DNA from: Dendrobates tinctorius
Lineage: Eukaryota
DNA length: 64,000 bases
NCBI RefSeq assembly: GCF_039654945.1
Contig: NW_027362112.1
Coordinates: forward strand, 372,001-436,000
Reading direction: 5' to 3'
Below, in pieces: positions 1 to 64,000 of this stretch. The position numbers and the translations under genes are program-made. The number at the start of each line of letters is the position of its first letter. Within the stretch, counting starts at the first letter, position 1. Under the pieces are notes generated by a model. That model ran no database searches and was not told the DNA's origin. It saw nothing but the letters and a program-made list of their open reading frames with translations.

Positions 1-3000
1 TTACAGTGGGGGGAGTGCCGTTCTGGGAGCGGAGGCAGTTACAGTGGGAGGAGTGCCGCTCTGGGAGCGGAGGCAGTTACAGTGGGAGGAGTGCTGCTCT
101 GGGAGAGGAGGCAGTTAAAATGGGGGAGTGCCGTTCTGGGAGCGGAGGCAGTTTCAGTGGGAGGAGTGCTGCTCTGGGAGCGGAGGCAGTTTCAGTGGGA
201 GGAGTGCTGCTCTGGGAGAGGAGGCAGTTACAGTGGGAGGAGTGCCGCTCTGGGAGCGGAGGCAGTTACAGTGGGGGGAGTGCCGTTCTGGGAGCGGAGG
301 CAGTTACAGTGGGAGGAGTGCCGCTCTGGGAGCGGAGGCAGTTACAGTGGGAGGAGTGCTGCTCTGGGAGAGGAGGCAGTTAAAATGGGGGAGTGCTGTT
401 CTGGGAGCTGAGGCAGTTACAGTGGGGGGGAGTGCCGCTCTGGGAGCGGAGGCAGTTACAGTGGGGGGGAGTGCCGCTCTGGGAGCGGAGGCAGTTTCAG
501 TGGGGGGGAGTGCCGCTCTGGGAGCGGAGGCAGTTTCAGTGGGAGGAGTGCTGCTCTGGGAGCGGAGGCAGTTTCAGTGGGAGGAGTGCTGCTCTTGGAG
601 CGGAGGCAGTTTCAGTGGGAGGAGTGCTGCTCTGGGAGCGGAGGCAGTTTCAGTGGGAGGAGTGCTGCTCTGGGAGCGGAGGCAGTTACAGTGGGGGGAG
701 TGCTGCTCTGGGAGCCGAGGCAATTACAATGGGAGGAGTCCTGCTCTGGGAGCGGAGGCAGTTACAGTGGGAGGAGTGCTGCTCTGGGAGCGGATTCAGT
801 AACAGTGGGAGGAGTGCTGCTCTTGGAGCAGAGGAAATTACAATTGGGGAGTGCTGCTGTGGGAGCTGAGGCAGTTACAGTGGGAGGAGTGCTGCTCTGG
901 GAGCGGAGGCAGTTACAGTGGGAGGAGTGCTGCTCTGGGAGCGGATTCAGTAACAGTGGGAGGAGTGCTGCTCTTGGAGCAGAGGAAATTACAATTGGGG
1001 AGTGCTGCTGTGGGAGCTGAGGCAGTTACAGTGGGAGGAGTGCTGCTCTGGGAGCGGAGGCAGTTACAGTGGGAGGAGTGCTGCTCTGGCAGCTGAGGCA
1101 ATTACAATTGGGGAGTGCTGCTCTGGGAGCGGAGGCAGTTACAGTGGGAGGAGTGCTGCTCTGGGAGCGGAGGCAGTTACAGTGGGGGGAGTGCTGCTCT
1201 GGGAGAGGAGGCAGTTACAGTGGGGGGAGCGCCGCTCTGGGAGAGGAGGCAGTTACAGTGGGAGGAGCGCCGCTCTGGGAGAGGAGGCAGTTACAGTGGG
1301 AGGAGCGCCGCTCTGGGAGAGGAGGCAGTTACAGTGGGAGGAGCGCCGCTCTGGGAGAGGAGGCAGTTACAGTGGGAGGAGCGCCGCTCTGGGAGAGGAG
1401 GCAGTTACAGTGGGAGGAGCGCCGCTCTGGGAGAGGAGGCAGTTACAGTGGGGGGAGTGCCGCTCTGGGAGAGGAGGCAGTTACAGTGGGGGGAGTGCCG
1501 CTCTGGGAGAGGAGGCAGTTACAGTGGGGGGAGTGCCGCTCTGGGAGAGGAGGCAGTTACAGTGGGGGGAGCGCTGCTCTGGGAGAGGAGGCAGTTACAG
1601 TGGGGGGAGCGCTGCTCTGGGAGAGGAGGCAGTTACAGTGGGAGGAGCGCTGCTCTGGGAGAGGAGGCAGTTACAGTGGGAGGAGTGCTGCTCTGGCAGC
1701 TGAGGCAATTACAATTGGGGAGTGCTGCTCTGGGAGCGGAGGCAGTTACAGTGGGAGGAGTGCTGCTCTGGGAGCGGAGGCAGTTACAGTGGGGGGAGCG
1801 CTGCTCTGGGAGCGGAGGCAGTTACAGTGGGGGGAGCGCTGCTCTGGGAGCGGAGGCAGTTAGAGTGGGAGGAGCGCTGCTCTGGGAGAGGAGGCAGTTA
1901 CAGTGGGAGGAGTGCTGCTCTGGGAACGGAGGCAGTTACAGTGGGGGGAGTGCTGTTCTGGGAGCGGAGGCAGTTACAGTGGGAGGAGTGCCGCTCTGGG
2001 AGCGGAGGCAGTTACAGTGGGAGGAGTGCTGCTCTGGGAGAGGAGGCAGTTAAAATGGGGGAGTGCTGTTCTGGGAGCTGAGGCAGTTACAGTGGGGGGG
2101 AGTGCCGCTCTGGGAGCGGAGGCAGTTACAGTGGGGGGGAGTGCCGCTCTGGGAGCGGAGGCAGTTACAGTGGGGGGGAGTGCCGCTCTGGGAGCGGAGG
2201 CAGTTTCAGTGGGAGGAGTGCTGCTCTGGGAGCGGAGGCAGTTTCAGTGGGAGGAGTGCTGCTCTGGGAGCGGAGGCAGTTTCAGTGGGAGGAGTGCTGC
2301 TCTGGGAGCGGAGGCAGTTACAGTGGGGGGGAGTGCTGCTCTGGGAGCGGAGGCAATTACAATGGGAGGAGTCCCGCTCTGGGAGCGGAGGCAGTTACAG
2401 TGGGAGGAGTGCTGCTCTGGGAGCGGATTCAGTAACAGTGGGAGGAGTGCTGCTCTTGGAGCAGAGGAAATTACAATTGGGGAGTGCTGCTGTGGGAGCG
2501 GAGGCAGTTACAGTGGGAGGAGTGCTGCTCTGGGAGCGGAGGCAGTTACAGTGGGAGGAGTGCTGCTCTGGCAGCTGAGGCAATTACAATTGGGGAGTGC
2601 TGCTCTGGGAGCGGAGGCAGTTACAGTGGGAGGAGTGCTGCTCTGGGAGCCGAGGCAGTTACAGTGGGGGGAGTGCTGCTCTGGGAGAGGAGGCAGTTAC
2701 AGTGGGAGGAGTGCTGCTCTGGGAGCGGAGGCAGTTAAAATGGGGGAGTGCTGTTCTGGGAGCTGAGGCAGTTACAGTGGGAGGAGTGCCGCTCTGGGAG
2801 CGGAGGCAGTTACAGTGGGGGGGAGTGCCGCTCTGGGAGCGGAGGCAGTTACAATGGGAGGAGTGCTGCTCTGGGAGCGGAGGCAATTACAATGGGAGGA
2901 GTCCCGCTCTGGGAGCGGAGGCAGTTACAGTGGGAGGAGTGCTGCTCTGGGAGCGGATTCAGTAACAGTGGGAGGAGTGCTGCTCTTGGAGCAGAGTAAA

Positions 3001-3590
3001 TTACAATTGGGGAGTGCTGCTCTGGGAGCTGAGGCAGTTACAATTGGGGAGTGCTGCTCTGGGAGCTGAGGCAGTTACAGTGGGAGGAGTGCAGCTCTGG
3101 GAGCTGAGGCAATTACAATTGGGGAGTGCTGCTCTGGGAGCGGAGGCAGTTACAGTGGGAGGAGTGCTGCTCAGGGAGCGGAGGCAGTTACAGTGGGGGG
3201 AGTGCTGCTCTGGGAGCGGAGGCAGTTACAGTGGGGGGAGTGCTGCTCTGGGAGCGGAGGCAGTTACAGTGGGGGGAGTGCTGCTCTGGGAGCGGAGGCA
3301 GTTACAGTGGGGGGAGTGCTGCTCTGGGAGCGGAGGCAGTTTCAGTGGGAGGAGTGCTGCTCTGGGAGCGGAGGCAGTTTCAGTGGGAGGAGTGCTGCTC
3401 TGGGAGCGGAGGCAGTTACAGTGGGGGGAGTGCTGCTCTGGGAGCGGAGGCAGTTACAGTGGGGGGAGTGCTGCTCTGGGAGCGGAGGCAGTTACAGTGG
3501 GGGGAGTGCTGCTCTGGGAGCGGAGGCAGTTACAGTGGGGGGAGTGCTGCTCTGGGAGCGGAGGCAGTTACAGTGGGGGGAGTGCTGCTC
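1..3590. repeat. G-rich 38-bp minisatellite in USB1 intron 1 (TTACAGTGGGAGGAGTGCTGCTCTGGGAGCGGAGGCAG)
   Basis: Tandem units read directly; runs off the left edge of the window. Confidence 0.97.
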
Positions 3591-3670
3591 TTGTGCCGTG
3601 TACTGCAGGAGCCTCGCCTGGTCCTGCACCCTGTGGTGTCTGCACACATGACCCAGTCTCTCTCTCGCAG

Positions 3671-3822
3671 GCCACCATGTCTGCTCCCCGTCCCGCAGTC
3701 TATCCTGAACATGGTGACAGAGCCGGACTCCGAGCACCACGATGATGTCACAGAACATGGCGGACGGGTGCGGCGCTTTCGTCACGAGCGAGGAAATTGG
3801 GCATCTTATGTGTATGTGGCGT
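3671..3822 (+). CDS. USB1: USB1 (U6 snRNA 3'-5' phosphodiesterase) coding exon 2
   Basis: ctctcgcag acceptor and gtgagt donor; encodes PVPQSILNM...HGGRVRRFRHERGNWASYVY, matching USB1 [20 protein letters not shown]. Confidence 0.93.
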
Positions 3823-3903
3823 GTGAGTGTCGGGAGGGCCGGAGCCCAGTGAGAGGAGCGCAGCAGGGGCAGCCGCCAGGTTTAGTTTCTCCTTGTCTTT
3901 CAG

Positions 3904-4087
3904 TTCACCCTCGTGAAGAATTCTGGGAGCTGCTGGAGGAGCTGAAGTCTGCGGCCCGGAAACATGGCGTCACCCTGAGCACCATGAAGGAGCTGCACGT
4001 CAGCCTCTCACACACCGTCGTCCTGCGACATCACTGGATCCAGCCGCTCGTCCAGACCCTCCGGCACAATCTTTGCTCCACTCCACG
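3904..4087 (+). CDS. USB1: USB1 exon 3 (first catalytic HxS motif, LHVSLS)
   Basis: ctttcag acceptor, gtcagt donor, 184 bp; ELHVSLSHTVVLRHHWIQP. Confidence 0.95.
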
Positions 4088-4516
4088 GTCAGTGTGAGAG
4101 CCCCCGAACTATTACTCCCGGTTATCAGCCAAATTATGATGGGAGTGTATCTTGTTCTGACAGATTGTCTACATATGGCGGGGGGGGGTGACACAATCTC
4201 TGCATCCCACCAGTGAAGGATCTGTGCTGGCAGCTATGGATGCATAAAGTAACACAAGTATTGTTCTAATGTGACCTGTTAATTCTTCCAAAAACTGATT
4301 GTTCCTCTGATCCAGCCTCCCCTAGACTCCTGCAGCCTCCACTGATTGGAGAGGGGGAAAGTGTAGTAAGAGGGAGACCAATCTATCTTGAGTGCAGCAA
4401 CCAGAATCCTATTTCTGTCCCAACCACTACACTGATGCCTCCACCCTGTGCCAGTCATTGCACTGGTTACCCATCCGCGACAGAGTCCAATATAAACTGC
4501 TCACTCACCCATAAAA

Positions 4517-7500
4517 CTCTCCACAGTGCTGCACAACCTACATCACCTCCACCTGTCTACCCACCTACCCATTCTCTCCAGTGCTGCACCACCCTACATC
4601 TCCTCATCTGTCTATCTTCTACCCTTCCTCTCCACAGTGCTGCACCACTCTTCATCTCCTCATCTGTCTATCTTCTACCCTTCCTCTCCACAGTGCTGCA
4701 CCACCCTACATCTCCCCCTCATCTCTGTCTACCACCTACCCGTCCTCTCCACAGTGCTGCACCACCCTACATCTCCTCATCTGTCTACCACCTACCCATC
4801 CTCTCCACAGTGCTGCACCGCCCTACATCTCATCTGTCTACCACCTACCCGTCCTCTCCACAGTGCTGCACCACCCTACATCTCCACAGTGCTGCACCGC
4901 CCTACATCTCATCTGTCTACCAACTACCCGTCCTCTCCACAGTGCTGCACTGCCCTACATATCATTCCTGTCTACCACCTACCCGTCCTCTTCACAGTGC
5001 TGCACTGCCCTACATCTCCTCATCTGTCTACCACCTACCCATCCTCTCCACAGTGCTGCACCCCCCTACATCTCATCTGTCTACCACCTACCCATCCTCT
5101 CCACAGTGATGCACCGCCCTACATCTCCTCCTCATCTGTCTACCACCTACCCATCCTCTCCACAGTGCTGCACCACCCTACATCTCCTCCTCATCTCTGT
5201 TTACCACCTACCCGTCCTCTCCACAGTGCTGCACCGCACTACATCTCCTCATCTGTCTACCACCTACCCATCCTCTCCACAGTGATGCACCGCCCTACAT
5301 CTCCTCCTCATCTCTGTCTACCACCTACCCGTCCTCTCCACAGTGATGCACTGCCCTACATCTCCTCATCTGTCTACCACCTACCCATCCTCTCCACAGT
5401 GCTGCACCACCCTACATCTCCTCCTCATCTCTGTTTACCACCTACCCGTCCTCCACAGTGCTGTACTGCCCTACATATCATTCCTGTCTACCACCTACCC
5501 GTCCTCTTCACAGTACTGCACTGCCCTACATCTCATCTGTCTACCACCTACCCGTCTTCTCCACAGTGCTGCACCGCCCTACATCTCCTCATCTCTGTCT
5601 ACCACCTACCCATCCTCTCCACAGTGCTGCACCACCCTACATCTCCACAGTGCTGCACCGCCCTACATCTCATCTGTCTACCACCTACCCGTCCTCTCCA
5701 CAGTGCTGCACCGCCCTACATCTCATCTGTCTATCACCTACCCGTCCTCTCCACAGTGCTGCACTGCCCTACATATCATTCCTGTCTACCACCTACCCGT
5801 CCTCTTCACAGTGCTGCACTGCCCTACATCTCATCTGTCTACCACCTACCCATCCTCTCCACAGTGCTGCACTGCCCTACATATCATTCCTGTCTACCAC
5901 CTACCCGTCCTCTTCACAGTGCTGCACTGCCCTACATCTCCTCATCTGTCTACCAACTACCCGTCCTCTCCACAGTGCTGCACTGCCCTACATATCATTC
6001 CTGTCTACCACCTACCCGTCCTCTTCACAGTGCTGCACTGCCCTACATCTCCTCATCTGTCTACCACCTACCCATCCTCTCCACAGTGCTGCACCCCCCT
6101 ACATCTCATCTGTCTACCACCTACCCATCCTCTCCACAGTGATGCACCGCCCTACATCTCCTCCTCATCTGTCTACCACCTACCCATCCTCTCCACAGTG
6201 CTGCACCACCCTACATCTCCTCCTCATCTCTGTTTACCACCTACCCGTCCTCTCCACAGTGCTGCACCGCACTACATCTCCTCATCTGTCTACCACCTAC
6301 CCATCCTCTCCACAGTGATGCACCGCCCTACATCTCCTCCTCATCTGTCTACCACCTACCCATCCTCTCCACAGTGCTGCACCACCCTACATCTCCTCCT
6401 CATCTCTGTCTACCACCTACCCGTCCTCTCCACAGTGATGCACTGCCCTACATCTCCTCATCTGTCTACCACCTACCCATCCTCTCCACAGTGCTGCACC
6501 ACCCTACATCTCCTCCTCATCTCTGTTTACCACCTACCCGTCCTCCACAGTGCTGTACTGCCCTACATATCATTCCTGTCTACCACCTACCCGTCCTCTT
6601 CACAGTACTGCACTGCCCTACATCTCATCTGTCTACCACCTACCCGTCTTCTCCACAGTGCTGCACCGCCCTACATCTCCTCATCTCTGTCTACCACCTA
6701 CCCATCCTCTCCACAGTGCTGCACCACCCTACATCTCCACAGTGCTGCACCGCCCTACATCTCATCTGTCTACCACCTACCCGTCCTCTCCACAGTGCTG
6801 CACCGCCCTACATCTCCTCATCTGTCTATCACCTACCCGTCCTCTCCACAGTGCTGCACTGCCCTACATATCATTCCTGTCTACCACCTACCCGTCCTCT
6901 TCACAGTGCTGCACTGCCCTACATCTCCTCATCTGTCTACCACCTACCCATCCTCTCCACAGTGCTGCACCCCCCTACATCTCATCTGTCTACCACCTAC
7001 CCATCCTCTCCCCAGTGATGCACTGCCCTACATCTCCTCATCTGTCTACCACCTACCCATCCTCTCCACAGTGCTGCACCACCCTACATCTCCTCCTCAT
7101 CTCTGTTTACCACCTACCCGTCCTCTCCACAGTGCTGCACCGCACTACATCTCCTCATCTGTCTACCACCTACCCATCCTCTCCACAGTGCTGCACCACC
7201 CTACATCTCATCTCTGTCTACCACCTACCCATCCTCTCCACAGTGATGCACTGCCCTACATCTCCTCCTCATCTCTGTCTACCACCTACCCATCCTCTCC
7301 ACAGTGCTGCACCCCCCTACATCTCATCTGTCTACCACCTACCCATCCTCTTCCCAGTGATGCACTGCCCTACATCTCCTCATCTGTCTACCACCTACCC
7401 ATCCTCTCCACAGTGCTGCACCACCCTACATCTCCTCCTCATCTCTGTTTACCACCTACCCGTCCTCTCCACAGTGCTGCACCGCACTACATCTCATCTG

Positions 7501-7872
7501 TCTACCACCTACCCATCCTCTCCACAGTGCTGCACCACCCTACATCTCATCTGTCTACCACCTACCCATCCTCTCCACAGTGATGCACTGCCCTACATCT
7601 CCTCATCTGTCTACCACCTACCCATCCTCTCCACAGTGCTGCACCACCCTACATCTCCTCCTCATCTCTTTACCACCTACCCGTCCTCCACAGTGCTGCA
7701 CCGCCCTACATCTCCTCATCTCTGTCTACCACCTACCCATCCTCTCCACAGTACTGCACTGCCCTACATCTCATCTCTGTCTACCACCTACCCGTCTTCT
7801 CCACAGTGCTGCACCGCCCTACATCTCATCTCTGTCTACCACCTACCTGTCCTCTCCACAGTGCTGCACCGC
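4517..7872. repeat. C-rich ~53-61-bp minisatellite, left arm (CTCCACAGTGCTGCACCGCCCTACATCTCCTCATCTGTCTACCACCTACCCATCCT)
   Basis: Tandem units with ~1.0-1.1 kb higher-order duplication; interrupted by the LTR element. Confidence 0.95.
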
Positions 7873-8730
7873 TGTTATGAATGAGTCACCGAGGAGAAGA
7901 AAGCAAAACAAGCTAAGCCACAGAAAACCAGAGAGGTTGGTAACTATGCAGATTGCAGATCCCTGATCCTATCCACACAACTAGCAGTAGCCGTGGAGCG
8001 TTCCTTCGGTGAACCTAGACGCTTCGTCACAGCCGGAGGACTAAATAAGCCTAAAGCAAGAAAAGAGGAAAACTAACTGCCCCAGAGCAGACCCCAAAGG
8101 AATAGACAGCCCCCACACATGTATTGACTGTGAAACAAGATGAAGGCACAAACACAGGAAGGAAAATAGGCTGAGCAAACAATGGGGCCCAAACTAACTG
8201 GAAAGGAAAGACACTGTCTGCAATCTGCCAAAAACCCTACAAAAATAATGTCCAACACTTCTGATAACAAAATTAACCCTGAAGTTACTAGACTTCTCCC
8301 ACTATATCAGCACTCTGAAATATTCTGAGACAGAGCAAAAAGAGGCCAATCTAATAAGGGACAAAAAGCAAATTGGCAAATACAGATAAATAAGAGTGGA
8401 AATTCAGCACACCCCCAGCCGGGGCTGGCTGACCACACAAAAAACTGAATAGACCAACAAAATCAAGTGTGAACATTAGCAGAAACACTTAGCTTGAGCT
8501 GACTGGAACAGAGCTGAGAACTAAGACCTGACAAGCCAGAAGGAATCATCAGCAACTGAATAGGGCATCGGCTGTCTTAAATCCAATCTGAGATTCCTGA
8601 GGTCCAATCGTCATCCTCATCAGGTGGCAGATCTCCACTGATTAAATCAGCCTCACTACCTCCTGTTACCACCAGAGGGTGGCTGGAAGGAGGACTCACA
8701 ACTGGTAGACCAGAAAATGAACTCACAACA
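7873..8730 (-). repeat. 3' LTR
   Basis: Direct repeat of 13547-14408; preceded on the minus strand by the PPT AAGGGGGAGGTAC (8731-8743). Confidence 0.95.
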
Positions 8731-8753
8731 GTACCTCCCCCTTGAGGAGGGGG

Positions 8754-9959
8754 TCACCGAACCCTCATCCACGCCACCAGGCCGATCAGGATGGGCCCGT
8801 GAAAAGCACAAACCAATCTATCGGCATGAATATCAGAGGCAGAGACCCAAGAATTATCCTGGCCATAACCCTTCCACTTGACCAAATACTGGAGTCTCCG
8901 TCTAACCAAACGAGAATCCAATATTTTCTCTACCTCATATTCCACATTGCCTTCGACCAACACAGGGTCAAGAGGTGCTGCCATAGGAACCACTGGCTCA
9001 ACAAACCTCTTCAACAGAGATTTGTGAAATACGTTATGGATCTTGAACGTAACTGGAAGAGCCAATCGAAACGAAACAGGATTAAGAATTTCCAAAATCT
9101 TATAAGGACCAATAAATCTTGGCTTAAATTTTGGACATGCAACCTTCATAGGAATATTCTTAGACGACAACCAAACCATATCACCCACTTTAAACCGGGG
9201 ACCAATGGTCCTATGCTGGTTGGAAAATCGCTGGGCCTTTTCCTGAGAGAGTGACAACTTATCCACCACTTGGTCCCATATCTGCTGCATTCTCTCAACC
9301 ACAGTGTCCACACCTGGGCAGGACGAAGATTCCACTTGCCCTGAAGAGAATCGAGGATGAAACCCAAAATTACAGAAAAAGGGTGACATCAAAGTGGCAG
9401 AACTAGCTCTATTGTTCAGCGCAAATTCGGCCAAGGGCAAAAATGAGACCCAATAATCTTGATCAGCAGATATAAAACATCTTAAATAAGACTCCAGGGT
9501 CTGGTTTGTTCTCTCTGTCTGTCCATTGGTCTGGGGATGAAATGCGGAGGAGAAGGATAACTGAATTTCCAGATTGGAACAAAAGGCTTTCCAGAATCTG
9601 GAAACAAACTGGACTCCTCTATCGGACACAATGTTCTCAGGAATCCCGTGTAACCGAACCACCTGTTGTAAAAACAAGGGCACCAACTCAGCAGAAGATG
9701 GCAACTTTGGGAGTGGTACAAGATGGACCATCTTGGAAAATCTATCACAAATCACCCAGATAACAGTCATTCTCTGAGAGACAGGAAGATCAGAAATAAA
9801 ATCCATTGAGATATGGGTCCATGGCCTCCTGGGCACTGGGAGGGGCATCAGCAAACCACTAGAACGAGAACAGGGTTTAGACCGAGAACAAGTCCCACAG
9901 GATTCTACAAAATTCCTGACGTCACGAGATAAGGCAGGCCACCAAAACCGACTCACCAA
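8754..9959 (-). pseudogene. Gypsy integrase plus C-terminal chromodomain (frameshifted relative to RT/RH)
   Basis: WTHISMDFI, IVSDRGVQF, HPQTNGQTER, FIGPYKI, EYEVEKILDSR..QYLVKWKGYG. Confidence 0.95.
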
Positions 9960-11402
9960 AAATACCTGGATGACCAGCCAATGCGGAGCAATGGACGTCA
10001 GACATCACTCTCTTTCTCCACTGGTCAGGAACATACAATTTTCCCGTAGGACAACGCTCAGGTTTATCCTTCTGAAATTCCTCCAGGGCGCGTCTAAAAT
10101 CGGGCGAAATGGCAGAAAGAACTACCCCCTCACCTAGGATGGTAGTAGGCTCAGTCACATTAAGAGAATCCGCAAAGAAACTCCTAGAAAAGGCGTCTGC
10201 CTTAACATTCTTAGTGCCCGGAAGAAAAGAGACCACAATATTAAAACGCGTGAAAAACAATGCCCATCTAGCCTGTCTAGGATTCAAGCGTTTGGCCGAC
10301 TCCAGATAAATCAGATTCTTGTGGTCAGTGAGGACCACAACTTGATGTCTAGCTCCCTCCAACCAATGTCTCCACTCTTCAAATGCCCATTTCATGGCCA
10401 ACAAATCCTGATTCCCCACATCATAGTTGCGTTCAGATGGGGAGAACTTTCGAGAAAAGAAGGCACAGGGATTCATCTTAGAAGTCACAGGGTCTTTTTG
10501 GGACAACACAGCTCCTGCACCAATCTCAGAAGCAACTACCTCCATTTGAAATGGAAGTGAGACATCAGGTTGTCGTAAAACTGGAGCTGAAGTAAATCTC
10601 TGCTTAAGCTCCTGAAATGCTGAGACAGCCTCAGGAGACCAACTCAGCACATCAGTGCCCTTCTTGGTCAGATCAGTCAGTTGTTTGACAATACCAGAAA
10701 AATTACCTATAAATTTACGATAGAAATTAGAAAAACCCCAAAACTTCTGGAGATCCTTCAAAGAAGTGGGCTGAACCCAATCATAAATGGCCAGTAGCTT
10801 GGCCGGGTCCATTTCAATAGTCGATGGAAATAAGATAAATCCCAAAAATGAAATCCTCTGTACACCAAAGAGGCGCTTAGATCCCTTAACAAACAGGGAA
10901 TTCTCCCTCAAAATCCGGAACACAGTCCGGACATGTTCCACATGAGAATCCCAATCACTAGAAAAGATCAAAATATCATCCAGATAGATGATCAAAAACT
11001 TATCCACAAAGTCACGGAAAATATCATTCATAAAGGACTGGAAGACAGAAGGGGCATTAGTGAGCCCAAAAGGCATCACCAGGTACTCAAAATGTCCCTC
11101 CGGAGTATTAAACACCATCTTCCATTCATCCCCATGCTTAATGCGGATAAGATTATACGCCCCCCTGAGGTCAAGCTTGGTAAACCAGCAGGCACCTTTA
11201 ACTCTGGAGAATAGATCAGACATCAGAGGTAACGGATACTGATATTTAACCGTCATCTTATTAAGGGAACGATAGTCAATACACGGTCTTAATGAACCAT
11301 CTTTCTTGGCCACAAAAAAAAACCCAGCACCTAAAGGGGATGAGGATGGTCTAATATGACCCTTCTCCAATGACTCCTTAATATAGGATCGCATAGCATC
11401 AT
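9922..11402 (-). pseudogene. Gypsy reverse transcriptase and RNase H
   Basis: LRPCIDYR, KLDLRGAY, MPFGLTNAP, YLDDILI, TDHKNL, AGHPG. Confidence 0.96.
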
Positions 11403-11410
11403 GTTCGGGT

Positions 11411-12042
11411 CAGGGCTGTGGAGTCGGTCAGCCAAACCTGCGACTCCGACTCCTCAATTTCCCTTACTCCGACTCCACGACTCCGACTCCCACACATATT
11501 GCTTATATTTAAGTGAAAAATGTATTGTAGTACAATGTGAACCTCAGACATTTAATCATTTTTATGATCCAATAATCAAGATATTTAGATAGAACAGAAT
11601 ATATATTGGTGTACTACCCGGTTTTCATTCTTTTTGGTACAGATACGATATGGATAGACAGATATGGATAAATGGATATATAGATAGAGCAGATTTCTAA
11701 TCTGCTTTTGCTATTGAAAACATTATCTATGAGCTCAAAAACCTTTCAGGTGATGCAGTTTTTTAAAAAGCTGATCTGCTTTTGCAGCTGAAAAACGTAT
11801 CCTCAAAAAACACAGGAAAAACGCTGTGTGTGAATGTAGCCTTAGATCAGGAATAGAACAGCCATTTATAGGACATTTCATAACTTTCCCAAACTCCTAT
11901 GAAAAAATATTCAGCACATCCTGCATTGAATTACTGTACCCAATTTATTATATATTTTAGGAGTCGGTCCATTTTATACCGACTCCAACTCCGACTCCAC
12001 CAAAATGAGCACCGACTCCACGACTCCGACTCCACAGCCCTG
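11411..12042. mobile_element. hAT-type non-autonomous element nested in Gypsy pol
   Basis: 17-bp TIR CAGGGCTGTGGAGTCGG; perfect 8-bp TSD GTTCGGGT (11403-11410 and 12043-12050); subterminal GACTCC repeats. Confidence 0.92.
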
Positions 12043-12050
12043 GTTCGGGT

Positions 12051-13399
12051 ACTAAGTTGAAAAGCCGACCCTTGGGAAATTTACACCCAGGCATCAACTC
12101 AATTGCACAGTCATAACTCCTATGAGGAGGCAAAGACGCAGACTTACTCTCACTAAATACATCAGAGAAATCAGCCAAATAGTCAGGAACATCATGAGAC
12201 TGAGGAGAGGTGGAGAAAACAGGAGCGTCACCAAGAGCACACCGACAACCCCAACTCACCACAGACCCAGATTTCTAATCCAAAATTGGGTTATGAGTTT
12301 GCAACCAGGGAAAACACAGAACAAGAGTATCATGCAAATTATGCAACACCAGAAATTTACAATTTTCTTGGTGGTCTGGGGCGACCCGCATTACCACCTG
12401 GGTCCAAAACTGAGGTTTATTCTCCGCCAAAGGAGTGGCATCAATACCCCTCAAAGGGATAGGCGTCCGCAGAGATGTCATAGGAAACCCACAACATTTA
12501 GCAAAGTCCAAATCCATCAGATTCAACGCTGCTCCTGAATCCACAAAAGCCTTAGTGGAAAACGTGGACAAGGAGCAGATCAGAGTAATCGCCAAAAGAA
12601 ACTTAGGCTGTACACTGCCCACAGCAAATGTGTGTGCAAAACGTTTCTCTCATTTAGGGCAGACAGAAATAGTATGAGAGGCGTCTCCACAGAAAAAACA
12701 CAGCTTATTACGCCTTCTAAACTCCTGACGTTGCGCCCTAGACAAAACTATCACATTGCATAGGTTCAGACATTTGTCCAAAAGGTGGCAGCCCCTCCCG
12801 TGTAGTTTTACGTTCACGTAAACGCCGATCAACTTGAATGGCTAATGCCATAGAATCATCCAGACCAGAGGGAACAGGAAATCCCACCATAGTATCTTTT
12901 ACGGTCTATGATAAACCTTTCCGAAAGAGAGCTGCCAAAGCACTATCATTCCATGTAGTAAGGACCGCCCACTTTCGGAATTTTTGACAGTATAACTCTG
13001 CAGAATCCTGACCCAGGTTTAACGCCAATGGGGTTCTCTCAGCCTGATCAACAGCATTAGGTTCATCATACAACAACCCCAAGGCTTGAAAAAATGCATC
13101 CACATTAGTCAGAATAGGATCTCCGGGTGTCAGAGAAAACGCCCAATCCTGGGGATCGCCGCGCAGCAAGGAGATGACAATTTTAACATGCTGCGCAGAG
13201 CTCCTCGATGAGTTAGGCTTCAAGGCCAGAAATAATTTACAATTATTCTTAAAAGTCAGAAATTTAGACCGATCCCTAGAAAACATCAGGAGTAGGGATC
13301 TTAGGTTCAAGCAGCATGTGACTGAATGAGGTAGGTGGAAATTCCCCACACTTCAGCAGCCAGCTGCTCCACACGATCAGACAGTTGCTTAATCTCCAT
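12051..13399 (-). pseudogene. Gypsy gag (capsid, CCHC knuckle) and aspartic protease, with stops and frameshifts
   Basis: ISLLRGDPQDWA, CFFCGDASHTISVCP, AFVDSGA; ATG at 13399. Confidence 0.9.
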
Positions 13400-13546
13400 T
13401 AGGAAAAAGAAAATCCTCCTACAGCCCCAGAGAAAGAGGAAAAAATCTAGAAAAAAAAAAAAAAAAAATTGTGACACTTTTCTTTCTTTTTAACAACTTT
13501 TTCCTGCTTTTGAGTACCCTAGAATCCGCGGTATGGCTGGTGATTC

Positions 13547-14408
13547 TGTTATGAGTCACCGAGAAGAAAAAAACAAAACCAGCTAAGTCACAAAAAACCA
13601 AAGAGGTTGGTAACTATGCAGATTGCAGATCCCTGATCTTACCACACAACTAGCAGTAGCCGTGGAGCGTACCTACGATGTTCCTAGACGCCTCGTCACG
13701 GCCGGAGGACTAAATAAGCCTAAAGCAAGAAAAGGGAAAACTAGCTGCCCCAGAGCAGACCCCAAAGGAATAGATAGCCCCCAACATGTATTGATGGTGA
13801 AACAAGATGAAGGCACAAACACAGGCAGGAAAATAGGCTGAGCAAACGATGGGGCCCAAACTAAATAGAAAGGATAGGAAAGGAAAGACACTGTCTGCAT
13901 TCTGCCAAAATCCCTACAAATATAATGTCCAACACTTCTGATAACAAAATTAACCCTGAAGTCACTAGACTTCTCCCACTATATCAGCACTCTGAAATAT
14001 TCTGAGACAGAGCAAAATGAAGGCCAATCTAATAAGGGACAAAAAGCAAATTGGCAAATACAGATAAATAAGAGTGGAAATTCAGCACAGCCCCAGCCGG
14101 GGCTGGCTGACCACACAAAAAACTGAATAGACCAACAAAATCAAGTGTGAACATTAGCAGAGAAACTTAGCTTTAGATGACTGGAACAGAGCTGAAAACC
14201 AAGAGCTGACAAGCCAGAAGGAATCACCAGCAACTGAATAGGGCGTCGGCTGTCTTAAATCCAGTCTGAGATTCCTGAGGTCCAATCGTCATCCTTATCA
14301 AGTGGCAGATCTCCACTGATTAAATCAGCCTCACTACCTCCTGTTAGCACCAGAGGGAGCCTGGAAGGAGAACTCACAACTGGTGAACCAGAAAATGAAC
14401 TCACAACA
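13547..14408 (-). repeat. 5' LTR
   Basis: TGTTGTGAG...CATAACA on the minus strand; repeat of 7873-8730. Confidence 0.95.
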
Positions 14409-15855
14409 CACCGCCATACATCTCCTCATCTCTGTCTACCACCTACCCGTCCTCTCCACAGTGCTGCACCGCCCTACATCTCCTCATCTGTCTACCACCT
14501 ACCCATCCTCTCCACAGTGCTGCACTGCCCTACATCTCCTCCTCATCTCTGTCTATCACCTACCCATCCTCTCCACAGTGCTGCACCGCCCTACATCTCA
14601 TCTGTCTATCACCTACCCATCCTCTCCACAGTGCTGCACTGCCTTACATCTCCTCATCTGTCTACCGCCTACCCATCCTCCACAGTGCTGCACTGCCCTA
14701 CATCTCATCTGTCTACCGCCTACCCATCCTCTCCACAGTGCTGCACCGCCCTACATCTCCTCATCTGTCTACCGCCTACCCATCCTCCACAGTGCTGCAC
14801 TGCCCTACATCTCCTCATCTGTCTACCGCCTACCCATCCTCTCCACAGTGCTGCACTGCCCTACATTCCTCATCTGTCTACCACCTACCCGTCCTCTCCA
14901 CAGTGCTGCACTGCCCTACATCTCATCTCTGTCTACCACCTACCCATCCTCTCCAGTGCTGCACTGCCCTACATCTCCTCATCTCTGTCTACCACCTACC
15001 CATCCTCAACACAGTGCTGCACCGCCCTACATCTCCTCATCTGTTTACCACCTACCCGTCCTCTCCACAGTGCTGCACCGCCCTACATCTCCTCCTCATC
15101 TCTGTCTACCACCTACCCATCCTCTCCACAGTGCTGCACCACCCTACATCTCATCTGTCTACCACCTACCCATCCTCTCCACAGTGCTGCACTGCCCTAC
15201 ATCTCCTCCTCATCTGTCTATCACCTACCCATCCTCTCCTCAGTGCTGCACCGCCCTACATCTCCTCCTCATCTGTCTACCGCCTACCCATTCTCTCCAC
15301 AGTGCTGCACTGCTCCAACATCTCCTCATCTCTGTCTACCACCTACCCATCCACCCCACAGTGCTGCACTGCTCTACATCTCCTCATCTGTCTACCGCCT
15401 ACCCATCCTCTCCACAGTGCTGCACTGCCCTACATCTCATCTGTCTACCACCTACCCGTCCTCTCCACAGTGCTGCACTGCCCTACATCTCTCCTCATCT
15501 CTGTCTACCACCTACCCATCCTCAACACAGTGCTGCACCGCCCTACATCTCCTCCTCATCTGTCTACCACCTACCCATCCTCTCCACAGTGCTGCACCGC
15601 CCTACATCTCCTCATCTGTCTACCACCTACCCATCCTCCCCACAGTGCTGCACTGCCCTACATCTCATCTCTGTCTACCCCCTACCCGTCCTCTCCACAG
15701 TGCTGCACCACCCTACATCTCCTCATCTGTCTACCACCTACCCGTCCTCTCCACAGTGCTGCACCACCCTACATCTCCTCCTCATCTCTGTCTACCACCT
15801 ACCCGTCCTCTCCACAGTGCTGCACCACCCTACATCTCATCTCTACCGTCCTCTC
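14409..15855. repeat. Right arm of the ~56-bp C-rich minisatellite
   Basis: Same unit as 4517-7872, resuming in register after the LTR. Confidence 0.95.
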
Positions 15856-16179
15856 GTATCCATAGTTTAGGCTAGATTATCAGCTATCACGCGTGTTCTC
15901 AATCTCTGTGCACTCCGTTTTATACAGTTATATGCAGTATGAGGCCGGAGACTCACTAGCCATTTTAAAATCGGTCCAATTTTGTTACTTCGAAGTGTCA
16001 TGTGTTATTCACGCGTGTGCAATCTGATTTTAACATGAGCTTTTACATAGAGAAATTCTCTGTCATTTACACGTCGTTTTCAAAGGAAATATTGTTAAAA
16101 AAAAATAGCTATAGATGGATGAAAAGCCGGCACGTCATCTGCCGTGTACAGTAAAAGTTAAAAAATTATGTAGGGTTTC

Positions 16180-17012
16180 CCTATATTTAATAACCAGCAA
16201 AGGCTAGTCAGACAGCTGCGGGCTGATATTAATAGCCTAGGAAGGGGCCATGGATACTAACCATCCCCAGACTAAAATCATCAGCTCTTAGCTGCCTCAG
16301 AAATGGTGCATCCATAAGATGCGCCAGTTCTGGCACTTAACTTCCCTCTTTCCACTTGCCCTGGTGCGGTGGTAAGTGGGGTGATAAGTTGGCGGGGTTG
16401 ATGTCACCTTTGTATTGTTAGGTGACATCAAGCCCAGAGGTAATGTAGAGGCGTCTATAAGACATCCCCATTATTAACCTCATAGTGATATTGTATAAAC
16501 ACCTCACACACTCAGAATCAAGTCCTTTAACTGAAATGCTCCTGCTGACGTCAGGTGAAGTGAGTTCATTGGCTGTGAACGCTCAGGATCTTTCTGACAG
16601 CACCGTGAGAACTTTCCTACGTACGCGGTGATGTCTGGCAGGATATATGAGTTCACCCTTAGACACTGGGCAGCGGTAACAGACACTGCTCAGTGTTTCT
16701 GCTGGATGGCAGGCTATATGGTCACATCATGCAACCTGCCATCTAGATGTAGCAGAGCTAGACCCGATGTGGGACAAATGGATTATCATCATCTCAGCAG
16801 ATAGGTGAGGAATATTGCTGTTTGTTATTTTAATTCTCTTGCAGGAGACAGTGGCATCGGTGGGATGGGCAATGCAGTAAGTATGCTCTAATTAATTGAT
16901 TTATTGAAGGAGTCTGCGTCATTCTTTCAATTAAAGGACTTTATTCTGGATGTGTTTATACAATATGACTATGGGGTTAGTAATGGGGGTGTCTTATAGA
17001 CTCCTCTCCATT
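16180..17012. mobile_element. Fragment of a palindromic non-autonomous DNA element
   Basis: Imperfect ~90-bp inverted repeat 16442-16536 / 16926-17012; boundaries approximate. Confidence 0.55.
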
Positions 17013-17288
17013 GTCTGCTCTTTGGTAAACTGTGACCTTCTCACCTCGTCTTTTTTCAGCAATGATCCACATTTAATCTGAATTCCCCAGACCTATTATT
17101 TCGGGAGGCCCAGGGCCATGAGCTCGAGGTCATGTGAGAATGACGGTAGATCCGTATGGTCAGTGAATTATTGAGCGCTGGCCGCCATTTGTGGACCGGC
17201 TGCTGATCACCTCTTGTATCTGTCCTTGTATTGCAGTCCTAGTACTGTACCTTTGGGAAACAAAGATGCAATGTCTGAATGTTAATAT

Positions 17289-17682
17289 GTGGATGAGCCA
17301 TTGGTGCTCTGCAATATGAAGGACAATCTGTTCATGTTGTCTGAGCACTCCAGCAGTGAGGGATGGCCTCCTACCACCTTCCCCCCCAAGCCGATGGTGG
17401 AATGGCTGAATGAGAAGTGGTGACCTATAATAAGGAGGATCTGCCTGTGTCCAGACTCTACATTACAGAAGTCATGGCATCATTTCTCCAACTGAAGAAA
17501 TACAGAGCAGCCACATTGACCATCACTGAACCCTCAGTCGTGTAGAGAATCCAGGTTGGGACAATCAGGTCACCTGGCCTCGTACATCAATGGACTGCCA
17601 GCTTCCTTTGTCGTTACCTCCTCACTGTGAGGGCCCACCAAACGTGGGGAGCCACTGGTGGGGGTATTCGGCCCTGGAAGCA
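17289..17682. repeat. Unclassified dispersed repeat, inverted copy at 53701-54203
   Basis: 17289-17444 is the reverse complement of 54049-54203; 17551-17682 resembles the reverse complement of 53701-53836. Confidence 0.8.
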
Positions 17683-17809
17683 GCTCTAATCCCGGTGAGT
17701 CTGTGGGTGAGACCCTGTCATTTGCACCATCTGGGGGCATTTGCTGGGATTGTTCTGTGTGTTATGGTACAAAAAAATTGTCACATTGTGTTACCCTCAC
17801 CCTGTGTTG

Positions 17810-18330
17810 TCTGAGCAGTGTTCGGCCCACTGGGAGAGAGCGGGCGTTCACTGGGATGAGCCCTGGTCCATGTGGTTTCAGTGCCGCCGTCTTCCCACGA
17901 CTCCACAAGAGGGTTTCTTGTAGATCGTTTGTCTTCTCGTAGTCGTCTTCTGATGGCTGCAGGACTCGGAGGTTACAGAAGATCTTCTCTGATCTCTCTG
18001 GTGCTGATCCCTGGAGGTTCTCTGCCGTCCTTGTGACTCTGAGCTGATTGTAGGATTCCTCTTCCTGCCACGCGTTGGGTTTTTGCCGTTATAAAGCTGC
18101 TTCTTCCTTCAGTAAAATGTCTGGAACGACCCATGTTACTGAGCGCAGGCTGAGACCAGCCGCTCCAACATCTACTGCCGCCTCCTTCACACGACGGCCA
18201 CCATTATCACCTGCGTCTTCACACAGTGACTGACCTCACTAATCAATGCCGCCATTGCTATTAATTAGGACACCCCCCTTTCATTAAGAGTCCGTTCCAG
18301 CCATTTAGCAGTGAGCCCGTCGTGGCCGCT
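17810..18330 (-). mobile_element. Highly degenerate Tc1-like transposase 5' fragment
   Basis: ATG at 18134 gives MGRSRHF; downstream STREIREDL and IRRRL-like remnants. Confidence 0.45.
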
Positions 18331-18418
18331 GCTTGTGTTGGTCACCCGTTACTCACCTACATGAATGTGTCTCCATGTTGTGTGAACTTTCTGCCATAAC
18401 CAGTAATGAAACCCGTCA

Positions 18419-18779
18419 GGCTAGGTTCACATCGCATGAGTGCCATCCGTTTAACGTATGCGGTAACGCTGATGTGCTTTTAGTCTTTTTTTTTTTGACC
18501 GATTGCGCTAATGCATGGTAGCATTGCGTTAGCAATAGAGGTGAATGCACAGGGAACGCGTCCGTCCGCTGTGTCCAACCTAACGCACCCGAAGACGCGG
18601 TAGACCGTGTTCAAAGGTGCGTCACAAAGTAACACCTCATCGCTAACGGATGCCGATGTGAACATGCGTTACCATAATAGATGGCAATAGGGGCGTCATC
18701 ACATCGGCCACATCGCGTTAGTGCCGCTTAGTAACGGATGCGTTAGACGGACAGCACCTAACGCGGTGTGAACCCAGCC
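18419..18779. mobile_element. MITE, PIF/Harbinger-like
   Basis: TIRs GGCTAGGTTCACATCGC / GCGGTGTGAACCCAGCC with a palindromic interior; TSD imperfect. Confidence 0.75.
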
Positions 18780-19015
18780 TTGGTGACGTCAGACTGCTGG
18801 TGCTGTGCCCATAACTGTCCGCGTGCAGATCCCGCGTAGTGACTGTTCACGCCACGTAGTGTGACGGACTGTACGCCATTTCTACCAGCGGGACCCGCGC
18901 CCCTCCTGTAATTGTAGAGTTGTGTTACTCTGTGATGTGCTCTGTACATGTCCCCTCATTTGTACTGCGTTGCTGAGTGTCAGCGCTATAGAAATAAAAA
19001 TTATTACTTTTGCAG

Positions 19016-19069
19016 GTTCCTGTGTGTTGCAGACATGCTAAAAGTCTATGTGAACAAAGAGAAAAGCAG
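19016..19069 (+). CDS. USB1: USB1 exon 4 (GC donor)
   Basis: tttgcag acceptor; FLCVADMLKVYVNKEKSR; 54 bp; donor AG|GCGAGT. Confidence 0.9.
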
Positions 19070-21345
19070 GCGAGTCCGGCCCGCGGTGTGTGGCACGTGC
19101 AGATGGCGAGGTCGGCCCGCGGCGTGTGGCACGTGCAGATGGTGAGGTCGGCCCTTGTCGCGTGCTGATGGCGAGGTCGGCCCGCGGCGCGTGGCATGTG
19201 CAGATGGTGAGGTCGGCCGTGGCGCGTGCAGATGGCGAGGTCGGCCCGCGGCATGTGGCATGTGCAGATGGTGAGGTCGGCCCTTGTCGCGTGCTGATGG
19301 CGAGGTCGGCCCGCGGCGTGTGGCATGTGCAGATGGCGAGGTCGCCCTGTGTCGCGTGCCGATGGCGAGGTCGGCCCGCGGCGTGTGGCATGTGCAGATG
19401 GCGAGGTCGGCCCGTGGCGGGTGCAGATGGCGAGGTCGGCCCGCGGCGTGTGGCATGTGCAGATGGTGAGGTCGGCCCGCGGCGCGTGCAGATGGCGAGG
19501 TCGGCCCGCGGCGCGTGCAGATGGCGAGGTCGGCCAGCGGCGTGTGGCATGTGCAGATGGCGAGGCCGGCCCGTGGCGCGTGCAGATGGCGAGGCCGGCC
19601 CGTGGCGCGTGCAGATGGCGAGGCCGGCCCGTGGCGCGTGCAGATGGCGAGGTCGGCCCGCGGCGTGTGGCATGTGCAGATGGTGAGGTCGGCCCGCGGC
19701 GCGTGCAGATGGCGAGGTCGGCCCGCGGCGCGTGCAGATGGCGAGGTCGGCCAGCGGCGTGTGGCATGTGCAGATGGCGAGGCCGGCCCGTGGCGCGTGC
19801 AGATGGCGAGGTCGGCCCGCGGCGTGTGTCACGTGCAGATGGTGAGGTCGGCCCTTGTCGCGTGCTGATGGCGAGGTCGGCCCGCGGCGCGTGGCATGTG
19901 CAGATGGTGAGGTCGGCCGTGGCGCGTGCAGATGGCGAGGTCGGCCCGCGGCGTGTGGCATGTGCAGATGGTGAGGTCGGCCCTTGTCGCGTGCTGATGG
20001 CGAGGTCGGCCCGCGGCGTGTGGCATGTGCAGATGGCGAGGTCGCCCTGTGTCGCGTGCAGATGGCGAGGTCGGCCCGCGGCGTGTGGCATGTGCAGATG
20101 GCGAGGTCGGCCCGTGGCGCGTGCAGATGGCGAGGTCGGCCCGCGGCGTGTGGCATGTGCAGATGGTGAGGTCGGCGTGTGGCATGTGCAGATGGTGAGG
20201 TCGGCCCGCGGCGCGTGCAGATGGCGAGGTCGGCCCGCGGCGCGTGCAGATGGCGAGGTCGGCCAGCGGCGTGTGGCATGTGCAGATGGCGAGGCCGGCC
20301 CGTGGTGCGTGCAGATGGCGAGGCCGGCCCGTGGCGCGTGCAGATGGCGAGGCCGGCCCGTGGCGCGTGCAGATGGCGAGGCCGGCCCGTGGCGCGTGCA
20401 GATGGCGAGGCCGGCCCGTGGCGCGAGCAGATGGCGAGGCCGGCCCGTGGCGCGAGCAGATGGCGCGGCCGGCCCGTGGCGCGTGCAGATGGCGAGGTCG
20501 GCCCGTGGCGCGTGCAGATGGCGAGGCTGGCCCGTGGCGCGTGCAGATGGCGAGGCTGGCCCGTGGCGCGTGCAGATGGCGAGGTCGGCCCGTGGCGCGT
20601 GCAGATGGCGAGGTCGGCCCGTGGCGCGTGCAGATGGCGAGGTCGGCCCGTGGCGCGTGCAGATGGCGAGGTCGGCCCGTGTCGCGTGCAGATGGCGAGG
20701 TCGGCCCGTGTCGCGTGCAGATGGCGAGGTCGGCCCGTGTCGCGTGCAGATGGCGAGGTCGGCCCGCAGCGTGTGGCATGTGCAGATGGCGAGGTCGGCC
20801 CATGTCCCGTGCAGATGGCGAGGTCGGCCCGTGACGCGTGCAGATGGCGAGGTCGGCCCGTGGCGCGTGCAGATGGCGAGGTCGGCCCGTGGCGCGTGCA
20901 GATGGCGAGGTCGGCCCGTGGCGCGTGCAGATGGCGAGGTCGGCCCGTGACGCGTGCAGATGGCGAGGTCGGCCCGTGACGCGTGCAGATGGCGAGGTCG
21001 GCCCGTGACGCGTGCAGATGGCGAGGTCGGCCCGTGACGCGTGCAGATGGCGAGGTCGGCCCGTGACGCGTGCAGATGGCGAGGTCGGCCCGTGACGCGT
21101 GCAGATGGCGAGGTCGGCCCGTGACGCGTGCAGATGGCGAGGTCGGCCCGTGACGCGTGCAGATGGCGAGGTCGGCCCGTGGCGTGTGCAGATGGCGAGG
21201 TCGGCCCGTGTCGCGTGCAGATGGCGAGGTCGGCCCGCAGCGTGTGGCATGTGCAGATGGTGAGGTCGGCCCGCGGAGTGTATCGTGTGCAGATAGCGAG
21301 GTCGGCCTGTGTCGCGTGCAGATGGTGAGGCTGGCCCGCGGTGTG
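19070..21345. repeat. CpG-rich 29/36-bp minisatellite filling USB1 intron 4 (GTGCAGATGGCGAGGTCGGCCCGTGGCGC)
   Basis: Tandem units read directly. Confidence 0.96.
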
Positions 21346-21388
21346 TAGGTCTGTGCTCCTCAGTGACTCCCTGCGGACCTCTATTTAG

Positions 21389-21494
21389 GACCTTCTTGGG
21401 GCTGGAGGTCGCCCGTGGACGTCAGCAGCTCCTGGAGGCCACGTCAGAAGTAGACAAGTCTTTACAGGAGTTTCATCTGGAGCCTTTTCACCAG
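21389..21494 (+). CDS. USB1: USB1 exon 5
   Basis: tttag acceptor, gtgagg donor, 106 bp; TFLGLEV...EVDKSLQEFHLEPFHQ. Confidence 0.94.
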
Positions 21495-21731
21495 GTGAGG
21501 AGGCGTCTGGGAGGAGCGCCCCCTGGTGGAGGTGTTGGGATCCTGTAGGAGGGTCCGATCTCACGGTGGAATCCCACCTTTGTCTGGTCACAGACCTATA
21601 GACCAGATTCGGTTCGTGTTGTGCCCAGAGCCGGCAGCCGATCATGGCAGAGCCAGGACTTCTCCTAAATGCTGTGCGGAGCACGGTGGCGGACGGTGGT
21701 CGCTCACTGACACTTCTCATTTTTATCACAG

Positions 21732-21815
21732 AATCCCTCCTTCCATGTCAGTCTGGCCTGGAGCGTCGGGGACGTGGCCGAAGCCTTTCAGGGAGCGTGT
21801 CTGCTGGAGCTACAG
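21732..21815 (+). CDS. USB1: USB1 exon 6 (second catalytic HxS motif; GC donor)
   Basis: NPSFHVSLAWSVGDVAEAFQGACLLELQ; 84 bp; donor CAG|GCGAGT. Confidence 0.93.
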
Positions 21816-21829
21816 GCGAGTCCAGGGAC

Positions 21830-21990
21830 GGGGCTGACAACCTCACAGATGACACATGCACAGGGTGGTGGTCAGAGGGGCGGGGCAGACAACCTCACAG
21901 ATGACACATGCATAGGCTGGTGGTCAGATGGGAGGGGCTGACGTCACACATGACATACTGGTAGTCAGATGGGCGGGGCTGACAACCTCC
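21830..21990. repeat. Three degenerate ~45-53-bp copies in USB1 intron 6
   Basis: Repeated GGGGCTGACAACCTCACAGATGACACATGCA...GGTCAGA. Confidence 0.7.
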
Positions 21991-22004
21991 TTTTTTCATT
22001 GCAG

Positions 22005-22109
22005 CGGCTTGTGGATGACTTTGAGGATTCTGATGTTCTGACCCGCTTCTGTGCAGACACCATTTACTGTAAATGCGGTAATAAGGTGATGTCCATTCCC
22101 CTCTGCTGA
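22005..22109 (+). CDS. USB1: USB1 last coding exon
   Basis: ttcattgcag acceptor; RLVDDFEDSDVLTRFCADTIYCKCGNKVMSIPLC-stop. Confidence 0.93.
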   Translation, partial: RLVDDFEDSDVLTRFCADTIYCKCGNKVMSIPLC

Positions 22110-22282
22110 CTGGAGGCGAGGAAGCGCTAGCCCCCTCTGCTGACCGGAGCGCGCAGCGTGCTCTGCCTCTCTGTATCTATAATGAGCACTGGTGAAGCCC
22201 CCTATAAAATTTTTTGCTTGTTTCTTCTCTGGTTTGTGCTTTCATTTCCCGGGGGTGGTTGTGCTGAAAGCACCCAAGACAA

Positions 22283-23370
22283 CCGTCGTGTACTGCCCCC
22301 CCAGTCACTGCCAGCACCCGCCGCCGGGTACTGCCCCCTCAGTCACTGCCAGCACTCGCCGCCGTCTACTGCCCCCCCCAGTCACTGCCAGCACCCGCCG
22401 TCGTGTACTGCCCCCTCAGTCACTGCCAGCACTCGCCGCCGTCTACTGCCCCCCCAGTCACTGCCAGCACCCGCCGCCGTGTACTGCCCCCCAGTCACTG
22501 CCAGCACCCGCCGCCGGGTACTGCCCCCTCAGTCACTGCCAGCACTCGCCGCCGTCTACTGCCCCCCCAGTCACTGCCAGCACCCGCCGTCGTGTACTGA
22601 CCCCCCAGTCACTGCCAGCACCCGCCGTGTACTGCCCCCCCAGTCACTGCCAGCACCCGCCGTGTACTGCCCCCTCAGTCATTGCCAGCACACGCCGCCG
22701 TGTACTGCCCCCAGTCACTGCCAGCACACGCCGCCGTGTACTGCCCCCCCAGTCACTGTCAGCACACGCCGCCGTGTACTGCCCCCCCAGTCACTGTCAG
22801 CACCCGCCGCCGTGTACTGCCCCCCCAGTCACTGTCAGCACCCGCCGCCGTGTACTGCCCCCCCCAGTCACTGCCAGCACCCGCCGCCGTGTACTGCCCC
22901 CCCAGTCACTGCCAGCACCCGCCGCCGTGTACTGCCCCCCCAGTCACTGCCAGCACCCGCCGCCGTGTACTGCCCCCCCAGTCACTGCCAGCACCCGCCG
23001 CCGTGTACTGCCCCCCCAGTCACTGCCAGCACCCGCCGCCGTGTACTGCCCCCCCAGTCACTGCCAGCACCCGCCGCCGTGTACTGCCCCCCCAGTCACT
23101 GCCAGCACCCGCCGCCGTGTACTGCCCCCCCAGTCACTGCCAGCACCCGCCGCCGTGTACTGCCCCCGTCACTGCCAGCACGCGCCGCCGGGTACTGCCT
23201 CCCAGTCACTGTCAGCACCTGCCGTCGTGTACTGCCCCCCCAGTCACTGCCAGCACCCGCCGCCGTGTACTGCCCCCCCCAGTCACTGCCAGCACCCGCC
23301 GCCATGTACTGCCCCCCCAGTCACTGTCAGCACCCGTCGCCGGGTACTGCCCCCCCAGTCACTGTCAGCA
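22283..23370. repeat. ~38-bp C-rich minisatellite in the probable USB1 3' UTR (GTGTACTGCCCCCCCAGTCACTGCCAGCACCCGCCGCC)
   Basis: Tandem units read directly. Confidence 0.95.
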
Positions 23371-23384
23371 TGGCCATTAATTGG

Positions 23385-23449
23385 AATAAAAAACACCTGA
23401 GACAGCCGACGCCCCGCAGTCACCAATTGGCTAGTCGAGCCTCAATAAA
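23385..23449 (+). terminator. Candidate USB1 polyadenylation signals, AATAAA at 23385-23390 and 23444-23449
   Basis: First canonical hexamers downstream of the stop codon. Confidence 0.55.
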
Positions 23450-23456
23450 CACACCG

Positions 23457-26400
23457 ACAGCTCAGCACGCCCCTGTACTGTACTGGACGGCCATGCTGTC
23501 AATCACAGTACTGACAGCTCAGCACGCCCCTGAATCAGACTGGATGGCCATGCTGTCAATCACAGTACTGACAGCTCAGCACGCCCCTGTACTGGACTGC
23601 CATGCTGTCAATCACAGTACTGACAGCTCAGCACGCTCCTGTACTGGACGGCCATGATGTCAATCACAGTACTGACAGCTCAGCACGCCCCTGTACTGGA
23701 CTGGATGGCCATGCTGTCAATCACAGTACTGACAGCTCAGCACGCCCCTGTACTGGACTGGACGGCCATGCTGTCAATCACTGTACTGGCAGCTCAGCAC
23801 GCCCCTGTACTGGACTGGATGGCCGAGCTGTCAATCACAGTACTGAGAGCTCAGCATGCCCCTGTACTGGACTGGACGGCCATGCTGTCAATCACAGTAC
23901 TGACAGCTCAGCACGCCCCTGTACTGGACTGGATGGCCGTGATGTCAATCACAGTACTGACTGCTCAGCGCGCTCCTGTACTGGACTGCCATGATGTCAA
24001 TCACAGTACTGACAGCTCAGCACGCCCATGGACTGGATGGCCGAGATGTCAATCACAGTACTGACAGCTCAGCACGGCCCTGTACTGGACGGCCATGCTG
24101 TCAATCACAGTACTGACAGCTCAGCACGCCCCTGTACTGGACTGGACGGCCATGCTGTCAATCACAGTACTGGCAGCTCAGCACGCCCCTGTACTGGACT
24201 GGATGGCCAAGCTGTCAATCACAGTACTGAGAGCTCAGCATGCCCCTGGACTGGACGGCCATGCTGTCAATCACAGTACTGAGAGCTCAGCACGGCCCTG
24301 TACTGGACGGCCATGCTGTCAATCACAGTACTGACAGCTCAGCACGCCCCTGTACTGGACTGGATGGCCGTGATGTCAATCACAGTACTGACTGCTCAGC
24401 ACGCTCCTGTACTGGACTGGATGGCCGTGATGTCAATCACAGTACTGACTGCTCAGCACGCTCCTGTACTGGACTGCCATGATGTCAATCACAGTACTGA
24501 CAGCTCAGCACGCCCCTGGACTGGATGGCCGAGCTGTCAATCACAGTACTGACAGCTCAGCACGCCCCTGTACTGGACTGGATGGCCGTGATGTCAATCA
24601 CAGTACTGACTGCTCAGCACGCTCCTGTACTGGACTGCCATGATGTCAATCACAGTACTGACAGCTCAGCACGCCCCTGGACTGGATGGCCGAGCTGTCA
24701 ATCACAGTACTGACAGCTCAGCACGCCCCTGTACTGGACGGCCATGCTGTCAATCACAGTACTGACAGCCATGCTGTAAATCACAGTACTGACAGCTCAG
24801 CACGCCCCTGTACTGGACTGGACGGCCATGCTGTCAATCAGTACTGGCAGCTCAGCACGCCCCTGTACTGGACTGGATGGCCAAGCTGTCAATCACAGTA
24901 CTGAGAGCTCAGCATGCCCCTGTACTGGACTGGACGGCCATGCTGTCAATCACAGTACTGAGAGCTCAGCACTGCCCTGTACTGGACGGCCATGCTGTCA
25001 ATCACAGTACTGACAGCTCAGCATGCCCCTGTACTGGACTGGATGGCCGTGATGTCAATCACAGTACTGACTGCTCAGCACGCTCCTGTACTGGACTGCC
25101 ATGATGTCAATCACAGTACTGACTGCTCAGCACGCTCCTGTACTGGACTGCCATGATGTCAATCACAGTACTGACAGCTCAGCACGCCCCTGGACTGGAT
25201 GGTCGAGCTGTCAATCACAGTACTTACAGCTCAGCACGCCACTGGACGGCCATGCTGTCAATCACAGTACTGACAGCTCAGCACGGCCCTGTACTGGACT
25301 GGATGGCCATGCTGTCAATCACAGTACTGACAGCTCAGCACGGCCCTGTACTGGACGGCCATGCTGTCAATCACAGTACTGACAGCTCAGCACGCCACTG
25401 GACTGGACTGGATGGCCGAGCTGTCAATCACAGTACTGGCAGCTCAGCACGGCCCTGTACTGGACTGGATGGCCATGCTGTCAATCACAGTACTGACAGC
25501 TCAGCACGGCCCTGTACTGGACGGCCATGCTGTCAATCACAGTACTGACAGCTCAGCACGCCCCTGGACTGGACTGGATGGCCATGCTGTCAATCACAGT
25601 ACTGACAGCTCAGCACGCCCCTGTACTGGATGGCCATGCTGTCAATCACAGTACTGACAGCTCGGCACGCCCCTGTACTGGACGGCCATGCTGTCAATCA
25701 CAGTACTGACAGCTCAGCACGCCCCTGTACTGGACTGGATGGCCATGCTGTCAATCACAGTACTGACAGCTCAGCACGCTCCTGCACTGGACTGGACGGC
25801 CATGCTGTCAATCACAGTACTGACAGCTCAGCACGCTCCTGCACTGGACTGGACGGCCATGCTGTCAATCACAGTACTGACAGCTCAGCACGCCACTGGA
25901 CTGGACGGCCATGCTGTGAATCACAGTACTGACAGCTCAGCACGGCCCTGTACTGGACGGCCATGCTGTCAATCACAGCACTGACAGGTGAGCACGCCCC
26001 TGTACTGGACTGGATGGCCGTGATGTCAATCACAGTACTGACAGCTCAGCACGCTCCTGTACTGGACTGCCATGATGTCAATCACAGTACTGACAGCTCA
26101 GCACGCCCCTGGACTGGACTGGATGGCCGTGATGTCAATCACAGTACTGACAGCTCAGCACGCCCCTGTACTGGATGGCCATGCTGTCAATCACAGTACT
26201 GACAGCTCGGCACGCCCCTGTACTGGACGGCCATGCTGTCAATCACAGTACTGACAGCTCAGCACGCCCCTGTACTGGACTGGATGGCCATGCTGTCAAT
26301 CACAGTACTGACAGCTCAGCACGCCACTGGACTGGACGGCCATGCTGTGAATCACAGTACTGACAGCTCAGCACGGCCCTGTACTGGACGGCCATGCTGT

Positions 26401-29400
26401 CAATCACAGCACTGACAGGTGAGCACGCCCCTGTACTGGACTGGATGGCCGTGATGTCAATCACAGTACTGACAGCTCAGCACGCTCCTGTACTGGACTG
26501 CCATGATGTCAATCACAGTACTGACAGCTCAGCACGCCCCTGGACTGGACTGCCATGATGTCAATCACAGTACTGACAGCTCAGCACGCCCCTGTACCGG
26601 ACAGGACGGCCATGCTGTCAATCACAGTACTGACAGCTCAGCACGCCACTGGACTGGACGGCCATGCTGTCAATCACAGTACTGAGAGCTCAGCACGCCC
26701 CTGTACTGGACTGGACGGCCATGCTGTCAATCACAGTACTGACAGCTCAGCACGCCCCTGTACTGGACGGCCATGATGTCAATCACAGTGCTGACAGCTC
26801 AGCACGCCCCTGTACTGGACTGCCATGATATCAATCACAGTACTGACAGCTCAGCACGCCCCTGTACTGGACGGCCATGATATCAATCACAGTACTGACA
26901 GCTCAGCACGCCCCTGTACTGGACGGCCATGCTGTCAATCACAGTACTGACAGCTCAGCACGCCCCTGTAGTGGACTGGATGGCCGAGCTGTCAATCACA
27001 GTACTGACAGCTCTGCACGCCCCTGTACTGGACTGGACGGCCATGCTGTCAATCACAGCACTGACAGGTGAGCACGCCCCTGTACTGGACTGGATGGCCG
27101 TGATGTCAATCACAGTACTGACAGCTCAGCACGCTCCTGTACTGGACTGCCATGATGTCAATCACAGTACTGACAGCTCAGCACGCCCCTGGTCTGGACT
27201 GCCATGATGTCAATCACAGTACTGACAGCTCAGCACGCCCCTGGACTGGACTGCCATGATGTCAATCACAGTACTGACAGCTCAGCACGCCCCTGGACTG
27301 GACTGCCATGATGTCAATCACAGTACTGACAGCTCAGCACGCCCCTGTACCGGACAGGACGGCCATGCTGTCAATCACAGAACTGACAGCTCAGCACGCC
27401 CCTGGACTGGACGGCCATGATGTCAATCACAGTACTGACAGCTCAGCACGCCACTGGACTGGACGGCCATGATGTCAATCACAGTACTGAGAGCTCAGCA
27501 CACCCCTGTACTGGACTGGACGGCCATGATGTCAATCACAGCACTGACAGCTCAGCACGCCCCTGGACTGGACTGCCATGATGTCAATCACAGCACTGAC
27601 AGCTCAGCACGCCCCTGGACTGGACGGCCATGATGTCAATCACAGTACTGACAGCTCAGCACGCCACTGGACTGGACGGCCATGCTGTCAATCACAGTAC
27701 TGAGAGCTCAGCACGCCCCTGTACTGGACGGCCATGATGTCAATCACAGTACTGACAGCTCAGCACGCCCCTGTACTGGACGGCCATGATGTCAATCACA
27801 GTACTGACAGCTCAGCACGCCCCTGTACTGGACTGGACGGCCATGCTGTCAATCACAGTACTGAGAGCTCAGCATGCCCCTGTACTGGACGGCCATGCTG
27901 TCAATCACAGTACTGACAGCTCAGCACGCCACTGGACTGGACGGCCATGATGTCAATCACAGTACTGACAGCTCAGCACGCCCCTGTACTGGACGGCCAT
28001 GATGTCAATCACAGTACTGACAGCTCAGCACGCCCCTGTACTGGACGGCCATGATATCAATCACAGTATTGACAGCTCAGCACGCCCCTGTACTGGACTG
28101 GACGGCCATGCTGTCAATCACAGTACTGAGAGCTCAGCATGCCCCTGTACTGGACGGCCATGCTGTCAATCACAGTACTGACAGCTCAGCACGCCCCTGT
28201 ACTGGACTGGATGGCCATGCTGTCAATCACAGTACTGACAGCTCAGCACGCCCCTGTACTGGATGGCCATGCTGTCAATCACAGTACTGGCAGCTCAGCA
28301 CGCCCCTGTAGTGGACTGGATGGCCGAGCTGTCAATCACAGTACTGACTGCTCAGCACGCCCCTGTACTGGACTGGATGGCCATGCTGTCAATCACAGTA
28401 CTGACAGCTCAGCACGCCCCTGTACTGGACTGGACGGCCATGCTGTCAATCACAGTACTGACAGCTCAGCACGCCCCTGTACTGGACTGGACGGCCATGC
28501 TGTCAATCACAGTACTGACAGCTCAGCATGCCCCTGTACTGGACTGGACGGCCATGCTGTCAATCACAGTACTGACAGCTCAGCACGCTCCTGTACTGGA
28601 CGGCCATGATGTCAATCACAGTACTGACAGCTCAGCACGCCCCTGTACTGGACTGGATGGCCATGCTGTCAATCACAGTACTGACAGCTCAGCACGCCCC
28701 TGTACTGGACTGGACGGCCATGCTGTCAATCACAGTACTGACAGCTCAGCACGCCCCTGTACTGGACTGGACGGCCATGCTGTCAATCACAGTACTGGCA
28801 TCTCAGCACGCCCCTGTACTGGACTGGATGGCCGAGCTGTCAATCACAGTACTGACTGCTCAGCACGCCCCTGTACTGGACTGGATGGCCATGCTGTCAA
28901 TCACAGTACTGGCAGCTCAGCACGCCCCTGTACTGGACTGGACGGCCATGCTGTCAATCACAGTACTGGCATCTCAGCACGCCCCTGTACTGGACTGGAC
29001 GGCCATGCTGTCAATCACAGTACTGACAGCTCAGCACGCCCCTGTACTGGACTGGATGGCCATGCTGTCAATCACAGTACTGGCAGCTCAGCACGCCCCT
29101 GTACTGGACTGGATGGCCGAGCTGTCAATCACAGTACTGACTGCTCAGCACGCCCCTGTACTGGACTGGATGGCCATGCTGTCAATCACAGTACTGACAG
29201 CTCAGCACGCCCCTGTACTGGACTGGACGGCCATGCTGTCAATCACAGTACTGACAGCTCAGCATGCCCCTGTACTGGACTGGACGGCCATGCTGTCAAT
29301 CACAGTACTGACAGCTCAGCACGCCCCTGTACTGGACTGGACGGCCATGCTGTCAATCACAGTACTGACAGCTCAGCACGCCCCTGTACTGGACTGGACG

Positions 29401-32400
29401 GCCATGCTGTCAATCACAGTACTGACAGCTCAGCATGCCCCTGTACTGGACTGGACGGCCATGCTGTCAATCACAGTACTGACAGCTCAGCACGCTCCTG
29501 TACTGGACGGCCATGATGTCAATCACAGTACTGACAGCTCAGCACGCCCCTGTACTGGACTGGATGGCCATGCTGTCAATCACAGTACTGACAGCTCAGC
29601 ACGCCCCTGTACTGGACGGCCATGCTGTCAATCACAGTACTGACAGCTCAGCACGCCCCTGTACTGGACTGGACGGCCATGCTGTCAATCACAGTACTGG
29701 CATCTCAGCACGCCCCTGTACTGGACTGGATGGCCGAGCTGTCAATCACAGTACTGAGAGCTCAGCATGCCCCTGTACTGGACTGGACGGCCATGCTGTC
29801 AATCACAGTACTGACAGCTCAGCACGCCCCTGGACTGGACGGCCATGCTGTCAATCACAGTACTGACAGCTCAGCACGCCCCTGGACTGGACGGCCATGC
29901 TGTCAATCACAGTACTGACAGCTCAGCACGCTCCTGTACTGGACGGCCATGCTGTCAATCACAGTACTGACAGCTCAGCATGCCCCTGTACTGGACTGGA
30001 TGGCCATGCTGTCAATCACAGTACTGACAGCTCAGCACGGCCCTGTACTGGACGGCCATGCTGTCAATCACAGTACTGACAGCTCAGCACGCCCCTGTAC
30101 TGGACTGCCATGCTGTCAATCACAGTACTGACAGCTCAGCACGCTCCTGTACTGGACGGCCATGATGTCAATCGCAGTACTGACAGCTCAGCACGCCCCT
30201 GTACTGGACTGGATGGCCATGCTGTCAATCACAGTACTGAGAGCTCAGCACGCCCCTGTACTGGACGGCCATGATGTCAATCACAGTACTGACAGCTCAG
30301 CACGCCCCTGTACTGGACTGGATGGCCATGCTGTCAATCACAGTACTGACAGCTCAGCACGCCCCTGTACTGGACTGGATGGCCATGCTGTCAATCACAG
30401 TACTGACAGCTCAGCACGCCCCTGTACTGGACGGCCATGCTGTCAATCACAGTACTGACAGCTCAGCACGCCCCTGTACTGGACTGGACGGCCATGCTGT
30501 CAATCACAGTACTGACAGCTCAGCACGCCCCTGGACTGGACGGCCATGCTGTCAATCACAGTACTGACAGCTCAGCACGCTCCTGTACTGGACGGCCATG
30601 CTGTCAATCACAGTACTGACAGCTCAGCATGCCCCTGTACTGGACTGGATGGCCATGCTGTCAATCACAGTACTGACAGCTCAGCACGGCCCTGTACTGG
30701 ACGGCCATGCTGTCAATCACAGTACTGACAGCTCAGCACGCCCCTGTACTGGACTGCCATGCTGTCAATCACAGTACTGACAGCTCAGCACGCTCCTGTA
30801 CTGGACGGCCATGATGTCAATCACAGTACTGACAGCTCAGCACGCCCCTGTACTGGACTGGATGGCCATGCTGTCAATCACAGTACTGAGAGCTCAGCAC
30901 GCCCCTGTACTGGACGGCCATGATGTCAATCACAGTACTGACAGCTCAGCACGCCCCTGTACTGGACTGGATGGCCATGCTGTCAATCACAGTACTGACA
31001 GCTCAGCACGCCCCTGGACTGGATGGCCATGCTGTCAATCACAGTACTGACAGCTCAGCACGCCCCTGTACTGGACTGGATGGCCATGCTGTCAATCACA
31101 GTACTGACAGCTCAGCACGCCCCTGTACTGGACGGCCATGCTGTCAATCACAGTACTGACAGCTCAGCACGCCCCTGTACTGGACTGGACGGCCATGCTG
31201 TCAATCACAGTACTGACAGCTCAGCACGCCCCTGTACTGGACTGGATGGCCATGCTGTCAATCACAGTACTGACAGCTCAGCACGCCCCTGTACTGGATG
31301 GCCATGCTGTCAATCACAGTACTGACAGCTCAGCACGCTCCTGTACTGGACTGGACGGCCATGCTGTCAATCACAGTACTGACAGCTCAGCACGCCACTG
31401 GACTGGATGGCCATGCTGTCAATCACAGTACTGACAGCTCAGCACGCCCCTGTACTGGACGGCCATGCTGTCAATCACAGTACTGACAGCTCAGCACGCC
31501 CCTGTACTGGACGGCCATGCTGTCAATCACAGTACTGACAGCTCAGCACGCCCCTGTACTGGACTGGATGGCCATGCTGTCAATCACAGTACTGACAGCT
31601 CAGCACGCCCCTGTACTGGATGGCCATGCTGTCAATCACAGTACTGACAGCTCAGCACGCTCCTGTACTGGACGGCCATGCTGTCAATCACAGTACTGAC
31701 AGCTCAGCACGCCCCTGTACTGGACTGGATGGCCGAGCTGTCAATCACAGTACTGACAGCTCAGCACGCCCCTGTACTGGACTGGATGGCCATGCTGTCA
31801 ATCACAGTACTGACAGCTCAGCACGGCCCTGTACTGGACGGCCATGCTGTCAATCACAGTACTGACAGCTCAGCACGCCCCTGTACTGGACTGGATGGCC
31901 ATGCTGTCAATCACAGTACTGACAGCTCAGCACGCCCCTGTACTGGATGGCCATGCTGTCAATCACAGTACTGACAGCTCAGCACGCTCCTGTACTGGAC
32001 TGGACGGCCATGCTGTCAATCACAGTACTGACAGCTCAGCACGCCACTGGACTGGATGGCCATGCTGTCAATCACAGTACTGACAGCTCAGCACGCCCCT
32101 GTACTGGACGGCCATGCTGTCAATCACAGTACTGACAGCTCAGCACGCCCCTGTACTGGACGGCCATGCTGTCAATCACAGTACTGACAGCTCAGCACGC
32201 CCCTGTACTGGACTGGATGGCCATGCTGTCAATCACAGTACTGACAGCTCAGCACGCCCCTGTACTGGATGGCCATGCTGTCAATCACAGTACTGACAGC
32301 TCAGCACGCTCCTGTACTGGACGGCCATGCTGTCAATCACAGTACTGACAGCTCAGCACGCCCCTGTACTGGATGGCCATGCTGTCAATCACAGTACTGA

Positions 32401-33511
32401 CAGCTCAGCACGCCCCTGTAATGGATGGCCATGCTGTCAATCACAGTACTGACAGCTCAGCACGCCCCTGTACTGGACGGCCATGCTGTCAATCACAGTA
32501 CTGACAGCTCAGCATGCCACTGGACTGGATGGCCATGCTGTCAATCACAGTACTGACAGCTCAGCACGCCCCTGTACTGGACTGGACGGCCATGCTGTCA
32601 ATCACAGTACTGACATCTCAGCACGCCACTGGACTGGACGGCCATGCTGTGAATCACAGTACTGACAGCTCAGCACGGCCCTGTACTGGACGGCCATGCT
32701 GTCAATCACAGCACTGACAGGTGAGCACGCCCCTGTACTGGACTGGATGGCCGTGATGTCAATCACAGTACTGACAGCTCAGCACGCCCCTGTACTGGAC
32801 GGCCATGATGTCAATCACAGTACTGACAGCTCAGCACGCCCCTGTACCGGACAGGACGGCCATGCTGTCAATCACAGTACTGACAGCTCAGCACGCCCCT
32901 GTACCGGACAGGACGGCCATGCTGTCAATCACAGTACTGACAGCTCAGCACGCCCCTGTACTGGACGGCCATGATGTCAATCACAGTACTGACAGCTCAG
33001 CACGCCCCTGTACTGGACGGCCATGCTGTCAATCACAGTACTGACAGCTCAGCACGGCCCTGTACTGGACGGCCATGCTGTCAATCACAGCACTGACAGG
33101 TGAGCACGCCCCTGTACTGGACTGGATGGCCGTGATGTCAATCACAGTACTGACAGCTCAGCACGCCCCTGTACTGGACGGCCATGATGTCAATCACAGT
33201 ACTGACAGCTCAGCACGCCCCTGTACCGGACAGGACGGCCATGCTGTCAATCACAGTACTGACAGCTCAGCACGCCCCTGTACCGGACAGGACGGCCATG
33301 CTGTCAATCACAGTACTGACAGCTCAGCACGCCCCTGTACTGGACGGCCATGATGTCAATCACAGTACTGACAGCTCAGCACGCCCCTGTACTGGACGGC
33401 CATGCTGTGAATCACAGTACTGACAGCTCAGCACGGCCCTGTACTGGACGGCCATGCTGTCAATCACAGCACTGACAGCTCAGCACGCCCCTGGACTGGA
33501 CGGCCATGCTG
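23457..33511. repeat. 10-kb 52/57-bp minisatellite between USB1 and SETD6 (GCCATGCTGTCAATCACAGTACTGACAGCTCAGCACGCCCCTGTACTGGA[CTGGA]CG)
   Basis: About 185 units, estimated from length divided by period. Confidence 0.97.
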
Positions 33512-34212
33512 CCACTAACTGCATCCCAGTCACCCTGAGGGTTGGAACTGTGACAGTGTCCCTTCTTCTGGGGGGGGGGGGGGGGGGGGCAGCGAACTCC
33601 CAGGAAATTTTAGATGGAAGGCCCTAACCGATCAGCCTTCGCATCTCGAGCAGGGAGCCGCGATCTCTCCTCTGGTCCGTATCCCCTCCAGTGGATGAGG
33701 TACTGGAGGGAATCACAGGCCCTCCGAGAATCCACCACCCTCTGAACCTCGTACTCTGGGCCACCATCTACTGAAATCGGAGGTGGTGGGGATGAGGGAG
33801 ACAATGCAGGAGGGACATACTCCTTTAATAGGGATTTATGGAATACGTCAGGGATGTGAAGGATGGCGGAAGCTGTAAATGCCACAGGATTGACCACCTC
33901 TGGGATCTCATATGGACCAATACACTTTGAACCCAACTTCGACGACGACACTTTAAGTTTAATATTCGTAGACAACCAAACCTTATCCCCGGTGTTGACA
34001 GCAGGACCCCCGACCGTCTGTCGTCCTTTTGTGTTTGAATCTGAGCAGCCCCAATATTCTTTTGAAGCTCCCTCCAGACCTCCCCAAGTCTCTGCACGGC
34101 GACCTCCACACCTCAGGGCAGTCAGAACTGATCCTAGAAAATGCGCCAAAATGGGGATGAAAGCCATAATTACAGAAGAATGGTGAGGTTCCGGTAGCGG
34201 CGGTGACATCAC
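33512..34212 (-). mobile_element. Chromovirus Gypsy relic: integrase C-terminus, chromodomain, PPT and start of a 3' LTR
   Basis: ORF 33610-34212 with GDKVWLST, IGPYEI, IPDVFHKSLLK, EYEVQRVVDSR..QYLIHWRGYG; minus strand AGAAGAAGGG-ACAC then TGTCACA at 33555. Confidence 0.88.
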
Positions 34213-34325
34213 CGCTCTCCAGATATCAGGTATGTTGCAATCAGATGTTTCTCGGCGAGGTGCTTGGGGCCATTTGGATTCCTTGTGGCAGTGGGGTCTC
34301 CTGCAGTCTCTCTGCTCATTGAAGT

Positions 34326-34640
34326 CTATGGAGGGATTGCCGTCAGCTCCAGGAGTTGGTGTAGTATCCGCTTCTGTCCATACCGCACGTGGAGGGAGTA
34401 CCGCTCCCTGCGGCTGAGCTCTTTGTACGCGGCACTGTCGTCCAGTATAGCCTGGTCGCTGCGCAGGTCGGTGGCGTATGCCTTGACAGCGAGTTCTGCG
34501 GTTCTATGGAGGAGTCTGCGCCAGGATGGGGGCAGTCTTGAGAGCTCCTGGTTATTTAGCGTCCCATCCTCTTCATCATCATCCTCCCACCCTTCATTGT
34601 CCTTATAGTCTACAAACTCCTCCGGAGACATGCACAGAAG
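34326..34640 (-). CDS. SETD6: SETD6 last coding exon (9)
   Basis: LLCMSPEEF...YATDLRSDQ...VRYGQKRILHQLLELT; cttccag acceptor; TAG stop. Confidence 0.95.
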   Translation of the reverse strand, partial: LLCMSPEEFVDYKDNEGWEDDDEEDGTLNNQELSRLPPSWRRLLHRTAELAVKAYATDLRSDQAILDDSAAYKELSRRERYSLHVRYGQKRILHQLLELTAIPP

Positions 34641-34727
34641 CTGGAAGAGAGGACAGAGGCAGCGGGGGTCACAGGTGGGGCATTAGACCACCTGTCCATA
34701 AGGCGGGGAGGGGATATTCTGACTCAC

Positions 34728-34870
34728 CTTCACACATGTCCTCAGCTCATCCTCTGTCAATGCTCCATCACAGCCGAACACAAAAGCTCCCTCCTCCCGG
34801 ACCACGTCCATGTGACGGAGGAAGGTCCAGCGCTCCCGGACCCGCGCTCCCTGCTCCTCTGACTCTGCCC
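34728..34870 (-). CDS. SETD6: SETD6 exon 8
   Basis: ERWTFLRHMDVVREEGAFVFG; 143 bp; gtgagt donor. Confidence 0.94.
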
Positions 34871-34932
34871 CTAGAGGTAGAGACACCATGACACGTCCAG
34901 CATAGCAGAGTAACCCTGCCTGCAGCACTTAC

Positions 34933-35113
34933 CCAGCAGGGCAGCCTCCTGGAGGGTCGGCATGGGGATTTCGACCGTCTCGTAGATGTTGTTGGGGTGC
35001 TGCTCGGAGAAGCCGTACATGTGCAGCAGCTGCCAGTTTCCCATTTCTCCATAAGTGTTGAAGATCTCCTGTCCTGCCATCACCGCCCGTGTGGTCACCA
35101 TGCGCAAACACTC
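34933..35113 (-). CDS. SETD6: SETD6 exon 7
   Basis: ECLRMV...[20 protein letters not shown]; 181 bp; gtaagt donor. Confidence 0.96.
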
Positions 35114-35185
35114 CTGTCACAAGAGACGGAAGCTCTCAGAATGGTCCATGGTGGCCCCACCAAGACGACGGCCACAGAAACCCAC

Positions 35186-35312
35186 CGGTGTAAACTCCAA
35201 GTGAGCGTTGTGTTGCGCGACGTGATTCAGTAAATCGGCCACTGGAACCATCATTGGGGGGAGGGTGTCCTTCCCACAATCCTCCTCATCCTCCTCCAGC
35301 GGCTCCTGGAAA
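35186..35312 (-). CDS. SETD6: SETD6 exon 6
   Basis: FQEPLEE...[18 protein letters not shown] (SET NH motif). Confidence 0.95.
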
Positions 35313-35520
35313 CTGTGGTGTAACATCCAAGAAGATGATCTGCACAGCCACTATGCCCAGGCCTCAAAGGGCGGATGACGGGGAGAGCCAGTCACTCCTC
35401 CAGAAAGCAGCTCACAAGGAGAGCAGTCTACTTCCCGACAGATCCCTCTGCGCGCGGCCGCTCACGCCTGTATCGGTGCCTCTGCGCGTGGCCTTAGCCT
35501 CCTAAAATGTTATCTGTGTG

Positions 35521-35693
35521 CACGGCCGCCCTCCCCTCTAGCGGTCCCTCTGCGCGCGGCCGCCCTCCCCTCTAGCGGTCCCTCTGCGCGCGGCCGCCCT
35601 CCCCTCTAGCCGTCCCTCTGCGCGCGGCCGCCCTCCCCCCCCTCTAGCCGTCCCTCTGCGCGCGGCCGCCCTCCCCTCTAGCGGTCCCTCTGC
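35521..35693. repeat. ~34-bp GC-rich tandem repeat, 5 copies, SETD6 intron 5
   Basis: GCGCGGCCGCCCTCCCCTCTAGCGGTCCCTCTGC. Confidence 0.9.
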
Positions 35694-35724
35694 TGAAGGA
35701 GCCTGATAAGCGGCGCCTTCTCAC

Positions 35725-35919
35725 CTGTACGCCATGACAAATGCCACCAGCCTCTTGTAAAGATCCAGGGAGTGCTTCTGAGGACAGAACATATTGGGGT
35801 ATCTCCTGATGAAGGGCAGCACAATGGTGGTGTACTCCTGCTCCATGTTCTCCAGATCTTTCTTTACGGCCTCGGGCACGCCGGTGCCTTTCAGCAGCCG
35901 CAGTCTCTCGTTCTCTGAC
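35725..35919 (-). CDS. SETD6: SETD6 exon 5
   Basis: [15 protein letters not shown]...LVAFVMAY; 195 bp. Confidence 0.96.
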
Positions 35920-36005
35920 CTACAAGGAGATGAGGGACCAGGATCATTCATTACCAAGAATTAGATTGTTGTCTGCTGCCCAATCTGTACCAAAAATGTC
36001 CTCAC

Positions 36006-36147
36006 CAGAACATGGGCAGGTCAGGGGTACTCAGCTGCGGCCAAAGTCCAAAGTATGGGGCCCAAGGAGAAGCCTCGTCTGTGGCCTCATACATGAGGGC
36101 GATGAGAAGAGAAACCCAGCCAGATCTGCTGTCCAGGTTCTCCCGGC
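36006..36147 (-). CDS. SETD6: SETD6 exon 4
   Basis: SGWVSLLIALMYE...SPWAPYFGLWP...PMFW; 142 bp. Confidence 0.95.
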
Positions 36148-36187
36148 CTGTGGGCGAAGACGATCAAACCAGTCAAAGCAGCATTAT

Positions 36188-36848
36188 GGGACCCCGCTGA
36201 CAACCCCCCGCGGCCGGGGACCCCGCTGACAACCCCCCGAGGCCGGGGACCCCGCTGACAACCCCCCGCGGCCGGGGACCCCGCTGACAACCCCCCGAGG
36301 CCGGGGACCCCGCTGACAACCCCCCGAGGCCGGGGACCCCGCTGACAACCCCCCGAGGCCGGGGACCCCGCTGACAACCCCCCGCGGCCGGGGACCCCGC
36401 TGACAACCCCCCGCGGCCGGGGACCCCGCTGACAACCCCCCGCGGCCGGGGACCCCGCTGACAACCCCCCGCGGCCGGGGACCCCGCTGACAACCCCCCG
36501 AGGCCGGGGACCCCGCTGACAACCCCCCGCGGCCGGGGACCCCGCTGACAACCCCCCGAGGCCGGGGACCCCGCTGACAACCCCCCGCGGCCGGGGACCC
36601 CGCTGACAACCCCCCGAGGCCGGGGACCCCGCTGACAACACCCCGAGGCCGGGGACCCCGCTGACAACCCCCCGCGGCCGGGGACCCCGCTGGCAACCCC
36701 CCGCGGCCGGGGACCCCGCTGACAACCCCCCGAGGCCGGGGACCCCGCTGACAACCCCCCGAGGCCGGGGACCCCGCTGACAACACCCCGAGGCCGGGGA
36801 CCCCGCAGATAATACCCCGAGGCTGGGGACCCCGCTGACAATACCCCA
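36188..36848. repeat. 29-bp minisatellite in SETD6 intron 3 (GGCCGGGGACCCCGCTGACAACCCCCCG[C/A])
   Basis: About 22 tandem units with an internal CGGGGACCCCG palindrome. Confidence 0.95.
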
Positions 36849-37101
36849 GTCAGGACTCTGCTGGTACACTGGGGATCTGTGATTATGCAGCCAGAGTTGA
36901 GTGAATAGGGTCGGAAACGATCACAGAATGTGAATTTGCCGTATCGGTCGGTCCCCTCCCTATTCGTGACGATTTTAGGTTTGACGATCGTTTCCGAACA
37001 CATTTGCTGATTTCTGCTCCTATTGACTCCAATGGTGTTCGGCTATGTTCACCAGTGAACGTAATGGGAACAGAATATTGAAAAATGGGCAGAGCCAGTA
37101 C

Positions 37102-37246
37102 CTTCCTCCAGGAGATCCTGGATCTGGGTTGTGTGCTGGGACAGGAGGGCAGAGCGGGGAATCGAGCAGATCACTTCCCCTGCAGGGAGATCCTGGTGCG
37201 TCAGCACCCCATACCGCCAGACCGAGTCTTCTGCGCTCACATACAC
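37102..37246 (-). CDS. SETD6: SETD6 exon 3
   Basis: VYVSAEDSVWRYGV...AGEVICSIPRSALLSQHT; 145 bp. Confidence 0.93.
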
Positions 37247-37354
37247 CTGCAGAACACACAGAGACGGTGGCCATAGTGGGAGTCCGCCACTCCCCTGCAG
37301 TAGGGGGCAGTGTCACACCCAGTATGTCAGGAGCCCAAACAATACTCCACCCAC

Positions 37355-37435
37355 CTTTGGGTTCAGTTGAATGGAAACTTTTTGGCACCAGCTCAGAAAA
37401 TGTGGGAGTGGCGCCTCCACCTGCCCTCCCCCTAC
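37355..37435 (-). CDS. SETD6: SETD6 exon 2
   Basis: tttcag acceptor; PLPHFLSWCQKVSIQLNPK; gtgggt donor. Confidence 0.9.
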
Positions 37436-37484
37436 CTGAAAACAAAGGAAAAACCAACCTGGGAAACACAGTACTGGTGTCATA

Positions 37485-40400
37485 TAACGCCCCCCGTGAC
37501 GCCGTAACCTAACGCCCCCCCCGTGACGCCATAACCTAACGCCCCCCCGTGACGCCATAACCTAACGCCCCCCCCGTGACGCCGTAACCTAACGCCCCCC
37601 CGTGACGCCATAACCTAACGCCGACGTCGTAACCTAACGCCCCCCGTGACGTCGTAACCTAACGCCCCCCGTGACGTCGTAACCTAACGCCCCCCCGTAA
37701 CCTCGTAACCTAACGCCCCCCGTGACGTCGTAACCTAACGCCCCCCCCGTGACGCCATAACCTAACGCCGACGTCGTAACCTAACGCCCCCCGTGACGTC
37801 GTAACCTAACGCCCCCGTGACGTCGTAACCTAACGCCCCCCCGTAACCTCGTAACCTAACGCCCCCCGTGACGCCGTAACCTAACGCCCCCCCCGTGACG
37901 CCATAACCTAACGCCGACGTCGTAACCTAACGCCCCCCGTGACGTCATAACCTAACGCCCCCCCGTAACCTAACGCCCCCCCCGTGACGTCGTAACCTAA
38001 CGCCCCCCCGTGACGCCGTAACCTAACGCCCCCCCCGTGACGCCGTAACCTAACGCCCCCCCCCGTGACGTCGTAACCTAACGCCCCCCCGTAACCTCGT
38101 AACCTAACGCCCCCCGTGACGCCGTAACCTAACGCCCCCCCCGTGACGCCATAACCTAACGCCGACGTCGTAACCTAACGCCCCCCGTGACGTCGTAACC
38201 TAACGCCCCCCGTGACGTCATAACCTAACGCCCCCCCCGTGACGCCGTAACCTAACGCCCCCCCGTGACGCCGTAACCTAACGCCCCCCCGTGACGCCGT
38301 AACCTAACGCCCCCCCGTGACGCCGTAACCTAACGCCCCCCCGTGACGTCGTAACCTAACGCCCCCCCGTAACCTCGTAACCTAACGCCCCCCGTGACGC
38401 CGTAACCTAACGCCCCCCCGTGACGCCATAACCTAACGCCGACGTCGTAACCTAACGCCCCCCGTGACGTCGTAACCTAACGCCCCCCGTGACGTCATAA
38501 CCTAACGCCCCCCCCGTGACGCCGTAACCTAACGCCCCCCCCGTGACGCCGTAACCTAACGCCCCCCCGTGACGCCGTAACCTAACGCCCCCCCGTGACG
38601 CCGTAACCTAACGCCCCCCCGTGACGCCGTAACCTAACGCCCCCCCCGTGACGTCGTAACCTAACGCCCCCCCGTAACCTCGTAACCTAACGCCCCCCCG
38701 TGACGTCGTAACCTAACGCCCCCCCCGTGACGTCGTAACCTAACGCCCCCCCCGTGACGCCGTAACCTAACGCCCCCCCCGTGACGTCGTAACCTAACGC
38801 CCCCCCGTAACCTCGTAACCTAACGCCCCCCGTGACGCCGTAACCTAACGCCCCCCCGTGACGCCGTAACCTAACGCCCCCCCCGTGACGTCGTAACCTA
38901 ACGCCCCCCCGTAACCTCGTAACCTAACGCCCCCCGTGACGCCGTAACCTAACGCCCCCCCCGTGACGCCATAACCTAACGCCGACGTCGTAACCTAACG
39001 CCCCCCGTGACGTCGTAACCTAACGCCCCCCCCGTGACGTCGTAACCTAACGCCCCCCCGTGACGCCGTAACCTAACGCCCCCCCCGTGACGTCGTAACC
39101 TAACGCCCCCCCCGTGACGTCGTAACCTAACGCCCCCCCCGTGACGCCGTAACCTAACGCCCCCCCCGTGACGTCGTAACCTAACGCCCCCCCGTAACCT
39201 CGTAACCTAACGCCCCCCCGTGACGCCGTAACCTAACGCCCCCCCGTGACGCCGTAACCTAACGCCCCCCCCGTGACGTCGTAACCTAACGCCCCCCCGT
39301 AACCTCGTAACCTAACGCCCCCCGTGACGCCGTAACCTAACGCCCCCCCCGTGACGCCATAACCTAACGCCGACGTCGTAACCTAACGCCCCCCGTGACG
39401 TCGTAACCTAACGCCCCCCCCGTGACGTCGTAACCTAACGCCCCCCCGTGACGCCGTAACCTAACGCCCCCCCCGTGACGTCGTAACCTAACGCCCCCCC
39501 CGTGATGTCGTAACCTAACGCCCCCCCGTAACCTCGTAACCTAACGCCCCCCGTGACGCCGTAACCTAACGCCCCCCCCGTGACGCCATAACCTAACGCC
39601 GACGTCGTAACCTAACGCCCCCCCCGTGACGCCGTAACCTAACGCCCCCCCCGTGACGCCGTAACCTAACGCCCCCCCCGTGACGCCGTAACCTAACGCC
39701 CCCCCGTGACGCCGTAACCTAACGCCCCCCCCGTGACGCCATAACCTAACGCCGACGTCGTAACCTAACGCCCCCCGTGACGTCGTAACCTAACGCCCCC
39801 CCGTAACCTAACGCCCCCCCCGTGACGCCGTAACCTAACGCCCCCCCGTGACGCCGTAACCTAACGCCCCCCCCGTGACGCCGTAACCTAACGCCCCCCC
39901 CGTGACGCCGTAACCTAACGCCCCCCCCGTGACGCCGTAACCTAACGCCCCCCCCGTGACGCCGTAACCTAACGCCCCCCCCGTGACGTCGTAACCTAAC
40001 GCCCCCCCCGTGACGCCGTAACCTAACGCCCCCCCCGTGACGCCGTAACCTAACGCCCCCCCCGTGACGCCGTAACCTAACGCCCCCCCCGTGACGCCGT
40101 AACCTAACGCCCCCCCCGTGACGCCGTAACCTAACGCCCCCCCCGTGACGCCGTAACCTAACGCCCCCCCCGTGACGTCGTAACCTAACGCCCCCCGTGA
40201 CGTCGTAACCTAACGCCCCCCGTAACCTCGTAACCTAACGCCCCCCGTGACGCCGTAACCTAACGTCCCCCCCGTGACGCCATAACCTAACGCCGACGTC
40301 GTAACCTAACGCCCCCCGTGACGTCGTAACCTAACGCCCCCCCCGTGACGCCGTAACCTAACGCCCCCCCCGTGACGCCGTAACCTAACGCCCCCCCCGT

Positions 40401-43190
40401 GACGTCGTAATCTAACGCCCCCCGTGACGTCGTAACCTAACGCCCCCCCGTAACCTCGTAACCTAACGCCCCCCGTGACGCCGTAACCTAACGCCGACGT
40501 CGTAACCTAACGCCCCCCGTAACGTCATAACCTAACGCCCCCCCGTAACCTAACGCCCCCCCCGTGACGCCGTAACCTAACGCCCCCCCGTAACCTAACG
40601 CCCCCCGTGACGCCGTAACCTAACGCCGACGTCGTAACCTAACGCCCCCCGTGACGTCATAACCTAACGCCCCCCCGTAACCTAACGCCCCCCCCGTGAC
40701 GCCGTAACCTAACGCCCCCCCGTAACCTAACGCCCCCCCCGTGACGCCGTAACCTAACGCCCCCCCCCGTGACGCCGTAACCTAACGCCCCCCCCGTGAC
40801 GCCGTAACCTAACGCCCCCCCCGTGACGTCGTAACCTAACGCCCCCCGTGACGTCGTAACCTAACGCCCCCCCGTAACCTCGTAACCTAACGCCCCCCGT
40901 GACGCCGTAACCTAACGCCGACGTCGTAACCTAACGCCCCCCGTGACGTCATAACCTAACGCCCCCCCGTAACCTAACGCCCCCCGTGACGCCGTAACCT
41001 AACGCCGACGTCGTAACCTAACGCCCCCCGTGACGTCGTAACCTAACGCCCCCCCGTAACCTCGTAACCTAACGCCCCCCGTGACGCCGTAACCTAACGC
41101 CGACGTCGTAACCTAACGCCCCCCGTGACGTCATAACCTAACGCCCCCCCGTAACCTAACGCCCCCCCCGTAACCTAACGCCCCCCCCGTGACGCCGTAA
41201 CCTAACGCCCCCCCCGTGACGCCGTAACCTAACGCCCCCCCGTGACGTCGTAACCTAACGCCCCCCCGTAACCTCGTAACCTAACGCCCCCCGTGACGCC
41301 GTAACCTAACGCCCCCCCCGTGACGCCGTAACCTAACGCCCCCCCCCGTGACGCCGTAACCTAACGCCCCCCCCGTGACGCCGTAACCTAACGCCCCCCC
41401 GTGACGCCATAACCTAACGCCGACGTCGTAACCTAACGCCCCCCGTGACGTCATAACCTAACGCCCCCCCGTAACTTAACGCCCCCCCCGTGACGCCGTA
41501 ACCTAACGCCCCCCCCGTGACGCCGTAACCTAACGCCCCCCCCGTGACGCCGTAACCTAACGCCCCCCCGTGACGCCGTAACCTAACGCCCCGCCCGTGA
41601 CGCCGTAACCTAACGCCCCCCCCGTGACGCCGTAACCTAACGCCCCCCCCGTGACGCCGTAACCTAACGCCCCCCCCGTGACGTCGTAACCTAACGCCCC
41701 CCCCGTGACGCCGTAACCTAACGCCCCCCCCGTGACGCCGTAACCTAACGCCCCCCCCGTGACGTCGTAACCTAACGCCCCCCGTGACGTCGTAACCTAA
41801 CGCCCCCCGTGACGTCGTAACCTAACGCCCCCCGTGACGCCGTAACCTAACGCCCCCCCCGTGACGCCGTAACCTAACGCCGAAGTCGTAACCTAACGCC
41901 CCCCGTGACGTCGTAACCTAACGCCCCCCCGTAACCTCGTAACCTAACGCCCCCCGTGACGCCGTAACCTAACGCCGACGTCGTAACCTAACGCCCCCCG
42001 TGACGTCATAACCTAACGCCCCCCCGTAACCTAACGCCCCCGTGACGCCGTAACCTAACGCCGACGTCGTAACCTAACGCCCCCCGTGACGTCGTAACCT
42101 AACGCCCCCCCGTAACCTCGTAACCTAACGCCCCCCGTGACGCCGTAACCTAACGCCGACGTCGTAACCTAACGCCCCCCGTGACGTCATAACCTAACGC
42201 CCCCCCGTAACCTAACGCCCCCCCCGTAACCTAACGCCCCCCCCGTGACGCCGTAACCTAACGCCCCCCCCGTGACGCCGTAACCTAACGCCCCCCCGTG
42301 ACGTCGTAACCTAACGCCCCCCCGTAACCTCGTAACCTAACGCCCCCCGTGACGCCGTAACCTAACGCCCCCCCCCGTGACGCCGTAACCTAACGCCCCC
42401 CCCGTGACGCCGTAACCTAACGCCCCCCCGTGACGCCATAACCTAACGCCGACGTCGTAACCTAACGCCCCCCGTGACGTCATAACCTAACGCCCCCCCG
42501 TAACTTAACGCCCCCCCGTGACGCCGTAACCTAACGCCCCCCCCATGACGCCGTAACCTAACGCCCCCCCGTGACGCCGTAACCTAACGCCCCCCCCGTG
42601 ACGCCGTAACCTAACGCCCCCCCCGTGACGCCGTAACCTAACGCCCCCCCCGTGACGCCGTAACCTAACGCCCCCCCCGTGACGCCGTAACCTAACGCCC
42701 CCCCCGTGACGCCGTAACCTAACGCCCCCCCCGTGACGTCGTAACCTAACGCCCCCCCCGTGACGCCGTAACCTAACGCCCCCCCCGTGACGTCGTAACC
42801 TAACGCCCCCCGTGACGTCGTAACCTAACGCCCCCCGTGACGTCGTAACCTAACGCCCCCCGTGACGCCGTAACCTAACGCCCCCCCGTGACGCCGTAAC
42901 CTAACGCCCCCCCGTGACGCCATAACCTAACGCCGAAGTCGTAACCTAACGCCCCCCGTGACGCCGTAACCTAACGCCGACGTCGTAACCTAACGCCCCC
43001 CGTGACGTCGTAACCTAACGCCCCCCCGTAACTTAACGCCCCCCCCGTGACGCCGTAACCTAACGCCCCCCCCGTGACGCCGTAACCTAACGCCCCCCCC
43101 GTGACGCCGTAACCTAACGCCCCCCCCGTGACCTCGTAACCTAACGCCCCCCCCGTGACCTCGTAACCTAACGCCCCCCCCGTGACGTCA
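37485..43190. repeat. 5.7-kb ~25-28-bp CpG-rich minisatellite filling SETD6 intron 1 (GTAACCTAACGCCCCCCCCGTGACGYC)
   Basis: Tandem units read directly. Confidence 0.97.
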
Positions 43191-43203
43191 ACGGCTCCGG
43201 CAC

Positions 43204-43230
43204 CTTCCGTCTCTTGCTCTCCGCGCTCAT
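43204..43230 (-). CDS. SETD6: SETD6 first coding exon (MSAESKRRK)
   Basis: Resembles human MATQAKRPR; AAG|gtgccg donor; phase 0 joins exon 2; promoter motifs immediately upstream. Confidence 0.8.
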
Positions 43231-43400
43231 GCTCTTTCCTCCCCGCCACGTGCTTCCGTGTCACGTGTCCCACTGCGGCTTCCGGCGCAACAGAGCGTGC
43301 AAGAGTCACGTGGTGAACATAAGCCCCACCCTTCAGAGACGATTGGTTCCCGGACTGGGAGGCGGAGATTCCAACCGCTGTCACCTCAGGACTCCGTCCA
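43231..43400 (-). promoter_or_regulatory. SETD6 5' UTR and compact housekeeping-type promoter
   Basis: Three CACGTG E-boxes (43247, 43262, 43307), two ETS CGGAAG (43253, 43279), CACCC box (43323), CCAAT (43342), GC-box-like site (43357). Confidence 0.75.
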
Positions 43401-43403
43401 CAT

Positions 43404-46400
43404 AGAGAGAGCGGCACCTGGCGGCAGCTCCGTGTATGACACTGAGGAGAGAGCGGCACCTGGCGGCAGCTCCGTGTATGACACCGAGGAGAGAGCGGCA
43501 ACCGGCGGCAGCTCCGTGTATGACACTGAGGAGAGAGCGGCACCTGGCGGCAGCTCCGTGTATGACACCGAGGAGAGAGCGGCACCCGGCGGCAGCTCCG
43601 TGTATGACACCGAGGAGAGAGCGGCACCCGGCGGCAGCTCCGTGTATGACACCGAGGAGAGCGGCACCTGGCGACAGCTCCGTGTATGACACCGAGGAGA
43701 CAGCGGCACCTGGCGACAGCTCCGTGTATGACACCGAGAGAGAGCGGCACCTGGCGGCAGCTCCGTGTATGACACCGAGGAGAGAGCGGCACCTGGCGAC
43801 AGCTCCGTGTATGACACCGAGAGAGAGCGGCACCCGGCGGCAGCTCCGTGTATGACACCGAGGAGAGAGAGCGGCACCTGGCGGCAGCTCCGTGTATTAC
43901 ACAGAGGGGAGAGAGCGGCACCTGGCGGCAGCTCCGTGTATGACACAGAGGAGAGAGAGCGGCACCTGGCGACAGCTCCGTGTATGACACCGAGGAGAGA
44001 GCGGCACCTGGCACCAGCTCCGTGTATTACAGAGGGGAGAGAGCGGCACCCGGCGGCAGCTCCGTGTATGACACCGAGGAGAGAGAGCGGCACCTGTCAC
44101 CAGCTCCGTGTATTACACAGAGGGGAGAGAGCGGCACCTGGCGGCAGCTCCGTGTATGACACCGAGGAGAGAGAGCGGCACCTGGCGACAGCTCCGTGTA
44201 TGACACCGAGGAGAGAGCGGCACCTGGCACCAGCTCCGTGTATTACACAGAGGGGAGAGAGCGGCACCCGGCGGCAGCTCCGTGTATGACACCGAGGAGA
44301 GAGCGGCACCTGGCGACAGCTCCGTGTATGACACCGAGAGAGAGCGGCACCTGGCGGCAGCTCCGTGTATGACACCGAGGAGAGAGCGGCACCCGGCGGC
44401 AGCTCCGTGTATGACACTGAGGAGAGAGCGGCACCCGGCGGCAGCTCCGTGTATGACACCGAGAGCGGCACCCGGCGGCAGCTCCGTGTATGACACCGAG
44501 GAGAGAGCGGCACCTGGCGACAGCTCCGTGTATGACACCGAGAGAGCGGCACCCGGCGGCAGCTCCGTGTATGACACCGAGGAGAGCGGCACCCGGCAGC
44601 AGCTCCGTGTATGACACCGAGGAGAGAGCGGCACCCGGCGGCAGCTCCGTGTATGACACCGAGGAGAGAGAGCGACACCTGTCACCAGCTCCGTGTATTA
44701 CACAGAGGGGAGAGAGCGGCACCTGGCGGCAGCTCCGTGTATGACACCGAGGAGAGAGAGCGGCACCTGGCGACAGCTCCGTGTATGACACCGAGGAGAG
44801 AGCGGCACCTGGCACCAGCTCCGTGTATTACACAGAGGGGAGAGAGCGGCACCCGGCGGCAGCTCCGTGTATGACACCGAGGAGAGAGCGGCACCTGGCG
44901 ACAGCTCCGTGTATGACACCGAGAGAGAGCGGCACCCGGCAGCAGCTCCGTGTATGACACCGAGGAGAGAGCGGCACCCGGCAGCAGCTCCGTGTATGAC
45001 ACTGAGGAGAGAGCGGCACCCGGCAGCAGCTCCGTGTATGACACCGAGGAGAGAGCGGCACCCGGCGGCAGCTCCGTGTATGACACCGAGGAGAGAGAGC
45101 GACACCTGTCACCAGCTCCGTGTATTACACAGAGGGGAGAGAGCGGCACCTGGCGGCAGCTCCGTGTATGACACCGAGGAGAGAGAGCGGCACCTGGCGA
45201 CAGCTCCGTGTATGACACCGAGGAGAGAGCGGCACCTGGCACCAGCTCCGTGTATTACACAGAGGGGAGAGAGCGGCACCCGGCGGCAGCTCCGTGTATG
45301 ACACCGAGGAGAGAGCGGCACCCGGCGGCAGCTCCGTGTATGACACCGAGGAGAGCGGCACCTGGCGACAGCTCCGTGTATGACACCGAGGAGACAGCGG
45401 CACCTGGCGACAGCTCCGTGTATGACACCGAGAGAGAGCGGCACCTGGCGGCAGCTCCGTGTATGACACCGAGGAGAGAGCGGCACCTGGCGACAGCTCC
45501 GTGTATGACACCGAGAGAGAGCGGCACCCGGCGGCAGCTCCGTGTATGACACCGAGGAGAGAGAGCGGCACCTGGCGGCAGCTCCGTGTATTACACAGAG
45601 GGGAGAGAGCGGCACCTGGCGGCAGCTCCGTGTATGACACCGAGGAGAGAGAGCGGCACCTGGCGACAGCTCCGTGTATGACACCGAGGAGAGAGCGGCA
45701 CCTGGCACCAGCTCCGTGTATTACAGAGGGGAGAGAGCGGCACCCGGCGGCAGCTCCGTGTATGACACCGAGGAGAGAGAGCGGCACCTGTCACCAGCTC
45801 CGTGTATTACACAGAGGGGAGAGAGCGGCACCTGGCGGCAGCTCCGTGTATGACACCGAGGAGAGAGAGCGGCACCTGGCGACAGCTCCGTGTATGACAC
45901 CGAGGAGAGAGCGGCACCTGGCACCAGCTCCGTGTATTACACAGAGGGGAGAGAGCGGCACCCGGCGGCAGCTCCGTGTATGACACCGAGGAGAGAGCGG
46001 CACCTGGCGACAGCTCCGTGTATGACACCGAGAGAGAGCGGCACCTGGCGGCAGCTCCGTGTATGACACCGAGGAGAGAGCGGCACCCGGCGGCAGCTCC
46101 GTGTATGACACCGAGGAGAGAGCGGCACCCGGCGGCAGCTCCGTGTATGACACCGAGAGCGGCACCCGGCGGCAGCTCCGTGTATGACACCGAGGAGAGA
46201 GCGGCACCTGGCGACAGCTCCGTGTATGACACCGAGAGAGCGGCACCCGGCGGCAGCTCCGTGTATGACACCGAGGAGAGCGGCACCCGGCAGCAGCTCC
46301 GTGTATGACACCGAGGAGAGAGCGGCACCTGGCACCAGCTCCGTGTATTACACAGAGGGGAGAGAGCGGCACCTGGCGGCAGCTCCGTGTATGACACCGA

Positions 46401-49204
46401 GGGGAGAGAGAGCGGCACCTGGTTGCAGCTCCGTGTATGACACCGAGGAGAGAGAGCGGCATATGGCGGCAGCTCCGTGTATGACACCGAGGAGAGAGAG
46501 CGGCACCCGGCGGCAGCTCCGTGTATGACACCGAGGAGAGAGAGCGGCACCCGGCGGCAGCTCCGTGTATGACACCGAGGAGAGAGCGGCACCTGGCGAC
46601 AGCTCCGTGTATGACACCGAGAGAGCGGCACCCGGCGGCAGCTCCGTGTATGACACCGAGGAGAGCGGCACCCGGCGGCAGCTCCGTGTATAACACCGAG
46701 GAGAGAGCGGCACCTGGCACCAGCTCCGTGTATTACACAGAGGGGAGAGAGCGGCACCTGGCGGCAGCTCCGTGTATGACACCGAGGGGAGAGAGAGAGC
46801 GGCACCTGGTTGCAGCTCCGTGTATGACACCGAGGAGAGAGAGCGGCATATGGCGGCAGCTCTGTGTATGACACCGAGGAGAGAGAGCGGCACCCGGCGG
46901 CAGCTCCGTGTATGACACCGAGGAGAGAGAGCGGCACCCGGCGGCAGCTCCGTGTATGACCCGAGGAGAGAGAGCGGCACCTGGCCGCAGCTCCGTGTAT
47001 GACACCGAGGAGAGAGAGCGACACCTGGCGGCAGCTCCATGTATGACACCGAGAGAGCGGCACCTGGCGGCAGCTCCCTGTATGACATCGAGGAGAGAGC
47101 GGTACCTGGCGGCAGCTCCCTGTATGACACCGAGGTGAGAGAGAGCGGCACCTGGCCGCAGCTCCGTGTATGACAACGAGGACAGAGAGCGGCACCTGGC
47201 GGCAGCTCCGTGTATGACGAGGACAGAGAGCGGCACCTGGCGGCAGCTCCGTGTATGACACCGAGGAGAGATAGCGGCACCTGGCAGCAGCTCCGTGTAT
47301 GATACCGAAGAGAGAGAGCGGCACCTGGCGGCAGCTCCTTGTATGACACCGAGGAGAGAGAGCGGCACCCAGCGGCAGCTCCGTGTATGATACCGAAGAG
47401 AGAGCGGCACCCGGCGGCAGCTCCGTGTATGACACCGAGGAAAGAGAGCGGCACCCGGCGGCAGCTCCGTGTATGACACCAAGGAAAGAGAGCAGCACCT
47501 GGCGGCAGCTCTGTGTATGACGCCGAGAGAGCGGCACTCGGCGGCAGCTCCGTGTATGACACCGAGGAAAGAGCAGCATCCGGCGACAGCTCCGTGTATG
47601 ACACCGAGGATAGAGCGGCACCCGGCGGCAGCTCCGTGTATGACACCGAGGAGAGATAGCGGCACCTGGCAGCAGCGTCGTGTATGATACCGAAGAGAGC
47701 GGCACCTGGCGGCAGCTCCTTGCATGACACCGAGGAGAGAGAGCGGCACCCGGCGGCAGCTCCGTGTATGACACCGAGGAGAGAGAGCGGCACCCGGCGG
47801 CAGCTCCGTGTATGACACCGAGGAGAGAGAGCGGCACCCGGCGGCAGCTCCGTGTATGACACCGAGGAGAGAGAGCGGCACCCGGCAGCAGCTCCGTGTA
47901 TGACACCGAGGAGAGAGCGGCACCTGGCGGCAGCTTCGTGTATGACACCGGGGAGAGAGCGGTACCTGGCCGCAGCTTCGTGTATGACACCGGGGAGAGA
48001 GCGGTACCTGGCCGCAGCTTCGTGTATGACACCGGGGAGAGAACGGTACCTGGCGGCAGCTCCGTGTATGACACCGGGGAGAGAGCGGTACCTGGCCGCA
48101 GCTTCGTGTATGACACAGATGAGAGAGCGGCACCTGGAGGCAGCGCCGTGTATGACACCGAGAGAGCAGCACCTGGCGGCAGCTCCGTGTATGACACAGA
48201 GAGAGCGAGAGCGGCACCTCCAGGACAGTGTGTCTGATGTTCTCAGTCAGGGCAGACGGTCCTGAGGTGGCACACTACATGCAGCGGTAATGGCGGCTGT
48301 AAGGCTATGTGCACACGTGCGGATCCTCCCGTGACAAATTAGCATTTTGTAAACGTAATTAGCATGCAGAATGAGAAACCTGGCACCAGCTCCGTGTATT
48401 ACACAGAGGGGAGAGAGCGGCACCTGGCGGCAGCTCCGTGTATGACACCGAGGGGAGAGAGAGAGCGGCACCTGGCGGCAGCTCCGTGTATGACACCGAG
48501 GAGAGAGAGCGGCATATGGCGGCAGCTCCGTGTATGACACCGAGGAGAGAGAGCGGCACCCGGCGGCAGCTCCGTGTATGACACCGAGGAGAGAGAGCGG
48601 CACCCGGCGGCAGCTCCGTGTATGACACCGAGGAGAGAGAGCGGCACCTGGCGGCAGCTCCGTGTATGACACCGAGGAGAGAGAGCGGCACCCGGCGGCA
48701 GCTCCGTGTATGACACCGAGGAGAGAGAGCGGCACCCGGCGGCAGCTCCGTGTATGACACCGAGGAGAGAGCGGCACCCGGCGGCAGCTCCGTGTATGAC
48801 ACCGAGGAGAGAGCGGCACCTGGCGGCAGCTTCGTGTATGACACCGGGGAGAGAGCGGTACCTGGCCGCAGCTTCGTGTATGACACCGGGGAGAGAACGG
48901 TACCTGGCGGCAGCTCCGTGTATGACACCGAGGAGAGAGCGGCACCTGGCGGCAGCTTCGTGTATGACACCGGGGAGAGAGCGGTACCTGGCCGCAGCTT
49001 CGTGTATGACACCGGGGAGAGAACGGTACCTGGCGGCAGCTCCGTGTATGACACCGGGGAGAGAGCGGTACCTGGCCGCAGCTTCGTGTATGACACAGAT
49101 GAGAGAGAGCGGCACCTGGAGGCAGCGCCGTGTATGACACCGAGAGAGCAGCACCTGGCGGCAGCTCCGTGTATGACACAGAGAGAGCGAGAGCGGCACC
49201 TCCA
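43404..49204. repeat. ~42-bp minisatellite upstream of SETD6 (GAGAGAGCGGCACCTGGCGGCAGCTCCGTGTATGACACCGAG)
   Basis: Tandem units with higher-order blocks; interrupted at about 48222-48378 by a duplicated flank. Confidence 0.96.
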
Positions 49205-49284
49205 GGACAGTGTGTCTGATGTTCTCAGTCAGGGCAGACGGTCCTGAGGTGGCACACTACATGCAGCGGTAATGGCGGCTGTAA

Positions 49285-49920
49285 GGCTATGCGCACACGT
49301 GCGGATCCTCCCGTGACAAATTAGCATTTTGTAAACGTAATTAGCATGCAGAATGAGAAATGCTCGCTAACGTCATCAATAGTAAAAGATATTTTTTACA
49401 TTCTAAGAATATTTTTTGTTTTTATTATTCTCACCTTCCGACGGCCCCCGCAGCCTTCCCGCCTCTCTCCACGCTCCCGGCATCTTCCGGTCCCAGCGAT
49501 GCTGTGCGCGAAGGACCTGAGATGACGTCATCAGCGGTCACTGGCGCAAAGCATCACTGGGACCGGGAGCGTGGAGAGAGGCGGGAAGGCTGCGGGAGCC
49601 GTCGGAAGGTGAGAATAACAATATTTTTTATTTTCTCTTTTTTACAGGATCATGGTACCCAGCACATAGTCTCCGCCACACCCTGGGTACCAGCCGCACA
49701 TGATGCGCTCACCTCATACATGGTGAGCGTTTCGCTGCAATCCTAGGGGTGCGGATTTTGCCGCGATTCCGTAAGAATGAACATCCCGGGGATTTTTTCC
49801 GCTTTGCGTTTCCGCAGCATTAGCACAGCATTGCAGAATCCCATAGAATGCGTTTATTTTGCGTTTTCGCGGTGATTCTGCACATAAAAAAACGCAAAAC
49901 CGCTACGTGTGAACACAGCC
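49285..49920. mobile_element. PIF/Harbinger-like MITE
   Basis: TAA TSD (49282-49284, 49921-49923); TIRs GGCTATGCGCACACGT / ACGTGTGAACACAGCC; long internal palindrome 49425-49618. Confidence 0.85.
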
Positions 49921-50229
49921 TAAGCCTGCGGCCGGCGGCTCCATGGCGCCATAATGTGTGCTCTGCTACAGCCGACAATTTAGCGCGTACAGAAGAAAGC
50001 CACGTACAGTAAGACAATGCTTATCGGATATACAATAAGATAATGAAAAGCAAAATATTATTTAAAAATGGATTTACATGGTTGAGATGGATAACCGGTC
50101 AGAGAAAGGAGGCTGCACAGCTACATGATGTCACAGAGGGAGGTGATGACGCTCAGTATAATGTGGAGGAATATGAAAAACAAAAACAACCACCACTGGT
50201 GAGTAATACTGCAACGGTCCCAGAAGACC

Positions 50230-51660
50230 CAACACATATATAGAATGAAATACTGGGGAAATTAGAATCTGTGCAGAGCATAGGTACGTGGAAGCTGAGG
50301 TGCCACCACCCCGACGCACGTTTTGGCAACAGTGCCTTCCTCTGACCTCACAGAGCAGGAAACACTATTAAGTAGTTTGTGGTAACTAATGGTAGAATGT
50401 GTTCGATAACAGGTATCTAATGCTGTTCTGGATAGGCGCATGTACCACCGCCAGAAGCGGACATCACCGAGGGCTTCATCGGGAAAGAGGAACCCCCACA
50501 TGTGGTAACGTGAGCAGACCTATCTACTCCGAGTGAGGCGCTGTCCGCGATGCCAGGCAACCGAGCAGAAACAGACATGGACACACGACGGCTAAGCGAG
50601 TATCAGAAATACAGGAACATTAGAACGAGGCGGATTGGCTGTAAGTATGGAAGGGCAGAACGCACCATGAAAAACTAGTAGTGATAATATCCCCCAAACA
50701 GGTGGAGATGGAAAAAGAACATTCTGGTAAGAAGAAACACATTTTTGTGATTAACAATAGAGTCTAAAATGAGAACGATAAGAAATATACAAAGCGCAAC
50801 AATAGTGAGAGGACTGAAGGCTTCCACCATCGCTGGGCACTTAGGGGAGAATCATTAGAAAGTGCGATGTGCATCATGGAATGAAATGATCACAGATAAC
50901 ATGGGAGGCGCCAGCAGCATGGGAGGCGCCAGCTTCATGGGAGGCGCCAGCTTCATGGGAGGCGCCAGCTTCATGGGAGGCGCCAGCTTCATATCCATAC
51001 AGATAGAGGCACCAAGCAATATAAAGCGCAAGACTGGAAGAAGTGGCGAACCATAAAAACGAGAGGCCACCGGATCTTCATGTACTTGGTCCGATAGACT
51101 TCCATCCTGAGAATAGTGAAAATCAGAGCGAGAACTTACTGTAAGAAGATAAAACCGTGGAACCTGCCACACCCAACGAACCCTGGATAGGGGGGAGCAG
51201 AGGGTTTCAATGTCTAATTACCAGATCCAGCGAGACTCCTGGGCCAAATCGCGGCTGAGATTAGCCCGTCCGCCAGCTTGAATCCGGTGTCTTGGTGTTG
51301 TTATTGCATCCAGGACAGCCTCATTAGCTGCTGATGCTAAGATGTCCCTCACCTGCTCGGATTTTTGGTGCCCGAGTGGCAAGTCCCACAGATGATCGTG
51401 TCGCCTGGCATATGACGGTAGTTGTTTTCCACTGTCTGATAATAGAAATTCCTTTGTGGCGTCCATGTTTGGGCATGCTACCCATCTACCACGAGGTCTA
51501 CAACCCCACTGTGGTTGGGGTAATTGGGGGGTGGATAGTACCTCCAAACAAGATGGTCACGCAAGTTTGGGGAACATCTAGCCACAATAGATGGATGGGA
51601 TGGTAAATGCTGCCTTATCGTACGATCCGCCAGTGTTATTCTCTAATTGCATTTGTGCCA
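50230..51660 (-). mobile_element. Degenerate Penelope-like retroelement (GIY-YIG endonuclease remnant and pLTR region)
   Basis: GCRPRGRWVACPN..TKEF and GG..LSRDLAQESRWIW resemble Penelope endonuclease; hammerhead-like motif at 50309-50344; boundaries approximate. Confidence 0.65.
50900..50992. repeat. 18-bp tandem repeat, 5 copies (CATGGGAGGCGCCAGCTT)
   Basis: Read directly. Confidence 0.9.
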
Positions 51661-51697
51661 TTGCGAGTGGAACCGAGTGACCATTCTTACCTGACCA

Positions 51698-52827
51698 GTG
51701 TGAAGAAACCAACTGTGGGAGCAATAATAAGAAAATGGAAGACATACAAGACCACAGATAATCTCCCTCCCTCTGGGGCTCCACACAAGATCTCACCCCG
51801 TGGGGTCAAAATGATCACAAGAACAGTGAGCAAAAATCCCAGAACCACACGGGGGACCTAGTGAATGACCGGCATAGAGGTGGGACCACCATAACAAAGG
51901 CTGCCATCAGTAACACACTACGCCGCCAGGGACTCAGATCCTGCAGTGTCACACATGTCCCCCTGCTTAAGCAAGTACATGTCCAGGCCCGTCTGCCGTT
52001 TGCTAGAGAGCATTTGGATGATCCAGAAGAGTATTGGGAGAATGTCATATGGTCTGATGAAACCAAAGTAGAACTGTCTGGTAGAAACAAAACTCGTCGT
52101 GTTTGGAGGAGACAGAATGCTGAGCTGCATCCAACAAACACCATACCTACTGTAAAGCATGGGGGTGGCAACCTCATGCCTGGGGGCTGTTTCTCTGCAA
52201 AGAGACCAGGCTGACTCATTCGTGTAATGAAAGAATGAATGGGGCCATGTACCGTGAGATTTTGAGTGCAAACCTCCTTCCATCAGCAAGGGCATTGAAG
52301 ATGAAATGTGGATGGGTCTTTCATCATGATAATGATCCCAAGCACACCGATAGGGCAGGGAAAGAGTGGCTTCGTAAGAAGAATATGAAGGTCCTGGAGT
52401 GGCCCAGCCAGTCTCCAGATCTCAACCTCATAGAAAACCTTTGGAGGGAGTTGAAAGTCCGTGTTGCCCAGCGACAGGTCCAAAACATCACCGCTTTAGA
52501 GGAGATCTGCATGGAGGAATGGGCCAACATACCACCAACAGTGTGCGCCAACCTTGTGAAGACTCAGAAAACGTCTGACCTCTGTCATTGCCAACAAAGG
52601 ATAGATAACAAAATACTGAGATGAACTTTTGTTAATGACCAAATACTTATTTTCCACCATAATTTGCAAAATAAATCTTCCCATATCAGACAAGGTGATT
52701 TTCTGGATTTTTCTCATTGTGACTCTCATAGTTGTGGTCGACCTATGAGGTCAGTTACAGGCCGCTCTCATCTTTACAAGGGGGAGAACTTGCACGATTG
52801 GGGGCGACTAAAGACTTTTCCCTACTG
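51698..52827 (+). mobile_element. 5'-truncated Tc1/mariner transposon with disrupted DD34E transposase
   Basis: [35 protein letters not shown]; right end ...CTACTG followed by TA; inner direct repeat near 52640-52660. Confidence 0.93.
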
Positions 52828-53700
52828 TATATAACACGGGGTGGAGCTGAGCCCTCCTTTACGCCTAAGGCTTCTTTTAGAAAAAAGGAAACAGCCGCGC
52901 TCCCACCCTGCAGTCGTCACACAAGTCATTCCTAGTCACCCCATGGCTCTCACGTGTAGCCGGCTGCCCTCTCGTCCTGCATTGTGTGAGGGCGGCCGCT
53001 CCGCCAGCTCCTCTTACCTGAAGCAGAGTGCGCTTCGTTTCTCTCTTTCCTAAGGTTTCTTTGACACCGTGTTTTTGCGGCCTCAGTAGATTTCTATAGG
53101 GCTGCAACATCGGCCGTCGTAAAGATCGAGCCTACGTCTGGACACTCCCCCCAGTCACTTCCGGGTTTGCAGAACGCAGTTTTTTTTTCCCCAATACAAT
53201 CTGAAAAATGGCGATCCGCAAGTGTTTTGTGGTCCGTTATTGCGTCAGACTGTGAAATTGCAGCGGTACGGCCAGCAATAACGGGCCGCAAAAAAAAGCC
53301 AGTAAGTGTAAAGGAAGCCAGATACAGGATGGACCCACGTCCCGTATTTCTGGCAGATTTTGCTTCACTAATTACTGAAATTTCTTATTTTCAATGCCCC
53401 CCAGACCTCTTTGTAGGGTCTGCCAGAAGAAAAGCTTGGGTTTTCCCATTATGAGCATGCAAGGATTAGGAATTGCTCAGTTCAAGCAATGAACACCTAA
53501 ATATTTTAGTGCTCACTCATCTCTAGTGCTAGGTCTTTCAGAATTTTCTTAGATCTCCAACTTTCAGGATATATTCACCCCTGGAGGTCCCAGGCAGAAG
53601 ATATTGTCATTATGATTCCAATTTCATTTTGATACAGATATGACACATGGCATGAACAGCATCATCTATCAACTGTTATTAAGTTGGAGGTGTTAGAATG

Positions 53701-54203
53701 GTCACAACCTGGCTTCATCTTCCAGGGCCGATTACCCCACCTGTGGGGCACACACAGAGAGGTGGTAACAACAAGCTTAGGAAGAGGACAGCCCATTGAG
53801 GTACAAGGCCAGTTAATCCAAGGGTCACAACCTGGCTACGCCAAACATCTCCATGGAGCCAGGTGACCAGTGGGTCCCAATCCTGGCTTTCTCCAAATAT
53901 ATTCATGGTTCAGTGATGATCAATGGAGCAGATCTCTTCTTCCAACCAGGGCTGAGGTCCCCTAGGTTTCCAGAATGATAAATCCATGAACCTCATGATG
54001 ACGCCATGACATTGGCTCCTGTCCTGTCTCTGATCTTTTGATGTCTTAGCAGATCCTTCCTAATTATAGGTCACCACTTCTCCTTCAGCCATTCCACCAC
54101 CGGCTTGGGGGAAGGTGGTAGGAGGCCATCCCTCACTGCTGGAGTGCTCAGACAACATGCACAGATTGCCCTTCATATTGCAGAGCACCAATGGCTCATC
54201 CAC
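53701..54203. repeat. Inverted copy of the dispersed repeat at 17289-17682
   Basis: Direct sequence comparison. Confidence 0.8.
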
Positions 54204-54732
54204 AGTGTAACGGGGTCTACCAAGCTGGGGTACCTCTTTCAGTACCACCCCGTGTTTTCGGAGGTCCGCTCTGCGTTGGCTGGAGTCTGAATGAAGGATG
54301 CTGGCTGGAATTCCTCTGAGTGCATGGGCGCATATAAAAGATCACTGCTTCTCCATGTATTTCCAGTCTGACAATACTTTACTCACAGGACATCAAATGG
54401 CATCAGAAAGAGCGTCAGCTTCGTGCCCAACAACCGGCCCACAGTCAGCACCGCCACAAGATAAGCACAGGCTCAGCATCGTAATTAGACAGAGGTGGAG
54501 AATCATGACGACAGGTCACTGGTATCAGAGAATGACTCGCATAAAATCAATGTTGGAATTGCATTTTTTTTTCCACAACTTCACTGCACTCGGAATGGAT
54601 GGCATCATCCAAAACTGCAACTTGCCCCGTAAAAAATGACCTCACACGGCGAAGTGGATGGGAAACAAGGGAGGAAAAAAGTAATCAAAGTGTCCACCAG
54701 TGAGCAGTGTTCCCTGGGAGTAAAACACAGAA

Positions 54733-55903
54733 CGACGGCACCACGCGGCAGAGGCAGAACGACGGTACCACGCGGCAGAGGCAGAACGGCACCACGCGCC
54801 AGACGCAGAAAGACGGCACCACGCGGCAGAGGCAGAGTGACGGCACCACGCGGCAGAGTGACGGCACCACGCGGCAGTGACGGCACCACGCGGCAGAGTG
54901 ACGGCACCACGCGGCAGAGTGACGGCACCACGCGGCAGAGGCAGAGTGACGGCACCACGCGGCAGAGTGACGGCACCACGTGGCAGAGTGACGGCACCAC
55001 GTGGCAGAGTGACGGCACCACGCGGCAGAGTGACGGCACCACGCGGCAGAGTGACGGCACCACGCGGCAGAGTGACGGCACCACGCGGCAGAGTGACGGC
55101 ACCACGCGGCAGAGGCAGAGTGACGGCACCACGCGGCAGAGTGACGGCACCACGCGGCAGAGTGACGGCACCACGCGGCAGAGTGACGGCACCACGCGGC
55201 AGAGTGACGGCACCACGCGGCAGAGTGACGGCACCACGCGGCAGAGGCAGAGTGACGGCACCACGCGGCAGAGGCAGAGTGACGGCACCACGCGGCAGAG
55301 GCAGAGGGACGGCACCACGCGGCAGAGGCAGAGGGACGGCACCACGCGGCAGAGTGACGGCACCACGCGGCAGAGTGACGGCACCACGCGGCAGAGTGAC
55401 GGCGCCACGCGGCAGAGGCAGAGTGACGGCACCACGCAGCAGAGTGACGGCACCACGCGGCAGAGTGACGGCACCACGCGGCAGAGTGACGGCACCACGC
55501 GGCAGAGTGACGGCACCACGCGGCAGAGTGACGGCACCACGCGGCAGAGTGACGGCACCACGCGGCAGAGTGACGGCACCACGCGGCAGAGTGACGGCAC
55601 CACGCGGCAGAGTGACGGCACCACGCGGCAGAGGCAGAGGGACGGCACCACGCGGCAGAGGCAGAGGGACGGCACCACGCGGCAGAGGCAGAGGGACGGC
55701 ACCACGCGGCAGAGGCAGAGGGACGGCACCACGCGGCAGAGGCAGAGGGACGGCACCACGCGGCAGAGGCAGAGGGAAGGCACCACGCGGCAGAGGCAGA
55801 GTGACGGCACCACGCGGCAGAGGCAGAGTGACGGCACCACGCGGCAGAGGCAGAGTGACGGCACCACGCGGCAGAGGCAGAGTGACGGCACCACGCGGCA
55901 GAG
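54733..55903. repeat. 21/27-bp minisatellite (GACGGCACCACGCGGCAGAG[GCAGAG]T)
   Basis: Tandem units read directly. Confidence 0.96.
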
Positions 55904-55910
55904 TTACTAT

Positions 55911-55916
55911 TTTATT
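55911..55916 (-). terminator. Candidate NDRG4 polyadenylation signal AATAAA
   Basis: First canonical hexamer seen on the minus strand, 1.3 kb after the stop codon. Confidence 0.6.
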
Positions 55917-56534
55917 GAGGTTTGTTGTATTCATCCATTACTATCATGAATTAGTGATGGCTGCAGCCATGAGCATCCACGCCACAAAAGACAGAAACAA
56001 GAAGATGAAGAGAGTCACGGCGTACAGTACATACAGGCATTAATCACCCCCCGATCTCAGTCCGGGAAGCGAGGCCGCATAACCAGGGATGGGAAAAGAG
56101 ACAGCACAATGACAGCGGGGGAGACAGGACACAACTGGAATCAGGAGACTTGCGCAGGAACAGACCCTCACCCTCCTCTCCACGCACAGACATTCACCAG
56201 CACAGCGAGCGTCTTCTCACAGTCCCCCCAATATCAGTGAAGAAGCCATACTGGAACCTGGAGATATGGCAACAACATGCGTAAGTCATCCACTGCTTAC
56301 CCAATGCTAGATCCTTACATCACCTCTATCAGATCTTCTACCGTCATCTGGGATCTTCTGTACTCATCCAGGATCACCTCTATAGAAACCCCTAGTCATC
56401 TGTGGTATCACATACAATCATCCAGGTCACCTCTATGGCATTAGTAACTGTCACCCCGGTCAACTCTGTGGGATCCTTTAGCATCCACTAGGTTTCTTGA
56501 TAAGATCCCTCTATTGGATTCCCTAGAGTTGTCT

Positions 56535-57008
56535 GTTGTCACCCCTATGGGATCTTCTGTAGTCGTCAGTGGTCACCCCTAATGGGATCTTCTGTAGTCG
56601 TCAGGGGTCACCCCTATGGGATCTTCTGTAGTCGTCAGGGGTCACCCCTATAGGATCTTCTGTAGTCGTCAGGGGTCACCACTATGGGATCTTGTGTAGT
56701 CGTCAGGGGGTCACCCCTATGGGATCTTGTGTAGTCGTCAGGGGTCACCCCTATGGGATCTTGTGTAGTCGTCAGGGGTCACCCCTATGGGATCTTGTGT
56801 AGTCGTCAGGGGTCACCCCTATGGGATCTTCTGTAGGCGTCACCCCTATGGGATCTTCTGTAGTTGACAGGGGCCACCCCTATGGGATCTTCTGTAGTCG
56901 TCAGGCGTCACCCCTATGGGATCTTCTGTAGTCTCCAGGGGTCACCCCTATGGGATCTTCTGTAGGCGTCATCCCTATGGGATCTTCTGTAGTCGTCAAG
57001 GTCATCCC
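56535..57008. repeat. ~34-bp minisatellite in the probable NDRG4 3' UTR (GTCACCCCTATGGGATCTTCTGTAGTCGTCAGGG)
   Basis: Tandem units read directly. Confidence 0.92.
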
Positions 57009-57219
57009 TCTGATCTGCTGTTACCCATCTCACATCCAGTCACAGGGGAGTGGGGAGAGCACACACCAGAAGAGGATTAACTATTGTCACTCTGGTAATT
57101 GGTTCCCCAAAAAACGCCAGACGCTGTTTTAAGGGGTGGGGTGCAGGAAGAGAAACCAGTAAAGAAGAGAAGGGTAATGAGTGGGCGAGAGGATGGGCAG
57201 TAAGGGCGGCTCCGGGTCT

Positions 57220-57374
57220 TCAGCAGGACACTTCCATGGTGTGGTTGACCTGACCGATGCCCTCGCTGCTCTCTGACTGAGTGCAATGCCTGGGCCGACT
57301 TCCATCCACAGAACTGGCACTGGTGAGGGACGCTGTGCGAGATCGGGCGAGTCGGGTCATACTGGCCGAGGGCA
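57220..57374 (-). CDS. NDRG4: NDRG4 last coding exon
   Basis: [50 protein letters not shown]-stop; ttctgtag acceptor. Confidence 0.97.
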
Positions 57375-58205
57375 CTACAGAAACAAAGAGGAGTCAAGAA
57401 GTTAAAAGTCAGAACCAGAAGCTGAGTGTTCACAGAGCAGATCCAGGGAAGACACCGCAGAAGCATGAACGGCTCAGGACTGGATACAGGCTGAAAGCTT
57501 CGACCTGCCATGCAGGGTTGTGGGAAAGTGATGGCTGCTGCGGGGCTTGGGGTAGAGGAGGCTGGACTGTGCCCCAGTAATCAAGCGGCCCGCCTCCTCA
57601 GGTAGTGTAGTCCTTTGGTCAACATGCTGCTTGTTTCTCAACCCCTTTCCTTTGGCATGAAGCTCCATGTGAGGCGTGAGCGGTGACGCTGGGCCTAAAG
57701 GATCAGGGCCCTCCAGGCTCAGGTGGCGCTCTACAGGTCAGTGACAGAAGATTGGGCTGGGATGTATCACGCCATGTGCCGTACGAGGACTACAAGCACT
57801 GATGGACCGGCCGACCTATGTCGCGCCTGCGATACCCCAGCCACATTGCGCACCCATGGGTGTATCTGAGGGGGTGCACGTGAGCCGCGTGCACTCACAT
57901 ATAGGCACCGCCGGAGAAACCATGGGCTACAGGCAGTGGATGAGACCTGACACCCGGTGTGGGACAAGTCCCTGAACATAGGGCGTGAAGCTGGCCGCCT
58001 CCACGCCGTAACGTCCAGGGTGGGGGATGTGCGGCTGCAGACTTCTATACATGCGTGGAAGACGACGAACGGGAGAGCGTGAGCGCCCAACGATGGAGAA
58101 CAGCTGGAATAACATCGTCATTGGGAGGGAAAAGCAGCCCAGGCGGAGCAGAGGGGGACACTGAGCCGAGGAGCATGCAATCTATTCAGCAGGGTGATGG
58201 GATAC

Positions 58206-58244
58206 CTGCACTGGCACTCTGTCTCCGATCCTTCAAGGAGGCAA
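58206..58244 (-). CDS. NDRG4: NDRG4 39-nt cassette exon (IASLKDRRQSASA)
   Basis: cccccag acceptor, gtatcc donor, symmetric phase 1; matches mammalian IAYLKDRRLSGGA. Confidence 0.9.
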
Positions 58245-58445
58245 CTGGGGGAACAGATGAAGGAAGCAGGGGAAGGGGGTGAAGAGTCCAGCGGAGAGTG
58301 ATGAGGAGGGGAGAAGACACAAATGTGACATTGAGACAACAGGTACCAATATACTGCGATCACCATAAAGAGAATATAGAGCCGCAGAGACTTCAGAGTC
58401 AGCGTGAGCACAGAGGAAGAGAGGTCAGAGATGGGACGTGTACGG

Positions 58446-61400
58446 ACCAAGGGGACAGACTGAGGAGACAGAGACCAAGGGGACAGACTGAGGAGACAGA
58501 GACCAAGGGGACAGACTGAGGAGACAGAGACCAAGGGGACAGACTGAGGAGACAGAGACCAAGGGGACAGACTGAGGAGACAGAGACCAAGAGGACAGAC
58601 TGAGGAGACAGAGACCAAGGGGACAGACTGAGGAGACAGAGACCAAGGGGACAGACTGAGGAGACAGAGACCAAGAGGACAGAGACCAAGAGGACAGTCA
58701 AAAGACAGAGACCAAGGGGACAGACTGAGGAGACAGAGACCAAGAGGACAGACTGAGGAGACAGAGACCAAGAGGACAGAGACCAAGAGGACAGTCAAAA
58801 GACAGAGACCAAGGGGACAGACTGAGGAGACAGAGACCAAGAGGACAGACTGAGGAGACAGAGACCAAGAGGACAGACTGAGGAGACAGAGACCAAGGGG
58901 ACAGACTGAGGAGACAGAGACCAAGGGGACAGACTGAGGAGACAGAGACCAAGGGGACAGACTGAGGAGACAGAGACCAAGGGGACAGACTGAGGAGACA
59001 GAGACCAAGGGGACAGACTGAGGAGACAGAGACCAAGGGGACAGACTGAGGAGACAGAGACCAAGGGGACAGACTGAGGAGACAGAGACCAAGAGGACAG
59101 ACTGAGGAGACAGAGACCAAGGGGACAGACTGAGGAGACAGAGACCAAGGGGACAGACTGAGGAGACAGAGACCAAGAGGACAGACTGAGGAGACAGAGA
59201 CCAAGGGGACAGACTGAGGAGACAGAGACCAAGGGGACAGACTGAGGAGACAGAGACCAAGGGGACAGACTGAGGAGACAGAGACCAAGGGGACAGACTG
59301 AGGAGACAGAGACCAAGGGGACAGACTGAGGAGACAGAGACCAAGGGGACAGACTGAGGAGACAGAGACCAAGAGGACAGACTGAGGAGACAGAGACCAA
59401 GGGGACAGACTGAGGAGACAGAGACCAAGGGGACAGACTGAGGAGACAGAGACCAAGGGGACAGACTGAGGAGACAGAGACCAAGAGGACAGACTGAGGA
59501 GACAGAGACCAAGAGGACAGAGACCAAGAGGACAGTCAAAAGACAGAGACCAAGGGGACAGACTGAGGAGACAGAGACCAAGAGGACAGACTGAGGAGAC
59601 AGAGACCAAGAGGACAGAGACCAAGAGGACAGTCAAAAGACAGAGACCAAGGGGACAGACTGAGGAGACAGAGACCAAGAGGACAGACTGAGGAGACAGA
59701 GACCAAGAGGACAGACTGAGGAGACAGAGACCAAGGGGACAGACTGAGGAGACAGAGACCAAGGGGACAGACTGAGGAGACAGAGACCAAGGGGACAGAG
59801 ACCAAGAGGACAGTCAAAAGACAGAGACCAAGAGGACAGACTGAGGAGACAGAGACCAAGAGGACAGACTGAGGAGACAGAGACCAAGGGGACAAACTGA
59901 GGAGACAGAGACCAAGAGGACAGAGACCAAGAGGTCAGTCAAAAGACAGAGACCAAGGGGACAGACTGAGGAGACAGAGACCAAGAGGACAGACTGAGGA
60001 GACAGAGACCAAGAGGACAGACTGAGGAGACAGAGACCAAGGGGACAGACTGAGGAGACAGAGACCAAGAGGACAGTCAAAAGACAGAGACCAAGGGGAC
60101 AGACTGAGGAGACAGAGACCAAGGGGACAGACTGAGGAGACAGAGACCAAGGGGACAGACTGAGGAGACAGAGACCAAGGGGACAGACTGAGGAGACAGA
60201 GACCAAGGGGACAGACTGAGGAGACAGAGACCAAGGGGACAGACTGAGGAGACAGAGACCAAGGGGACAGACTGAGGAGACAGAGACCAAGGGGACAGAC
60301 TGAGGAGACAGAGACCAAGGGGACAGACTGAGGAGATAGAGACCAAGGGGACAGACTGAGGAGACAGAGACCAAGGGGACAGACTGAGGAGACAGAGACC
60401 AAGAGGACAGACTGAGGAGACAGAGACCAAGGGGACAGACTGAGGAGACAGAGACCAAGGGGACAGACTGAGGAGACAGAGACCAAGGGGACAGAGACCA
60501 AGAGGACAGTCAAAAGACAGAGACCAAGAGGACAGACTGAGGAGACAGAGACCAAGAGGACAGACTGAGGAGACAGAGACCAAGAGGACAGAGACCAAGA
60601 GGTCAGTCAAAAGACAGAGACCAAGGGGACAGACTGAGGAGACAGAGACCAAGAGGACAGACTGAGGAGACAGAGACCAAGAGGACAGACTGAGGAGACA
60701 GAGACCAAGGGGACAGACTGAGGAGACAGAGACCAAGAGGACAGTCAAAAGACAGAGACCAAGGGGACAGACTGAGGAGACAGAGACCAAGGGGACAGAC
60801 TGAGGAGACAGAGACCAAGAGGACAGACTGAGGAGACAGAGACCAAGGGGACAGACTGAGGAGACAGAGACCAAGGGGACAGACTGAGGAGACAGAGACC
60901 AAGGGGACAGACTGAGGAGACAGAGACCAAGGGGACAGACTGAGGAGACAGAGACCAAGGGGACAGACTGAGGAGACAGAGACCAAGGGGACAGACTGAG
61001 GAGACAGAGACCAAGGGGACAGACTGAGGAGACAGAGACCAAGGGGACAGACTGAGGAGACAGAGACCAAGGGGACAGACTGAGGAGACAGAGACCAAGG
61101 GGACAGACTGAGGAGACAGAGACCAAGGGGACAGACTGAGGAGACAGAGACCAAGGGGACAGACTGAGGAGACAGAGACCAAGGGGACAGACTGAGGAGA
61201 CAGAGACCAAGGGGACAGACTGAGGAGACAGAGACCAAGGGGACAGACTGAGGAGACAGAGACCAAGGGGACAGACTGAGGAGACAGAGACCAAGGGGAC
61301 AGACTGAGGAGACAGAGACCAAGGGGACAGACTGAGGAGACAGAGACCAAGGGGACAGACTGAGGAGACAGAGACCAAGGGGACAGACTGAGGAGACAGA

Positions 61401-61508
61401 GACCAAGGGGACAGACTGAGGAGACAGAGACCAAGAGGACAGACTGAGGAGACAGAGACCAAGAGGACAGTCAAAAGACAGAGACCAAGGGGACAGTCAA
61501 AAGACAGA
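58446..61508. repeat. 28-bp purine-rich minisatellite in an NDRG4 intron (GACCAAGGGGACAGACTGAGGAGACAGA)
   Basis: About 110 tandem units. Confidence 0.97.
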
Positions 61509-61571
61509 TGAAATGAGTGCAGACACCCTCCAGAGACCCCAGAGTCTGCCGTCTGGCAGAGCTGAACTTAC

Positions 61572-61623
61572 TGTATCCCATTCCTTGAAGGAAGTATTTA
61601 AAAGCTTCCGTCAGCTTTCCAGG
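61572..61623 (-). CDS. NDRG4: NDRG4 52-bp exon
   Basis: PGKLTEAFKYFLQGMGY; ttctcag acceptor, gtaagt donor. Confidence 0.97.
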
Positions 61624-61864
61624 CTGAGAAGAGAAATGACCACAATGTGACTCATTATTGGAATGTGATCGCACCTACAGACAAGAATAGAGTAAATGTG
61701 ACATCCACTGAGGAGTAACCTCCAGAGGTAGAGACCACCCCAGGAGACGCTGATGGATCCTGCATTTTGTGCCACCCACTGGCCATTCTCCTGAGAGGGA
61801 GACCACCAGAGAGCGCTTCTAACTGGTCTGACAACAGCTATGAAATAAGACTGGAAAGTTTCAT

Positions 61865-62363
61865 GTGACCGGTGACACTACAGCACCAGAGACCGTGTCC
61901 CTGCTGAGTACAGCCGTATGATGGGTCCTAGGACCATCACTCACCCTCACCTGCGGCTCTCACAGCTCCAGGGCTCGGCCCCTCACGTGACCGGTAACAC
62001 TACAGCACCAGAGACCACATCCCCGCTGAGTACAGCCGTATGATGGGTCCTAGGACCATCATCACTCACCCTCACCCATGGCTCTCACCACTCCAATGCT
62101 CAGCCCCTCACGTGACCGGTGACACTACAGCACCAGAGACCGTGTCCCTGCTGAGTACAGCCGTATGATGGGTCCTAGGACCATCATCACTCACCCTCAC
62201 CTGCGGCTCTCACAGCTCCAGGGCTCGGCCCCTCACGTGACCGGTGACACTACAGCACCAGAGACCACATCCCCGCTGAGTACAGCCGTATGATGGGTCC
62301 AAGGACCATCATCACTCACCCTCACCCATGGCTCTCACCACTCCAATGCTCAGCCCCTCACGT
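61865..62363. repeat. Four ~122-125-bp units in ABAB order in an NDRG4 intron
   Basis: Units start near 61865, 61987, 62112 and 62237; diagnostic variants alternate. Confidence 0.9.
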
Positions 62364-62440
62364 GAGCGATGGAAGAAATGTACAAATTGACCGGGCACAT
62401 GAGTGGGTGAGAACGATAGATACGACAGGAGGGTAAATAC

Positions 62441-62476
62441 CTGGGTGACCTGTGGAAGTCCTCCAGAGTCCGCCAT
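62441..62476 (-). CDS. NDRG4: NDRG4 36-bp exon
   Basis: MADSGGLPQVTQ; cacacag acceptor, gtattt donor. Confidence 0.95.
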
Positions 62477-62587
62477 CTGTGTGCGACAAGATGAGAGCAG
62501 AATTAATAGAAGATTCACGCTGAAATACGACATTATGGCTGAGACATCCCCCCTCCTCAACAGCCTCCAAACTGCATGTATATGATC

Positions 62588-64000
62588 TGAGGGGGCTACA
62601 GGACATACAGCGAGACAGCGTACGTGGAGGGGAGGCTACGGGGCATACAGCGAGACCGCGTACATGGAGGGGAGGCTACGGGACATACAGCGAGACCGCG
62701 TACGTGGAGGGGAGGCTACGGGGCATACAGCGAGACAGCGTACGTGGAGGGGAGGCTACGGGGCATACAGCGAGACTGCGTACATGGAGGGGAGGCTACG
62801 GGACATACAGCGAGACAGCGTACGTGGAGGGGAGGCTACGGGGCATACAGCGAGACCGCGCACGTGGAGGGGAGGCTACGGGGCATACAGCGAGACCGCG
62901 CACGTGGAGGGGAGGCTACGGGGCATACAGCGAGGCCGCGTACGTGGAGGGGAGGCTACGGGGCATACAGCGAGACAGCGTACGTGGAGGGGAGGCTACG
63001 GGACATACAGCGAGACCACGTACATGGAGGGGAGGCTACGGGACATACAGCGAGACCGCGCACGTGGAGGGGAGGCTACGGGGCATACAGCGAGACCGCG
63101 CACGTGGAGGGGAGGCTACGGGACATACAGCGAGACCGCGTACGTGGAGGGGAGGCTACGGGGCATACAGCGAGACCGCGCACGTGGAGGGGGGCTACGG
63201 GACATACAGCGAGACCGCGTACGTGGAGGGGAGGCTACGGGGCATACAGCGAGACCGCGCACGTGGAGGGGAGGCTACGGGACATACAGCGAGACCGCGC
63301 ACGTGGAGGGGAGGCTACGGGACATACAGCGAGACCGCGCACGTGGAGGGGAGGCTACGGGGTATACAGCGAGACCGCGCACGTGGAGGGGAGGCTACGG
63401 GACATACAGCGAGACCGCGTACGTGGAGGGGAGGCTACGGGGCATACAGCGAGACCGCGCACGTGGAGGGGGGCTACGGGGCATACAGCGAGACCGCGCA
63501 CGTGGAGGGGAGGCTACAGGACATACAGCGAGACCGCGTACGTGGAGGGGAGGCTACTGGACATACAGCGAGACCGCGTACGTGGAGGGGAGGCTACGGG
63601 GCATACAGCGAGACCGCGCACGTGGAGGGGAGGCTACTGGACATACAGCGAGACCGCGCACGTGGAGGGGGGGCTACGGGACATACAGCGAGACCGCATA
63701 CGTGGAGGGGAGGCTACGGGGCATACAGCGAGACCGCGCACGTGGAGGGGGGGCTACGGGACATACAGCGAGACCGCATACGTGGAGGGGAGGCTACGGG
63801 GCATACAGCGAGACCGCTTACGTGGAGGGGAGGCTACTGGACATACAGCGAGACCGCGCACGTGGAGGGGGGGCTACGGGACATACAGCGAGACCGCATA
63901 CGTGGAGGGGGGGCTACGGGACATACAGCGAGACCGCGCACGTGGAGGGGGGGCTACGGGACATACAGCGAGACCGCGCACGTGGAGGGGGGCTACGGGG
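62588..64000. repeat. 40-bp minisatellite in an NDRG4 intron (CGTGGAGGGGAGGCTACGGGGCATACAGCGAGACCGCGCA)
   Basis: Tandem units; runs off the right edge of the window. Confidence 0.96.

Follow-up and report, generated by a model that had tools for sequence, protein, structure and literature searches.

How a minisatellite of 10 kb came to lie directly behind the SETD6 gene of Dendrobates tinctorius is the question raised by this locus, in which the remnant of a retrotransposon integrase is situated between the gene and the array. The window, meaning the whole stretch of 64,000 nucleotides that was analysed (NW_027362112.1, positions 372,001 to 436,000, in a genome of 6.36 Gb), contains the features listed in Table 1. 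The original prediction, that the array was born inside the U3 region of a chromovirus LTR, is supported by 45 of 56 related LTR starts, which carry two units at the same offset, and by a far flank on which the LTR resumes in register. Very likely the array arose by local growth of the two-copy repeat of the U3 region, after insertion of the element.

Table 1. Features at the SETD6-proximal end of the array, in the array and beyond it, in window positions.
Feature	Position	Strand	Evidence or remark
SETD6 3' exons (35316-35185, 35112-34932, 34869-34728, last from 34640)	33813..35316	-	human SETD6 (3qxy), E 2e-26
SETD6 stop codon	34328-34326	-	
Gypsy chromovirus internal tail, 5'-truncated (integrase end)	33556..34197	-	similarity to relatives, domain search
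SH3 domain of integrase tail	~33990-33814	-	
Chromodomain of integrase tail	~33753-33664	-	
ATTAAA signals within integrase tail	33963 and 33829	-	
20-base C run ahead of the purine tract	33570..33589	-	mixed G/C stretch in relatives
Polypurine tract	33560..33569	-	position matches that in relatives
3' LTR start: TG terminus and first 42 bp of U3	33514..33555	-	39-40 of 43 bases as in best relatives
Minisatellite of ~185 units, mosaic of both family U3 units	23455..33513	-	
Penultimate unit, sole unit retaining the family unit-2 variant (TCTGATTCAG)	23501..23557	-	
Distal U3 remnant, 88 bp, with decayed third module (CCAAT at 23430)	23367..23454	-	
38-bp minisatellite in place of TATA-like element, R and U5	22283..23370	-	

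On the minus strand, the chromodomain reading frame is followed, as originally described, by a purine tract (33569-33560), the bases ACAC (33559-33556) and the TG of an LTR at 33555. From the TG to the beginning of the first unit, at 33513, the distance is 42 bp, where about 45 bp had been given. The frame (33610-34503) encodes an SH3_Tf2-1 domain (E 4e-8) and, at the integrase C terminus, a Chromo domain (PF00385, E 5e-6) that scores above cut-off. A genome search with positions 33500-34210 as the query gave 3,132 candidates, 40 of which were scored; all 39 non-self matches are 81-84% identical to the integrase tail, and 36 of them continue into the LTR. The integrase tail of the window is 87.5% identical to 28 relatives, compared to 89.3% identity of these relatives among themselves, which implies that the insertion is old. 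The copy is truncated at its 5' end and has no 5' LTR, CA end or target duplication. A high-copy piece of 31 bp lies at 34203-34233, between the SETD6 stop codon and the integrase remnant.

The last exon of SETD6 continues into the integrase remnant, and spliced contigs that contain it are present in three of four sequencing runs, from three studies. These contigs, which cannot fix the ends of transcripts, end at 33821, 33813 and 33900 (one of the three runs is guessed to be RNA and two are unlabelled), and about 300 bp separate these ends from the first units of the array. There are thus hints that the integrase remnant forms the 3' untranslated region of SETD6. A scan of 23 reading frames of the window for other genes yielded only two Tc1-like transposase pieces, which are broken and located at 51762-52624.

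The LTRs of the family do not part from this locus after about 33512, where divergence together with absence of the unit would have spoken against the prediction: in all 29 non-self loci that were fetched, two of which overlap as one locus, the purine tract leads into the same beginning of the LTR, and the unit is present, in full or in part, at an unchanged offset. Of 56 different LTR starts, 45 have two units, three have one and one has three, the unit number of the remaining seven being unparsable, and LTRs that appear intact exist with one, two, three, four and five units. Two relatives (L101, L109) possess paired LTRs around gag, RT/RNase H and integrase in the order of Gypsy elements, with identities between the paired LTRs of 94% over 234 bp and 89% over 434 bp, respectively. 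The LTRs begin with TG, end with CA, follow a purine tract, are associated with 5-bp target duplications and measure 472-557 bp in those 17, of 56, whose end was matched. Both of the solo LTRs that were read for target duplications have duplications of 5 bp, and these enclose 5 and 41 units. An exact 26-base word of U3 occurs 266 times in the genome, which is a lower bound on the number of copies. Repeated LTR-containing segments are also found 1.1-2.5 kb apart (L018/L022 on C4; L049-L051 with L058 on C181), and such closely spaced segments constitute a second route to tandem DNA.

Assignment of the array to U3 is supported by the geometry of self-priming. Following 88 LTR ends there is a primer site complementary to a 10-mer internal to the LTR (reversed control, 0), in a search pattern designed from one example that gives sequence evidence of self-priming, and Tf1/sushi chromoviruses are described as priming with their own 5' end (bioRxiv 10.1101/2022.12.06.519325). 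The 10-mer follows a TATA-like element at a distance of 31 nt in 18 of the 18 LTRs (of 56) in which both were matched, and from its sequence it likely marks the start of R. Since the array lies upstream of the TATA-like element and of this predicted start site, it belongs to U3, a region in which tandem repeats are described as common among retroviruses (PMC3601003).

The element at 7874-14410, to which the junction had been likened under the name of an intact element, shows a junction of this kind, yet is neither intact nor of this family: its LTRs lack significant similarity and the unit motif, and its gag, RT and integrase are in separate short frames. Near 11410-12045 it is interrupted by an insert of 0.63 kb that is bounded by terminal inverted repeats, has a target duplication of 8 bp and is taken to be hAT-like. 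The LTRs of this second family are 93% identical to each other in the window and also have a self-priming match. The family is found inside minisatellite arrays at three places (7874-14410 of the window, L085 and L070), with 6-bp target duplications at two of the three, and possibly prefers minisatellite arrays as insertion sites.

A tandem-repeat scan delimits the 10-kb array at 23456-33501, with 184.5 copies. Among 180 parsed units, which fall into 71 types, 93 are of 52 bp and 82 are of 57 bp. The array contains 132 perfect copies of the decamer TGATTGACAG and 122 of GGGGCGTG, and TGATTGACA is kept in 176 of its approximately 185 units. In the relatives, a CTC head together with CCAAT and one extra A is usual for the first unit (15 of 21 parsed), and the second unit, in the close subfamily, usually has a CAT head and CCAGT without the extra A (12 of 17 parsed). 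The array is a mosaic of the two, in which the marks of unit 2 dominate (151, versus 0 for the extra A of unit 1), the tail of unit 1 is general, the head of unit 1 is found in ten units and the core of unit 2 in one. CCAAT is absent from the array units, none of the 82 parsed units of 57 bp holding the composite of decamer and CCAAT, and both copies of CCAAT at the locus are in the distal flank. A block of nine units (483 bp) is repeated exactly within the array, compared to a maximum of four units in 200 shuffles. The commonest 57-bp unit aligned to a real LTR of the family with a score of 94, the maximum of 500 shuffles being 24; this score, together with the continuation of the relatives' matches into the LTR, indicates that the likeness of array and LTR is not due to chance. 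All 56 genomic matches of a 34-base word from the commonest units are inside this array. The word satellite therefore overstated the case: this variant is a minisatellite of a single locus, and the longest array seen measures 10 kb, short of the many loci or very long arrays of a satellite.

The distal end of the LTR, which had been reported as unidentified, is partly present at 23454-23367, the LTR having lost only R, U5 and the TATA-like element. These 88 bp correspond to the sequence that follows unit 2 in 27 of 29 family loci (best E 2e-25) and are matched in 49 of 56 LTR starts, the best match being identical at 77 of 86 bases. Because LTR sequence is in register on both sides, the array is nested inside the LTR, and with a unit homologous to that LTR it qualifies as an LTR-derived minisatellite. 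Homology to the LTR ends just ahead of the family's TATA-like element, at four bases (TGCT) that are common to the LTR and to the adjacent 38-bp array. From 23370 to 16000, the search beyond the 38-bp array detected neither R/U5 nor any other remainder of the LTR. An LTR origin of the 38-bp unit was not accepted, as 10 and 39 of 500 shuffles reached its score; a word of the 38-bp array is private to the locus, with eight matches.

Instability is a general property of the U3 repeat of these LTRs, which has also expanded in many further LTR copies. Including that of the window, 25 arrays of 3.8-184.5 units were tabulated, the next largest having 115, 41, 37 and 29 units, and with three further arrays (48, 21 and 8 units) there are at least 27 other loci with 4-115 units; the arrays were found with unit queries in DNA searches that score about 40 candidates each, beside pattern searches listed up to the first 100 hits, and they are a sample rather than a census. 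Several tabulated arrays belong to sister LTR subfamilies. Of the 25, an LTR start flanks 17 on the left and an LTR tail flanks 19 on the right; both are present at 13 and at least one at 23. Identity of units is mostly 0.89-0.98 within arrays and 0.61-0.88 between arrays, except for a pair on C40, in a comparison that left out two arrays (0 and 1 units parsed) and in which the between-array identities of two arrays cut in another phase are lowered. The pair on C40 (L074 and L076) is a duplicated locus, about 95% identical, with arrays of 15.8 and 14.1 units. The array of 115 units (6.6 kb; L113-L114, C8:72.01-72.02 Mb) belongs to a sister subfamily, has the LTR tail on its right and is situated in repeat-poor DNA.

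Tandem repeats make up 64% of the window and 98% and 40% of the two 10-kb flanks, compared to a mean of 10% at 59 loci around related LTRs. In repeat density the window stands out, unlike the locus of the 115-unit array. A general hot-spot model was unsupported by a comparison of 24 arrays with 28 control LTR loci (tandem-repeat cover, p 0.41; GC, p 0.06; distance to contig end, p 0.36), in which the unit filter missed one array (L132) and flagged a putative repeat in one control (L161). About 15 unrelated GC-rich minisatellite arrays surround a gene with very short introns, both in the window as a whole and at L111.

The decamer is described as the main motif bound by Prep in the zebrafish blastula, near CCAAT boxes of NF-Y (PMC6023610; the proximity also in bioRxiv 10.1101/720102). 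The DECA-CCAAT composite is given the geometry GAnnGAC-11 bp-CCAAT (bioRxiv 10.64898/2026.02.16.706105), with the same spacing of 11 bp in PMC7793273 and, by another counting convention, 10 bp in a review (PMC11802806). Within the opening 300 bases of these 56 LTRs, all 17 pairs of decamer and CCAAT within 30 nt are separated by exactly 11 bp, and the intact composite is kept in only 15 of these 56 aged LTRs. Throughout the genome, a perfect decamer and CCAAT occur at 11 bp in 1,948 sites (reversed control, 1), which are copies of few ancestors and not independent events, and at one base more in 164 sites. Inspection by eye of 100 listed composite sites found LTR-like spacers in about nine-tenths, and three odd sites that were fetched consisted of one related to the LTR and two in other repeats. 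The ascription of transcription factor motifs to the unit is supported, by a PBX/PREP decamer in the unit and a CCAAT at the canonical distance in the family, while the term enhancer was an extrapolation from motifs. The U3 repeat of the family is predicted, with good probability, to be a TALE/NF-Y enhancer. With 132 decamers and no CCAAT in its units, the array of the window offers at most half of the composite. CCAGT is already the usual form of unit 2 in the close subfamily, and the notion that large arrays always lose CCAAT was rejected, as the array of 41 units holds 26 composites.

A different minisatellite, with a unit of 57-58 bp, also repeats TGATTGACAG once per unit, with 22 copies at L116 (C21:41.33 Mb) and five at L117 (C6:15.90 Mb), and has no obvious likeness to the LTR unit apart from the decamer. 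At least two other dispersed repeats (L119, L120; one-base-off sites) have the decamer and CCAAT at or beside the canonical spacing.

A larger reading of these motifs, doubtful as a whole, is that a self-priming Gypsy clade whose U3 was assembled from TALE/NF-Y composites in tandem seeded most of the approximately 1,900 perfect sites and continues to spawn homotypic clusters bound by PBX/PREP, and that the array of the window tunes SETD6 or its neighbours. Clusters of tens to more than 100 TALE sites would then function as length-variable enhancers or sinks in early embryos, and the composite would be a mark of enhancers at genome activation.

The steps by which the locus may have reached its present form are as follows. 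A self-priming chromovirus would have inserted immediately downstream of SETD6, in the orientation of the gene; its 5' part would have been lost, and the integrase tail would have joined the 3' untranslated region of SETD6, possibly supplying ATTAAA. Exchanges between unit 1 and unit 2 would have produced a hybrid unit of 57 bp, from which a 5-bp internal repeat would have allowed the 52-bp form to arise, and duplications of multi-unit blocks would have raised the number of copies to about 185. Deletion at the four-base microhomology would finally have fused the U3 remnant with the neighbouring 38-bp array. Slippage, conversion and unequal exchange after insertion are the likely means of expansion, a mechanism deduced from the outcome. 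The founder may have carried more than two units, since this copy has lost its 5' LTR, from which the unit number at insertion would have been read.

The array is likely a neutral by-product of this growth. That it was kept by selection, its 132 PBX/PREP decamers acting as a putative clustered enhancer or protein sink for SETD6 or its neighbours, is unlikely: retention of TGATTGACA in 176 units and of the full decamer in 132, a position about 300 bp behind the ends of spliced SETD6 contigs, and binding of Prep to this motif as its principal one in the blastula of zebrafish (PMC6023610) agree with selection, but concerted copying by itself preserves motifs, the CCAAT partner is missing from all 82 parsed 57-bp units, and other tandem repeats make up about 57% of the remaining window, so that expansion needs no selection. 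There is a slim chance that copy number was largely gained in active elements, by template jumps of reverse transcription, and was passed on by transposition, for which intact-looking LTRs with one to five units and the six arrays of one sister subfamily, with units 0.79-0.93 identical, can be cited. The closest subfamily, however, has two units, the 34-base word is private to this array, the C40 pair of loci has arrays of 15.8 and 14.1 units, a difference of about two, and so has changed in place, and a U3 of 10 kb should be hard to carry through replication.

The reverse order of events, in which a host minisatellite came first and the retrotransposon captured its unit or inserted beside an existing array, is largely refuted and retains hardly any credibility. 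It would suit a region rich in arrays and the insertion of the other LTR family into arrays (7874-14410, L085, L070), but beyond the array the LTR continues in register, the U3 of the family itself includes a decayed third module, every array consists of a variant of its own (with the identities given above, the C40 pair excepted), and solo LTRs with target duplications enclose arrays. It is also very improbable that the origin is correct and the length of 10 kb inflated or distorted by assembly; the length comes from one assembly, and the sequencing runs were available as contigs, but the 71 distinct unit types are arranged in ordered, diverged blocks, and units of the array type are also present in contigs from other studies. 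Growth in place after insertion, from the two-copy repeat of U3, is accordingly the preferred reading.

The locus is an unusually complete record of the birth of a tandem array from a transposon, with both flanks, a relict unit, two-copy relatives and 27 parallel expansions. The series of sizes amounts to a natural experiment on the growth of short transposon repeats, for which no regional predictor was found. A seed repeat with the exact spacing of a conserved enhancer code of the early embryo suggests how the elements are transcribed in the germline or embryo, and the elements may have spread TALE/NF-Y composite sites throughout the genome.

In its chromodomain integrase, its Gypsy order of domains and its primer site, which is complementary to the 5' end of the element itself, the family resembles the Tf1/sushi chromoviruses as described (bioRxiv 10.1101/2022.12.06.519325), a group to which these features provisionally assign it. 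Its U3 modules have the decamer and the spacing of the DECA-CCAAT composite, which is reported to be bound by PBX/PREP, NF-Y and Sp2 (bioRxiv 10.64898/2026.02.16.706105; PMC6023610; PMC7793273); the composite is known from promoters and enhancers of mammalian and zebrafish hosts, whereas here it is borne by a retrotransposon and binding is predicted. No link of the composite to Gypsy LTRs was found in a search of literature accessible in part, which does not prove absence.

Minisatellites and satellites born from LTRs are already known, and the array of the window is a very well preserved further case. Recognition of the mouse minisatellites Ms6-hm and Hm-2 within MaLR LTRs is reportedly to be credited to Kelly in 1994. 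Like these two, which are described as residing in MaLR LTRs (PMC6947457; PMC9659126), the array of the window is a single-locus tandem array born inside the LTR of a vertebrate retroelement, but its host is a Gypsy chromovirus, its unit of 52-58 bp pre-existed as a two-copy module of U3, and within one genome the copy number grades from 1 to 185 units. The satellites of Lathyrus, which are described as originating from tandem arrays in LTR retrotransposons (Vondrak et al., PMC7004042), share with this family short arrays on dispersed retrotransposons and occasional expansion; these are plant elements whose expansion is tied to pericentromeres according to that account, whereas the array of the window is in U3 and locus-specific, and regional predictors of expansion were not detected. 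RPCS of Ctenomys, Sobo of Solanum and MALREP of the swamp eel are multi-locus satellites with longer monomers. Their monomers, like the unit described here, are related to LTRs, MALREP being listed as derived from a Gypsy LTR (PMC9659126), and unlike in these satellites, as far as that source describes them, the site of birth is preserved here with both LTR flanks.
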